A stretch of DNA of 64,000 nucleotides, from assembly GCA_963779495.1 (NCBI GenBank), contig CAVZYM010000004.1, positions 492,298 to 556,297 on the forward strand, given 5' to 3'. A program made the translations under genes and the position numbers. Under the pieces are notes generated by a model. The model worked only from the letters and a program-made list of their open reading frames with translations. It was not told the DNA's origin and did no database searches. Of this stretch, positions 1 to 64,000 are shown in pieces; within the stretch, counting starts at the first letter, position 1, and each line of letters begins with the position of its first letter. The DNA comes from an uncultured Pseudomonadota bacterium. Its GTDB lineage: Bacteria > Myxococcota_A > Polyangia > Fen-1088.

Positions 1-1
1 C

Positions 2-376
2 GTCTCGCCGGCGACGGTCGGCGAGCGCCCCGGAGCGCTGGTGAGCGGCCCGGCCATCCTCCACCTCAACACGGGGGGACACGGACGGGTGTCCGTCTAC
101 CTCGCGGACGATTCCGGCGCGGCCGGTGACAGCTGTCCGACCGCGGCCGCGGAAGGCGCGACGACGATCCAGGTGCTCACCGACGTGACGCACGTGAGCG
201 ACGTGCCGATCCCGGGCGGCAAGCGCGCCTGCGCCGCGTTCGATTCCTCTTCCGAGATGAGCCTCAGCTGGCTGGCCGAGGTCTATCCCAAAGGAAACAG
301 GCCGGCGTCGGAGCAGCCGGCGATCGAGACCACGAGCCACGGGAGCCGCGGCGGGGTGATGCTGGCCCGGCGTTAG
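2..376 (+). CDS. hypothetical protein, 5'-partial (frame open from window edge)
   Basis: Frame of ORF 41..376 has no stop back to position 2; GC3-rich codon usage; no recognisable motif. Confidence 0.5.
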   Translation, partial: VSPATVGERPGALVSGPAILHLNTGGHGRVSVYLADDSGAAGDSCPTAAAEGATTIQVLTDVTHVSDVPIPGGKRACAAFDSSSEMSLSWLAEVYPKGNRPASEQPAIETTSHGSRGGVMLARR

Positions 377-457
377 CCGCTCCCGCGCGCAGCGCGGGGG
401 TGCGGCTATTTTTTGAAATGAACTCAGTTGGCCGGCGCGAAAACAAAGGAGGGAACC

Positions 458-1486
458 GTGGCAGGGCGGGAGCGGGCGGGCAGTCGGGTGGGGGCCGGGC
501 TGCCCGCCCGTATGGGGTCGAGGTTTTGCGACATCGAAGGCCTGGCCGAGGGAGGGATGGGGCGGGTCTACAGCGCTTTCGATAGAACGAAGCGCCAGCG
601 GGTCGCGCTCAAGGCGCCGCGCACGAACGCTCCCGTGGAGATCGCGAGCTTGAGGCAGGAGGCGGCCGTCCTGGCGCGGGTGCAGGGGCCCGGGGTCGTG
701 TCGCTGGTCGCGTCCGGCAGCGCGAAAGGCGTCCCCTGGCTGGCGACGCAGCTGCTGGAGGGGCGAACCCTGCGCGACGAGATCCGCGCGCTGTGGGGCG
801 CGACGCCCCGGAGCGACGGGGCGCGGTCCCGTCGCTCTCACGACGAGCTGCCGACGCTGGCGGGGCGCCCGGTCGCGGCGGGCGCCCCCAGCCGGGGACG
901 GCGCGGCCCCGGTTTGCGCCCGGCGGTGGCCGCGGGGCAGCTACGCCGCGTCGCCGCAATCATCGAAGAGCTGGCGATCGGCCTCGACCGGGTTCACGCG
1001 CTGGGGTTCGTCCACCGCGATCTCAAGCCCGAGAACGTCTTTCTTCCCGAGGGGGGCGCCGCGACGTTGCTCGACTTCGGGCTCGCCTGCGGGGCCGGCG
1101 AGGGGTCCGGTCCGTTCGGCGACGAGCTCTGCGTGGGGACGATGTCCTACGCGGCGCCGGAACAAATCCTCGGCGCTCCGGTCGACGCGCGCACCGACGT
1201 CTATGCGCTCGGGTGCGTCCTCTACGAGCTCCTGACGGGGCTGCGACCGTTCGACGGCGACTCGCCGCGCGAGGTCGCGCGGCGTCAGCTCCGGTGCGAG
1301 GTCACGCCGCCGTCCACGCTGGTCTCCGACTTTCCCTGGCAGCTCGAGGACCTGCTGGGGTCGATGCTGGCCAAGCGGCCGTCGGAGCGCCCGCCGACCG
1401 CGGGCGTGGCGGCCCGACGCCTGGCGGTCATCGTCCGGCGGTCAGGGGACGGAGGCGAGCAGGCTCAGGAAGCGCTCGGGGCTTAG
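458..1486 (+). CDS. Hanks-type Ser/Thr protein kinase (stand-alone catalytic domain)
   Basis: GxGGMGxVY loop, VALK, HRDLKPEN, DFG, APE, DVYALG; GGAGG RBS just before GTG at 458. Confidence 0.92.
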   Translation: MAGRERAGSRVGAGLPARMGSRFCDIEGLAEGGMGRVYSAFDRTKRQRVALKAPRTNAPVEIASLRQEAAVLARVQGPGVVSLVASGSAKGVPWLATQLLEGRTLRDEIRALWGATPRSDGARSRRSHDELPTLAGRPVAAGAPSRGRRGPGLRPAVAAGQLRRVAAIIEELAIGLDRVHALGFVHRDLKPENVFLPEGGAATLLDFGLACGAGEGSGPFGDELCVGTMSYAAPEQILGAPVDARTDVYALGCVLYELLTGLRPFDGDSPREVARRQLRCEVTPPSTLVSDFPWQLEDLLGSMLAKRPSERPPTAGVAARRLAVIVRRSGDGGEQAQEALGA

Positions 1487-2641
1487 CTCCTGGTCGGTGC
1501 GCGCGACGATGGCGCCCGCCGGTGAGACGATCCGGATCGCCGGCAGCGTGTCGGTCTCGTACTTGCGTTTGATCGCCGCGAGCGCGTCGTCTTCCTCCGA
1601 CAGGTCGACGCGCAGGAGCGTGAAGCGGCTCATCTCGGTGGCGACGTCGGGACGCGAGAAGACGTGTAGCTCCATCTCCTTGCAGGGCAGGCACCAGCTG
1701 GCGGCGAAGTCGATCAGCAGCGGGCGGCCGTCGGCGCGGGCCTGGGCGACCGCCGCCGGCTCGTCGGTCAACCAGGCCAGGTGGACGTCCCCCTTCGGCG
1801 TGAGGATGTAGTTGCTGGCGCCGAAGATCCCGATGGTCATCAGCGCGACCCCGAGCCCCTTGCGGGCCCGTTCCAGCGTGCCGCCGTGGAAGCTCTTGTG
1901 GATAGCGCCGAGGGCGATGCCGGCCAGCACCAGCGCCGCCATCGCCAGCGCGAAGCCGGGCTTGCCCGACGCGAACCTGGTCAGCCCCGGGACTACGTTC
2001 TTCAGATAGTAGAGGGCAGCCGCGAACAGCGCGACGCCGAACAGGCTCTTGATCCACTCCATCCAGGCGCCCGGCTTGGGGAGCGACATCGAGAAGCCGG
2101 CCAGCAGCCAGAAGGGGAGGCCGACGCCGGCGCCGTAGGTCGCCAGCAGCGCGAACCCCCAGGGGGCGTTGCGCGTCGTCGCGACGTAGGCGAGCAGAGA
2201 GGCGAGAGGCGGTCCCGTGCAGGGGGCGGCGATGATCCCGCCGACGAGGCCCATCAGGAAGGCGCCGCCGAAGCCGCGGCCGCCGACGCGGGCGAGGCGC
2301 TGCTGCAGCCCGGTCGGCAGCGCGACCTCGAACGCGCCGAACATCGACAGCCCCATCGCCACGAAGAACAGTGCCAGCGGCACGATCACCCACGGGTTCG
2401 CCAGGAACGTCCCGAAGGCCTTGCCGAGCAGGCCGAAGCTGGTGCCGAGGGCGCCGAACATGGCGGCGATACCGGCGACGTAGGCGCCGCCCAGGAGCAG
2501 CGCGCGCCCGCGCGTGATCCCGGCCTTCGCCCCGAAGATGCTGACGGTGATCGGAATCATCGGGTAAACGCAGGGCGTGAGCGCGGTCAGGAACCCATAC
2601 GTCAGCGCGAACAGGAGGCTCGGGTGCGTGCTGCCGTTCAT
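1442..2641 (-). CDS. DsbD/CcdA-type thiol:disulfide interchange membrane protein with C-terminal thioredoxin
   Basis: LTPCVYPMIPI and AAPCTGP transmembrane Cys motifs; DFAASWCLPCK thioredoxin motif; start MNGSTHP at 2641. Confidence 0.9.
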   Translation of the reverse strand: MNGSTHPSLLFALTYGFLTALTPCVYPMIPITVSIFGAKAGITRGRALLLGGAYVAGIAAMFGALGTSFGLLGKAFGTFLANPWVIVPLALFFVAMGLSMFGAFEVALPTGLQQRLARVGGRGFGGAFLMGLVGGIIAAPCTGPPLASLLAYVATTRNAPWGFALLATYGAGVGLPFWLLAGFSMSLPKPGAWMEWIKSLFGVALFAAALYYLKNVVPGLTRFASGKPGFALAMAALVLAGIALGAIHKSFHGGTLERARKGLGVALMTIGIFGASNYILTPKGDVHLAWLTDEPAAVAQARADGRPLLIDFAASWCLPCKEMELHVFSRPDVATEMSRFTLLRVDLSEEDDALAAIKRKYETDTLPAIRIVSPAGAIVARTDQELSPERFLSLLASVP

Positions 2642-2653
2642 CGAGGTTCTTCG

Positions 2654-2661
2654 ATTATAGT
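2654..2661. promoter_or_regulatory. overlapping bidirectional -10 elements (TATAAT on minus, TATAGT on plus) in the 27-bp dsbD/pheA divergent gap
   Basis: ATTATAGT is the only AT-rich stretch between ATGs at 2641(-) and 2669(+). Confidence 0.5.
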
Positions 2662-2668
2662 CTGGCCG

Positions 2669-3772
2669 ATGCCAGCGCCCACCTCGCAGGATTCGGAGCT
2701 TGCGACGCTGCGTGGGGAGATCGACGGCATCGACGACCAGATCCTCACCCTGCTCGACCGGCGGGCCGTGGTGGTGCAGCAGGTCGGCCGGCACAAGCGC
2801 GAGCGGCAGGAGACCACCTTCCACGTCCCGCACCGCGAGCGGGCCGTGCTGGAGCGGCTGACGGCGGCGGCCAACGGCGCCTTCCCGCGCGCCGCCGTGC
2901 GGCCGGTGTTCCGCGAGATCATGTCGGCCTGCCTGTCGCTCGAGAGCCCGCTGTCGGTCGCGTATCCCGGACCCGAGGCGACGTTCAGCCACATGGCCGG
3001 CAAGACCCGTTTCGGGCTGTCGGCGCGCTATGTCCCGGCGGCCAGCCTCGGGGAGGTGTTCCGCGAAGTGGGGCGGGGGGCCGATTACGGCGTCGTCCCC
3101 GTCGAGGAGGCAGCCGAAGGGCTGGTCACCCACGCGCTCGACCACTTTCTCGACTCGGACCTGCTGATCGTCGGCGAGATCGTCATCGAGGCCGCGCACG
3201 CGCTGCTCACCCACAGCGGGACGACGGCCGGGATCGAGCGGGTGTTCGCGCACCCGGTGGCGGCTGCCCGCTGCGCGGCGGGGCTGGTCGAGGCGGTCGG
3301 GGGGGCGGCGGTGCTCCCCGCGCCGTCGGCGGCGGCCGCGGCGGCGATGGCCCGCGACGACGTCCACGGCGCGGCGCTGGCCCCGGCGCTCGCCGCCGAG
3401 CTGTTCGATCTCGTGGTGGCGAAGCCGCGCCTCGACGACGGGCCGGCCGACAGCGCCCGCTTTCTGATCCTCGGCCGCACCCCCGCGCCGCCGAGCGGCG
3501 CCGACGCCACCAGCCTGCTGCTGGGACTCGACGACAGGCCCGGGCGGCTCGCCGACGTGCTGAATCAGCTCGGCACCGCGGGCCTGAACCTGCGCCGGAT
3601 CGCTTCTCGTCCGAGTGACCGCCGGGGGCTACGCGACCTGTTTTTCGTTGACCTCGACGGCCACCGCGACGATCCGCGGTGTGCGGCGGCGTTGGCGCGG
3701 CTGGGCGGCGAGCTGCCGCTGTTCAAGGTGCTGGGCTCGTATCCGCGCGACGCCGCAAAAGGAACGACATGA
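2669..3772 (+). CDS. pheA: chorismate mutase/prephenate dehydratase/ACT P-protein (dehydratase motifs degenerate)
   Basis: AroQ domain LRGEIDGIDDQILTLLDRRA...VPHRE...FREIMSAC; YPGPEATFSH; C-terminal ACT ending KVLGSYP; ATGA overlap with tyrA. Confidence 0.88.
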   Translation: MPAPTSQDSELATLRGEIDGIDDQILTLLDRRAVVVQQVGRHKRERQETTFHVPHRERAVLERLTAAANGAFPRAAVRPVFREIMSACLSLESPLSVAYPGPEATFSHMAGKTRFGLSARYVPAASLGEVFREVGRGADYGVVPVEEAAEGLVTHALDHFLDSDLLIVGEIVIEAAHALLTHSGTTAGIERVFAHPVAAARCAAGLVEAVGGAAVLPAPSAAAAAAMARDDVHGAALAPALAAELFDLVVAKPRLDDGPADSARFLILGRTPAPPSGADATSLLLGLDDRPGRLADVLNQLGTAGLNLRRIASRPSDRRGLRDLFFVDLDGHRDDPRCAAALARLGGELPLFKVLGSYPRDAAKGTT

Positions 3773-4659
3773 GTGTGCAACGAAGGTGGACCGGCGCGCC
3801 CCTGGGGCGGATGGCGGTGATCGGGGCGGGGCAGATCGGCGGGTCGGTCGCGCTGGGTGCGCGGGTCGCGGGCGCGATCAGCGAGGTCGTGGCCTGGAGC
3901 CGCACCAAGGAGAAGCTCGACCGGGCCCAGGCGCTGGGGATCATCGATCGCGCGGCGCCGTCGGCCGCCGAGGCCGCGCGCGGCGCCTCCCTGGTGGTGC
4001 TGGCCACGCCGGTGCGCAGCCTGGGCGGGGCCGCGGCCGAGATCGCGCAGGTGCTGGAGCCGGGGGCCCTGGTGATCGACGTCGGCAGCGTGAAGGCGGC
4101 GGCGATCGCGGCCGTCGAGCCCAAGCTGCCGCCGGGGTCCTTCGTCGCCTGCCACCCGATCGCGGGGACCGAGCGGGTCGGGCCCGACGCGGCCAGCCCC
4201 CTGCTGTTCGAGGGGAAGCGCTGCGTGATCTGTCCGACACCGCGCAGCCGCGAGGAGGCGGTGGTGACCATCGAACGGCTCTGGACCGCGATGGGGGCCG
4301 ATCCGGTGCGCATGGACGCCGACCTGCACGACCGGGTGCTCGGGGCGGGGAGCCATCTGCCCCACATCGCCGCCTACACGCTGGCCGCGACGCTCGGCGA
4401 GCTTCAGCCCGAGGTGCTCGAGGGGCTGCGCCGGCTGCCGACCACCAGCCTGCGCGACACCACCCGCGTCGCCGCCTCGAACCCGGCGATGTGGCGCGAC
4501 ATCTTCATCGACAACCGCGCCGAGGTCCTCCCGCTGATCGAGATGCTGGCCCGCAACGTCGAGGCGCTGCGGGCCGCGATCGCGGCCGGCGACGCGGCCC
4601 GGATCGAGGCGCTGCTCGGGGCGGGGAAGATGGGGCGCGATCGCCTGGTGCCCGGATAG
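3769..4659 (+). CDS. tyrA: prephenate/arogenate dehydrogenase
   Basis: GAGQIGGS Rossmann motif, DVGSVK, HPIAGTE, HD..SHLPH, RDTTRVAASNPAMWRDIF. Confidence 0.93.
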   Translation: MSVQRRWTGAPLGRMAVIGAGQIGGSVALGARVAGAISEVVAWSRTKEKLDRAQALGIIDRAAPSAAEAARGASLVVLATPVRSLGGAAAEIAQVLEPGALVIDVGSVKAAAIAAVEPKLPPGSFVACHPIAGTERVGPDAASPLLFEGKRCVICPTPRSREEAVVTIERLWTAMGADPVRMDADLHDRVLGAGSHLPHIAAYTLAATLGELQPEVLEGLRRLPTTSLRDTTRVAASNPAMWRDIFIDNRAEVLPLIEMLARNVEALRAAIAAGDAARIEALLGAGKMGRDRLVPG

Positions 4660-4670
4660 CCAGCGCGGCG

Positions 4671-5675
4671 ATGCGGTCCGGATTGTTTGCGCGGCTGTAC
4701 CTGCTGCTTGGCGTCCTGCCTGCCGTCTTGCCTGCCGTAGTGGGGGCGGCCGCGCTCGGCTGCGGTGAGACGGCGGCGATCGGCGGCGCCGGGCCGGCGA
4801 CCGGACCCCGGGCAGGGGCCGACGACGCCGATCTCTGGAACCTGGTTCCGGTGGACGCCGACGCGATCGCCGACGTCGATCTGGCGGCTCTGCGCGCCTC
4901 CCCCTGGACCAGCGCGCTGCTGACCGGGGGCTTCGCCGGCGATCGGGAGGAGCGGATCGCACAGTTCGGCTACGACGTCTTCGCCGACGCCGATCGCATG
5001 GTGGTCGCCGGCGGCGAGACCGCCGGGGCGAGCCGGATGCTGACCGTGGCGCGCGGTCGCTTCGACCCCGACCGGATCGGCGCCGCCTTCGCCGGCGTCA
5101 CGCGCGGCAGCTGGCGCGACAGTCCGATCTGGCAGGCGGGGACCCGCGCGGTGGCGCTGGTGACGCCGCGGACCGTCGCACAGGGGGGGCCCGACGACGT
5201 GCGCGCCGCGATCGATGCCGCGTGGGGCATCGTCCCCGACGCGCGCGGCGGCCGGCTGGCCGACCTGCGGCGGCAGCTTCAGGCCGACCGCAACGTGCCG
5301 GCCGCCTTCGTCGCCGCGGCGATCTCCGACAGCGTCCGCGCGCGGGCGGTGGACGTCCTGGAGCTTCCGGCCGGCCTGCAGCGGGCGGCGGCCCGCCTCG
5401 ACGTCGGCGCGGATCTCGACGCCGAGGCGGTGGCGCTGATGACCACCGCACGCGGCGCCTCCGAGACCGCCACGCTCTGGGCATCGCTGGTCCGCTCGTA
5501 CGCGCGGCAGCCCATGGTCGCGCTGCTGGGGCTTACCCCGGTGCTTCAGGGGACGCAGATCGCGGCGGCGGGGAATCGGGTCGAGGCTCGCCTGCACATT
5601 CCGGCCGAGCGGCGGGAACAGCTGGCCGAGAAGCTCCTGGCGCTTCTGAAGATGCTCGCGGCCGCGCGGCGGTAG
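4671..5675 (+). CDS. hypothetical lipoprotein
   Basis: Hydrophobic N-terminus ending ALGC lipobox; lies between tyrA and aroA. Confidence 0.65.
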   Translation: MRSGLFARLYLLLGVLPAVLPAVVGAAALGCGETAAIGGAGPATGPRAGADDADLWNLVPVDADAIADVDLAALRASPWTSALLTGGFAGDREERIAQFGYDVFADADRMVVAGGETAGASRMLTVARGRFDPDRIGAAFAGVTRGSWRDSPIWQAGTRAVALVTPRTVAQGGPDDVRAAIDAAWGIVPDARGGRLADLRRQLQADRNVPAAFVAAAISDSVRARAVDVLELPAGLQRAAARLDVGADLDAEAVALMTTARGASETATLWASLVRSYARQPMVALLGLTPVLQGTQIAAAGNRVEARLHIPAERREQLAEKLLALLKMLAAARR

Positions 5676-5701
5676 TCGCCGATGTGGTAGTCAAAGCAGC
5701 G

Positions 5702-7045
5702 ATGCCGCCGTCACCATCGTCGTCGCTGCTGCGGGTCCGCCGGTCGGGGCCGCTCACCGGGACCTGCCGGGTTCCGGGAGACAAGTCGATCTCGCACCGC
5801 GCGCTGCTGTTCGGCGCGCTCGCCGACGGGCCGGTCGAGGCGACCGGGCTCGGGCGTGGCGGCGACAACCTGTCGACGGCGGCGGCGCTGCGGGCGCTCG
5901 GAGTCGACGTCGCGATCGAGGGGAGCGACGCCCGCATTCACGGCGTCGGGTTCGCGGGGTTGCGGGCGGCGGCCGAGACGCTCGACTGCGGCAATTCGGG
6001 GACGACGATCCGCCTCCTCATGGGGCTCCTCGCCGGGCGCCCGTTCACCACCACGATGGCGGGGGACGCGTCGCTCTCCCGCCGGCCGATGAAGCGGGTC
6101 GCCGAGCCGCTGCGCAAGATGGGGGCGGCGATCGAGGGGCGCAGCGAGCCGGCCAAGCCCGGCGACATTTTCCCCCCGCTGCGCATCACCGGCGGCTCGC
6201 TCAGCGGCATTCGCTACGACCTGCCGGTCGCCAGCGCCCAGCTCAAGAGCGCGCTGGTGCTGGCGGGGCTGCAGGCGAAGGGGCGGACGGAGCTGCGCGA
6301 GCCGGCCCGGTCGCGGGACCACACCGAGCGGATGCTGCGGTTTCTGGGGGCGCCGATCGCCACCGCCGCCGACGGCGCGATCATCGTCGACCCGACGGGC
6401 TGGAACGGGCGCCTGCGGGCGGTGCCGATCACCATTCCGGGCGACCTCTCGTCGGCGACCTTCATGATCGTCGCGGCGCTGACCGTTCCGGGCAGTGACG
6501 TGACGGTCGAGAACGTCGGTCTCAACCCGACCCGCGCGGGGGCGCTGGACGTCCTGCGCGCGATGGGCGGGGAGCTGGAGATCGAGCCGACAGGCGACGC
6601 CATGGGCGAGCCGGTCGGGCGGGTGCGGGCGCGCGGGAGCCGCCTGCGCGGCACGCGCGTCGACGGCGAGCTGGCCTTGCGCGCGATCGACGAGATCCCG
6701 GCGCTGGCCGTGGCCGCGGCCTGCGCCGCGGGGGAGACGCTGTTCGCCGATCTCGCCGAGCTGCGGATCAAGGAGTCCGATCGCATCGCCGCGCTGGCGC
6801 GCGAGCTGGGCCGGGCGGGTGTCACCGCCGCCGAGCGGCCCGACGGCCTGGTCGTCACCGGCCTCGCTGGCCGGCCCGCCCGGGGCGGCACGGTGACCCC
6901 CGAGCACGACCACCGGATCGCGATGGCGGGCGCGATCCTGGGCCTGTCATCGGACGACGAGACGACGATCCCCGCTGCCGACATCGGCACGTCGTTCCCG
7001 ACCTTCGCCGAGACGCTGGCCGCGCTCGGCGCGCCGGTTTCCTAG
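5702..7045 (+). CDS. aroA: 3-phosphoshikimate 1-carboxyvinyltransferase (EPSP synthase)
   Basis: PGDKSISHR, LDCGNSGTT, SAQLKS, SRDHTERML, ELRIKESDRI, DHRIAM. Confidence 0.97.
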   Translation: MPPSPSSSLLRVRRSGPLTGTCRVPGDKSISHRALLFGALADGPVEATGLGRGGDNLSTAAALRALGVDVAIEGSDARIHGVGFAGLRAAAETLDCGNSGTTIRLLMGLLAGRPFTTTMAGDASLSRRPMKRVAEPLRKMGAAIEGRSEPAKPGDIFPPLRITGGSLSGIRYDLPVASAQLKSALVLAGLQAKGRTELREPARSRDHTERMLRFLGAPIATAADGAIIVDPTGWNGRLRAVPITIPGDLSSATFMIVAALTVPGSDVTVENVGLNPTRAGALDVLRAMGGELEIEPTGDAMGEPVGRVRARGSRLRGTRVDGELALRAIDEIPALAVAAACAAGETLFADLAELRIKESDRIAALARELGRAGVTAAERPDGLVVTGLAGRPARGGTVTPEHDHRIAMAGAILGLSSDDETTIPAADIGTSFPTFAETLAALGAPVS

Positions 7046-7434
7046 CTGCCGGCGTCGGGGTCGACGCCGGTGCAGACGTTCTGCTTGGCGCAGACGCCGA
7101 GGGTGTTGAGGAAATCGCCGATGTTCCGGCAGTCGGTGCTGGCGATGCGGTTCAGGCAGACGTGGTACGCGTCCTCGTCGATCCGCCCCTCGCAGTCGGT
7201 CGCCGGCCAGGCCGACTCCCAGAACGACGTCCAAAAGATGTCGCACGACTCCCGGGTCTCGTAGTTGAGGCCGGGGCCGATGTAACCGCACCGCTGGTAG
7301 CGATCGCAGGTGGCGGTCGCCGTCGTGTCGCGGGCCTGCGCCCGCGACGCTTTGACACCGCCGCAGCCGCGCGCTCCGACGAGGACCGCGGTTGTCATCA
7401 GGGCCAACATCACGATTCGTGTCGTCGCCGTCAT
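7042..7434 (-). CDS. small Cys-rich lipoprotein (resembles myxobacterial DUF6184 family)
   Basis: Signal peptide with ARGC; 8 Cys in total, including CDRYQRC...C...C...CL..I...C...C..VC; GGAGG RBS. Confidence 0.7.
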   Translation of the reverse strand: MTATTRIVMLALMTTAVLVGARGCGGVKASRAQARDTTATATCDRYQRCGYIGPGLNYETRESCDIFWTSFWESAWPATDCEGRIDEDAYHVCLNRIASTDCRNIGDFLNTLGVCAKQNVCTGVDPDAGS

Positions 7435-7451
7435 GACCGGCCTCCTTTCGG

Positions 7452-8231
7452 TTACCAGCGCATCGCCAGGGCCACGCCCGTGACCGGGTCGCCGCCCCGG
7501 CTGCGGATGATGGTCACGTAGGCCCCCGCGAGCGTCAGCGCGGCGCCCGCGCCGATCAGCACGCCGCCGGTGACGTTGCGGGTCCGGTTCTCATCGCAGC
7601 CGGTGGCGGTGCAGTCGCCGTTCGCGGCCAGCACCGCGAAGCCGACACCGACCGCGACCGCGCCGACCATCGCGAGCACCGCCGGGCCAAGCAGCCGGGG
7701 TGGGGGCGGGGGCGGGGGCGGCGTGACCGGCTGTGGCACCGGTGTCATCTCTTCGATGCGGACCCGCAGGGCGTCCGCCAGACGCAGCATGATGGCGCGC
7801 GCCTCGGCCACCGTGCAGACGTCGCAGCTCTTGGACTCGGTCGCGATCGGCAGCGCGGCCGGCGTCGGACCCTCGGTCGAGAACAGCCGCCCGACGCTCT
7901 TGTAGCTGTTGCCCGCCACGTCGGTCTTGACCCGCACGATGTAACCGACGTCCAGCAGGTGGCCGATCGCCTTCAGGCAGGGGGAGGCGTCGCAGTGCTG
8001 AAGCTCGGGGTGCCCCTCGAGCTTCTTCGCCGTGTCGGTCGGATCCAGGACCTGCAGCCCCCCGCGCACCAGCCCCAGCACGAAGCCGTCCTGCAGCTGG
8101 ATGCCGAGCGCCGGCGGCGGCGCCCCCTCGAGCTGGAACTCGGAGATCGCGACCCGCGCGCGTGCCGCCGCCGGGGCCGCGCCGACGATCAGCACCAGTA
8201 CCCCCCACATCGCGGCGATGGCAAGGCGCAT
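7452..8231 (-). CDS. hypothetical exported protein with Pro-rich linker and C-terminal hydrophobic segments
   Basis: Signal peptide, Cys pairs, poly-Pro linker; typical myxobacterial envelope architecture. Confidence 0.7.
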   Translation of the reverse strand: MRLAIAAMWGVLVLIVGAAPAAARARVAISEFQLEGAPPPALGIQLQDGFVLGLVRGGLQVLDPTDTAKKLEGHPELQHCDASPCLKAIGHLLDVGYIVRVKTDVAGNSYKSVGRLFSTEGPTPAALPIATESKSCDVCTVAEARAIMLRLADALRVRIEEMTPVPQPVTPPPPPPPPRLLGPAVLAMVGAVAVGVGFAVLAANGDCTATGCDENRTRNVTGGVLIGAGAALTLAGAYVTIIRSRGGDPVTGVALAMRW

Positions 8232-8258
8232 CCGGTCCCTATGTTACAGGCAACCGCG

Positions 8259-9662
8259 TCATTGGCACAGGCTGGTGTCGCAGGTCGGGGCCAGGCCGTG
8301 GGAGGGGAGGCCGAAGCAGACGTGCCGGGCGTCGTGATCGGGGAGCCGGGGGCAGCGGGCCGCCGCCCGGCAGTCCGTCCCGGGTGGGTCGGTCTCGCAC
8401 GAGAAGATCGCGCGGTGCTGCGCGCTGACGTAGTCGAGCTCGACGCGGGCGCGGCCGAACACCCCCGCGCCGATCAACCCGTCGACCTCGGGCCCTTCGG
8501 GGCGGACGTCGAACCGGATCGCCTGCAGGAAGGCCGCGTCGTTGGCGATCACGGCGACGGGGATATCCCCGGTCAGCTCCAGATACGCGGCGCTGTTCTG
8601 GGCTTTGTCGGGCTGCCGGGTGTCGGTGTCGCAGGGCTGCACACAGGTGTTGAGCTCCGGCGCCGTGATCGTTCGGTGCGACACCTGCTCGATGCGGCGG
8701 GCGCGCGCCAGCTCGACGCAGGCCCCGGGATCGTTGTCGGTCCCGAGCTCGAGGTCGACGAGCGCCAGCCGCGGCACCGTCGTCCAGCGCGCGTCCATCG
8801 GCGTGGGCCAGGTCGCGATCCAGAGCGACTTTTCGTGAAGAACGGGCTCGGTCAGCGTCTGCCCCGAGGCGGTCGCCGCGGTAACGATCCGGGCCCAGGC
8901 CCGCTCGTCGATGATCGTCGGCCCGACACCGGTGGCCATGAGCAGGGCCAGGTTCGCTCCTGTCGCCTGGGTGTTGGCGTCGTTGCGCTGGCAGCAGGCG
9001 ACGATCTCGTCTTGCGGGGCGAACGGCTTGGGGACGACGCAGCTCCGCAGCAGGATCCGCGTCGCGGGGAGCGAGAGCGGCCCCCGCGTCCCGAGGAAGT
9101 CGCTGTCCCCCTGGGCGGTCACCTCGCCCCCGCCGAAGAGGGAGAAGCGCAACACGGCGTAGCCCGCGTCCTGGAGGAACCCGACCTCCGCGTTCTGGTG
9201 GCGCCAGAAGGTCACCGAGGACTCGCCGAAGCGCAGCTCGACCGAGAACCCGCGCAGAATGTCGCCGCCGAAAAGCGCCAACGGGATGACGCTGCCGTCC
9301 CCCACGGGATGCAGCGGCAGCTGGAGCAGATCGTAGTGAAGGAAGCGGGCCCGCACGGCGTCGCCGTTGCCGCTCGGCTCGACGAGGTCGAAGTCGCCTT
9401 TGAACGTGTTCAGGTTGGGGGGCACGTCCCCCCCGAGCAGGGTGATCGGCGTCCCGGTGTCGAGCAGCATGGGGATGGCCGCGCCTGACCCCGGCAGCCG
9501 CGCGTTCACGATCAGGGCTCCGTTGCCGCCGGTTCCGCTGGGGACGCCCAAGGGGGCGCGCCCGAGGGCGATCGGCAACGAATCGATCAACGCGCTACCG
9601 CCGCTGTCGCACCCGTAGAGTGGCGCGGCGGCGCCGAGCAGCACCGCCAGCGCGACTCTCAT
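8259..9662 (-). CDS. Cys-rich lipoprotein with tandem retropepsin-like aspartyl protease motifs
   Basis: LYGC lipobox; LLDTGTPIT...FGGDIL, then a second lobe LMATGVGPTII...DGLIG; ATGA overlap with the mlaC-like gene. Confidence 0.65.
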   Translation of the reverse strand: MRVALAVLLGAAAPLYGCDSGGSALIDSLPIALGRAPLGVPSGTGGNGALIVNARLPGSGAAIPMLLDTGTPITLLGGDVPPNLNTFKGDFDLVEPSGNGDAVRARFLHYDLLQLPLHPVGDGSVIPLALFGGDILRGFSVELRFGESSVTFWRHQNAEVGFLQDAGYAVLRFSLFGGGEVTAQGDSDFLGTRGPLSLPATRILLRSCVVPKPFAPQDEIVACCQRNDANTQATGANLALLMATGVGPTIIDERAWARIVTAATASGQTLTEPVLHEKSLWIATWPTPMDARWTTVPRLALVDLELGTDNDPGACVELARARRIEQVSHRTITAPELNTCVQPCDTDTRQPDKAQNSAAYLELTGDIPVAVIANDAAFLQAIRFDVRPEGPEVDGLIGAGVFGRARVELDYVSAQHRAIFSCETDPPGTDCRAAARCPRLPDHDARHVCFGLPSHGLAPTCDTSLCQ

Positions 9663-10408
9663 TCTTCTTTTTCGGCGAGCTTCGTCTTCATCTTCTTCAG
9701 GAGGGCGTCGAACCCGTCCCGGTTGATGATCTTGTTGAACTCCGCGCGGTAGTTCTCGAGCATGCTCTGCTCGTCGGTGACGACGTCGTAGACCACCCAG
9801 TGGTCCCCGCGCCAGAGCGTCTTGTACTCGAGGGCGATCTTGACCTTCTTGCCGCGGGCGGTGGTGAGCAGCGTGCCGGTCACCGTCGCCTCGTTGCCGG
9901 CCTTCTCTTCCTTCTCGTACTTGATGGTGTAGCTCGCGCTGCCGCCGTGCAGCTGCCTGAGGTAGCTGCGCTCGACCAGCTCGCGCAGCGTGTCGGTGAA
10001 CTCCGTACGCTGCTTGGGGGCCAGGTTGTCCCAGTGCTTGGCGAGCGCCCGCTTGCCGAGCTCCGCGTAGTCCAGGAACCCACCCACCAGCTTGCGGACC
10101 TCCTCGCGCTGCAGCTCCGCCTCGGGCGTCCAGTTCGGCTTGCTCTTCTGGAGCAGCTTGTCGAGCTTCTCGTTCGAGCGCTTCAGCTCGGCCATCGGAC
10201 TGGACGAAGCGGGGGGGGGCTCGGACTTGGGGGCGCCGTCCGCTGGTTTTGCGTCGGCCTTGGCGTCCGGCTTGGTGTCCGCCTTGGCAGCTTTGGCGTC
10301 CGGTTTGGCCGCCGCCTTTGCGGGTTTGGCGGCGGCCGGCTTGGCGGCCTTGGCGGGTGTCCCTCCGTCCGCGGCGGCGAGGAGCATCAGCAGCATCAGC
10401 GTCGACAT
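9659..10408 (-). CDS. MlaC/Ttg2D-family phospholipid-binding periplasmic protein
   Basis: LDYAELGKRALAKHW...W.VYDVVTDEQSMLENYRAEFNKII...GFDALL. Confidence 0.88.
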   Translation of the reverse strand: MSTLMLLMLLAAADGGTPAKAAKPAAAKPAKAAAKPDAKAAKADTKPDAKADAKPADGAPKSEPPPASSSPMAELKRSNEKLDKLLQKSKPNWTPEAELQREEVRKLVGGFLDYAELGKRALAKHWDNLAPKQRTEFTDTLRELVERSYLRQLHGGSASYTIKYEKEEKAGNEATVTGTLLTTARGKKVKIALEYKTLWRGDHWVVYDVVTDEQSMLENYRAEFNKIINRDGFDALLKKMKTKLAEKEE

Positions 10409-10528
10409 GTGGCCCCTTTCATACAGTGGACGGCACCCGGAGGAAAGTTATGCAGCCCACGCCGTGCGACCCGGTCAAGGCGCCCAAACGTATGCAGCGA
10501 ACGACGCCGCGTGCTACCGTGATAGGCG

Positions 10529-12785
10529 ATGTCAGCGTCGGACGGTCACAACGGCTTCGACGCTAAGGGCTGGCTTTCGCAGGCCACCACGGAGATCCGC
10601 GACGGCTTCGCGCGCAATCGCCGCGTGATGTCGTTCGACGAGTACCTGGCCCTGTTCGGGACCGACCCGGCCCGCCAGCTGCGCTCGGCCGGGCAGTACC
10701 TGCGCGACGTGTTCGACCACTTCGGGACCGAGACGGTGCGGACACCCCGGGGTCCGATGATCCGCTGGCGCCTCTTCGACTGCCCCTGGGACGGGGGCAA
10801 GGATGCCCTGATGGGGCAGGAGGAGATCCAGGCGTCGGTCTATCGCCTGGTGTCGAACTTCGCGCGCGAAGGGCGAACCAACCGCCTCATCCTCCTGCAC
10901 GGCCCCAACGGCAGCGCCAAGTCGACCTTCGTCGCCTGCCTGCAGCGCGGGATGGAGCACTACTCGTCGCTCGACGAGGGGGCGCTCTACCGGTTCAACT
11001 GGATCTTCCCCTCGCAGAAGCTGACCAAGGGGGGCATCGGGTTCGGGGGCGGGTTCGAGCACGGCGCGCAGCGAGACCTTCGCCTACCTGGAAGACGAGC
11101 TGGTCGAGTCGAAGATCTCCGACGAGATGCGCGACCACCCGCTGCTGCTGTTGCCGCGCACCAAGCGCCGGATGCTGATCGACGCGCGGCTGTCGGCGGT
11201 CGAAAGGGCCGGCTTCAAGCCCGCGGACTACCTGCTGCGCGGGGACCTGTCGCACCGCAACCGCCAGATCTTCGAGGCGCTGCTGTCGTCGTATCACGGC
11301 GATCTCGCCAAGGTGCTGCGCCACGTCCAGGTCGAGCGTTTCTTCGTGTCGCGGCGCTACCGCCAGGCGGCGGCCACCGTCGAGCCGCAGCTGGCGGTCG
11401 ATGCGCGGTCGAAGCAGCTGACGATGGATCGCTCGCTCGGCTCGCTGCCGCCGGCGCTGCAGTCGCTGACGCTCTACGAGTACCAGGGGGAGCTGGTCGA
11501 CGGAAACCGGGGCGTGATCGACTTCGCCGATCTGCTCAAGCGCCCGATCGAGTCGTACAAGTACCTGCTCGGCACCGTCGAGCAGGGGCGGGTGTCGCTC
11601 GACGTCGCCAGCCTCGAGCTCGACACCGTCTTCATCGGCTCGTCGAACGAGGGCTACCTGGCCGCGTTCAAGGAGATTCCCGAGTTCCAGTCGTTCAAGG
11701 GGCGGATGGAGCTGGTGCGCGTCCCCTACCTGCTCGACTACCGGGTCGAGCAGCAGATCTACGAGGCGCAGATCCGGGCCGCCCACGCCGAGTCGGGCAA
11801 GCACGTCGCCCCGCACGTCTCCTGGGTGACGGCGCTGTGGGCGGTGCTGACCCGGATGAGGAAGCCGCTGGCCGAGAAGTACGGCAAGGCGCTCTCCGAC
11901 GTCGTCGTCAAGCTGGGTCCGCTGGAGAAGGCGCAGCTCTACGCCGACAACGCCATGCCCGAGGGGCTGACCACCGAGCAGCAGCGTGACCTTCTGAGCG
12001 GGATCGACAAGGTGGCGCGCGAGTCGGACAACTACCCCAACTACGAGGGGCGCACCGGCGCCTCGCCGCGCGAGATGAAGATGATCATCATGAACGCGGC
12101 GCAGAGCACCAAGCACGCCTGCCTGTCGCCGTTCGCGGTGTTCGACGAGCTGGAGGAGCTGGTCCGGGGCGTGACGGTCTACGAGTTCCTCAAGCAGGAG
12201 CCGCTCCCCGGCGGCTTCCACGAGAACCGCAAGTTCATCTTCCAGGTGCGCGACAAGCTGATCGACAAGATCGACGACGAGGTGCGGACGTCGATGGGCC
12301 TGGTCGACGAGCGCCGCTACATCGACCGCTTCGAGCGCTACGCCGCCCACGTCTCGTACTGGGTCAAGCGCGAGAAGGTGCCGAATCCGATCACCGGCCG
12401 CGACGAGGATCCCGACGAGGACATGATGGCCGAGGTCGAGCGGATCCTGCAGGTCACCAGCCGCCGCGACGAGTTCCGGCGCGAGGTGATCAGCCGGATC
12501 GGCGCCTGGTCGATCGACCACCCGCGCCAGCGGCCCGACTACGAGCAGATCTTCCCGCGGCCGATCATCGAGCTGCGCGAGTCGTTCTTCGATGAGCGCA
12601 AGAAGCAGGTCCGCAAGATCAACGAGGACCTGCTGGTGCTGCTGACCGACGGCCCGTCGCACATGCAGCCCGATGCCGCGAACGCCTCCGCCACCACCCT
12701 GGCGACCATGAAGTCCCGCTTCGGCTACTGCGACAACTGCGCGAAGGACGCGGTCCTGGCGCTGATCCGCAAGCGCTACAGCTGA
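10529..12785 (+). CDS. prkA: PrkA/YeaG-family AAA serine protein kinase (one frameshift near 11065)
   Basis: LLHGPNGSAKST Walker A; GELVDGNRG..FADLLKRP; YEGRTGASPRE; ORFs 10529.. and 11127.. join. Confidence 0.88.
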
Positions 12786-12807
12786 GCGTCAGACCCTGCC
12801 TCTGAGC

Positions 12808-12847
12808 TCCTTCTCCCCGCTTGCGGGGAGAAGGACGGGATGAGGGG
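12808..12847. repeat. REP-like palindrome / possible bidirectional terminator between convergent genes
   Basis: TCCTTCTCCCCGC-TT-GCGGGGAGAAGGA perfect 13-bp inverted repeat followed by CGGGATGAGGGG. Confidence 0.65.
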
Positions 12848-12849
12848 TC

Positions 12850-14382
12850 TTACGGGGCGCCGCGGGGGGGGAGGGCGGTGGGGGCGGGGGCTGGCTCGCT
12901 GGTCGTGGCCACCGTCGCCTCGCGGCCGGCAGACAGGCGGTCAACGGTCTCGAGCAGGTTCGCGGCCAGGTCGCGGGCGATCGGCAGGTCGCGGGCGATG
13001 GTCCGCGAGACCTCGCGGCCGCGCTTGCGCTCCTCGGCCGAGCTGGGGTTGGCCAGCGCGCGCCGGTAGTCGAACGTGTGCAGGATCTGCAGACGGATCG
13101 AGTCGGCGACGCGGGCGACGAGATCGTGCTCGTCGGCGCCGAGAGCGCTCTGGGGCCACTCGCGCCAGCCGTTCGTACCCAGCACCCAGAGCCGGCCGAG
13201 ATCGCCGAACCCGCCGGCGGCGCCCTGCGCGGACGCCTTTGCCGCGGGCACGAGCGGCGCAGGCTTGGGGAGGTCCTCGATCACCGCCACCCGCCGATCG
13301 TCGAGCGGGAACTGCCGACCGTAGACGTGATAGAGGAGCGCGCCCGCGTCGGTGATCTCCACGCGCACGACCAGGCCGCCGAGGTCGAACATCGGCAGCG
13401 TCCCCGCCTGCAGCACCTCCTTGACCCGCTCGCGGTCGCCGGGACCGAGCGAGCCGGGCGAGCCGTCGGCGGCGATGGCCCGCGGAATGCGCTTCTTCTT
13501 GCGCATGAAGTCGACCAGCTGGTCGATCCCGACCACGACGTTCAGCGCCCCGTGCCCCTTGTAGCCGGCGTGGTAGACGCCGACCAGCTCCAGATCGCGC
13601 GAGCGGCAAGAGGTCGCCAGCACGGGGCTGCCCGAATTTCCCTCCGAGAGCAGGGCGTCGATCACGAAGTCGATGTGGTCCCAGCCCTGCTCCTGATCCC
13701 GATCGTACGGGTTCACGACCTTGCCGCTCGACACGGCCTGCATGACCCCCAGCGGGAAGCCGCGCACGATCACCGCGTTCCCCTGGCGCAGGGCCGCGCT
13801 CTTGCCGACCTTGTAAGGGAGCACGGTGAGCTTCTGATTCGTCTTCAGGATCGCGGCGTCGAGCAGCGGGTCGACCGCCACCCGCTGCAGCACGATCTGC
13901 CCGGGGTCGTAGTCGTCGCGCTCGTCGCGCACGATCCGCAGCCGCTCCTCGACCCGCTTGCACCCCTCGGGGACGCCGTCGATCCGGTGCTGGCCGTCGG
14001 TCACCTCGGGCCAGGACGCGACGTGCTCGTTGGTGAGCAGGTAGGTGTCGTTGCCGGAGGACTCGTATGCGAAGGCGCTGCCGAGCTCGCTCGCCTGCAC
14101 GTGGCGGCGGCGCAGCTTGCCGTCGGGGCCGAAGAACGGGCACTCGTACTTGGCGGTGCTGCGAACCAGGTAGCTGTACTGGCTCTTCGGTCCCTGCTCG
14201 ACGTCGCGGCTGCGCACCGACTGCACCTGGAGCGTGTCGGCGTACTCCCCCTCGCAGGCCAGCCCGGGGGTCGCCGAGAGGCGCGACCTGGTGACGAGGT
14301 CGAAGGCGATCCCGATGACGATCAGCACGCCCAGGAGCGGCAGCCACCGCGGCGCCCAGCCCTGAATGGTTCGTAACTTCAT
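12850..14382 (-). CDS. membrane-anchored trypsin-like (S1) serine protease
   Basis: N-terminal TM helix; LTNEHV, DAAIL, EGNSGSPV triad motifs; start MKLRTIQ at 14382. Confidence 0.88.
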   Translation of the reverse strand: MKLRTIQGWAPRWLPLLGVLIVIGIAFDLVTRSRLSATPGLACEGEYADTLQVQSVRSRDVEQGPKSQYSYLVRSTAKYECPFFGPDGKLRRRHVQASELGSAFAYESSGNDTYLLTNEHVASWPEVTDGQHRIDGVPEGCKRVEERLRIVRDERDDYDPGQIVLQRVAVDPLLDAAILKTNQKLTVLPYKVGKSAALRQGNAVIVRGFPLGVMQAVSSGKVVNPYDRDQEQGWDHIDFVIDALLSEGNSGSPVLATSCRSRDLELVGVYHAGYKGHGALNVVVGIDQLVDFMRKKKRIPRAIAADGSPGSLGPGDRERVKEVLQAGTLPMFDLGGLVVRVEITDAGALLYHVYGRQFPLDDRRVAVIEDLPKPAPLVPAAKASAQGAAGGFGDLGRLWVLGTNGWREWPQSALGADEHDLVARVADSIRLQILHTFDYRRALANPSSAEERKRGREVSRTIARDLPIARDLAANLLETVDRLSAGREATVATTSEPAPAPTALPPRGAP

Positions 14383-14432
14383 CGGGGGCCCGATTTCAGC
14401 GTAGCATGGGGCGCTTTCGGACTCCCACATTC

Positions 14433-14466
14433 CCCCGCGAATCTCCCCGCGAATCCCCCGCGAATC
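14433..14466 (+). repeat. 3x direct repeat CCCCGCGAATC directly before the DAC gene start
   Basis: Copies at 14433, 14445 and 14456; ATG at 14467. Confidence 0.75.
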
Positions 14467-15360
14467 ATGGCCAAGACAGCGACGGCGACACAGACCGACA
14501 TCATCCGCGCGGCGATCGGCCTCGCGAGCAAAAAGAGCGTCGACCACCTGCTCTACGTGGGCGATCTCCCTCTCCCCGAGGAGCTGTTTCGCGGCAAGCC
14601 GCGGGCCCGCAAGAAGCTGGTGCAGGCGGTCGTGGGCGAGAGCCAGCGCGAGGTGATCGCGGCGACGGGCGTCACCGTCCTGCCGCTGCCCCAGTACGAC
14701 CTCGGCCGTCCCGAGAAGCTGAAGATCGCGCTCGTGAGCGGCATCGCGCGCGGGCTCTACAAGGAGGGGGACGTGGTGGTGAGCCTGCTGGCGCGCAAGC
14801 CGGCCGCGCTCCCGGACTCGATCCTGGTCGTCACGGTCGGACAGGAGGAGGAGGAGGGCTCGTTCGGCTTCCTGCAGGCCGACGGCGTCTCGGCGGGGGT
14901 GATGGACGCGCTGATCGAGCTGGCCGTCAGCATCGGCGTCGAGGGGTGGGAGGGGAGGCCGGTGGGGGCGCTGTTCGTCATCGGCGACTCGAACACCGTG
15001 ATGGAGAAGTCGCGGCAGCTGACGTTGAACCCCTTTCAGGGCTACTCCGAGGACGAGAAGAACATCATGAACCCCGACGTACGCCACGCGCTGCATGCGT
15101 TCGCGGTGCTCGACGGCGCGTTCATCGTTCGCGAGGACGGCGTCGTCGTGGCCGCGGGACGCTACCTGAACTTCGACGACGAGAAGGAGCTCGACGTCCC
15201 GCTGGGGCTGGGGGCGCGGCACATGGCGGCGGCCGGCATCTCGCGCGACTCGGAGGCGATCGCGATCGTCGTCTCCCAGACCTCCGGCTCGGTGCGCGTG
15301 TTCCGGGGCGGCAAGCCGGTCATGGAGTTGGCGCCGCGCATGCGAAGCAGAAGATCTTGA
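14467..15360 (+). CDS. diadenylate cyclase (DAC/DisA_N domain, DacZ-like architecture)
   Basis: EG(W)EGRPVGALFVIGD, NPFQG, LDGAFIV, GLGARHMAAAGIS, VVSQTSG. Confidence 0.88.
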   Translation: MAKTATATQTDIIRAAIGLASKKSVDHLLYVGDLPLPEELFRGKPRARKKLVQAVVGESQREVIAATGVTVLPLPQYDLGRPEKLKIALVSGIARGLYKEGDVVVSLLARKPAALPDSILVVTVGQEEEEGSFGFLQADGVSAGVMDALIELAVSIGVEGWEGRPVGALFVIGDSNTVMEKSRQLTLNPFQGYSEDEKNIMNPDVRHALHAFAVLDGAFIVREDGVVVAAGRYLNFDDEKELDVPLGLGARHMAAAGISRDSEAIAIVVSQTSGSVRVFRGGKPVMELAPRMRSRRS

Positions 15361-15404
15361 TGGTGAGCGCGCCGAATTTGCCGCTCCCCAGGGTTCCATA
15401 TACG

Positions 15405-16583
15405 ATGCCGGCAGTGCGTAGACGCGCCCCCCTCGTAGGCGTAGCGGTGTTTGTCACGGCCCTGATCGCAGGCGTCGTACCCGCCCGCGCCGAAGACGCG
15501 CAGAAGGCGCGCGATCTGTTCCAGCAGGGGACGACCTACTACGACCTGGGACAGTTCGACAAAGCGATCGAGGCCTGGCAGGCCGGCTACCGAGAGAAGG
15601 CCGACCCCGGCTTCCTCTACAACATCGCCCAGGCCTACCGCGTCGCTGGCGACGCCCAGAAGGCGATCTTCTTCTACAAGGGCTACCTGCGGAACTCGCC
15701 CAAGGCCCACAACCGGGTCGAGGTGGAGCAGAAGGTCGCGGCGCTGCAGAAGCAGCTCGACGATCAGAAGGCCGGCAAGCCGGTGACGCCGCCGCCGGGC
15801 ACGCCGCCGCCGGTCGCGCCGCGCCCGCCGGTCGCCACCACGCCGCCGCCGGTCGCGCCGCGCCCGCCTGTGGCCGCAACGCCGCCGGTCGCGCCGCGCC
15901 CGCCGGTCGCCACCACGCCGCCCCCCGCGACCACGCCGCCGCCGGCCAATACGCCGGCGGTCATCGTGACCTCGCCGCCGCCGCCCAGCTTCACCGATCC
16001 GAACGCGGCGCCGCCGCCGGTGCTCGCGACGGAGGCCCCGCCCCCGATGATGGCCCCCGCCAACACGCGCATCGACGTGCTGGCCGCGATCGGTACCGAC
16101 GTCTGGTTGTCGGGCGTGCAGGGGACCGCCAACCCGTCCTTCGCGTTCACGCTGGGGGGTGGGTACAGGTTCGGCGATCCGAGCGCCCGCTACCGGTTCC
16201 GGATGGGCGTCCTGTTCGGCTACACCTTCCTCAGTGAGGAGGCGTCGAAGGAGCACTTCCTCTCGTTCATGTTCGACCCGACCCTCGAGGTGCGGGTGGC
16301 CGAGCGCTGGCTCCTGACCGCCGACCTCGGTCTCGGCGTCCTGGCGATCACCGGTCTCAAGCCCAGCTCGGCGCTGCTGGTGCAGACCCCGGGCGACCCG
16401 CTCGTGATCAAGGGCGCCCAGGGGCTGGGGCTGGTGCGTCTGGGGGTCGGCGTGCACTACCAGATCCTCCCGGAGCTATCGCTGTTCGCCTGGCCGGCGA
16501 TCGCGAACAGCGCGAAGAAGGAACACTTCTACAAGCAGCTCACGCGCTTCGAGATCCTGGCCGGGGCCGCCTACAGGTTTTAG
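15405..16583 (+). CDS. exported tetratricopeptide-repeat protein with Pro-rich linker and C-terminal beta-barrel-like region
   Basis: Signal peptide; ARDLFQQG...FLYNIAQAYR...YL TPR; terminal aromatic (YRF). Confidence 0.8.
   Translation: MPAVRRRAPLVGVAVFVTALIAGVVPARAEDAQKARDLFQQGTTYYDLGQFDKAIEAWQAGYREKADPGFLYNIAQAYRVAGDAQKAIFFYKGYLRNSPKAHNRVEVEQKVAALQKQLDDQKAGKPVTPPPGTPPPVAPRPPVATTPPPVAPRPPVAATPPVAPRPPVATTPPPATTPPPANTPAVIVTSPPPPSFTDPNAAPPPVLATEAPPPMMAPANTRIDVLAAIGTDVWLSGVQGTANPSFAFTLGGGYRFGDPSARYRFRMGVLFGYTFLSEEASKEHFLSFMFDPTLEVRVAERWLLTADLGLGVLAITGLKPSSALLVQTPGDPLVIKGAQGLGLVRLGVGVHYQILPELSLFAWPAIANSAKKEHFYKQLTRFEILAGAAYRF
15790..15945 (+). repeat. coding tandem repeat, about 3x PPPVAPRPPVATT
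   Basis: Repeated ccgccggtcgcgccgcgcccgccggtcgccaccacg units in the TPR gene linker. Confidence 0.7.
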
Positions 16584-16593
16584 AAGGTCGTCC

Positions 16594-17310
16594 GTGCAGT
16601 GCGTGATCCTGGCCGGCGGGTTGGCGACCCGGATGAGGCCGCTGACCGAGCAGATCCCGAAGGCGCTGATTCCCGTCGAGGGGACGCCGTTCATCGACCA
16701 CCAGCTGGCCTGGCTGGCGGCACACGGCGTCGACGAGGTGGTGCTGTCGATCGGCTACCGGGGCGACATGCTGCGCGCCCACGTCGGCGACGGGGCGCGC
16801 CACGGGCTCATCGCTCGCTACGTGGACGAGGGGCCGAACCTGCGCGGGACGGCCGGAGCGCTGCGCCTGGCGCTGGACGAGGGGGCGCTCCGCGAGTCGT
16901 TCCTGCTGACGTACGGCGACTCGTTCCTGCCGGTCGACTTCGGTGAGGTGTTCGCGGCGTTCGAGGGGGCAGGGACGCCGGCGCTCATGACCGTGTTCCG
17001 CAACGAGGGGCGCTGGGACACCAGCAATGTCATCTTCGACGGCCGGATGGTGACCCTCTACGACAAGCAGCGCCGGGCTCGGCCGGCGGACGAGTTCACC
17101 TTCATCGACTACGGTCTGCTGGCCCTGGAACGTCGGGTGATCGCCGACGCGATCCCGTCGGGCGCCAAGGCCGATCTGGCCGGGCTGCTCTTCGATCTCA
17201 GCGTCCGCGGCGCGCTGGCCGGGCTGGAGGTCCACGAGCGGTTCTACGAGATCGGGTCACCCGTCGGGCTGGAGGATTTCGCAGCGTGGGTGAGGCTGCG
17301 GCGCGGGTGA
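16594..17310 (+). CDS. sugar-1-phosphate nucleotidyltransferase (HddC/LmbO-like)
   Basis: ILAGGLATRMRPLT..PKALIPV, GTAGAL, LTYGDSFL, FYEIGS. Confidence 0.9.
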   Translation: MQCVILAGGLATRMRPLTEQIPKALIPVEGTPFIDHQLAWLAAHGVDEVVLSIGYRGDMLRAHVGDGARHGLIARYVDEGPNLRGTAGALRLALDEGALRESFLLTYGDSFLPVDFGEVFAAFEGAGTPALMTVFRNEGRWDTSNVIFDGRMVTLYDKQRRARPADEFTFIDYGLLALERRVIADAIPSGAKADLAGLLFDLSVRGALAGLEVHERFYEIGSPVGLEDFAAWVRLRRG

Positions 17311-17882
17311 GCCACGCACTCATCGTCCTCGACCGCGACGGTGTGCTGAACCGCCTGCTGCCGAACCCCGCCGAGCCGCGCCCGGACAGCCCGATGCGCG
17401 CGGCCGAGGTGAGCGTCTTTCCCTGGGTCTCCGAGACCCTGCGGGCGCTCGGGCGCGCCGGCTACGGGCTGGTGATCGCCAGCAACCAGCCGGCCTGGGC
17501 CAAGGGGAAGACGACCCGCGCCGACCTCGAGGCGGCGCATGCGGTGGTGCTGCGCGAGGCGCAGGCGGGGGGCGCCGTCATCTTGAGCTCCCACATCTGT
17601 TTCCACCGCGCCGAGGACGGCTGCGCCTGTCGCAAGCCGGCGATCGGCCTCCTGACCGAGGCGTTCGCGCGCAACCCCGGCTACGATCCCGCGCTCTCCT
17701 GGATGGTCGGCGATCGCGCCCCCGACATGATCGCCGGCGCCGCGTTCGGCCTGCGGACCGCGCTGCTGGGCGACGCGTCGGGCGAGGAGCGGGCGGCGCT
17801 GGCGGGACGTGGCCTCGAACCTTCCTTTCACGGGCGTGATTTGCGAGACTTCGCGCGCCTGCTCCTTAGACCCGCGCCCTAG
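17307..17882 (+). CDS. gmhB: HAD sugar-bisphosphate phosphatase (GmhB-like)
   Basis: LDRDGVLN, SNQP, C.H..C.CRKP, WMVGD; GTGA overlap with upstream gene. Confidence 0.85.
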   Translation: MSHALIVLDRDGVLNRLLPNPAEPRPDSPMRAAEVSVFPWVSETLRALGRAGYGLVIASNQPAWAKGKTTRADLEAAHAVVLREAQAGGAVILSSHICFHRAEDGCACRKPAIGLLTEAFARNPGYDPALSWMVGDRAPDMIAGAAFGLRTALLGDASGEERAALAGRGLEPSFHGRDLRDFARLLLRPAP

Positions 17883-17888
17883 CCGATC

Positions 17889-19406
17889 ATGTCCTTCCTC
17901 GCCACCCCCCGCCCGCGTCTCCGCCGGTGGCTGGGGCTGGCGGCCCTGATGCTGGTGGTGGCCGTCGCCTACGTCTTCTTCGCGTCCGCGAGCCGGATGC
18001 GGGACTGGCCGACCCACACCACCTTCATCAATGACCAGGCCGACGGGTTTCGCGCGGGTCACCTCCACATGGCGGTCGAACCGCCCGCCGCGCTGCTGGC
18101 CAAACCCGATCCGTTCGACGGCGCCAACCGGCCGCTCTGGTACTGGGACGCCAGCCTCTACAACGGGCACTACTACATCTACTGGGGGCCGGTGCCCTCG
18201 TTGCTGCTGGCGGTCGTGAAGACCGTCTTCCGGATCTCGGCCTCGATCCCCGACCAGTTTCCGGTGTACGCGCTGGCGCTGTTGCAGACGCTGGCGGGGA
18301 TGCTGCTCATCGACCGGCTGGCGCGGCGCCTCTGGCCCGACCTGCCGTTCCGCGCGGTCGCGCTCGCCGCGCTGGTGTTCGCGTTCGCCACACCGACGCC
18401 GTACAACCTGATCCGGCCGGCGGTCTACGAGGCGGCGATCGTCGGCGGACACGCGTTCGCGCTGCTCGGGGTCGTGTTCGCCTTCGACGCTGTGAGCGCG
18501 GAGGGGGAGGGGCGCCGCACCCGCTGGCCGCTGCTGGCGACGGGCATCGCCTGGATGCTGGCGCTCGGGTGCCGGCTGTCGATCGCGCTGATGATGCCGC
18601 CGGCGATCTTGCTGACGGCGTTCTACGCCTCCGGGGCCACGCTGCGCGGGCGCTGGCTGCGCAACTTTCAGGCGCTGCTCTGGCTCGGGACGCCGGTGGC
18701 GCTCGGCGTGTTCGGGCTCCTGGCCTACAACAAGGCCCGGTTCGGCGCCTGGAGCGACTTCGGACAGGCCCGCCAGCTGACCTGGCTGCCGTTCACCATG
18801 TCCGCGGCGTTCGTCCCCTCGAACATCTTCTCGTACGCGCTGCGCCCGATGCCGCTGTCGTGCAAGTTTCCGTTCCTGATCGTCACCGAGGCGTTCGGGG
18901 CGCGGGCGTTCCCGTCCTGGTTTCATCCGCCCGCCGGCTACCACGTCGGCGAGCCGCTGGGCGGCCTGTTCCTGACCGCGCCGTGGACCTGGTTCCTACC
19001 GGTCGCCGCGGTGGTCGGGGCGCGGTCCGTCTGGCGGAGCCGGCGCAATCCGGTTGCGCGCGCCGACACGCTGCGTGTGAACCACCTGACGCTCACCCTC
19101 GGCGCCATGATCGCCTGCGGCATGCTGGCCGAGCTGCCGCTCTGGACCGGGACGATGCGCTACCTGGGCGACGTCGTCGGCTTCGCCATCGTGCTGGCGA
19201 CGATGGGCGCGTGGTGGTTGCGCGCGTGGCTCCGGGATCGCGCCGGCGCGCGGCGGGTCGTCGTCGCCCTGGCCACGATCCTGGGGATCGCGACCATCCT
19301 TCTCGGGATCCTGCTGGGGATGCAGGGGCAGTACGGGCACGTGCGCCTCACGAATCCGGCGCTGATGGACAAGCTCGAGAAGCGGCTGTCGGTCTGCCGG
19401 CACTAG
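17889..19406 (+). CDS. polytopic membrane protein, GT-C-like glycosyltransferase (paralog A)
   Basis: Many TM helices; QADGFRAGHL...WDASLYNGHYYIYWGP loop, VYEAAI, YNKARFG, TMRYLGD shared with paralogs B and C. Confidence 0.7.
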   Translation: MSFLATPRPRLRRWLGLAALMLVVAVAYVFFASASRMRDWPTHTTFINDQADGFRAGHLHMAVEPPAALLAKPDPFDGANRPLWYWDASLYNGHYYIYWGPVPSLLLAVVKTVFRISASIPDQFPVYALALLQTLAGMLLIDRLARRLWPDLPFRAVALAALVFAFATPTPYNLIRPAVYEAAIVGGHAFALLGVVFAFDAVSAEGEGRRTRWPLLATGIAWMLALGCRLSIALMMPPAILLTAFYASGATLRGRWLRNFQALLWLGTPVALGVFGLLAYNKARFGAWSDFGQARQLTWLPFTMSAAFVPSNIFSYALRPMPLSCKFPFLIVTEAFGARAFPSWFHPPAGYHVGEPLGGLFLTAPWTWFLPVAAVVGARSVWRSRRNPVARADTLRVNHLTLTLGAMIACGMLAELPLWTGTMRYLGDVVGFAIVLATMGAWWLRAWLRDRAGARRVVVALATILGIATILLGILLGMQGQYGHVRLTNPALMDKLEKRLSVCRH

Positions 19407-20272
19407 GGGGTGTCCCTATTTCAGCCAGAGCCACGCGCAGGCGACCTGGGTGAGAGCGAGGTAGTTCCGGGCGGTCTTCTCATAGCGGGTCGCGATCGCG
19501 CGAAATCGCTTCAGATTGTGGAAGAAGATCTCGACGAGGTAGCGCTGACGGTAGAGCGCTCGCGCGAGCCGGTGCTTCTTCTTCCGCTCAGGTCTCGAAT
19601 GAATGACGGGCTTCATTCCCTTCGCACGGATAGCTGCGAAAAAGGGGGCCGAGTCGTATCCGGTGTCGCCGATGAGAGCGCGACCGCGAGCATGCGTAAG
19701 TAGCTCGTTAGCGGCGACCATCTCGTGACGCTGTCCCGGCGTCAGCGCGATGTGGATCGGCCGCGCCTTCGTGTCGACGATGGCGTGGAGCTTGGTCGAA
19801 AAACCTCCCCGAGAGCGGCCCAGAGCATTTCGTAAGACCCCCCTTTTCCGCCCGACGCATCTTGGTGTGCGCGAACGACGGAGCCATCAACTATCGAGCC
19901 GGTCTCATCGACCTCAAGCTGCAGCTCGCGAAAGATCGTCGCCCAATGTCCCTTCCGCGCCCAGTTCGCGAACCGGTTGTAGACGCTCTTCCACGGCCCA
20001 AATCGCTCGGGTAGATCGCGCCAGGGCATTCCCGTCTTTGCCCGGAAAAGGACAGCCTCGATGAAGAGGCGATCTCCGCGGCTCGCCTTAGGTCCCGTAC
20101 TTTGCTTCGGCAGCAGTGGCTGCAGCCGAGCCCACTGCGCTTCGGTCAACGCGTGTCGGTGCATGCAGATCTTTGATCACACCGACGATCGCCGCACAAC
20201 CTTCAAATGCGGCCATCGGCCAAGTGATCGAAATGATCCGACTTTCCGATCGCGCTAAATAGGGACAGCCCC
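19406..20272 (-). mobile_element. IS5-family (IS427-like) insertion sequence, about 867 bp
   Basis: Terminal IRs GGG(G/C)TGTCCCTATTT with 1 mismatch; CTAG at both ends (TA or CTAG target duplication); two overlapping transposase ORFs; less GC-rich than flanks. Confidence 0.93.
19416..20164 (-). CDS. IS5-family transposase OrfA/OrfB joined by probable -1 frameshift
   Basis: OrfA LTEAQW...RAKTGMPWRDLPERFGPWKSVYNRF..W...DGSVVRAHQ; OrfB GRSRGGFSTKLH...DTGYDS...YRQRYLVEIFF..LKRFRAIATRYEK; AAAAGGGGGG at 19847-19838. Confidence 0.9.
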
Positions 20273-20290
20273 TAGCCGCTCCCGCGCGCG

Positions 20291-21814
20291 CTATTTGCCG
20301 CAGACGTTCAGCGACTGTTCCAGCCGGTGCTTGAGCGCCGGGTTGTGGCGGCCGAAGTGGTCGAAGTAGCCGCCGAAACCGAGCAGCAGTCCGGTGACCA
20401 GCGTGAGCAGCGCCAGGGCGACGTAGCCGGCGCGCGCGGCGAGCCGTCCAGCGCGGCTGGTCGGGAGCGCGAGCAGCCACCAGCCGCTGAGGATCGCCAT
20501 CAGCGTCGCGGCGGAGGCGAAGTCGAGCTCGTAACGCATCGTCGCCCCGGAGACCAGCAGCGGAGGCGCGGCGCCGCCCAGCAGATAGAGCGCGAGCGCG
20601 CCCCATAGCCAGCGCCATGCCCAGCGCGGCTCGACGTCCCGGCTGGCGTCCGCGGCGGCGATGGCGCGCCGGCGCACCACGGCCATCACGACGCCCGCGG
20701 CCAGCAGCGCCACGAACAGCGCCCCCGTGACGAGGCCGATCGTCGGCTCGTCGGCGCGGTAGTCGGTGGGAAAGCGCAGCCAGGAGGGGGTGAGCGCGCG
20801 GGTCGTGTTCCAGCGGGTGAAAAGGAAAGGGAAGCCGCACCCGTGCGAGGGCGGGAGGAACAGGTAGGCGTAGAGGTTGGGGATGACGAAACGCAGCCCG
20901 GCGCCCAGCGGATTGCCGAGCTGGTAGCGGGCGCCGAAGCTGCTCCAGCTGTCGTAGCGGAGGTGGTTGAGGACGAAGTGTCCGACGGTCATGACGACCG
21001 CCGGCGCGGCCGCGGCGGGCAGCAGCGTTCGCAGACGCGCGCCGGTGGCCCCGTCGCGACGCCAGCGCGCGAACGTGGTCCACAGCACCAGCAGCACCAT
21101 CGTGGGCAGCAGGCTCGCGCGCGAGCCGGCCGCCAGCCCCAGGCAGAGGCTGGCGCCGGCGAGCCAGCGATCGGCGCTCCGGACCTCCGTGGCCAGCAGG
21201 CCGCGCCACCCGAGATAGAGCGCGCTCACCATGAAACAGATGCCGGCGGCGATCGCGACCTCGTAGACGGCGCCGCGGTTCAGCGTGTACGGGGTGGGGT
21301 GGGCCAGCGCGAACACGGCGATCGCCAGACCGACGGCCCAGCGGGGCGGCGCTGTCGTCGCCGCTGCCTGGGGCCGGGCCAGGGCCCGAATGAGCAGCGT
21401 GCCGGCGAACAGCCGTCCGACGAAGAACCAGAACGTGAGCACGTCGTCGCCGACGGCGTGGGGGATCCGGAACAGCGTCTTGAACGCCGCCAGCAGCAGG
21501 CCGGGGACCAGCCCCCAGTAGAGGTAGAAGTGACCCTTGTAGTAGGTGTGGTCCCAGCGCCAGAGGCGCATGTTGGCCGGGTTGTACGGATCCGGTAGCG
21601 CTTGCAGGGCCTTCGACGGGACCTCGGGCAGGTAGAGGTGTCCGTTCCGGAGCCCCTCGGCCTGGGCATCGTAGAGCGCGGACCAGCTGAACCAACTCGT
21701 CGCGTGACCGGCACCGACGACGAAGCCGTAATACGCGACGATGATTGCCAGTCCGCAAGCAAGCGGAACCGCACGCCGAATCACCGCGATTCGACTTTCC
21801 TTCACGCGCGTCAT
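20291..21814 (-). CDS. polytopic membrane protein, GT-C-like glycosyltransferase (paralog B)
   Basis: QAEGLRNGHL...WDHTYYKGHFYLYWG, VYEVAI, CGFPF, TMRYELD, HNPAL...C. Confidence 0.7.
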   Translation of the reverse strand: MTRVKESRIAVIRRAVPLACGLAIIVAYYGFVVGAGHATSWFSWSALYDAQAEGLRNGHLYLPEVPSKALQALPDPYNPANMRLWRWDHTYYKGHFYLYWGLVPGLLLAAFKTLFRIPHAVGDDVLTFWFFVGRLFAGTLLIRALARPQAAATTAPPRWAVGLAIAVFALAHPTPYTLNRGAVYEVAIAAGICFMVSALYLGWRGLLATEVRSADRWLAGASLCLGLAAGSRASLLPTMVLLVLWTTFARWRRDGATGARLRTLLPAAAAPAVVMTVGHFVLNHLRYDSWSSFGARYQLGNPLGAGLRFVIPNLYAYLFLPPSHGCGFPFLFTRWNTTRALTPSWLRFPTDYRADEPTIGLVTGALFVALLAAGVVMAVVRRRAIAAADASRDVEPRWAWRWLWGALALYLLGGAAPPLLVSGATMRYELDFASAATLMAILSGWWLLALPTSRAGRLAARAGYVALALLTLVTGLLLGFGGYFDHFGRHNPALKHRLEQSLNVCGK

Positions 21815-21850
21815 TTGCCAGACTTAGGCACTTTTTCCCAGGGGAAATGC

Positions 21851-22573
21851 ATGTCCAACATACCTTCTCTCGACCGGATCAAGATCTTTGCCGACGGCGC
21901 GTCGTTGCCGTCGATGCTCGAAGCGGCGCGCGATCCCAAGATCGCCGGGCTCACCACCAACCCGACGCTGATGCGCAAGGCGGGGATCAGTGACTACCGC
22001 GCCTTCGCGAAGGAGGTCCTGGCCGTCATAAAAGACAAGCCGATCTCCTTCGAGGTCTTCGCCGACGAGTTCCCCGAGATGCAGCGGCAGGCGCGCGAGA
22101 TCGCGACCTGGGGCGACAACGTCTACGTCAAGATCCCCATCACCAACACCAAGCGCGCCTCGGCGGCGCCGCTGGTGAAAGAGCTGGCCGGGGCGGGCGT
22201 GAAGCTGAACGTCACCGCGATCTGCACGCTGGACCAGGTGCGCGAGACCGCTGCCGCGCTGAAGGGCGGGGCGCCGTCGGTGGTCTCGGTGTTCGCCGGG
22301 CGCATCGCCGACACCGGCCGCGATCCGGTGCCCTTGATGAAGGAGGCGCTCGGCATCTGCCGCGCGGCCGGCGCCGGCATCGAGCTGCTCTGGGCGAGCC
22401 CGCGCGAGCTGCTCAACATCATCCAGGCGGCCGAGGTCGGCTGCGACATCATCACCGTCACGCCCGATCTGCTCAAGAAGCTGGAGCTGGTCGGCAAGGA
22501 TCTGGCCGAGTTCAGCCTGGATACCGTCCAGATGTTCTATCGCGACGCGCAGGCGGCGGGGTTCAAGCTGTGA
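21851..22573 (+). CDS. short-type transaldolase embedded in the sugar-nucleotide locus
   Basis: IFADGA, TTNPTLM, YVKIP Schiff-base Lys, NVTA, SVFAGRIADTG, LLWASPRE. Confidence 0.92.
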   Translation: MSNIPSLDRIKIFADGASLPSMLEAARDPKIAGLTTNPTLMRKAGISDYRAFAKEVLAVIKDKPISFEVFADEFPEMQRQAREIATWGDNVYVKIPITNTKRASAAPLVKELAGAGVKLNVTAICTLDQVRETAAALKGGAPSVVSVFAGRIADTGRDPVPLMKEALGICRAAGAGIELLWASPRELLNIIQAAEVGCDIITVTPDLLKKLELVGKDLAEFSLDTVQMFYRDAQAAGFKL

Positions 22574-23184
22574 GCGCCGCCGACGGGCGCGCCTTCGTCG
22601 ATCAGTACCTGCAGGAGACGCTGCGGGCGGTCAAGGAGATGGACACGGCCGCCATCGACGGGGTCGCCACCGGCCTGGCGCGCGTCCGGGACGCGGGCGG
22701 CCGGCTGTTCATCCTCGGCGTCGGCGGCTCGGCCGGGCACGCCAGCCACGCCGTCAACGACTTCCGCAAGATCTGCGGCTTCGAGGCCTACTCCCCGACC
22801 GACAACGTCTCGGAGCTGACCGCGCGGGTGAACGACGAAGGCTGGGAGACGAGCTTCTCCGAGTGGATGAAGGTGTCGCGGGTGAGCGGTCGCGACGCGC
22901 TGCTGATCTTTTCGGTCGGCGGTGGCAATCGCGAAAAGAACGTCTCTCCCAACCTGGTTCGGGCGCTCGAGATCGCGCAGCAGGTGAAGGCGGCGGTCTT
23001 TGGCATCGTCGGCAAGGACGGCGGCGCGACGAAGCTCGCCTCCGAGGCCTGCGTCGTCATCCCGACCGTCTCGCCCGATCGGATCACGCCCCACACCGAG
23101 GGGCTCTGCGCCGTCGTCTGGCACCTCCTGGTCAGCCACCCTGCGCTCAAGCAGAAGGCGACCAAATGGGAATCGACCAAGTAG
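22570..23184 (+). CDS. SIS-domain phosphosugar isomerase (GmhA/LmbN-like)
   Basis: GVGGSAGHASHAVNDF, SELTARVNDEG, SVGGG, TPHTE; GTGA overlap with transaldolase. Confidence 0.88.
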   Translation: MSAADGRAFVDQYLQETLRAVKEMDTAAIDGVATGLARVRDAGGRLFILGVGGSAGHASHAVNDFRKICGFEAYSPTDNVSELTARVNDEGWETSFSEWMKVSRVSGRDALLIFSVGGGNREKNVSPNLVRALEIAQQVKAAVFGIVGKDGGATKLASEACVVIPTVSPDRITPHTEGLCAVVWHLLVSHPALKQKATKWESTK

Positions 23185-23237
23185 GCGTCGACCGCCCACG
23201 CGGCAGCTCACGCGACCGCGTACGGATGTAAGCTGCC

Positions 23238-25477
23238 GTGGTGCGCGGGGTGGTGGCAGCGGTGAGCGTCTGTTGGCTCGCCTGCTCGCACCGCCCCCTG
23301 GACCGGCCCGACGGCGCCGCATCGGGCGACGCCGCCGACGATACGGGCGGGGGGCAGAGCGCTCAGCCGCCGGTGATCCCGATCGGCTACGGCGCCCTGC
23401 GCGCGTGGGATCGCTGGCCGGTGCTCCGGCTCGGGATGCGGAGCTACATGCGCAGCACCTACGATCGGCGCGGCGGCGACCCCGACGCCAGCCATTTCCT
23501 GCGCGAGGAGAGCGACGGAACCTTCACCACGCTCGATGTGGCGGGGAGCGGCTACCTCGCGTTCGTCCGCACCAACCACTGGCACGGCAGCCCCTGGCAC
23601 TACACGGTCGACGGAACCGATCACGTCGTGGCCGAGTCGAGCACCGCCGATCCCGACCACCCGGTCGAGGGCTCGATCTTCCTCCCCGCCGCCGCCTTCC
23701 CGTCGCCGCTGGCGCTGACCTGGTCGACGACCAAGGGGGCGGATCTCTCCTGGGTGCCGATCGGGTTCGAGACCTCGATGCGCCTCGGGTACGAGCGGAC
23801 CCACTACGGCACCGGCTACTACATCTTCCAGCTCGTCGCGCCCGGCACGGCGGTCTCCGATCCGCCCGCCACCTGGACCCCCGCCCGACGCCGCCGCAGG
23901 ACGCGCGGGCGCTGCTCGGTCGGGCCGGCGATGACATCGCCCCGACCGGCGCGGGGGTCATCACCGCGACGGGCAGCGCCGACGTGACGGCGACGGCCGG
24001 GGCGGCGACCACCGTCACCACCTTGACCGGCGGCCCCGCGGCGCTGCGCGCCCTGCGGTTCGAGGTGGCGGCCGCCGACGCGGTCGCGTTCGGCCGCGCG
24101 CGCCTCCGGATCACCTGGGACGATCGCGAACAGCCATCGATCGACGCACCCGTCGCGCTGTTCTTCGGCGCGGGCACGCTCTACAACCGCGACAGCCGCG
24201 AGTACCTGGTGCGCGCGCTGCCGGTGAGCATCCGGTTCTCGGGCGAGCGGGTCACGCTGGCCGCCTACTTCCCGATGCCGTTTCAGAGCGGCGCCCGGAT
24301 CGAGCTGGTCTCGACCGGAACGGCGCTCCGGAACGTCGGCTGGCAGACCCGTACCGCCCCGTGGGACCTCCCCGCCAACCATGCGGGCTACTTCCACGCG
24401 ACCTACCGCGATCACCCGAGCCCGGCGCGCGGTCAGGATCTGGTGCTGCTCGACACCGCCACCGTCGAGGGGGGCGGTTCCTGGTGCGGCAGCTTCGTCG
24501 GCACGTCGTTCGTCTTCTCCGAGCGTGCCGAGCTCGGGACGCTGGAGGGGGACCCGCGGTTCTTCTTCGACGACAGTCAGACCCCGCAGGCGCAGGGGAC
24601 CGGCACCGAAGAATGGGGCGGCGGCGGCGACTACTGGGGCCGGGCCACGATGACGTTGCCGTTCGCGGGCCACCCGACCGGGGCCCCGGTGCCCGAGGAT
24701 ATCCGCGAGCCCGAGGACGGCATCGAGTCGGCCTATCGGTTCCTGCTCACCGACCTGTTCCCGTTCGGACGCAACGCCCGCATTCAGCTCGAGCACGGCG
24801 CCGAGAACCGCTCCGAGGAGCATTACCGGACCCTGGCGTTCTGGTACGGCCTGCCCGGCGCCTGTCTCGTTCCGACCGACAGCCTGCAGCTCGGCGACGC
24901 GGTCGACGAGGCAGCGCATGGCTACGACTCTCCTGACGCCTTGCCGGCGTCGAGCCTGACCAGCCGCTACGAGTGGGGCGTCGACCAGCTCGACGGCGTG
25001 GAGGTCTTCCCGGCCACGACCGATCAGGCGCGCACCACCACCGGTCCCACCGAGCTGACGCTGACGATCGATCCCGACAATGTCGGGGTCCTGCTCCGGA
25101 GGAAGCTCGACTACGCCATCGCCGATCAGCGCGCCGAGGTCTGGGTGGCCGACGCCGATGCCGAGGGCGCGCCGCGCTTCGAACGCGCGGGGCTCTGGTA
25201 CCTCGCGGGCGCGAACCGCTACCTGTTTTCGAATCCGCCCGGAGAGACCTCCGCGGCGACGCCGGTGGTGGAGACCTCCAACCGGCGGTTTCGCGACGAC
25301 GAGATGCTGCTCCCGCGGGTGCTGACCGCCGGTCGGCGACGCCTGCGGCTCCGCATCGTTCCGCTTCCCCTCGGCAAACCGCTGCGCCCGGGGGACGCGG
25401 CCACGGCCGACGCGGGCGCCTGGACCGCCTTTCGCTACGATGCCTACGTCTGGAAGCTTCCCCCCGCGCCGCGGTGA
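23238..25477 (+). CDS. DUF2961 / GH172-like glycoside hydrolase lipoprotein (frameshift near 23890)
   Basis: LAC lipobox; STYDRRGG, RLRITWD...PSIDAP..FFG, YFPMPF, YFHA, EGDPRFF, GTGTEEW, SAYRF, EHG. Confidence 0.78.
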
Positions 25478-25498
25478 CGGCGCGCGGGGAGCCTCCCG

Positions 25499-27466
25499 TC
25501 ATTCGCGGGCGGCCAGATCCACGGCCACCAGGTGTCCGTCGTCGTAGAGCTTGCGCCGCGTCGCCGCGAGCTCGTCGACCGTCGTGAACGTCGCCAGGTA
25601 CGACGGCGCCGTGATCCGCCAGACCCGGAGCTTGCCGGTGAGCAGGCGCTGCCAGTGGGCGCGGTTGTAGATCTGGTCCCGCGCCTTGTCCGGGCGCACG
25701 AAGGCGAAGTAGCGGATCCGGTTCGCCAGCAGGTAGGCGGCGACCGGCTCGCCGCCGGCCGCCAGCGGGATGCCCGGCGGCGGGCTGCAGGCACCCGGCT
25801 GATCCAGGTGCGTGATCGAGTTGCGCGCATAGTCGAGCAGGTAGGGGCGTTCGATCATGACCAGCAGGCGCTCGCCGGCGGGGACCGCCTGCTGCAGTCT
25901 CGCCACCACGTCCGCCTCCGCGCCCAGAGGGGTGATGTTGGGATCGCGTCCCGATAGTCGCTCGCGCGCGACGCCGACGTTGCGGTAGGTCGCGTCGAGC
26001 GCGCCGTGGAGCTGGAGCAGCAGCGCCGCCACGGTGACGCCGACGACGATAAAGTCGCGGCGGGACGGGGCGGTCGCGAGACGCTCGGCGGCGGCCAGGG
26101 CGATCGCGAGCGCGCAGGCCACGACGAAGGCGAAGCTATAACGCACGATCGTGTAAGCGCCGACGTCGGGGAGGCTGAGCGACACCAGGGCGAAGCCGAC
26201 GATCGTTCCGGCCCAGAGCCCGAGCAGCGCGCGGCGCTGGCCCCCCCGCATCAGGAGCGGCGCCGCCAGCAGGAGAAACGGCATCGTGCTCACCGGCTCG
26301 GGCCGGAACATCGCCTCGCGGTAGAGCGCGAACCGAGCCCCCCAGGTCGCGGGGGCGGTGATGCCGGCGTAGGTGCGATCGTAGTAGCCCGCGAAGATCG
26401 GGAACAGGAAGGTGTGGTTCGAGCGGAACGACAGCGCCATCCAGGGGAAGAGCGCCGCCCCGGTCAGCGCCGCCACCTGCCCGAAGCGGCGCAGCCGCGC
26501 CCGCAGGTCATCGGGGCCGCGGACGGCCAGCGCCAGCAGCATGATGCCGACGACCGCGATGTAATTCTGGCGCAGCGTGCAGGCCGCGGCGGCGGGGAGG
26601 GCGACGAGGAGCGCGCCGCGCCACTCTGCCTGCGCGTCGGTGAAGATGCGGGCGTCGGCGAATTCGATCGTCCGGTAGAGGATCAAGAACGCCACCACCC
26701 CCGACAGCTCGCTGGCGCTGTTCTGGCGGATCTCGGGCAGCGTCAGCACGACCGCGATCGTCAGAAGCCCGATGAGGCGCGCCCGGGGCGCGGCCCGCCG
26801 GATCGCCCCCCAGACCAGCGCCGTCGAGAGCAGCAGCCCCATCCCTTGATCGAAGCTCTGGATCTGGGCCTCGCTGGCGCAGAGGCGGGTCAGCGCCTGC
26901 AGATAGGACTGGCCGCCGTAGGCCGCCATGCGCCGGACATTGAACGGATCGAGCAGCGTCCCGGTCTGCTGGATCATCTTCGCGAACGGCAGGTAGGCGA
27001 TCCAGTCGTCGCTGGGGTTCGGGACCCCGAAGCCGGCCGAGCCGAGGTAGAGCAGCCCGCCGAGCGCGCCGAGCCCGAGCAGAAACGGCGTCTCCCAGCG
27101 GCGCACGACGCGCCAGAGGCCGTCGGGGGGCGGCGTCCGGGCGACCTCGGCGGCGGAAAGCGCGATCCCGCCGAAGGCCCAGACGATCAGGACCGGCCGG
27201 CGTGCCAGGCCGAGGAGGCAGAGCGCTCCGCCCACCGCGACCGTGAGCGCGAGGCCCCAGCCGGCGCGTAGGCCCCAGTCAGTCTCTTGCCGGGGCGCGA
27301 GCCGACGGCCGAGCCATCCGCCCCAGCCGCCGAAGGAGATCGCCAGCGCCAGCCCCCAGAGCGCCGTCGCCGCCAGCGGTCCGAGCGGTCGAGGTGCGAT
27401 GAAAGCCAGCGCGGGCGCGCAGAGCGCCGCGGCGAACAGGGCCGACAACGGGTGCACCGCGTGCAT
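25499..27466 (-). CDS. large polytopic membrane protein, probable GT-C-fold glycosyltransferase
   Basis: Many TM segments; NPSDDWIAYL acidic loop motif; periplasmic C-terminal domain; within glycan locus. Confidence 0.6.
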   Translation of the reverse strand: MHAVHPLSALFAAALCAPALAFIAPRPLGPLAATALWGLALAISFGGWGGWLGRRLAPRQETDWGLRAGWGLALTVAVGGALCLLGLARRPVLIVWAFGGIALSAAEVARTPPPDGLWRVVRRWETPFLLGLGALGGLLYLGSAGFGVPNPSDDWIAYLPFAKMIQQTGTLLDPFNVRRMAAYGGQSYLQALTRLCASEAQIQSFDQGMGLLLSTALVWGAIRRAAPRARLIGLLTIAVVLTLPEIRQNSASELSGVVAFLILYRTIEFADARIFTDAQAEWRGALLVALPAAAACTLRQNYIAVVGIMLLALAVRGPDDLRARLRRFGQVAALTGAALFPWMALSFRSNHTFLFPIFAGYYDRTYAGITAPATWGARFALYREAMFRPEPVSTMPFLLLAAPLLMRGGQRRALLGLWAGTIVGFALVSLSLPDVGAYTIVRYSFAFVVACALAIALAAAERLATAPSRRDFIVVGVTVAALLLQLHGALDATYRNVGVARERLSGRDPNITPLGAEADVVARLQQAVPAGERLLVMIERPYLLDYARNSITHLDQPGACSPPPGIPLAAGGEPVAAYLLANRIRYFAFVRPDKARDQIYNRAHWQRLLTGKLRVWRITAPSYLATFTTVDELAATRRKLYDDGHLVAVDLAARE

Positions 27467-27515
27467 CGAAGCGCTTGCAGCGTACCCCAGGTCGCATGGG
27501 TTAGTATGCGCCCCC

Positions 27516-28520
27516 GTGACGCATTCGATCGCTGGTCAACGCTTCATCATCGTGGGTGGCGCCGGGTTCATCGGCAGCCATTTCTGCGACCACCTGCTCG
27601 GCCCCGGACAGGCGGCGGCGGTTACCCTCTACGATAACTTTTCGTCAGGCCGCGAGTGGCACTACGCCCAGCACGCCAAGGACGCACGCCTGCGGGTGTT
27701 GCGCGGCGAGGTCGAGGACACGGCGGCGCTGGCCGCGGCGATGGACGGCCACGACGTCGTCATCCACCTGGCCTCCAACCCCGACATCGCCCGCGCCGCG
27801 CGCGAGCCGACGATCGACTTCACCCAGGGGACCGCGCTGACCAGCAGTGTCATCGAGGCCATGCGGACCACCAGCGCCAAGCGCATCCTGTACGCGTCCG
27901 GGAGCGGCGTCTACGGCGACCTCGGGACGCGGGAGGCCGAGGAGGACCACGGGCCGCTGCTGCCGGTCTCGACCTACGGCGCGAGCAAGCTGGCCGGCGA
28001 GGCGCTGATCGGGAGCTACGCGTTCATGTTCGGGCTCAGTGGCTGCGCCTTCCGCTTCGGCAACGTCGTCGGCCCGCGCCAGACCCACGGCGTCGGATTC
28101 GACTTCGCGCGCCGGCTGCTCGCCTCGGCGGCGTCGGGCGAGGATCCGATCACCCTGCGCATCCTCGGCGACGGGGCGCAGTCCAAGTCCTACGTCTACG
28201 TCGAGGACATCATCCGCGCCGTGCTGACCGCCCACGAAAAATCGGCGGCGCCGTTCGCGACCTTCAACGTCGCGACGGGCGACTACATCACCGTCACCGA
28301 GATCGCGGAGATCGCGGTCGCCTGCGTCGGCCTCCCGGCCGGCAAGGTGAAGTTCGAGTACACCGGCGGTGACCGGGGCTGGAAGGGAGACGTCCCGGTG
28401 GTGCGGCTCGACACCCGCCGGATCCAGGGGACGGGGTGGCGTTGCGGACACAGCTCGCGCCAGGCCCTTCAGCGGTCGATCACCGCGATGCTCCCCGACA
28501 TGAAAGCGGGGCGAATGTGA
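27516..28520 (+). CDS. NAD-dependent epimerase/dehydratase (extended SDR)
   Basis: GGAGFIGSH, YGASK, RFGNVVG, GDGAQSKSY, GWKGDVP. Confidence 0.92.
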   Translation: MTHSIAGQRFIIVGGAGFIGSHFCDHLLGPGQAAAVTLYDNFSSGREWHYAQHAKDARLRVLRGEVEDTAALAAAMDGHDVVIHLASNPDIARAAREPTIDFTQGTALTSSVIEAMRTTSAKRILYASGSGVYGDLGTREAEEDHGPLLPVSTYGASKLAGEALIGSYAFMFGLSGCAFRFGNVVGPRQTHGVGFDFARRLLASAASGEDPITLRILGDGAQSKSYVYVEDIIRAVLTAHEKSAAPFATFNVATGDYITVTEIAEIAVACVGLPAGKVKFEYTGGDRGWKGDVPVVRLDTRRIQGTGWRCGHSSRQALQRSITAMLPDMKAGRM

Positions 28521-29752
28521 GCGCCGTGCCCCAGCTGGTCCCCCCCGCCGATCCCGACGTCGAGCTGCTGCTCCCGGCGCAGGACGTCGCCGAGCCGGAG
28601 CTGTCGATCGTCATCCCGGCGCTGAACGAGGAGCTGACCATCACCGACTTCGTCGCCTGGTGCCACGCCGGCATGAAGGCCGCCGGGATCGTCGGCGAGA
28701 TCCTGATCGTCGACAGCGGCAAGGACCGCACCACCGAGCTGGCGCTGGCCGGTGGCGCGCGCGTGCTGCGGACCCCGAAGCGGGGCCTGGGGCGGGCCTA
28801 CATCGACGCGCTCCCCTACATCCGCGGCCGCTACGTCCTGATGGGGGACGCCGACTGCACCTACGACTTCCGCGAGCTGGCGCCGTTCGTCGAGAAGTTC
28901 CGGGGCGGGGCGGAGTTCGTCATGGGGTCGCGTTTCCGCGGCTACATCGAGCCCGGTTCGATGCCTCCCCTGCACCGGTATCTGGGGACGCCGGTGACGA
29001 CGTGGATCCTGAACGTGATCTTCGGCAGTCAGTTTTCCGACATCCACTGCGGGATGCGCGGCATCACCAAGGACGCGCTCGCGCGCATGGGTCTCCGCTC
29101 GCAGTCGTGGGAGTACGCCTCCGAGATGGTGCTCAAGTCGGTGCACATGGGGCTGCGGACCGAGGAGGTGCCGATTCGCTTCCTCAAGGACGTCGAGGGG
29201 CGGATGAGCCACCACAAGCGCTCGGGCTGGTTTTCGCCCTGGCAGGCGGCCTGGATCAACCTGCGCGCGATGTTCGTCTACGGCGCCAACTTCTTCCTCT
29301 ACAAGCCCGGCCTCTTGCTGCTGGCGCTGGGGTTGATGCTGACGCTGCCGCTCTCGTTGGGGCCGATCACGCTCGGGCCGATCACCTTCTCGCACCACTG
29401 GATGCTGCTGGGCGTGTCGCTGGCGGTGCTCGGGCTTCAGTGCGTCTACATGGGCGTGCTGTCGCAGGTCTTCTTCGACTACGGAGGGGCGATCACAAAG
29501 CGCTGGTTCGAGCGGTTCCCGTACACGCGCTCCGTCGCCGCGGCGGCGGGGCTGTTCTTCCTGGGGCTGGCGGCGTCGGCGACGATGGTCGCCATCTACA
29601 TCCAGAACCACTTTCGCCTGACGCTGAACAGCCCCTTCAGCTACCTGGGGGTCACCGGCCTGATGTTGATGATGGCCGGATTCATGACCTTCACGTTCAC
29701 GCTGCTGCTGCACTCGACCGCGGTGGTCGTGTGGCGTAGCCCGCAGCGCTGA
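28517..29752 (+). CDS. GT2 polyprenol-phosphate glycosyltransferase with C-terminal TM helices
   Basis: SIVIPALNEE, MGDADCTYD, GSRF, DIHCGMR, EYASEM; four C-terminal TM helices (DPM-synthase-like). Confidence 0.9.
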   Translation: MSAVPQLVPPADPDVELLLPAQDVAEPELSIVIPALNEELTITDFVAWCHAGMKAAGIVGEILIVDSGKDRTTELALAGGARVLRTPKRGLGRAYIDALPYIRGRYVLMGDADCTYDFRELAPFVEKFRGGAEFVMGSRFRGYIEPGSMPPLHRYLGTPVTTWILNVIFGSQFSDIHCGMRGITKDALARMGLRSQSWEYASEMVLKSVHMGLRTEEVPIRFLKDVEGRMSHHKRSGWFSPWQAAWINLRAMFVYGANFFLYKPGLLLLALGLMLTLPLSLGPITLGPITFSHHWMLLGVSLAVLGLQCVYMGVLSQVFFDYGGAITKRWFERFPYTRSVAAAAGLFFLGLAASATMVAIYIQNHFRLTLNSPFSYLGVTGLMLMMAGFMTFTFTLLLHSTAVVVWRSPQR

Positions 29753-29762
29753 GCCATTGGGG

Positions 29763-32006
29763 ATGACGGGAGGCGTGGGCGGTGAACTGACCCGCCTCGT
29801 TACCCGCCTTTTGGGCGCCTCGGTTGCTCGTGCGCGCCTGGCCGGCCCGGCCGGGCTGGTCGGGGGGGCGCTGGTGGCGCTGGCGCTCGCCATCGCCCTT
29901 GCAGCCGGGCTGCGCGGGATAGCCGCGCCGTTCCCCGCCGGGCACTTCAGCACCGAGGCCGGGATCGGCATCTTCGCCGACAACATGTGGCGCTGGCACA
30001 CGGTCCTGCCGGTGATCGGCTATCAGGAGCACGCGCCCCCCGCGAGCGCCTATTACCTGCACCACCCGCTGGGGATCTTCTGGGTCACGGCGCTGTTCCA
30101 GAAGGTCCTGGGGGCGGCGGACTGGGTGGTGCGCCTGCCGGCGCTGCTCTACCTGCTGGGGACGACCTGGTTCCTCTCCCGGAGCGGGCGCCTGCTCTGG
30201 GGGCCCGTCTCCGGGGGCCTGGCGGCCCTGGCCTACGTGGCCCTGCCGATCACGCTGGGCTACGCCGGTTTCAACGACCTGGAGCAGCCGGTGATGTTCG
30301 GCTGCGTCGTCGCGACCTGGGGCTACCTGCGGTTCATACGCGACGGCAAGGACCGCTATGCCGCCGCCAGCGTGCTCGGCTTCCTGTTCGCGGTGAACTG
30401 CGACTGGTGGGCCTACGTCTGGGGCGGCGTCTTCCTGGCCGGACTGTTCGTCCTCGCCTACGTGGTGCCCGAGCGGATGCGGCGCGAGCTCCCGCAGCGG
30501 TCGTTCGGCCGGTACTGGGCGCTGATGAGCAGCGCGGCGGTGGTCAGCCTGCTGGTGCTGGTGGCGCTGGCGATCGGCAGCGGGCGGTTGTCCGACATGA
30601 TCGGGATGTACGGCGTCCGCTCGTCCGGCAACAGCGGGCCGCTCGCCGCCGCCCTCACGGCCAGGGCCTACCGGATCGAGCTGATGTTCACCCCGATCGC
30701 CATCGCGCTGGGCAAGCTGGCGGTGCCGATCATCGTCGCGCGCGCCGCCCTGAAGCGCAGCCACCTCGAGCTGCTGCCGCTGCCGCTGCTGTGCGCGGCG
30801 GTCGTCCAGTACGTGGTGTTCAAGCAGGGGGCCGACGTGCACATCTTCTGGCCGCACCCGTTCGCCGCGTACTTCGCGCTGGCCGTCGGAGCGCTGGCCG
30901 CTTCGCTGCGCGACGCGCTGGCCTGGCTGGCGCCACGACTGCATGGGGTGGCCGGCCGGATCGCGCGCCAGGGGCCGTGGCTGGCGGCGGCGCTGGTGGG
31001 GCTGCCGATCCTGTTCGTGCTCAGGGACGGGCTCTCGCTGGTCCGCCTGGCGCACGAGACCGGCGGGCGATTCGCCGAGGCGAACCTCGACAGCTACGTC
31101 GACGCCTCGGTCGCGCTGCGCTGGTTCCTCGGACGCTCGCCGGCGCCGGGCGGGATTGCCTTCGTCGGCCAGATGGCGGGGACCTGGACCCTGCAGTGGG
31201 ACGCCCGGCCGCGCGTCAGCCAGCAGCGGACCTCGCTGGCACCGCCGACGTCGCTGCGTGTGCTGATGCTCGATTCGCGGGTGACGCCGGTGGCGGAGCT
31301 GCGCGACGCCGCGGGTCGATTCGCCGTCAACACCGTCGGTCCCTACTGGCTGATCGATCGGACCCAGCCCGCCGCGCCGCTGGCGGGCCACCGGTTCGAC
31401 GAGCGTGAGCCCCGCTGGTACGAGCTCTGCGGGGCAAGCGGGGTCGAGCCGGTGCGCGCGGTGGCGCCGGATCCCCTGGGTGACCTGGGAGTGGCGCACG
31501 CTGCTCGGGCAGGCGGCCGTGCCGCCGCAGGCGCCGGCCGTGACGACGGACCAGCTGCGGATTGCCCACAACGCCGCGCTGGCCTCGGGAGACGCGACCG
31601 CGGCGGGCTCGCTGCAGAGCGCCCTGCGGGCTCGCTTCAACCACTCCGTGTCAGCTCGCTACGAGAACGGCACCGAGCTCATCGGCGCGATCCGGAGCGA
31701 GGGGGCCGAGCGCAGCCTGACGCTGTTCTTCGTCGCCGGCACCTTCGCGACCGACACCCGGTTCTCGGTCCAGGCCCGGGTGTTCGCCGGGCCGCGGCTG
31801 TCGACGCTCCCGATTCGATCCGGCTCTGATCGACCTCGCGACCCCGCCGGTCTGGCCGACCAGGCTGTGGCGCAAGGGGCAGATTCTACGCGTTGAAGAT
31901 CGTCTACCGAAAGCGCCCCGGCCGCGAGCGCCTGACGGGCGGGTGGGGGCCCGGCGGGCCCCGGCGGGTCGACGCCGTCGAGCCTGTGGCGCTCGCTACG
32001 TTCTGA
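29763..32006 (+). CDS. ArnT/PMT-like (GT-C) glycosyltransferase with periplasmic C-terminal domain (frameshifts about 31470-31890)
   Basis: YYLHHPLG...EW/DWVVRLP, HIFW; downstream frames give WVTWEWR... and ...YRKRPGRERL...ATF*. Confidence 0.75.
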
Positions 32007-32799
32007 CGCCGGCGCGCGGACGCCGCCGCGCCACCACCATGTACCCCAGCGAGTCCTCGGGCTCGTAGAAGAACCGATCCATCACCCGCGCCGCCGCTGC
32101 CAGCGAGATCATCGAAGGCGCCACCAGCGGCAGGGTCCAGGCCCGCGGCCGCTCGGCGGTCGGTTGCTCGTGCGGGAGCTTGTCGAGCGACTGAGCCAGG
32201 CCACCCATCCGCGCGACCCGGAAGGCGAGGAAGGTGTTCAGCTTGTGGGCGAGGACGCTCCAGAGCCCCCCCTGGCGCCCCTCGTCGATCACCTCGAGGT
32301 TGGCGTCCGCGCACAGCGCCCGCAGCCCGTGGAGCGTGTAGCGGAAAAAGTCATAGGGCTGCTCGTGCAGGCGGAACTGAAACGGGGCCGCGATGATCAG
32401 CACGCCGTCGTCCTTGAGGACGCGCGACATCTCGGCCACCAGCGCGGCGGGGCGGGGGGTGTGCTCCAGCACCTCGGCGTTGAGGATGGTGTCGAAGCTG
32501 CCGTCGTCGAAGGGGAGCCGTGTCCCGTCGTACACCAGGTCGGGTCTGCGGCCGGACTTCGACGCCGAGGTCATCTCGAACGTCGCTTCGTGCTCGATGC
32601 CGATGTACGAGGTGACGAAGGGGCGGAAGATTGGCTCGTACGGCTTGGCGCCGCAGCCGACGTCGAGCAGCCGGCCGTGCGCGTACGGCGCCGCGCGTTT
32701 CAGATCCGCGACCAGGTGCGACAGGGCGAGGTCGACCCAGTCAGAGGCGCCGCGTGCGAACTGACGAAAGCCAGGAATGCTGGTCAAGATATCGAGCAT
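31996..32799 (-). CDS. class I SAM-dependent methyltransferase
   Basis: LLDVGCGAKPY, LPFDDGSFD, EVLEH, HEQPYDFFRYT. Confidence 0.9.
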   Translation of the reverse strand: MLDILTSIPGFRQFARGASDWVDLALSHLVADLKRAAPYAHGRLLDVGCGAKPYEPIFRPFVTSYIGIEHEATFEMTSASKSGRRPDLVYDGTRLPFDDGSFDTILNAEVLEHTPRPAALVAEMSRVLKDDGVLIIAAPFQFRLHEQPYDFFRYTLHGLRALCADANLEVIDEGRQGGLWSVLAHKLNTFLAFRVARMGGLAQSLDKLPHEQPTAERPRAWTLPLVAPSMISLAAAARVMDRFFYEPEDSLGYMVVARRRPRAGVRT

Positions 32800-32893
32800 A
32801 GGGGACCCACCTTAGGGCCCGCCGCGTCGACGGTCAAACGAGCGCCGCGGCGCCGTTTGCACGACGGGAAGCTGTCGGAGTAGAAGGTCGGTC

Positions 32894-33514
32894 GTGCTCG
32901 ACCGATTGAAACAGGGGTTCCTCGCCTACCACCACCGGACCAGCCGCATCCCGCAGGGAGAGCGTGTCGTCGCCTCGCTCACCCGCCACCTCGGTCACGT
33001 CAACTCGCTGCTCGACGTCGGCTGCGGCGATGGTGGGAACACGCTGGCCGTGGCCCGGGTCGCGGGGGCGACGCGGATCATCGGGGTCGACGTTCACGTA
33101 CGTCCCACCGCGATGATCGAGGTCCAGCCCTACGACGGCGTGCACCTGCCGTTCCCGGACGGTGCGTTCGAGGCGGTGACCATCGTCGACGTGCTCCACC
33201 ACTGCACCGACCCGCAGGCCGTCCTGTCCGAGTGCGTGCGGGTGGCCAGCAAGTGCCTGGTCATCAAGGATCACTTCGCCTTCGGCCCCATCTCTCACAA
33301 GCTGCTCTACTTCATGGACATCGCCGGCAACGCCAAGGACGGGATCCCGTCGCCGGGGACCTACTTCGAGCCGCAGCAGTGGGTCGAGATGATCGCCAAG
33401 GCGGGCGGGCGGATCGCCTCCCTGGACTGGCCGCTCAAGACACACGATCTGCCCTGGCGAATCGTCGGCTGGCCGCAGCTGCAATTCACCGCCAAGGTCG
33501 TCCCAACACGGTGA
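32894..33514 (+). CDS. class I SAM-dependent methyltransferase
   Basis: LLDVGCGDG, YDGVHLPF, DVLHH, IKDH. Confidence 0.9.
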   Translation: MLDRLKQGFLAYHHRTSRIPQGERVVASLTRHLGHVNSLLDVGCGDGGNTLAVARVAGATRIIGVDVHVRPTAMIEVQPYDGVHLPFPDGAFEAVTIVDVLHHCTDPQAVLSECVRVASKCLVIKDHFAFGPISHKLLYFMDIAGNAKDGIPSPGTYFEPQQWVEMIAKAGGRIASLDWPLKTHDLPWRIVGWPQLQFTAKVVPTR

Positions 33515-33521
33515 GGAGCCC

Positions 33522-34500
33522 ATGATCATCGGACGAAGCCCGCTGCGCATCTCGCTCGGAGGGGGCGGCACGGACCTGCCGTCGTACTACCGAGACCACG
33601 GCGGGTTCGTGGTCTCGGCGGCGATCACCCAGTACGTTCACGTCACCGCCCACCGGACGCCGCTGTCCGAGCTGATCGTCCGCTACTCGCAGATCGAGAA
33701 GGTCAAGACGGTCGCCGAGATCCGCCACCCGATCGTCCGCGAGGCCCTGCAGCTGACCGGGATCGCGGGGCCGAACATCGAGATCACCAGCATGGCCGAC
33801 ATCCCGGCCGGGACCGGCCTCGGCTCGTCCGGGAGCTTCACCACCTGCCTGCTCAAGGTGCTGCACAAGTTCAAGCGTCACTTCATCCATCCGCAGGAAC
33901 TGGCGGAGCTCGCTTGCCACATCGAGATCGACCGTCTGGGCGAGCCGGTCGGCAAGCAGGACCAGTACATCGCCGCCTACGGGGGCGTGACCCTGTTCGA
34001 GATTCGCCGGCGACGGCAAGGTGACGGCCCGCCCGGTGAACGCCTCCGAGGAGACGTTGGACCTGCTGGAGGACAACCTGGTGATGGTGTCGACCGGCTT
34101 CTACCGCTCGGCGGGCGAGGTCCTGAAGGAGCAGGACGACAAGAGCAAGAGCAAGGACCAGGCGATGATCGACAACCTTCACTTCGTGAAGGAGCTCGGG
34201 CGGCGCAGCCTGGAGGCGATCGAGTCGGGGGACCTGCGCAGTTCGGGCGCCTGATGCACGAGCACTGGCAGCACAAGAAGAAGCGCTCGAAGGTCATGTC
34301 GAACCCCGACATCGACCGCTGGTACGACCTGGCGATGGCCAACGGCGCGCTCGGCGGCAAGCTGATCGGCGCCGGAGGCGGCGGCTTCCTGATGTTCTAC
34401 ACCGAGGAGAAGGCGCGGCTGCGCCAGGCGCTGCGCGAGGCGGGCCTGATGGAGGTGAAGATCGCGCTTCGACTACGAGGGGACGAAGATCCTCAGGCCG
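33522..34500 (+). CDS. GHMP sugar-phosphate kinase (HddA/LmbP-like); several frameshifts, 3' end approximate
   Basis: PLRISLGGGGTD, GTGLGSSG, GKQDQY, GGKLIGAGGGGFL across three frames. Confidence 0.88.
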
Positions 34501-34523
34501 CACCCCTGTCGCGTTGGGTCGCC

Positions 34524-36169
34524 TCAGCGGCCGCAGAACGAAAGCGCCCGCGTCAGCCGTTCGTAGAGGCGCGGGTTGTGCCACTTGAACATGTCGTCGT
34601 AGCCGGTGAAGCCGAGGAGCACGCCCAGGACGACGGTCGCCAGCGCCAGCAGCACGGCGCCCGCGATTACCGCACGGCGGGGCCAGACCCGGTCCCTCAG
34701 GCGATCGATCAGCCACCAGAGTCCCCAGATCGCGACCAGGACGATGCCGGTGCTGACGTCGGCCAGGTAGCGCATGGTGGCGCCGATGCCGGCCGCTATC
34801 GGTAGCAGGGGGACGGTCGCCAGGATTCCGAAGCAGGCGAGGCACCACCACCGGCTTCGGGTGGCGAACGGGTCGGCGGGGGGCGCGTCGGCGGGCGCGG
34901 CGGCGGGAATCCAGCGCCGCAGCGGCCGCGCCATCGTCAGGACGATCGCGATCACGACCATCCAGGACCAGGGCGCCGACGACCAGATACCGACCACCGG
35001 TTCGCCGGTCATGTACTCGGGTGGGTAGGCCATCCCCGCCGGGAAGCCGCGGGGACCGACGTTGCGGAGCGCCGCGACGAACGGGAAGCGACAGGAGGCT
35101 CCGATCGGGCGCAGCAGATAGCTGTGGAGGTTGAGCGCCAGATACTTGCTGGAGATCTTCATCGGCATCGTGTTCAGCTGGTAACCGATGCCGAACTCGA
35201 ACCAGGCGTCGAAGCGCGCCTTGTTGTAGGCGAGCAGCAGCGCCGAACCGACGGCGACGGGAGCGGCGACCCACAGCAGGTCGCGGGCGCGCCGTCGCCA
35301 GACCCCCCGGTCGCCGGCGGGCGCGAACAGCGCTGTCGCCAGGCAGAGCAGGGCGGTCGGGGGGCCGGCGCTGATGCGGCAGGCGATCGCCAGCACCCAG
35401 GACGTCCCCGCCATCACCAGGTAGCGGCGCGGTGTCGGGCCGTCCTTCCCGCGCCATATCGCCTCGAACGCGAACAGCACCCCCAGCAGCAAGAAGGCCT
35501 GGGCGTCGACGATGGCGGCCTCGTAGATCCCCGGGGTCGCGATCATGTACGGCGTCGGGTTCGCGTAGGCGAACACGCCGATCGACAGCAGCACGAACCA
35601 GTAGGGGATCGCCGGGAACAACCGCCGCGCCATCCGCTCGATCAGCAGCGCCCCCGCGATCAGCAGAACGATGTAGCCGACGAACAGCGGGTACTGATCG
35701 CCGACCTCCCGGTTGATGCGGAAGACGGTCTTCGCGACCGCTATCCCCAGGGCGGGGAGGGGGCCCCAGTAGAGGTAGTAATGCCCCTTGTAGTAGCTGG
35801 CGTCCCAGAACCAGAGCCGGACGTTCGCCCAGTCGTACGGATTCGCCTTGGCCCGCAGCTCGGCCGAAGGCTCCATCGAGAGGTGCAGGTGGCCGGCGCG
35901 GAACCCGTCCGCCTGGAGGTTGTAGTTCCCGTTCCAGGTCGGCCAGGTGGTGAACGTCCCGGCGCTGATGATGAAGACGTACGACAGCGCGATGGCGGCG
36001 ACGAACAGCGCCAGGATCAGCCAACGCGGCGGCCGGCGGACTGTCCGCCAGAGCGACGCGAGGGCGCGGCGCGCGTGGGAGGGGGAGGGGCCATGCCCGT
36101 CGAGCCCGTCTCGGGAGGGTCGGAGTCCGACGGCGGGCTCGGAGGCGGATTAGGGGCCGGGATGTCCAA
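34524..36169 (-). CDS. polytopic membrane protein, GT-C-like glycosyltransferase (paralog C; N-terminal frameshift near 36085, start uncertain)
   Basis: Frame of 34524..35876 stays open upstream through NLQADGFRAGHL; WDASYYKGHYYLYWGP, IYEAAI, CRFPF, TMRYLAD. Confidence 0.7.
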
Positions 36170-36440
36170 GCACGAACCGGCGCCATCTAAGCAAAACCGG
36201 CCCGAGGTGGGAAGGGGCGGGGCCCCCCGCCGCCACACCGCCAGCGTCGGTGACCTTCAGCCGCTTCGCCGGGGCGTTGCCCTCTCTCTGGGCGACGGAG
36301 CCGGACGGCCACATCTGGTACGCGCTGAACGAGGTGCGGAAGAGCGCGCGCCGGCGGCGGTTCTGCTGCTTCCCCCGGTGCTCACTTCCGCTTGACTCTC
36401 ATGCCTAAGCCGTAACGTACGCGGATTCGAAATCCGGCAC

Positions 36441-36515
<75 letters not shown>

Positions 36516-36527
36516 CCCATCGCGAAC

Positions 36528-38384
36528 ATGCCAGCGCTGGAGTGGCCGAAGGTGATTCGCCCCCGCGACAAGGGGGACGTGCCCGACGATCCGCTGTCGC
36601 GGATGCGGCACTCGGCGTCGCACGTGATGGCGGACGCCGTCCGGCGGCTCCGCCCGAACGCCAAGGTGGCGATCGGTCCGTCGATCGACAACGGCTTCTA
36701 TTACGACTTCGACACCGAGCCGTTCGCGCCCGAGGACGCGGCGCGGATCGAGGCCGAGATGGCCAAGATCATCGCCGAGAATCTGCCCGTTCGAGCGCCA
36801 GGTGGTCTCGCGCGCCGAGGCGCTCGAACGCTGTTCGAGTCGCGCGGCGAGACGTACAAGGTCGAGATCATCCAGTCGATCCCCGAGGGCGACGAGGTCT
36901 CGCTACTTCCAGCACGGCGACTTCATCGACCTCTGCCGCGGGCCCGCACGTCGAGCGGACCGGCGACATCAAGGCCTTCAAGGTGCTGTCGTTCGCGGGC
37001 GCCTACTGGCGCGGCGACGAGCGCAACGCCCAGCTCCAGCGCGTCTACGGCACCGCCTTGCCGTCGCAGGCGGAGCTGGACGAGTACCTGGCGCGCATCG
37101 AGGAGGCCAAGCGCCGCGACCACCGCGACGCTGGGCAAGGAGCTCGACCTGTACTCGTTCGACGATCTGGTCGGGCCGGGCTTCGTGCTCTGGCACCCCA
37201 AGGGGGCGTTCGTCCGCTACCAGATCGAGGAGATCATCCGGCGCGAGAACGTCCGCCGCGGCTACGAGCTGGTCTACACGCCGCACGTCGCGCGCGAGCA
37301 GCTGCTCGAGACCTCGGGCCACCTCGCGCACTACAAAGAGAACCTGTTCGGCGGCATGGAGCTCGACGGCCAGCGCTACCTGGTCAAGCCGATGAACTGT
37401 CCGTTCCACGTGGCGATCTACCGCTCGCAGATGCGGTCGTACCGCGATCTGCCGCTGCGCTACTCGGAGCTGGGCACGGTCTACCGTTACGAGCGCTCGG
37501 GCGTGCTGCACGGCCTGCTGCGCGTGCGCGGCTTGACCCAGGACGACGCCCACCTGTTCGTCCGCGAGGAGCAGATCGCGGACGAGTTCATGGCCTGCGT
37601 CCGCTTCTGCGCTCGAGATGCTGGCGCTGTTCGGCTTCGACGACTTCAACCTCTACCTCGCCACCCGCCCGGAGAGCTTCATGGGCGAGCCCGCGGTCTG
37701 GGACAGGGCCGAGGCGGCGCTGCGCACGCGTGCTCGAGAGCCTCGGGCGGCCGTACGAGGTCGACGAGGGCGGCGGGGCGTTCTACGGGCCCAAGATCGA
37801 TCTCAAGATCAAGGACGCGCTCGGGCCGCGAGTGGCAGTGCTCGACCTTCCAGCTCGACTTCCAGCTCCCCGAGCGGTTCGAGCTCGAGTACGTCGCCCA
37901 GGACGGCAGCCGCCAGCGCCCGATCATGATCCACCGGGCGCTGCTCGGGTCGATGGAGCGGTTCATCGCCGTCCTGATCGAGCACTACGCCGGCGCGTTC
38001 CCGCTCTGGCTGGCGCCCGTCCAGGCCCGGGTGCTGACGGTCAGCGAGAAGGCCGAGGACTACGGCAACGAGGTGGTGGCCCGGATGCGCGACGCCGGGC
38101 TGCGGGTCGAGGCCGATCTGGCCGCCGACAAGCTGGGGGCCAAGATCCGCCGCGCCCAGCTGGAGAAGATTCCCTACATGCTGGTGGTCGGGGAAAAAGA
38201 CATGGCGGCACGCGTAGTTTCGCCGCGGACCCGCGAGGGGCAGCAGCTGCCGGCCACGCCGCTGGACGACTTCGTTCTGCGGCTGGTCGAGGAGGCCCGC
38301 CCCCCGGCGATCGGCGCCCCAACGAAGCCGGTGGAGGAGGCCCGTCCCTCGGCAATCGGCGCCCCCACGAAGCCGGTCACCTAG
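36528..38384 (+). CDS. thrS: threonine--tRNA ligase (short N-terminus; multiple indel errors)
   Basis: [68 protein letters not shown]. Confidence 0.95.
38289..38378 (+). repeat. 45-bp tandem duplication in thrS C-terminus (2x EEARP(P/S)AIGAPTKPV)
   Basis: Two near-identical consecutive units just before the stop codon. Confidence 0.75.
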
Positions 38385-38478
38385 TGGGTAGCCACGGCAT
38401 TACAATGATGACGTGAGGTTTTCACACCCACTTATTCTGGAATGACTTAGATAAACCAACTGACGCGGAGGAAAGAGC

Positions 38479-39220
38479 ATCCCAAGACCATTCAATCAAG
38501 CCCCCCCGAGTGCTACGGACAACTACCGCGTCGGCCGGCGTATCCGCGTTCCTGAAGTACGCGTGATCGGCGCCGACGGCGGCCAGGTCGGCATCATCCC
38601 GACCCACGAGGCGCTACGCCTCGCCGAAGAGGCCGGGCTGGAGCTGGTGGAGGTCAATCCTCGCGCCGCGCCGCCGGTCTGCAAGATCATGGACTTCGGC
38701 AAGTTCAAGTACGAGACGTCCAAGAAGGAGAAGGCTTCGCGGAAGCACCAATCGACGATCGTGTTGAAGGAGATCAAGCTCCGCCCGAAGACCGACGATC
38801 ACGACTTCGACTTCAAGGTGAAGCACATCCGCACGTTCCTCTCCGAGGGGAACAAGTGCAAGCTGGTCATCGTCTTCCGCGGCCGCGAGATCGTCCACCC
38901 GGAGACCGGGCAGGCGATGCTCGACAAGGTCGTGAAGTCGCTGGGCGACACCGCGATGGTCGAGCAGCGTGCCGATGATGGAAGGACGCCGCATGGTGAT
39001 GATCGTCGGCCCCCGCGTCGGCGTCATCCGCACGCCCAGCGCGCCGGCTCCGGGCCGTCCGCCCACGCCGGCGACCCCGGCTGGCGGCGGCGCGGCTCCT
39101 CAGAGCGGCGGCGCGGCTCCTCAGAGCGGCGGGGCTGCTCCTCAGAGCGGCGGGGCTGCTCCTCAGAGTGGCGGGGCCGCTCCTCAGAGCGGCGGGGCCG
39201 CTCCCCAGACCCCCGCCTAG
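38479..39220 (+). CDS. infC: translation initiation factor IF-3 with non-canonical ATC start and repetitive C-terminal extension (frameshift near 38970)
   Basis: GGAGG RBS at 38467-38471, then in-frame ATC at 38479; IRVPEVRVIG, PPVCKIMDFGKFKY, KEIKLRP, FRGRE. Confidence 0.92.
39086..39211 (+). repeat. 6x 21-bp coding tandem repeat (GGAAPQS) in IF3 tail
   Basis: GGCGG(C/G)GC(G/T/C)GCTCC(T/C)CAGA(G/C)(C/T) units in register. Confidence 0.9.
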
Positions 39221-39230
39221 CAGGTTCCTT

Positions 39231-39265
39231 GTTCGTGGGGATCCCTCTCCGGGGTTCCCACGAAC
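39231..39265 (+). terminator. 15-bp stem-loop after infC (terminator or mRNA-stability hairpin)
   Basis: GTTCGTGGGGATCCC-TCTCC-GGGGTTCCCACGAAC, with G-U pairs; no U-tract. Confidence 0.5.
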
Positions 39266-39277
39266 TATGATGCAGCG

Positions 39278-42277
39278 ATGGTCCCCCCCATCGCCGCGTC
39301 GCGCCCATCGCGCTCGTCGCGGTGTCGCTGGTGCTGGTGTCGGCGGCCGGTTGCCGTCGCGACGGCTGCGTCGGTGGCGACGACGGCCGCTGCCTCCCGG
39401 CGGCCGCCTGTCCCGAGCTGCGCTACAGCTGTGGGGCTCTGCCGGGGACACTACTGCTGACGCAGGTGAGCGGCGAGGACGCGGGCATGCGCGCGGCAAG
39501 CCCCAAGATGCTGGCGGCACCCGGCGACTTCGTGCTCGAGAACGATCGCGTGCACGTGGTGCTCGATGCGCCCGAACACCCCCACCACCTCGCCCCGAGC
39601 GGCGGCTCGATCATCGACTTCGCGCCGATCGGAAAGCCGGGGGAGGGGGGCGATCAGACGAACGCGGTCTACCAGGCCGCGGGCCTTCTGCCCCGGGACG
39701 CCGTCCACTACGACAGCGCCGAGGCCTACGATCACCACGACGATCCCGAGTCGCCGTACGTCGCGGTCGTCTTCCGCGGCCGCCTGGAGGGCGAAAGGCG
39801 CGTCACGGTCGTCACCCGCTACGAGCTGCGCCCCTGCGAGCCCGGGGTGCGCGTCCGCACCGACGTCTACAACGGGGCGCTCGACGCCAACACGCTCTAC
39901 GTCACCGACGCGTTCTTCTGGGGAGACAACGCGCTGGTGCCGTTCGTCCCCGGCACCGGGCTGGGTTTCCGGGCCCCGGAGCTCGACCTGGAGCACATCG
40001 ACGAGGCCTGGCGCGAGTGGCCGTTCATGGCCGCGCGTTCCGAGGGCCCGCCCGACGTTTCATACGCGGCGGTTCCGTGCAATCGGGAGCGCGGGGCCGG
40101 GTTCAACAGCACGACGCTGACCGCGGCCGGCGTCCCGCTGCGGACCACGCAACCCGGCGACGGCGACCACTTCGATCGCTTCCTGATTGCGACGCTCGGG
40201 CCCGGGCTGGCGCCCGCCGTCGGCGAGGCGCTGGACGTTCGGGCGAGCGTCCACGGCGAGCCGGCGCCGGTCATGGTGAAGGGCCAGCTCGTCAGCGGCG
40301 GGCTGCCGATCGAGATCCGGGCCGGGCGCGCCGCATCGCTGCTGTTCTACGAACCGGCCTTCGGCCCCGATCCCGACGACCCGAGCCGCCGGACGCCGTG
40401 GACGGAGGCGGTCCCCGACGCCAAGGGGGCCTTCGTGGTGGCGCTGCCGCCGGATCGCAGCTACCGCATGCAGGCGTACGCCTTCGGCCGGCCGAACGGC
40501 GCCCCGTTGACGAACGGCGCCCCGACGACGTTCGCGGTCGCGCGTGAGGACGTCGACCTGGACGACATCACGGTGACCGCGCCGGCGCACCTGGTGGTGA
40601 ACGTAAAATCGCGAGATCCGCTCGCGGGAGAGAGCACACGCTTCGCCGAGGTGGTGGTGGTTCCGTCGGACCCGTCGCGCGCCGACGAGACCCCGACGTT
40701 CTATGGGCTCTTCCCCGGCTGCGAGCCGATGCTGGGCCCCCCCCACGGCGCGTCGCCGGCGTGCAACCGCGTGCTCACCAGGGAGGACGGGACGATCGAC
40801 TTCCTGGTGCCGCCCGGCCGCTACCACGTCTACGCGTCCCGCGGGCCCTTCGCGACCCTGGATCGGGCGACCGTCAATCTCGAGCCGGGGGAGGAGAAGC
40901 AACAGACGTTGTTCTCCCAGCCGCTGAAGGAGCTGCTGCCCAAAGGGGTGCTGTCGGGCGACTTCCATGTCCACGGCGCCGGAAGCTACGACTCGTCGAT
41001 CCCCGACCAGGATCGCGTGGTCAGCTTCGTCGCAGCCGGGGTCGACGTCGTCGTCGCGACCGATCACGACGTCGTGACCACTTATGCCGACACCGTCCGC
41101 TACCTGAATGCCAGCCTCGTGGTGATCCCCGGCGTCGAACAGACGCCGAACATCATCTGGTTCGCGGTGCCGGGCGAGAGCTTCCCGAAGACGCTCGGGC
41201 ACTTCAACTTCTGGCCGCTCGCGCCGGGAATGCTCGCGTCGCGCATCGCCGCCCCCTGGGACGAGCTGCGCGAGCCGGGCGACCTGATGGACGACATCGA
41301 GCCGCTGTTCGCCCCTGCCGGGGCCGGTGTGCGGCAGCTGAATCATCCGTACGCCGAGACCAAGCTGGGGCGCGATCAAGGGTTCTTGCGCGCGATCAAG
41401 TACGACCCCGGCCAGCCGATCGCGACCGGACCCGGGCTTCGCCGCCACCGTCCTCAAACGCCGCCCTGGAGGTGAACAGGGCCACCGCAACATGGACTGG
41501 GACGTCCAGGAGGTGATGACCGGTGCATCGCGCGCCGACTGGCTCCGCTACCGCCAGCTCTGGTTCTCGCTGCTGTCGCAGGGGGAGCTGCGGGCGGGGA
41601 CCGCCAACAGCGACACGCACTCCCTGGGGCTCGAGCAGGTCGGGTATCCCCGCAATCTGGTCTTCGGCGTCCACGACAAGGGCAACCTCGATGTCGCTCG
41701 GTTCAACAGCGACATCCGGGCCGGGCACATGGTCGGCACCAACGGGCCGGTGCTCGAGGTGACGATCGACGACGGAATCCCCACGCACGATCCCGTCGGC
41801 CCGGACCTCGACCCGAGGAAGGCGATTCCTGTGACCCGGGAGAAGATGCTGAACATCGTCGTCTCCGGCGCCCCCTGGATTCCGATAGAGGAGGTGCGGT
41901 TGATCGTGAACGGCAAGATCGAGCGCAAGATCACCGCGGGGGGGGTGGACCAGATTGTCGAGGTCAACCACTTCGCGCCGGAGCCCTGGCGTGTCCGGCT
42001 CGCGCCGATCCCCCTGTCGCAGGTCATCAGCGAAGGCGGGGACTACTGGCTGGTCGTCGAGGCGGGGATGGAGTTGCCCAACGTCAAGGACATGAAGGAC
42101 CTCGACGGCGACGGCCTACCGGATCTGCAGGAGGGCCTCACGCGGCCCGACGCGATCGCCGACCTCCAGGCGATCGCGCCCGGTGTCTGGCCCGTCGCCT
42201 TTTCAAATCCCTTCCTCATCGATCGCGACGGTAACGGATGGACCGCGCCTGGGCTCCCTCCGCCAGAGCTTCCGTGA
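39278..42277 (+). CDS. large lipoprotein with CehA/McbA-like PHP metallohydrolase domain (frameshifts near 39285 and 41430-41470)
   Basis: SAAGC lipobox; GDFHVH, TDHD, GHFNFWP, LNHP, ANSDTH, TNGP, AFSNP...DG. Confidence 0.8.
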
Positions 42278-43110
42278 TGGTGGGCGCGCGGGTGCTGTTG
42301 CTCGTCGTCGCCGCGGCGGTCGTCGCGGCGCCGGCCCGGGCGGAGGACGCCTGCGCCTCCTCGTCGCAGACGCCGACGCTGCTGCCGGGGGGAACCATGT
42401 CCGCCGACTTCGCCGCGATACCCGACCCGTGCGGCAACTCCGACCTGATGCTGAGGGCCCGCGGGGCCTTCCTGATCGCGCCCGACATGCCCGACTACTT
42501 CGGCAGCGTCATCGCCGGTGGGATGGTGCGCGTGCGCCGGCGCATCACGCCCCGCGGCTGGCTTTCGATCGCGCTCGACGCGATCAACTATCGCTACGTC
42601 AACAACGGCGGGCTCGCCTCCAGCGGCGCCTCGTTCGGCCCGCCGACGCTCGGCTATCACAGGACGCTGCTCGCCGGGGAGCGGCTGGCGCTGGCGGCCT
42701 ACGCGCGCGCCTTGCTGCCGCTCGACACCGCCCGCACGAGCGGGGTCGAGACGGGGCTCGAGCTCGGCGCCAGCGCCCGGCGTTTGCTGGCGCATGGGTT
42801 CGCGCTGGCCGGGGGCCTCGCCGTCGCCGGCCCCCTCGACATCGTGGCCGGGCAAGCTCATGGGCGGCTGGAGCCGGTCGCGGCGGTCGAGCTCTGGCTT
42901 GCGCCCGGTCCCAGGCTGGGCGTCTTCGCGGGGGGGACGACCCGGTTCGCGATCGTGCCCGAGGCGGCCTTCATCACCGCGGTTCCGCGGGCGGGGGCCC
43001 GGTTCAGCCTGGGGCAGAGGCTCTGGACCGCGGTCCTGGTCGAGCTGCCGGTGGTGGGCCGGGACAGGACCGATTTGGTGGCCAGCCTCTTCGCCGGATA
43101 CGCCCCCTGA
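42277..43110 (+). CDS. hypothetical exported / outer-membrane beta-rich protein
   Basis: Signal peptide ending APARA; amphipathic beta-like segments; start overlaps upstream stop. Confidence 0.65.
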   Translation: MVGARVLLLVVAAAVVAAPARAEDACASSSQTPTLLPGGTMSADFAAIPDPCGNSDLMLRARGAFLIAPDMPDYFGSVIAGGMVRVRRRITPRGWLSIALDAINYRYVNNGGLASSGASFGPPTLGYHRTLLAGERLALAAYARALLPLDTARTSGVETGLELGASARRLLAHGFALAGGLAVAGPLDIVAGQAHGRLEPVAAVELWLAPGPRLGVFAGGTTRFAIVPEAAFITAVPRAGARFSLGQRLWTAVLVELPVVGRDRTDLVASLFAGYAP

Positions 43111-43130
43111 CCCCACGCGAATCCCAATGC

Positions 43131-43158
43131 TTGCGTCGAAATTCGAGATCGATATACT
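43131..43158 (+). promoter_or_regulatory. sigma70-like promoter for rpmI-rplT-pheST
   Basis: TTGCGT-N16-TATACT upstream of rpmI ATG at 43175. Confidence 0.55.
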
Positions 43159-43174
43159 TCCGCGCCTCGCACCC

Positions 43175-43378
43175 ATGCCGAAGATCAAGATGAAGTCGAA
43201 CAGCAGCGCGAAGAAGCGCTTCAAGCTGACCGCCAAAGGGCGGGTCAAGCGGAAGAAGGCTTACCTGCGCCACAACCTGACGTCCAAGACGACCAGCGCC
43301 AAGCGGCGCCTCCGTCGCGGCGGTTACATCAGCAAAACGCAGGAGCATCAGATCAAAGCGATGCTTCCGTACGCTTAG
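43175..43378 (+). CDS. rpmI: 50S ribosomal protein L35
   Basis: MPKIKMKSNSSAKKRFKLTAKGRVK...HNL.SK...RRLR. Confidence 0.96.
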   Translation: MPKIKMKSNSSAKKRFKLTAKGRVKRKKAYLRHNLTSKTTSAKRRLRRGGYISKTQEHQIKAMLPYA

Positions 43379-43395
43379 AGAAGGAACGATCGACC

Positions 43396-43749
43396 ATGCC
43401 TCGCGCAAAAGGTGGATACAAGTCGCGGCACCGCCGCAACCGGATTCGCAAGTACGCCAAGGGTTTCCGCGGCGGGCGGTCCAAGCTCTGGAAGGCCGCC
43501 GTCGAGGCCGTCCACCGCAAGTGGCGGTTCGCGCTGTTTCACCGGCGCAAGCGCAAGCCGGACTTCCGCGGGCTCTGGATCGTCCGCATCAACGCCGCCG
43601 CGCGTGAGCTCGGGGTGTCGTACTCGCGGCTGATCGCCGCCCTGGACAAGGCGAAGATCGCCATCGACCGCAAGATTCTGTCGGACCTCGCGATCAGCGA
43701 TCCGGCCGCGTTCAAGAAGGTCGTCGAGACGGCGCGCGCCGCGGCCTAG
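43396..43749 (+). CDS. rplT: 50S ribosomal protein L20
   Basis: MPRAKGG...AKGFRG...FRGLWIVRINAAAR...IDRKILSDLA. Confidence 0.97.
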   Translation: MPRAKGGYKSRHRRNRIRKYAKGFRGGRSKLWKAAVEAVHRKWRFALFHRRKRKPDFRGLWIVRINAAARELGVSYSRLIAALDKAKIAIDRKILSDLAISDPAAFKKVVETARAAA

Positions 43750-44906
<1,157 letters not shown>

Positions 44907-44921
44907 GCTGAAAGTACAGCG

Positions 44922-47335
44922 ATGAAGATTTCCTTCAACTGGCTGCGCGAGCTCTGCGAGCTCGCTCCCGGGGTGACCGCAGACAGCGTCGCCGAACGGC
45001 TGACGCTGGCCGGCCTCGAGGTGGAGTCGATCGAGCGCCGCGGCCGGGATGTCGGCGGCGTGCTCGTCGCCGAGGTCCGCGGCACACGCCCGCACCCGAA
45101 CGCCGAGAAGCTGTCGATCGTCCGCCTGATCGCCGACGGCGCCGAAGAGGAGGTCGTGTGCGGCGCGCCCAACGTGCCCGCGCCGGGCGGCAAGGTGGCC
45201 TGGGCGCCGCCGGGCGCGAGGCTGCCGGGCGGCCGTACGCTCGACCGCCGAGAGATCCGCGGCGTGATGTCGCCGGGGATGATGTGCAGCGAGGTCGAGC
45301 TGGGGATCGGCGAGGCAGGTGACGGAATCTTGATTCTGTCGCCTGAGGCCACCGCGGGGAGCGACCTCGCGCGCTACGCCGGGCTGCTCGACGAGGTCCT
45401 GGAGGTGAACGTCACCCCCAACCGCCCCGACGCGCTGTCGCACGCCGGGATCGCCCGCGAGATGGCGGCGCTGTTCGGCACCCGCTGGCGGCTGCCGCCG
45501 CCCGACGAGGTCGCCGTGGTGGCGGTACCGCAGGGGCGGGGCGTCGATGTCGACATCCGCGATCCAGCGGCCTGCCCGCGCTACGTCGCCCGCATCGTCG
45601 CCGGCCTGCGCGTCGGCCCGAGCCCGCTGCCGATGCGGGTGCGGCTGGCGGCCTGCGGGGTGCGCGCGATCTCGAACCTGGTCGACGTCACCAACTACGT
45701 GATGCTCGAGACCGGCCACCCGCTGCACGCCTTCGACGCTGACCGCCTGCGCGGCGGGATCCAGGTGCGCCGCGCGGCCCGCGGCGAGCGGATGACGACG
45801 CTGGACGGCCTCGATCGCCCGCTGCAGGAGTCGGACATCGTCATCGCCGACGAGCGCGGCCCGATCGCGCTGGCCGGCGTCATGGGCGGCGCCGACAGCG
45901 AGGTCTCGGCGACGACCAGCACCGTCGTGCTCGAGGCGGCGACCTTCGATCCGCGCGTCGGTGCGGCGGACCTCGAAGCGGCTGGGGCTGCGCAGCGAGG
46001 CGTCGCACCGGTTCGAGCGCGGCGTCGACGCCGCCAGCGTGCTGGACGCCAGCCGGCGCGCGGCCGCGCATGCTGGCCCGGCTGGGCGGCGGCGCGATCG
46101 CGGGCGAGGGGATCGATCGCTATCCCGGCGAATCGCACCCGCGCCGCGTGACGCTGTCGTTCGCGGGGCTCGAGCGGCTGGCCGGGTTCGCGATCGCGCC
46201 CGGCGGTCGCGGCCGAGAAGCTGGCCGCGATCGGCATCCCGACCCAGCCCGACGGCGCCGACGCGCCTCGCGGCGGCGGTCCCGACCTTCCGCCCCGACA
46301 TCACCATCGAGGCGGATCTGATCGAGGAGGTGATGCGCCTCGTCGGCTACGACAAGGCGCCGGCCCGCCTGCCGCGTGGCAGCGGCGCGCCCGCCTCGAG
46401 CCCGGAGGCCCTGGCCGATCGCGGCGCGCGAGCTCCTGGCGGCGCTGGGGCTGCACGAGATCGTCGAGCTGGGGGTTCGTGCCCGCGTGGCTGGCTGGCG
46501 CCGCTGGGCGCGCCGCTCGACCGACGGCATCGCGGTGAAGAATCCGATCTCCGCCGACTACGAGGTGATGCGCACGTCGCTGCTCCCGGGCTGGTCGACG
46601 CCGCCAAGCGAAACCTGGCCCGCGGCATCGGCGACGTCGGGCTGTTCGAGGTCGGTCCGGTCGTGCGCCGGATCGCCGACGCGAAGGAGATGCCGGTCGA
46701 GCCGCACTACGCGGCGGCGATCGTGATGGGCCGGCGCGCCGGCTGGCTGAAGCCCGGCGCGCCCTCGACTTCTTCGACGCCAAGCGGATCGCGATCGAGC
46801 TGCTGCGCGGGCTCGGTGTGGCGGCGCCGCGGTTCGTCGCCGCCCGCGGAGGTGGGGCTGCTGCATCCCGGTGCGGCGGCGGCCATTCACCTCGACGCCC
46901 AGTCGACGACGCCGATCGGGCTCGTGCGGCGAGCTGCACCCGCGGCTCGCGCGCGCCGCTGGGGCTCGACGCCCGCGCGCTCTACCTCGAGGTGGCGCTC
47001 GGCGCGGTCAGCGGGGCCCGCCGCCCGTGCGCAGCGTCGCCGCCGCCGCGCTTCCCCGCCGCGACCCGCGACATCTCGTTCTGGATCGACGCGGCGGTCG
47101 ACCGCCGACGCGCAGCGCGCGCTGCTGACGTCGACGGCGGAGCCGCTGCTGCGCGAGCTGGCGGTGCTCGAGGACTACCGCGACCCGAAGTACACCCCGC
47201 CTGGCAAGAAGGGGATGCTCTGGACGCTGACCTACCGCGCCGAGGACCGGACGCTCACCGACGCGGAGGTCGACGCCGCCCACGCGCGCGTCGTCGCCGC
47301 GCTGGCGGCTTCAGCCATCGGTGGTGATCCGATAG
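44922..47335 (+). CDS. pheT: phenylalanine--tRNA ligase beta subunit (many indels)
   Basis: MKISFNWL, HPNAEKL, VCGAPN, GMMCS, TPNRPDALSH.GIARE, VDVTNYVM, RFERGVD, DLIEEV, RTLTDAEV. Confidence 0.94.
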
Positions 47336-47353
47336 CTCAACGAGTCAAGTCAG

Positions 47354-47382
47354 TTGACCACAAAGGGATTTTTCGGTACAAA
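47354..47382 (+). promoter_or_regulatory. sigma70-like promoter for ihfA
   Basis: TTGACC-N17-TACAAA, ending 8 nt before ATG 47391. Confidence 0.5.
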
Positions 47383-47390
47383 CGTTGGCC

Positions 47391-47669
47391 ATGACGAAGG
47401 CCGACATTGTGGAGAACGTCTACGAGAAGGTGGGTGGATTCTCGAAGAAGGAGGCCGCCGAGATCGTCGAGACCGTCTTCGACACGATCAAGGAGACGCT
47501 GGAGCGCGGCGAGAAGATCAAGATCTCCGGCTTCGGCAACTTCGTCGTGCGCGACAAGAACGCGCGCGCCGGGCGGAACCCGCAGACCGGCCAGGAGATC
47601 ACGATCAGCGCGCGCCGCGTGCTGACCTTCAAGCCCAGCCAGGTGCTGAAGAACGTGCTCAACGACTGA
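47391..47669 (+). CDS. ihfA: integration host factor subunit alpha
   Basis: MTKADI...KISGFGNF.VRDK.AR.GRNPQTG.EI.ISARRVLTFKPSQ; canonical position after pheT. Confidence 0.96.
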   Translation: MTKADIVENVYEKVGGFSKKEAAEIVETVFDTIKETLERGEKIKISGFGNFVVRDKNARAGRNPQTGQEITISARRVLTFKPSQVLKNVLND

Positions 47670-47679
47670 GGCCGCGGGC

Positions 47680-48071
47680 GTGGCGCAGGCGCGCAGCGGC
47701 GACGGACGCTTCGGGGCTCCCCGACAGCCCGTACTTCAAGATCGGCGAGGCGGCGCGGCTGTGCGGCGTGAAGCCCTACGTGCTTCGCTACTGGGAGACG
47801 GAGTTCAAGTCGGTCAAGCCGCAGAAGACGCGCTCCCAGCAGCGCCTCTACCGGCGGCGCGACGTGGAGCTGCTGCTGAAGATTCGCCACCTCCTGTACG
47901 ACAAGCGCTACACGATCGAGGGGGCGCGCTCGCGCCTGCGCGAGCAGGGCCACGACGAAGGGCCGGTGACCGCGCCGCCCGTCGTTCCGCCGGCGCCGGC
48001 GATCAACCGGGAGACGCTTACAAAAGATCAAGCAAGGCCTCGCGGATCTGATACGTATCTGCGCGGAGTAA
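47680..48071 (+). CDS. MerR-family HTH regulator (conserved after ihfA; indels at both ends)
   Basis: YFKIGEAARLCGVKPYVLRYWETEF...QRLYRRRDV...LLY.KRYTIEGAR. Confidence 0.88.
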
Positions 48072-48083
48072 AGACATTTGTCG

Positions 48084-48161
<78 letters not shown>

Positions 48162-48170
48162 AAACGAGAC

Positions 48171-48964
48171 ATGAGAAGCCGTCTCGATCCTGGTCACGAA
48201 TGACGATGGCGTCGATGGCGCCGGGGATTCGAGCGGTGGCGGAGGCGCTGCGCGCGATCGGCGACGTCGTGGTGGCGGCGCCCGATCGCGAGCGCAGCGC
48301 CGCCTCGCACTCGATCTCGCTCGATCGGCCGCTGCGGGTCGACGAGGTCGAGGCGGGGGTCTTCGCCATCGACGGAACGCCGGTCGACTGCGTCTACCTG
48401 GCGCTGCTGCACCTGGTGCCGCGCCGGCCGGCGCTGGTGGTGTCGGGGATCAACAACGGCTTCAACCTCGGCTCGGACGTCTTCTACTCGGGGACCGTGG
48501 CGGGCGCGGTCGAGGGGGCGCTGCGCGGTGTGCCGGCGCTCGCGGTCTCGCTGGAGCGGCCGCAGCCCGCAGGACTTCTCCCACGCCGCCGGCGTTCGCG
48601 CGCGCGCTGGCGGCCGAGGTGATCCGTCGCGGCGCGAGCGGGCTCCCCGACGCATCGCTGCTGAGCGTCAACGTCCCCGGCGGGACCCATCACCGGCTAT
48701 CAGGTGACGTTCCTGGGACGGCGGGTCTACCGGGACCAGGTCGAGGTGCGGCAGGATCTGCGCGGGCGCTCGTACTACTGGATCGGCGGCCCCGAAGAGA
48801 AGGCGACCGATCTGCCGGGCTCGGACTGCAGCGCCATTCGTGACGGGCTCGTTTCGGTGACGCCCCTCGGGCTCGACCTCACGCACACGCGCCTCGTCGG
48901 CGAGCTGGTCGACTGGCAGGTGGGGAATTTCGTGCACCAGGCGATCGAACGCGCTAGGGATTAG
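48171..48964 (+). CDS. surE: 5'/3'-nucleotidase SurE (indels)
   Basis: ILVTNDDG, APDRERSAASHS, GTPVDCV, SGINNG.NLG.DVFYSGTV, YYWIG, VSVTPL. Confidence 0.92.
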
Positions 48965-48970
48965 ACCGTC

Positions 48971-49701
48971 ATGGCGGGGTCCCAGGAGGGTGGGGCCGGC
49001 GGGGGGGAGGCCAGCCGCCGGAGCCGCCGCAACCACCAGAAGATGAGCCGTTCGCGGCGCTGCGGCGCCGGATGGTGATCGAGCAGCTCGCGCACCGGGG
49101 CATCCGGGATCCGCGTGTGCTGGGGGCGATGGGGACGGTCCCGCGCCACCGGTTCGTGGATCCCGTGCTGGCGCGCCGACGCGTACGACGACCGACCGCT
49201 GGCGATCGGGTACGGCCAGACGATCTCGCAGCCCTACATGGTGGCGCGCGCGACCGAGCTGGCGGCGCCGCAGGCAGGCGATCGCGCGCTCGAGGTCGGG
49301 GCCGGCAGCGGTTACCAGACGGCGGTGCTGGCCGAGCTCTGCAGCCAGGTTTTCGCGATCGAGATCGTTCCCGCGCTGGCCCTGCGGGCGGCCCAGGTGC
49401 TGGCCGAGACCGGCTACCACAACGCGGTCGTCGAGGCGTTCGACGGCAGCGGCGGTTGGCCGGCGCACGCGCCGTACGACGTCATCATCGTATCGGCCGG
49501 GGCGCCGCGTATCCCGCCGCTGCTGGTCGCCGAGCTGGCGGAGGGGGGCGGCTGGTCATCCCGGTGGGGGGGCCGGAAGAGCAAGAATTGGCCGTCGTGC
49601 GCCGTGAGGGCGACCATTACGTCACCTCGTATGACACCCGCTGTCGCTACGTCGATCTCCTCGGCCGCTTCGGCGTCGGCAAGGGCGCGCCGGTGGCGTG
49701 A
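48971..49701 (+). CDS. pcm: protein-L-isoaspartate O-methyltransferase (indels)
   Basis: VPRHRFV, IGYGQTISQPYMVA, LEVGAGSGYQ, APYD.I.V.A, GGRLVIPVG; follows surE. Confidence 0.92.
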
Positions 49702-50383
49702 GGCAGGGCTCGCCGCGCTGCTGGCGGCGGTCATCGGGGGCTTCGCTGGCGGGCTGCCACGCCGAGCGCGCGGCGCCGATGCATCCGGAGAGCCTCCCGG
49801 GGCGCTGGCACGTGGTCGCCGCGGGAGAGACCCTGGCCAGCGTGGCCCGCGCCGCCGGCGTCCCCGCCGAGGACATCCTGGAGATCAACGGCCTGACCCG
49901 CTCCGACGAGGTCGTCCCCGGTCGCACCATCTTCGTGCTCGAACCCAGCCGTCCGCCGCAGCTCGCCGCGGTAGCGCCCACCGATCCGGCGCAGCCCCCC
50001 GGCATGCAGTGGCCGCTGACGACACTCCGGGTCGTCGTGGGATCGCCGTTCGGAACGCGTGACGGGCGCCCGCACGAAGGGATCGATCTCCCCGCGCCGA
50101 TCGGCACCCCCGTGTTCGCCGCCGCGGAGGGGCGCGTCGCCTACGCCGGCAGCCGGATCCGCGGCTACGGCAACATGATCGTGCTCCGACACGGCGGCGA
50201 CCTGATGACGGTTTACGCCCACAACTCTGTGCTGCTGGTGTCCCAGGGGCAGCCCGTGCGCGCCGGCGATCGCATCGCGCTCGTCGGCCAGAGCGGGCAC
50301 GCGACCGGCCCGCACTTGCATTTCGAGGTGCGATCCGGGCAGATTCCGACAGACCCGATGCGCTTCCTCCCCCCGAGGGCCCC

Positions 50384-50387
<4 letters not shown>
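49698..50387 (+). CDS. LysM/M23 peptidase lipoprotein (NlpD-like position)
   Basis: LAGC lipobox; HVVAAGETL LysM; HEGID, GYGN, YAH, TGPHLHFEVR. Confidence 0.9.
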
Positions 50388-52376
<1,989 letters not shown>

Positions 52377-52404
52377 GACCGTGAACCCCTCCGGTCAGTC
52401 GCCG

Positions 52405-53552
52405 TCAGTCTTGGCGCTCGATGATCTTTCGCCGGATCGAGGCGGTCCGGCAGATGAACGGGTCGATGCCGGTGTAGCTACCCGACGCGTTGAACGACGC
52501 GCCTCGGTCGCGCGCGCAGTAGGCCTTGTCCGGGCAGGGAGCGCAGGAGCTGTAGTCGGACATCCGCAGCCCGCGTATGCGCTGGAACACCGGTGACGAG
52601 CGCCAGATCTCGGCGAACGGCTGCTCGCGTACGTTCCCCGCCGTCCAGGGGACCGAGATGCAGGGATAGACGTCGCCGCGCGACGAGACGGCACAGTTGC
52701 CACGCGCGCAGTTGCAGGCGAACCGCTCTTCGCTGACCGGCTGCGGCCCCTTCGGCAGAAGGTTGCGCAGGGGGCCGCTGGTAGAGCTGCTCCAGCTGCT
52801 GCTCATCGACCCGTGTCGCCAGGCTGCCGCCGTCGCCGTCGTGCCGCGTGGTGATGGTGACGTCGATGAGGTACGTGAAGCCTCTCGCGGTGGCGAACGC
52901 CCGCATCGCCTCGACCTCATGGGCGTTCGCTTTCATGACGATGAACTTCACGCGCACGGCGATCCCGAGACTGCGGCAGCCGGGCAGCCCCTTCCCAGGT
53001 CCGCCGCCACGAGCCCTGCACCTGGGTGATGCCGTCATGCACCTCGGCCGTCGCGCCATAGACGCTGATGCTGACCCCCAAGAGGTTGCGGTAGCCGGCG
53101 AGGCGGGCGGTCATTCCCGGCCGCAGCAGCGTGCCGTTGCTCAGCAGCTGGACGGCCAGGTTCAGCTCGCGCGCCCGATCGAGCACGGCGAAGAGGTGAG
53201 GGTAGGTCAGCACCTCCCCGCCGGTCAGCGACAGGAACAGGCAGCCGGCGGCCCGCAGGTCGGCGAGCAGCGCCAGGATCTCGGGGAGCGTCAGCTCGGG
53301 CTTCGCGTCGGCGCAGGCCGCGTCGCGCGCGGCCTTGGGCTGGTCGCGATCGAAGTTGTAGCAGTGCAGGCAACGGATGTTGCACTTGAGCGTCAGCTCC
53401 AGCGACACGTTGAGCGGCACGGTCTGCGCGAAGGCCTTGGTCTGCATCGCGCTCACGACCGCGTAGCTCGCGTCGGTGCCCACGACGGTCGAATCGGCGC
53501 ACACGGGCGCCTCCGTCTGCGGCGGACCGACGATATCGCCGGCGGCGCTCAT
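52405..53552 (-). CDS. radical SAM/SPASM peptide maturase (frameshifts near 52975 and 52775)
   Basis: ELTLKCNIRCLHCY (CX3CX2C), LTGGE, SNG, S.YG...HD..T; SPASM CNCARGNC...GDVYPC...GNV...CAPC.....C...C. Confidence 0.9.
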
Positions 53553-53828
53553 GCGGCCAGCAGCAGCCCCTTGCCGCCCAGCTCTCCGACCAGCTCCTCG
53601 ACAGCCGAATCGCAGCTCGTCGGCGGGGGCGTCGTACTCCTCGCCCAGCGCCGCGACGAGCTCGTCGACCGATTGCGGGGCCGCGAGCAGCTCCCACACC
53701 CGCGCCGCGGTGTCGTTCAGAAGGTGGACCTCGCGGCTACGCGGGTCGACGACGATCGTCTCCTCCTCCAGCCTCTGGTACGGCAGCTCGGAATCGCGGC
53801 GCCAGACGCTCGACCGGGCGGCGCTCAT
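53549..53828 (-). CDS. PqqD-family RiPP recognition element (RRE), stand-alone (indel near 53607)
   Basis: VHLLNDTAARVWELL...SVDELVAALGEEYD, then shifted frame AVEELVGELGGKGLLLAA*; stop overlaps rSAM ATG. Confidence 0.88.
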
Positions 53829-55207
53829 CGTCCGGCCATCTTCAGCAGCGGGATCGCCACCAGAGACCCAACCAGCCGGGCCAGGTTGCCGACGCGTCCG
53901 GGGACCTGGCGTGTCTTGCCGTCGCGGGCGACCGCGACCACCTTGCCGAGAATCTCGTAGCGGCGGTGGTTCTCGAACTTTTCGATGCGCGCCACGGAAT
54001 CCCCCTTGGTGATGAAGGTGGCCGCCCCGCCCCTCAGGTCGGGGACGCGGGCCACGAGTCGGTGACAGACCAGCAGGTCGTCTTCAGGCGATCGTCCGGG
54101 GCTCCAGTAGAGGAGGATGTCCCCCGCGTTCATCTCGTCCTCCTTCAGCGTCTGGATGAACAGCGAGTCACCCGGCTTCAGCCAGGGGCGCATGCTGGTC
54201 CCCTTTGAATGCGACGCGTAGGTCTTGTGTTTACGCAGGAAGGCCCGGAAGTCGGAGATCATCTCCCGTTCGCTGGCGGGCGGGACTTTGCGGTGGGTCT
54301 CGGGCCCGAGGTGCGGTCCCAGTTTGCGGAAGATGTCGGCGGTGCCGACGTTGCGGGTCAGGCTCGCCTCGACGCAGCGGACCTCGGAGCAGAGCTGGAT
54401 CGCCAGGGGCAGGTTGCGCGCGACCGAGGCGGGGTCGCTGACGAAGGAGAGGAAGCAGCCGAGCAAGCGCAGCGTCGCTTCCGCCGATACGATCGGTGTC
54501 ATCGTCACCGTGTCGCGGGGCGACTGGGCCAGGAAGGCCAGCGTGCGCAGCGGCCAGCTGCGCATCGAGATGCCGCCGCGCGCGAAGTCGCCCCAGAAGG
54601 GCGTCCCCGAAACCCGCCAGCCATCGTCGGTACGCCGCACCGCCACCAGCTCGTCGGAGAGCACGTCGTCTGCGTCGGGGGCCTTGCGGGCCAGGGTGCT
54701 CTTGCCGGCGCCGCTGCGGCCGGGGAACACGACGCCGATCTCGGCATGCCGCAGGCCGCAGCTGTGGATCAGCATCCCGCCGACCCGCGGCAGCAGCGTC
54801 GACCAGATCACGCGGAGGATGCAGTCGACCGCGACGGGGCTCAGGGCGCAGCGTCCCTCGCCGCGAAACAGCGGCAGCCGCTTGCGTCCGGGCGCTGCCG
54901 TGAGGCGCACCTTCACGTCCCAGCGGTCGATGGCCAGCTTCGTGTCCGACGCCGTGACCGTCAGCGGTTTCTCGGCGGGGCCGGGGGCTCGCTTGCCGGG
55001 CGGAACCGCCGATTCGAAGGTCAGGCGCAACGCGAAGCCGCGTTCGACGATCGCGGCGGACGGCATCTCGAACGCGCCGTATCGGGCGCGGAGCTGTTCC
55101 ATGAATGTCGATGGGGCACCGACCAGTTCCAGGTGCCCGACGATGCCGCCGATCGAGAGCGTCAGCTCCTCCACGGGTTGGCGGCGAGAACGCGAGGAGG
55201 TCGTCAT
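53825..55207 (-). CDS. fusion of HprK-related P-loop kinase and S24/S26 serine peptidase
   Basis: IHSCG...FPGRSGAGKST...LSDE...GTPF (HprK-like); GTSMRPWLKPGD...HRLV...ITKGD...ILGKV (S26, Ser/His); continuous ORF. Confidence 0.85.
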   Translation of the reverse strand: MTTSSRSRRQPVEELTLSIGGIVGHLELVGAPSTFMEQLRARYGAFEMPSAAIVERGFALRLTFESAVPPGKRAPGPAEKPLTVTASDTKLAIDRWDVKVRLTAAPGRKRLPLFRGEGRCALSPVAVDCILRVIWSTLLPRVGGMLIHSCGLRHAEIGVVFPGRSGAGKSTLARKAPDADDVLSDELVAVRRTDDGWRVSGTPFWGDFARGGISMRSWPLRTLAFLAQSPRDTVTMTPIVSAEATLRLLGCFLSFVSDPASVARNLPLAIQLCSEVRCVEASLTRNVGTADIFRKLGPHLGPETHRKVPPASEREMISDFRAFLRKHKTYASHSKGTSMRPWLKPGDSLFIQTLKEDEMNAGDILLYWSPGRSPEDDLLVCHRLVARVPDLRGGAATFITKGDSVARIEKFENHRRYEILGKVVAVARDGKTRQVPGRVGNLARLVGSLVAIPLLKMAGR

Positions 55208-55365
55208 GACGTGGTGAAGCCCTGATCCGCGCACTGCTCCATGCCTATGTCGTTCTTGAGGCAGGCAAGGCTGTTCGACTCGAACAGCTGCCCGGTCTTG
55301 ACGCGCGGTCGCTGCCAGGCCTTCTTGCGCCGGGGCGGCTTTCGCTGCTGGGGTTTCTCTGCCAC
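55204..55365 (-). CDS. putative RiPP precursor peptide, 53 aa (MAEKPQQRKPPRRKKAWQRPRVKTGQLFESNSLACLKNDIGMEQCADQGFTTS)
   Basis: AAAGGA RBS before GTG 55365; WxxPxV RRE-binding leader motif; two Cys; stop overlaps kinase ATG. Confidence 0.8.
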   Translation of the reverse strand: MAEKPQQRKPPRRKKAWQRPRVKTGQLFESNSLACLKNDIGMEQCADQGFTTS

Positions 55366-55378
55366 GTCGGTCCTTTCT

Positions 55379-55978
55379 CTATTCGAGCTTGTCCAGCGCG
55401 CCCTTGGCCGCCACCCGCACGTCGCCCGCCGGATCCTTGGCGTGAACATGTCTGAGCTCGGCCAGCGCGTGTCGGGTAACCATGTGTCCGTTCGTCGTCT
55501 CGGCCAGTTCTCCGAGCGCCCACGCCGCGTTCTGGCGAACGTAGGGGCTCTTGTCGACCAGCAGGCGCTCGAAGAGCTCGGCCTGGTCCGACGACTTGAA
55601 CTTCCCGAGCACCCGGGTGCAGAACGCCCGCACCCGCTGGTCGCCGTCGGTCTCGGCGCAGGTCACCAGGGCCGGCGTGTAGCGCGCGGGCGTCCCGGTG
55701 AACTCTCGATCCAGGGCCAGCACGGTGTCGGCGTCGCGAACCAGGATCGCGTTGCGCCAGGACGACATCGCGGTCTCCACCCGTTTGGCTATCTCTTCAG
55801 GAGTGGCCGGAGGGGGCGGGGAGAGGTCGCGGGCGTGAAAGCCGCCGAAGCCCGGGCCCTCGGCCTCGCCGCCGGCCGCGCGCTGACGCGGGCCGGTCGA
55901 ACGGAGCGCGAACAGCCCAGCGCCCGTCACAGCAATCAACAGCCCGGCCGCGAGCCACGTCTTATCCCTCTTGGACAT
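55379..55978 (-). CDS. HEAT-repeat protein with N-terminal TM anchor
   Basis: D..RVRAF..RVLG, D.SPYVRQNAAWALG, D..DVRVAA..AL repeats. Confidence 0.82.
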   Translation of the reverse strand: MSKRDKTWLAAGLLIAVTGAGLFALRSTGPRQRAAGGEAEGPGFGGFHARDLSPPPPATPEEIAKRVETAMSSWRNAILVRDADTVLALDREFTGTPARYTPALVTCAETDGDQRVRAFCTRVLGKFKSSDQAELFERLLVDKSPYVRQNAAWALGELAETTNGHMVTRHALAELRHVHAKDPAGDVRVAAKGALDKLE

Positions 55979-56143
55979 GCGATCTGAATCAACCAGCGTT
56001 CAGGCCGATTCCTCATATCTTATCGTCTGTTGCGCCGGACGCACAATTTCCCTCACGCTCCTTCATCGACCCTTCGGAACGGGACTTGAATGGGCTCAGC
56101 CGCTGGGTGGCGGGCGGTTTCGTGCTACAAAACCTCGCCTCGA

Positions 56144-56217
<74 letters not shown>

Positions 56218-56275
56218 CATTGCGGCGTTCGAAAGTCGGATCTATAGACAGGACGAAGCTCATCGAGATCACGAA

Positions 56276-56668
56276 ATGGCGCTCGGCCGGCACCCCCGTC
56301 CCGCAGTCTTGGTCGTCGAAGACGACCGCGACGTCGCGATGACCATAAACGACGTGGTCGAAGAGCGGGGCTATCGCGCGATCTGCGTGGCCAACGGCCG
56401 GGAGGCGCTTTCGGCGCTGGAGGCGGAACGCCCGGCCCTGATGCTTGTCGATATGTTCATGCCGGTGATGAACGGAGCCGAGTTCTTGAAGGTCGTGAAG
56501 CAGACGCCGAAGCTGGCGTCGATACCCCGCGTCATCATGACCGCCGCCAACGACCCGATGATCGGCATCAAGGAGGACGTGACCGTTCTCTACAAGCCGG
56601 TCGATTTCGATGCGCTGAACCGGTTGCTCGCCCGTTATTGCGAGCCGCCGCAGGCGCAGACGCGATGA
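56276..56668 (+). CDS. single-domain response regulator receiver
   Basis: VLVVEDD, LVDMFMPVMNG, IMTA, KPVD. Confidence 0.92.
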   Translation: MALGRHPRPAVLVVEDDRDVAMTINDVVEERGYRAICVANGREALSALEAERPALMLVDMFMPVMNGAEFLKVVKQTPKLASIPRVIMTAANDPMIGIKEDVTVLYKPVDFDALNRLLARYCEPPQAQTR

Positions 56669-57864
56669 TTTTCCGCAGGGGGGCGCTGCTCCTCGTTGCG
56701 CCGTTGGTCGCGCCCTTGGTCGGTCTGCTGGCCGGGGCGGGTGGCTGCCGCCGCGACGCCGGGCTGGGGCCGGCCGACTCGTTCCTGGTCTATGCGCCGG
56801 CGCCGGCGGAGGGGGGAGGCCTGCGACGTTCGGGAGCCAACCTGCCGGTGGTCGAGCCGATGGCGCCCGACGATCCGCGCGCGGAGCCGGTCTTCAAGCA
56901 GCTGGCGGTGGGGTTCGCGGCCGAGGTGCTGCGGACCGATTACCTCGCCAAGCAGCTGGTGCGCGATGCCGATGTCGGGGGCCGCCGCTATCCCGAGGCG
57001 GCGCGCGCCAGCGCCCGGCAGCCGACCGTGCTGCTGGTGGGCGGGCCCCGCGACGAGGCGCCCGCCGCGGGTCGCGGCCTTGCCCTGCGCGCGATGTTCG
57101 GGCGGACCGACGAGCACCCGGGCGTCGTCTGGATTCCCCTCGACGCTTACCCCGATCACGACCGCGCCCTGGCCCAGACCCTGACCGGGCAGCTCGGTGC
57201 CGCGGCCGCCACACGGGTGGCCGGCGAGACGGCGCCGAAGGCCCTGATCGCAGGCTACGCCCAGGCGCTGGAGGTGATCGCGCGTGAGTGGCGGGTAGGA
57301 GAGGGGCCCGCCGGGGCGCTTCCCGCCGACGCCGGCACCGCCACCCAGCGGGAGCTGTTCGCCGCCGTTCGCGAGAACCGGTTCGCGCTGACGGCCGGTG
57401 GCGCGCCGCGCCCGCCGGTCGAGCAGCTGGCGGATCCTGGGCTGACGGCGACGGTGCTCTACCGCCTCGCCCAGTCGAAGGCGGTCGGCCGCAAGGTCGC
57501 GGGACCGGAGGTCTACGCACCGTTCGTGACCGACCGGGTCCCCCCGGGCGTGAGCCCGGCCGCGGTGCTGGGGCCGTTCCGCAACTTCCAGGCGAAGCTG
57601 CTCTCGGCCTGGGGGCGGGCGGTGCTGGAGGGGCGGCCGCCCCGCGACATCGCCGATCTGGTCGACGCCTACGCGCGGGCGCTGCCCGCCGAGAAGGCGG
57701 AGGTCATTCGCATCTTCGTGATCACGACCTACGGGGCGACGGTGAAGGCAGGCGGCATCCAGCCTCCGACGGGGGACGCCGGGGGAGCCCTCGCCGCGCT
57801 GACCGCGGTCGCTGCCGAGGTAGCGGCCGGGAAGCTGTCGACGCGCGCCGCGGCGCAGCCCTAG
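56665..57864 (+). CDS. hypothetical lipoprotein
   Basis: Hydrophobic N-terminus ending AGGC; ATGA overlap with receiver gene. Confidence 0.68.
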   Translation: MIFRRGALLLVAPLVAPLVGLLAGAGGCRRDAGLGPADSFLVYAPAPAEGGGLRRSGANLPVVEPMAPDDPRAEPVFKQLAVGFAAEVLRTDYLAKQLVRDADVGGRRYPEAARASARQPTVLLVGGPRDEAPAAGRGLALRAMFGRTDEHPGVVWIPLDAYPDHDRALAQTLTGQLGAAAATRVAGETAPKALIAGYAQALEVIAREWRVGEGPAGALPADAGTATQRELFAAVRENRFALTAGGAPRPPVEQLADPGLTATVLYRLAQSKAVGRKVAGPEVYAPFVTDRVPPGVSPAAVLGPFRNFQAKLLSAWGRAVLEGRPPRDIADLVDAYARALPAEKAEVIRIFVITTYGATVKAGGIQPPTGDAGGALAALTAVAAEVAAGKLSTRAAAQP

Positions 57865-57915
57865 CGCCGGGGGTCGACAACCGCCCCGACCTTTCTGGTA
57901 GATTCCCGCGCCTCC

Positions 57916-58865
57916 ATGGCTTCTTTCTGGCAGGGTCGCCGCACGCTGGTCACCGGCGGCGCCGGTTTCCTCGGGAGTTTCGTCGTCGACCGACTGCGCG
58001 CCGCGGGCGCGCTGGTGGTCGTCCCTCGCTCGGCGGAGTACGACCTGGTCGATCGCGGCGCGGTCCGCCGCCTGCTCGCCGATGCCAAGCCGGACCTGGT
58101 GATCCACCTGGCGGCGCGGGTCGGCGGGATCGGCGCCAATCGCGAAAATCCGGGGCGCTACCTGTTCGAGAACGCGATGATGGGGCTGCAGCTGTTCGAG
58201 GAGTGCCGGCTGGCCCGCGTCGCCAAGCTGGTGGCGGCCGGAACGATCTGCGCCTACCCGAAGTTCGCGCCGATACCGTTCAAGGAAGACGACCTCTGGA
58301 ACGGCTACCCGGAGGAGACCAACGCGCCGTACGGCATCGCCAAGAAGATCATGCTGGTCCAGTCCGAGGCCTACCGCGCGCAATACGGCCTGAACAGCGT
58401 GGTCTTGTTCCCGGTCAACCTCTACGGCCCGCGCGACAACTTCGATCTGCAGTCGTCGCACGTCATCCCGGCGATGGTCCGGAAGTTCGTGGGCGCGCGC
58501 GAGCGGGGTGAGCCCGAGGTGACGCTGTGGGGCGACGGCTCGCCGACGCGGGAGTTCCTGTACGTCGAGGACGCCGCCGAGGGGATCGTACTGGCGGCCG
58601 AGCGCTACGACGCGAGCGATCCGGTCAACCTGGGGAGTGGGCGCGAGATCGCGATCCGCGACCTGGCCCAGGAGATCGCCCGCGCCGCGCGCTTCACCGG
58701 TCGTTTCATCTGGGACACCAGCAAGCCGAACGGGCAGCCGCGGCGGCGCCTCGACGTCACCCGGGCGCGTGAGCGCTTCGGGTTCGAGGCCAAGACGCCC
58801 TTCGACAAGGGGCTGGCCGCGACCGTGGCCTACTACGAACAGCACCAAAAGGAGATCGAGACCAA

Positions 58866-58869
<4 letters not shown>
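57916..58869 (+). CDS. fcl: GDP-L-fucose synthase
   Basis: [56 protein letters not shown]. Confidence 0.94.
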
Positions 58870-59876
<1,007 letters not shown>

Positions 59877-59905
59877 CGCGACGCGGGCGCCGCGCCACCC
59901 ACCTG

Positions 59906-60874
59906 TCAGCGGGGGGCGCGGGCGGCCCAGGCGCGGTTGTCACGGTACCAGGCGACCGTCTCCGCGAGCCCGTGCTCGAAGTCGCGGCGCGGTCGCCAGC
60001 CGAGGCGCTCGCGCAGCTTGCGCGGGTTTGTGGCGTAGCGACGGTCGTGGCCGAGCCGATCGGGGACGTGCCTGATCAGGCGCTCGTCGCCGCCGGTCAG
60101 CCGCAAGATGGCGCGCACGACCTCCAGGTTCGTCCGTTCGGTCTCGGCGCCGACGTTGTAGACCTCCCCGGCGCGCCCGCGCAGCAGGATGGTGTCGAGC
60201 GCCTCGCAGTGGTCGTCGACGTGAATCCAGTCGCGGACCTGCCGCCCGTCGCCGTAAACCGGCAGCGGCCTGCCGTCGAGCGCGTTCAGGATCATGAGCG
60301 GGATCAGCTTCTCGGGATACTGCCGGGGGCCGTAGTTGTTACAGGCGCGGGCGATCACCACGTCCATCGCGAAGGTGTGGTGGTAGGCGAGCACGAAGCC
60401 GTCGGCGGCGGCCTTGCTGGCGGCGTAGGGGTTGCGCGGCGCCAGCGGGCTCGCCTCGTCGAACGCCCCCTCGGCGGGCAGCGTGCCGTAGACCTCGTCG
60501 GTCGACACCTGCAGGAACCGGCCGACCCGGGCCGCGCGCGCCGCCTCCAGCAGCTGCACCGTCCCGGCGACGTTGCTGGCCACGAACGGTGCCGCCGCGG
60601 CGAGGCTGCGGTCGACGTGGCTCTCGGCCGCCAGGTTGACGACCGCGTCGATAGCGTGGTCGCGCATCAGCCCCAGCATCGCGTCGCCGTCGCGGATGTC
60701 GGCGTGAACGAAGAGGTGCCCCGCGTCGGCGTCCAGGTCGCGCAGGTTGTCGCGATTGCCGGCGTAGGTCAGCGCATCGACCGTGACGACCCGATCCGCG
60801 GGACGGGCGCTGCGCGCGCGCCGGACGTAGGCCGACCCGATGAATCCGGCGCCGCCGGTGATCAGCAAATTCAT
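59906..60874 (-). CDS. rfbB: dTDP-glucose 4,6-dehydratase
   Basis: TGGAGFIG, DALTYAG, AAESHVDRS, STDEVYG, YAASK, NNYGPRQYPEKLIP, DRLGHDRRY. Confidence 0.95.
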   Translation of the reverse strand: MNLLITGGAGFIGSAYVRRARSARPADRVVTVDALTYAGNRDNLRDLDADAGHLFVHADIRDGDAMLGLMRDHAIDAVVNLAAESHVDRSLAAAAPFVASNVAGTVQLLEAARAARVGRFLQVSTDEVYGTLPAEGAFDEASPLAPRNPYAASKAAADGFVLAYHHTFAMDVVIARACNNYGPRQYPEKLIPLMILNALDGRPLPVYGDGRQVRDWIHVDDHCEALDTILLRGRAGEVYNVGAETERTNLEVVRAILRLTGGDERLIRHVPDRLGHDRRYATNPRKLRERLGWRPRRDFEHGLAETVAWYRDNRAWAARAPR

Positions 60875-60949
60875 GCCCATCGCGTCGAATTATCTCAATT
60901 AACTGCCGCCGACGCGTGTCCATCATGGGACGTGGCATCATCGGTGGGG

Positions 60950-62661
60950 ATGGGGCGGCGCGGGGTCGGCTCGGCTCTCGGGACCGAATGGTGGCGAATG
61001 TGGCCGCGCTGGTGGCCGCGCGACTGCGGCGGCGGTGCGCCGGTCTCGCGGGGCTTCGATTCCCGGCAGCTGGTCGCGACCCGGGATTCCTCGATCCTCT
61101 TCGTGGGCCAGTGGGGACCCGACTGGGTCTACTCCACCGACAGCGGCGAAGAGCCGACGGGAAACAGCCTCCGCTACTGGGCGTTGAACCTCGAGACCGG
61201 CGAGACCCGCGAGCTCGGCGCGGAGCTCCCCGAGCTCCCGCCGTCATCCACGATGGACCGCTACCTCTGCTCCGGTTGGACGTCGTCGAGCGGCCCCGCG
61301 GGGTGGACGGGAGGCGACGCGAAGATCACCGACACGACGACAGGCGCCGAGACCGTGATCGACCGGGTCGTGGTCGGGTTCCCCGCTTGCCCGACAGACG
61401 AAAACACGGTGCTCTGGCTCTGGCGCTCGGAGCCAGACGGGAGCGTCACACTGTGGACGGGGCGCTACGACGATCTCAGGCAGGTGCCCCTGCCAATTGT
61501 CGTACGTGAGTTTCTCTACGGGGCTCCTCACGTCGTGGTGGCGACGACGGCCGACGCCCCGGAGGCGCGGGGGGCTCTATTCGATCGACCTGACCGCCCA
61601 GGGGACCATCACGCCAATCATCCCGGCCGCGCTCGGCGCCGCGGCCTGGGCCTCCGGCGCGACCCCCACGGGCGAACTGGCGTCCGGCGGCCTGGGCCCC
61701 CGAAGCGCGCCCGTCCCCTATGGCGAGGAGGGCTGCGATCTACGAACGGATGATGGCCGACGGTGGCCGAACGTTGTTCGCCGGTCCCTTCGATGACGGC
61801 GGCCCGCGCGAGCTGGCGCTGACGCGGCTGCCCGCCAGCTACCAGCTGCGGCGCCAGACGGTGCGATATCCCGACGGCCGGCACCCATTTCTCCCCGTCT
61901 GGGAGCTGGTCGACACTGCGCTCGACCAGCACTCCCTCATCGCCTGGAGCGGCGCCCGGCGGCAGTTCACGAGCTGCCCGTCGCCGTTTTTCTCCGGCGC
62001 GACCATCGGGGTCGTCGATCCGACGGGGGACTGGGCGGCGATCCTGCGCGCGCCCAGCGGGTACGGCGGCTCCGACCCGGGCCCGCTGCAGCTGATCGGT
62101 CCGGGGACCTGCGCACGGCTCGCCGACTGGGACGTCACCGCCGCCGCCTTCTCGCCCGACGGCACGGCGCTGGCGTGGGTGGTCCAGCCGCTCTCCGGCG
62201 ACGGCGCGCTCTGGCTGGCCGGCGTCGACGGCAGCGGCGCCCGCGAGGTGGGGAGCGGGCGGATCGCGAACCCCTACTTCACCGGCCCGTCGTCGCTGGA
62301 GCTGCAGCTGGGCGAGGATCTGGTCTGGTTCGACGTCCACGACGATCCGGTGCGACTGCACTACGTCCTCGAGGGCCTCGACGGAATGCCGGTGGATCTG
62401 GGTGACCACCTGATCGCGATCTACGACTACAGCAGCCAGGACGGGAACGGACGGCTCGGGCTCGTCAATCGCTGGACCGGCGAAAAGCGGCTGATCTCGT
62501 CCGACGTGACCGGGCGGGCAGTGACGGGGCCCCCCGGCGTCTCGTGGCCGGCGGCGTACGAGGAAGAGGGGCTGCGGGTCGTCTACCGGGTGCGCGGGCG
62601 CAACCCGTCGCCGCAGGACGGCATCTGGATCGCGACCATCACCGCGGACGATCTGCGCTGA
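60950..62661 (+). CDS. hypothetical (probably lipoprotein, beta-propeller-like) with several indels; start uncertain
   Basis: Consecutive GC3-rich frames: ...CGGGAPVSRGFDSRQLV..., ...YSIDL..., ...FSPDGTALAW...RNPSPQDGIWIAT*. Confidence 0.55.
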
Positions 62662-62663
62662 GG

Positions 62664-64000
62664 ATGCGGCGCGCAGGCCCCGCGGCAGGAGCGGCGCTGT
62701 TGGTCGCTGTGCTCTGCCGATCGGGTTGGGCGGGGGCCGACGGCGGGACGGACGGGGGTGGGGAAGACGCGCCCGACGGAGGGGGGGCCGAGGCGGGTCC
62801 CGTCGCCGACGCGGGTCCCGTCGCCGACGCGGGTCCCGTCGCCGACGCGGCTTCGAGCGCACCCGCGCCGCCGCCGCCCGCGCCGGCGTTGCTTCCGCTG
62901 CGGATTCGCCTGCTGGAGAAGGGGACGCAGCGCCCGCTCGGCGGCGCGACCCTGTTGCTGGACGGCGCCTTCATTGGCGACACGGACGGCGAGGGGCGGG
63001 CCGAGACGACGGCCGCCGCCGGGGGGCACACGCTGCAGGTCCAGCTCGCCGGGCACGAGCCGACGGAGGTCCGAATCGAGGCGGGGACCGAGACGCTGAT
63101 CCGACTGATGCCGCGGCTCACCGGCGACCGCTACGAGACCGTCGTACGCCCTACACGGCCAGAGGTCCCACAGATCAAGCTCGACGAGGACGAGACGCGC
63201 CGGCTCGCCGGCAGCTCGGGCGATCCCCTCCGCGCGCTCGGCTCGCTGCCCGGCGTGGCGCAGATCGCCTGGCCGGCCGCAATCTACGTGATCCGGGGCG
63301 CCAACCCGGGCAACACCGGCTTCTACCTCGACGGCGTGCGCGTTCCGGCGCTGTTCCATCTCGCGCTGGGACCGTCGGTGATTCATCCGTACCTGATCGG
63401 CGGCCTCGACTTCTACCCCGGCGGCTATCCGGCAGGGTTCGGTGGCTACGTCGGTGGCGTCGTGGCGGCGCGCTCCGCGCTCCCCTCGCTGGACCGCCTC
63501 CACCTCGCGGCCGACGTGACCCTGTACGACGCCGGCGCGCTCGCGACCGCGCCCTTCAACCACGGGCGTGGCAGCGTGGCGGCCGCCGCGCGCTACTCGT
63601 ACACGGGCGCGCTGTTCTCGCTGTTGCAGTCGGAGACGATTCTTCGCTACGGCGACTACCAGTTGCGCGTCGAGCATCCGCTGGCGGGCGGGCAGGGGAC
63701 GCTGTTCGCGTTCGGCTCGCTGGACGAGCTCGGCGGCCGCAGCCCCGCCACGTTCGAGAAGGAGTACGCGGCGCTGCAGTTCCACCGGATGGACCTGCGC
63801 TGGCGGCGTGTGGTGGGCGGCGGGCGGTTGCTCGTCGCCACGACGCTGGGCCTCGACCGGTCACGCTCGTCGCTGTTCGACCGCTCGATCGCGGTGCGGG
63901 CGCTCAGCGCCGCCCCCCGCATCGTCTACGAGCGCGCGCTCGGCGACAGGGTCGAGCTCGTGGCCGGGGCCGACGCGCTGGCGCAGCGCTTCGAGACGGA
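62664..64000 (+). CDS. TonB-dependent receptor with N-terminal carboxypeptidase-regulatory/PEGA-like domain, 3'-partial
   Basis: Signal peptide; LLEKGTQRPL; plug motifs GDPLRAL.SLPGV...IRGANPGNTGFYLDG...LFH...DFYPGGYPA.FG; no stop before window end. Confidence 0.88.
   Translation, partial: MRRAGPAAGAALLVAVLCRSGWAGADGGTDGGGEDAPDGGGAEAGPVADAGPVADAGPVADAASSAPAPPPPAPALLPLRIRLLEKGTQRPLGGATLLLDGAFIGDTDGEGRAETTAAAGGHTLQVQLAGHEPTEVRIEAGTETLIRLMPRLTGDRYETVVRPTRPEVPQIKLDEDETRRLAGSSGDPLRALGSLPGVAQIAWPAAIYVIRGANPGNTGFYLDGVRVPALFHLALGPSVIHPYLIGGLDFYPGGYPAGFGGYVGGVVAARSALPSLDRLHLAADVTLYDAGALATAPFNHGRGSVAAAARYSYTGALFSLLQSETILRYGDYQLRVEHPLAGGQGTLFAFGSLDELGGRSPATFEKEYAALQFHRMDLRWRRVVGGGRLLVATTLGLDRSRSSLFDRSIAVRALSAAPRIVYERALGDRVELVAGADALAQRFET
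62793..62846 (+). repeat. 3x 18-bp coding repeat (AGPVAD)
   Basis: GCGGGTCCCGTCGCCGAC three times in tandem. Confidence 0.85.

Follow-up and report, generated by a model that had tools for sequence, protein, structure and literature searches.

A widespread two-cysteine precursor peptide of Myxococcota and Acidobacteriota partnered with a kinase, a signal-peptidase-like domain, a PqqD protein, and a radical SAM/SPASM enzyme, and its proposed maturation

A 53-codon gene on the minus strand of the window (the whole stretch of 64,000 nucleotides analyzed here) encodes the substrate peptide of a gene set that is widespread in soil bacteria. The conserved partners of this precursor are an HprK-like kinase, an S26 peptidase of the SipW/Sec11 type, a PqqD protein resembling the lasso B1 proteins, and a radical SAM/SPASM enzyme. 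Here, the gene, its family, these partners, and their catalytic motifs are demonstrated. We consider it probable that the gene encodes a RiPP precursor, leads a translationally coupled operon of precursor, kinase::S26, PqqD, and radical SAM/SPASM genes, and matures along the path proposed below. The genes concerned are as follows:

55379..55978, minus strand: HEAT-repeat protein with an N-terminal hydrophobic segment (HEAT_2, 49.9 bits)
55371..55377, minus strand: ribosome-binding site GAAAGGA, with a 5-nt spacer to the GTG at 55365-55363
55204..55365, minus strand: precursor peptide gene of 53 codons plus TGA, recognized from its sequence and ORF, homologues of the same length, and mostly synonymous change
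53825..55207, minus strand: 460-aa protein joining an HprK-like kinase to an S26 peptidase domain of the SipW/Sec11 type, whose ATG at 55207 overlaps the precursor stop
53549..53828, minus strand: PqqD-family recognition protein (PF05402, 51.2 bits), whose ATG overlaps the kinase stop
52405..53552, minus strand: radical SAM/SPASM maturase (Radical_SAM, 52.3 bits; SPASM, 49.1 bits), whose ATG at 53552 overlaps the PqqD stop

The minus-strand frame from GTG 55365 translates as MAEKPQQRKPPRRKKAWQRPRVKTGQLFESNSLACLKNDIGMEQCADQGFTTS, followed by TGA (55206-55204), and its GTG lies 13 nt past the TAG stop (55381-55379) of the HEAT gene. An earlier note had taken this GTG, with its ribosome-binding site, as the true start and had mentioned a longer 81-aa ORF overlapping the HEAT gene, and this observation holds. 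The 81-aa ORF, which starts at ATG 55449, is the mechanical alternative. Homologues called independently in other assemblies are 53-57 aa long and share the N-terminus M/V-A-[E/D]-K; since they begin at the equivalent place, GTG 55365 is taken as the start. ATG replaces GTG at this position in several orthologues (L003, L021, L039, L040, and L064), and comparable purine-rich stretches precede the orthologous starts. In each of 20 loci retrieved for this genus, among them that of the window, the precursor adjoins the kinase gene. Within a 21-codon conserved block of 30 orthologues, pairwise codon differences were synonymous in 2557 cases versus 1569 non-synonymous, and variable columns were distributed 12/8/18 over the three codon positions. 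The small-peptide ORF is thus confirmed as real, far beyond chance. Long spurious ORFs are abundant in high-GC DNA, and a chance ORF, or the 81-aa form as the true product, would be another explanation; however, the extra 28 upstream codons are unconserved and run into the HEAT gene in a different reading frame, and the conservation of the precursor contradicts both versions, which we regard as extremely improbable. A scan of positions 51500-56700 returned no promoter-like sites (0.2 expected) and no terminator-like sites (2.2 expected).

Within the precursor, the following elements were distinguished, where LPP denotes the linear polyphosphorylated peptides compared below and LppS the leader-cutting enzyme of that system:

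55300..55317, minus strand: leader motif W17-Q-R-P20-R-V22, the predicted PqqD contact
55276..55284, minus strand: F28-E29-S30, counterpart of F-3 E-2 T-1 of LPP, from conservation and the analogy with LppS
55261..55275, minus strand: N31-S32-L33-A34-C35, an AXA-like stretch with the first conserved Cys and the alternative cut A34|C35
55255..55257, minus strand: K37, a near-invariant Lys two residues past Cys35
55231..55233, minus strand: C45, the second conserved Cys (Cys-X9-Cys)
55207..55209, minus strand: S53, the C-terminal Ser and candidate phosphorylation site

In the leader motif, W and P are invariant in 27/27 sequences compared, and P is present in 98% of 230 family sequences. Among the same 230, the FE[S/T] motif has F in 96%, E in 99%, and T or S in 89%; the positions before the first Cys are A/S in 96% (-3), L in 96% (-2), and A/S in 92% (-1); the first Cys itself is found in 100%; and Lys two residues past it in 95%, with D or S in its place in two distant members. 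The modal core length, counted from the first Cys, is 18. Exactly two Cys occur in 220/230 cores (three in nine, one in one); among the 229 cores that have two or more, 167 show X9 spacing. Of the 230 sequences, 96% end in Ser, as do 143 of the best 150 library matches and 123/123 precursors of the fetched loci, where this Ser is encoded by all six Ser codons and followed by all three stop codons. Therefore, the features that the earlier note had singled out for comparison among homologues (the two Cys, LAC, and the C-terminal Ser) are indeed retained.

The family is large. A profile of 35 precursors searched against 1.84 billion proteins recovered 819 representatives (counted at 50% identity) at E<=0.001 and 34 at E<=1e-10. 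In a metagenome scan with the pattern FETxAL[AS]CGK, at least 602 stretches matched and at least 591 loci were confirmed, of which 80 were kept, while the pattern VKTGQLFE gave a single confirmed locus in genome contigs. The precursor had no match in curated family libraries, and our literature search found no published description of its family.

The partner genes are equally constant. Members of the window's bacterial family arrange the genes as HEAT, precursor, kinase::S26, PqqD, and radical SAM, whereas Polyangia further removed encode these parts separately. In the window, 4-nt ATGA overlaps couple precursor to kinase, kinase to PqqD, and PqqD to radical SAM. In 32 metagenome loci, the sequence reaches 3.2 kb or more past the precursor on its downstream side; 29 of these carry the full set in the order S26 peptidase, HprK-like kinase, PqqD, and radical SAM/SPASM; each of the other three has no detectable copy of one part, and all three retain the radical SAM gene. 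The radical SAM HMM matched 42 loci.

The first proposed step is that PqqD binds the leader via W17xxP20xV22 and delivers the bound peptide to the enzymes, which we consider very likely. The [Y/W]xxPx[V/I/F] leader had been read as lasso-type in the earlier note, and this reading is borne out by the cognate PqqD, whose profile is most like the lasso B1 recognition proteins TbiB1 (E 2.5e-8) and TfuB1. An orthologous PqqD also passes TIGR04353, "HPr-rel-A system PqqD family peptide chaperone" (35.9 bits versus a cut-off of 35). When PqqD of orthologue L021 was modeled in complex with its cognate precursor, the outcome was "weak support", with a score of 0.54 versus 0.01 for the best of three controls; the mark applied is reached by 58/80 solved complexes and 2/110 mismatched pairs, and scores of 0.60 or under at that mark comprise only 7/80 solved complexes and both mismatches. 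At least 90% of contacts are common to the prediction runs, and the partner pLDDT is 54 or higher. Solved complexes of a like kind exist, and the pass may stem from the predictor's memory. In the window, a frameshift near 53608 makes PqqD look fused to the radical SAM gene, whereas PqqD is a stand-alone protein of 89-114 aa in 17/17 other loci. The radical SAM gene is itself spread over three frames (tblastn pieces 53510-52977, 52993-52772, and 52776-52420), with frameshifts near 52985 and 52774. All three frameshifts are probably assembly errors; if they were real, the pathway would be dead in the window's organism.

In the second step, the radical SAM/SPASM enzyme would modify the short core around the two Cys, most probably by sulfur-to-carbon (thioether) cross-links, a step to which we give about an even chance. 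An intact orthologue scores far below every curated maturase cut-off in NCBIfam, at best 112.9 bits versus 500, with 77.2 for StsB (cut-off 625) and 64.4 for AlbA (850), and its matches to solved structures (BlsE, PqqE, SuiB, and SkfB) are faint. Scores against ScmE/F are 46.8-73.9 bits (cut-off 400). Therefore, the chemistry cannot be read from homology. The enzyme also scores similarly low against AhbD, NirJ, MftC, WgkB, and StsB, families of many chemistries, and the only near-invariant core residues besides Cys in the 230 sequences are Gly+1, Lys+2, and the terminal Ser. Both observations would suit a different arrangement, in which the two Cys form a disulfide loop or a metal site and the radical SAM enzyme performs an epimerization, a carbon-carbon or ether cross-link, or a change to Lys37. 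Moreover, no acceptor residue is invariant, the best candidate being Asn three residues past the second Cys (55% of sequences). However, an acidic or amide residue often lies within four residues after the second Cys, and two Cys at a fixed spacing together with radical SAM/SPASM and PqqD are the usual signature of a thioether system, so we consider the disulfide or other-chemistry arrangement rather unlikely, and thioether formation the preferred reading.

The two remaining steps would fall to the fusion protein, in which the following regions were recognized:

54695-54721, minus strand: Walker A of the kinase domain
54227-54268, minus strand: linker helix of the kinase::S26 protein
54182-54202, 54056-54070, and 53996-54010, minus strand: regions holding the S26 catalytic residues Ser338, His382, and Asp403, respectively
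53828-53890, minus strand: conserved C-terminal tail of the kinase::S26 protein

The kinase motifs, Walker A (G.SG.GK[S/T]TLARK), SDE, and GTPFWGDF.RGG, are kept in 30 of 31 aligned orthologues, the remaining row being unreadable. Among curated NCBIfam models the kinase has weak matches, with ScmC best at 38.1 bits (cut-off 125) and HprK_rel_A at 17.5 (cut-off 200), and the label PF27840 is carried by 120/120 kinase homologues among the matches listed. The predicted structure of the 460-residue protein (pLDDT 84.8, pTM 0.86) retrieved only PEP carboxykinases in Foldseek when the whole model was used (E 4e-6, TM about 0.3); HPr kinase has the same fold as these enzymes. In the peptidase domain, the motifs GTSMRPW..CHR..TKGD align with the Ser/His/Asp motifs of SEC11C (E 0.005), and the match to sigpep_I_arch reaches 29 bits, below the cut-off of 51.85. 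Stand-alone S26 homologues have no membrane segment, with a maximum 19-residue hydropathy of at most 1.4 in 11/11 examined.

The third step, somewhat favored over its alternatives, would be phosphorylation of the invariant C-terminal Ser53 by the HprK-like domain, once or several times. The earlier note had stated that paeninodin-type kinases phosphorylate a C-terminal Ser; the window's kinase is HprK-like, and such kinases do act in this way on lasso precursors (PMC8498205). A different site is also conceivable: LppK acts on Ser3 of the LPP core, and the window precursor, with FESNS, has Ser30 and Ser32 near its cut region, so the phosphosite could be there. The kinase would then target Ser30 or Ser32, and the terminal Ser would be kept for radical SAM recognition, later tailoring, or the function of the product. 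This fits the LPP motif FETxxS, where the phosphosite lies three residues past the cut (PMC13381572). However, most family members read FETMALAC, without a Ser or Thr after FET, the terminal Ser is nearly universal (see above), and lasso-type HprK homologues act on the C-terminal Ser (PMC8498205). On balance, we regard a cut-site phosphoserine as improbable and retain Ser53 as the favored target.

In the fourth step, the fused cytoplasmic S26 domain (Ser338/His382/Asp403) would remove the leader, and here two cut sites compete. We consider FES30|N31 the better founded and more likely one. LppS cuts after F-E-T and, according to mutagenesis, requires those three residues (PMC13381572); because this homologous enzyme cuts after F-3 E-2 T-1, and FE[S/T] is strictly conserved five residues before Cys35, a cut after F28-E29-S30 has somewhat better than even prospects. 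The signal-peptidase-like cut LA|C proposed in the earlier note would instead leave the system unchanged and release a 19-residue product with an N-terminal Cys. It can draw on the small residues at -1 and -3 quantified above, which agree with the preference of type I signal peptidases for small residues, on the Ser/His/Asp S26 domain, and on the fact that conservation falls only past C-G-K, where a border between leader and core is usually expected. Thus, the residues and the enzyme type stood, while LppS, the sole characterized homologue (PMC13381572), points to FES30|N31. In addition, F-E-[T/S] is conserved as much as A-L-A, and the AXA rule derives from membrane-bound signal peptidases acting on signal peptides, whereas this leader is hydrophilic. 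A cut after L33-A34 by the -1/-3 rule is therefore the minority option, at perhaps half the standing of the first. A lipobox reading of L-A-C was rejected; Leu stands at -2 rather than -3, and the leader has no hydrophobic segment. The peptidase domain is without its Ser and KGD box in 19/31 orthologous kinase::S26 proteins, and FESNSLAC is invariant there; therefore, the fused domain cannot be the universal leader peptidase. These natural variants with a dead peptidase domain provide a built-in test of processing.

The role of the product can be approached from the surroundings of the operon. A HEAT match (tblastn) lies directly upstream of the precursor in every locus of the bacterial family that reaches that far, and other upstream repeat proteins are FG-GAP in distant Polyangia and Kelch in two metagenome loci. 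No exporter or transporter was found among the ORFs of the window operon, the locus is syntenic and present beside housekeeping genes in 18/19 sampled genomes of the genus, and the core is nearly fixed in most congeners. Taken together, these features would suit a peptide that is not secreted but serves as a cofactor precursor or as a cross-linked subunit for the neighboring repeat protein, comparable to PQQ, mycofactocin, or the gamma subunit of quinohemoprotein amine dehydrogenase. Against this, the repeat proteins found upstream have folds unrelated to one another and are absent from other loci, the core varies within the window's own subgroup, and no redox enzyme is linked; we consider this role a small chance.

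Combining these points, we tentatively propose, at slightly below even confidence, a RiPP class of its own that is common among soil Acidobacteriota and Myxococcota and in which recognition, kinase, and signal-peptidase-like machinery of the lasso/LPP type is joined to radical SAM/SPASM. Its product of ~18-23 residues would carry cross-links at two Cys as well as one or more phosphates on the C-terminal Ser. In the window's genus, the locus would be vertically inherited beside the membrane-anchored HEAT protein, suggesting a physiological role (signal, cofactor, or repeat-protein partner) rather than an antibiotic. The size of the precursor family gives the system weight, and it links the lasso/LPP recognition-kinase-peptidase module with research on radical SAM cross-linking. 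The use of signal-peptidase-like enzymes as leader peptidases was discovered very recently and would now be extended beyond Bacillota. The operon is small, the peptide short, and the expected mass shifts are precise, which also makes the system a clear experimental target.

Compared with known systems, the paeninodin-type lasso clusters share an HprK-homologous kinase, a B1-type PqqD, a W/YxxP leader, and a C-terminal Ser, which in those clusters is obligatory and phosphorylated on the linear precursor by HprK homologues largely irrespective of the remaining sequence (PMC8498205). Like theirs, the leader here is of the lasso type and is predicted to be bound by a discrete PqqD-like B1 protein. 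These likenesses might suggest a true lasso precursor; however, the operon's ORFs all fall into other families, leaving no further ORF that could encode a lasso cyclase, the sole genome match to the B2 protease (PF13471, Transglut_core3) reaches 23.5 bits (cut-off 26) on another contig, and core positions 7-9 show no conserved Asp or Glu (none 6-8 past the first Cys). A lasso peptide is thus very improbable, and the window system is not a lasso peptide system; because the operon is without B2 protease and lasso cyclase, no macrolactam or threaded fold is expected. It further differs in having an S26 leader peptidase and a radical SAM enzyme.

Sactipeptides, ranthipeptides, and QhpC/QhpD likewise combine a radical SAM/SPASM enzyme and a PqqD-type recognition element with a Cys-containing core, as does the present system. 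It differs from them in its maturase, which reaches no curated family's cut-off (StsB, AlbA, SkfB, and ScmE/F among them), and in having only two Cys, with a kinase and an S26 peptidase as constant partners. Two computation-made NCBIfam/TIGRFAM definitions are also similar in part: SynChlorMet, whose ScmC is the best, though sub-threshold, NCBIfam match of the kinase, and the "HPr-rel-A system", whose PqqD model the orthologous PqqD passes. SynChlorMet has two radical SAM genes (ScmE and ScmF) versus one here, and to our knowledge neither definition comes with a described precursor of this Cys-X9-Cys, terminal-Ser kind.

The closest characterized system is the LPP system of Bacillota, with the set LppA/K/B/S/D/N (Popov et al., Nat Commun 2026, PMC13381572). 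As described there, a kinase, a recognition protein, and an SpI-like peptidase act on a YxxP...FET leader with the motif YxxPxVLxHQxIxFETxxS, the phosphorylated Ser lying three residues past the cut, and [Y/W]xxP-type motifs are defined for both lasso and LPP leaders. Several differences separate the two systems. The kinase LppK phosphorylates core Ser3 and not a terminal Ser (PMC13381572), and the Ser three residues past FET is missing in most members here, the position being Leu in 96%. The short core with Cys-X9-Cys and a terminal Ser stands against the long, variable cores of LPP, and the spacing from Y/W to F is two residues shorter here. A radical SAM/SPASM enzyme, absent from the text of PMC13381572, is a constant partner here, whereas LPP have a linear product and no other class-defining enzyme. 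The LPP core set includes an MsbA-like exporter and an NTP transferase, and the window operon has neither; the genome's only match to PF14907 (NTP transferase) is on another contig, and among eight long metagenome loci examined, PF14907 occurs in two, one of which also has an ABC transporter. The hosts here are Myxococcota and Acidobacteriota, whereas LPP are called restricted to Bacillota (PMC13381572). The two systems share a discrete lasso-like recognition protein, an HprK-like kinase, an archaeal-type (SipW-like) Ser/His/Asp signal peptidase as leader peptidase, a leader in which F-E-T/S comes after [Y/W]xxPx[V/I], a helix preceding the peptidase barrel, which in LPP contacts the sheet of recognition protein and leader (PMC13381572), and a neighborhood of sugar-nucleotide or polysaccharide genes. 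Supplementary Data 1 of PMC13381572 also contains SpI homologues from Acidobacteriota and Myxococcota, unstudied in its text, in rows numbered 3 and 11, numbers that we take to be similarity-network clusters.

On the evidence of its sequence and of its relatives, the precursor is a real gene of 53 codons, read from GTG 55365 to a 3' end of ...GFTTS-TGA. The earlier note had taken this GTG as the true start because of its ribosome-binding site, and this assignment is borne out by GAAAGGA at five bases and by homologues of 53-57 aa that begin at the same place. Eight such homologues, called independently in other assemblies, were recovered by a word-indexed search; the ORF list of the window gives the precursor solely as an 81-aa form from ATG 55449, which runs into the HEAT gene in a different frame from that gene.

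55365, minus strand: GTG start codon of the precursor, 13 nt past the HEAT-repeat gene's stop codon and preceded at five bases by GAAAGGA

Precursor and kinase genes are neighbors in 20 of 20 same-genus loci fetched (the window's own counted), and a 21-codon block of 30 orthologues shows 2557 synonymous versus 1569 non-synonymous pairwise codon differences. K4, K14, W17, P20, G25, L27, F28 to C35, K37, C45, and S53 are invariant in 27 aligned precursors; the Cys residues, LAC, and terminal Ser, for which an alignment check had been proposed, are thus all unchanging in this set.

Residue shares among 230 unique precursors, positions counted from the first Cys (Cys1)
P at -15: 98%
F at -7: 96%
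E at -6: 99%
T/S at -5: 89%
A/S at -3: 96%
L at -2: 96%
A/S at -1: 92%
G at +1: 83%
K at +2: 95%
Exactly two Cys: 220/230
Cys-X9-Cys spacing: 167/229 with at least two Cys
Seven residues after Cys2: 179/229
Terminal Ser: 96%

The last codon and stop of the precursor overlap the ATG of the fused kinase::S26 gene (TCATGA). This overlap cannot account for the terminal Ser, because in the 123 precursors of the fetched loci, all of which end in Ser, each of the six Ser codons is used, as are three stop codons. At one locus (L051, genome G019), the precursor has a longer tail past Cys2 (...RPLLRPHEPSTAS) with Ser still last, and the kinase gene is split, with an internal TGA.

The kinase::S26 gene (53825-55207, 460 aa) has its 3' end four bases inside the next ATG. 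Its product is, over the N-terminal two thirds, a P-loop kinase with a relationship to HPr kinase (NCBIfam: ScmC, 38.1 bits against a cut-off of 125; HprK_rel_B, 19.4; HprK_rel_A, 17.5); aligned orthologues keep its motifs Walker A, SDE, and GTPFWGDF.RGG, and Foldseek matches to an AlphaFold2 model of the protein (pLDDT 84.8, pTM 0.86) are PEP carboxykinases. A SipW/Sec11-type S26 peptidase (sigpep_I_arch, 29 bits, under cut-off) makes up the C-terminal third; in an alignment with SEC11C (E 0.005), the Ser, His, and Asp of that protein fall opposite GTSMRPW, CHR, and TKGD. The extreme C-terminus of the protein is conserved as GNLARL.GSLVA.P.L.MAGR (window 53828-53890); this tail is modeled with low confidence as two short helices and persists even in orthologues without peptidase motifs. 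A recent Pfam family, PF27840, may already cover this protein, and is the precomputed label on 120 of 120 listed homologues (P0010-P0129).

Downstream, PF05402 (51.2 bits) marks a PqqD domain, followed by a radical SAM/SPASM enzyme that fits no curated family. Orthologous PqqD passes TIGR04353 (35.9 bits versus 35), with lasso PqqD chaperones next most similar; among solved structures, TbiB1 is most similar to a PqqD orthologue (E 2.5e-8). In the window, PqqD looks fused to the radical SAM gene, which itself runs over three frames, with changes near 53608, 52985, and 52774 (within 52405-53828) when intact orthologues are used as tblastn queries; PqqD stands alone, at 89-114 aa, in 17 of 17 other loci. 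These frameshifts may reflect real gene decay, but they are probably assembly errors, since the nearby housekeeping genes pcm, gluQRS, and surE (47354-52140) are likewise split between frames and the 5-contig genome has a completeness of 68%. Indel errors seem abundant in the assembly, so gene fusions and pseudogenes seen in it should not be taken at face value. The operon contains no exporter, and the NTP_transf_5 genes of this genome lie on another contig only. About 2 kb away (57916-60880) are genes for a GDP-L-fucose synthase-like protein (284.6 bits, under cut-off), a GDP-mannose 4,6-dehydratase (519.8 bits), and a dTDP-glucose 4,6-dehydratase (430.6 bits); polysaccharide loci have been reported beside LPP and paeninodin clusters too.

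In the proposed pathway, PqqD would bind the WxxPxV leader. Complex prediction for an orthologous PqqD with its own precursor gave this weak support (0.54 versus 0.01 for the best of three controls; at least 90% of contacts shared between runs, partner pLDDT at least 54), at a mark reached by 58/80 solved complexes and 2/110 mismatches, and at 0.60 or under by only 7/80 solved complexes and both mismatches. This pass may be a memory effect, because like complexes have already been solved. We infer all of the chemistry: (i) the radical SAM enzyme would probably cross-link the Cys residues, (ii) the kinase would probably phosphorylate Ser53, and (iii) the S26 domain would remove the leader. For the cleavage, homology favors FES30|N31 over A34|C35, the LA|C site suggested in the earlier note. 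Stand-alone S26 homologues are without any membrane segment; therefore, cleavage would be cytoplasmic.

A profile search found the precursor in 47 of 401 same-class genomes, including 36/71 of the window's family and 18/19 of its genus (relatives bear the NCBI label "Polyangia bacterium"). Weak matches in other Polyangia families are true relatives of the form ...RPYERPAVVSDEVFETMALSCAKANRFTCPGGNPQSS, with genes nearby for a stand-alone HprK-like kinase (31% identical to that of the window) and a radical SAM/SPASM enzyme, and in one case also for a separate 157-aa S26 protein. Among 1.84 billion proteins, a profile of 35 precursors matched 819 representatives at E<=0.001, of which 143 of the best 150 end in Ser; one cluster member is labeled Bryobacteraceae (Acidobacteriota). 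Scanning metagenomes for FETxAL[AS]CGK yielded at least 602 stretches, at least 591 of them confirmed, and the 80 loci kept have the order precursor, S26 peptidase, kinase, PqqD, radical SAM/SPASM. Of the 32 loci that extend at least 3.2 kb downstream, 29 encode the full set of four partners; two of the others are without a PqqD match and one without an S26 match. At a second locus of genome G170 (L064, precursor 7253-7414), PqqD and radical SAM directly follow the precursor with no kinase::S26 gene, and the C-terminal Ser is retained.

The catalytic Ser and KGD box have been lost from the peptidase domain in 19 of 31 aligned kinase::S26 orthologues.

Loci L004-L018, L020, L044, L047, L049: orthologues with a degenerate peptidase domain, compared with window 53996-54202

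Sixteen of these 19 belong to the window's genus and share a core that hardly varies, CGKNGPGMxSCEQFPKxS; in the window and 10 other orthologues, the catalytic motifs are intact and the cores vary (one row was unreadable). The gene immediately upstream of the precursor often encodes a repeat protein: a membrane-anchored HEAT protein in the window (55379-55978), giant FG-GAP proteins in distant Polyangia (L052:3955-7722, L053:8125-12387, L054:7916-12049), and Kelch propellers in two metagenome loci (L097:4718-5833, L108:4621-5853). Such a protein may work with the peptide or be its target, or the proximity may be fortuitous.

We found no description of this cassette in the literature searched, where the nearest system is the linear polyphosphorylated peptides (LPP), defined in Bacillota (PMC13381572). 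There, the precursor leader is YxxPxVLxHQxIxFETxxS, an HprK-like kinase polyphosphorylates core Ser3, and a discrete recognition protein, the SipW-like peptidase LppS, a pump, and an NTP transferase complete the set; LppS, which requires the recognition protein, uses Ser, His, and Asp for catalysis and cleaves after F-3 E-2 T-1 (PMC13381572). The text of PMC13381572 does not mention radical SAM enzymes, Acidobacteriota, or Myxococcota; its Supplementary Data 1 includes SpI homologues from both phyla (rows numbered 3 and 11), and a recognition protein lies next to some of these. HprK homologues from lasso clusters act on the linear precursor, phosphorylating its C-terminal Ser (PMC8498205). Two LPP core genes absent from the window occur elsewhere: an NTP_transf_5 nucleotidyltransferase in 2 of 8 long metagenome loci examined (L114:742-3436, L088:1440-2639), one of which also has an ABC transporter beside the cassette. 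The present family shares with LPP the kinase, recognition protein, peptidase, and [Y/W]xxP...FE[T/S] leader, and differs in its constant radical SAM/SPASM enzyme, short two-Cys core, and terminal Ser.
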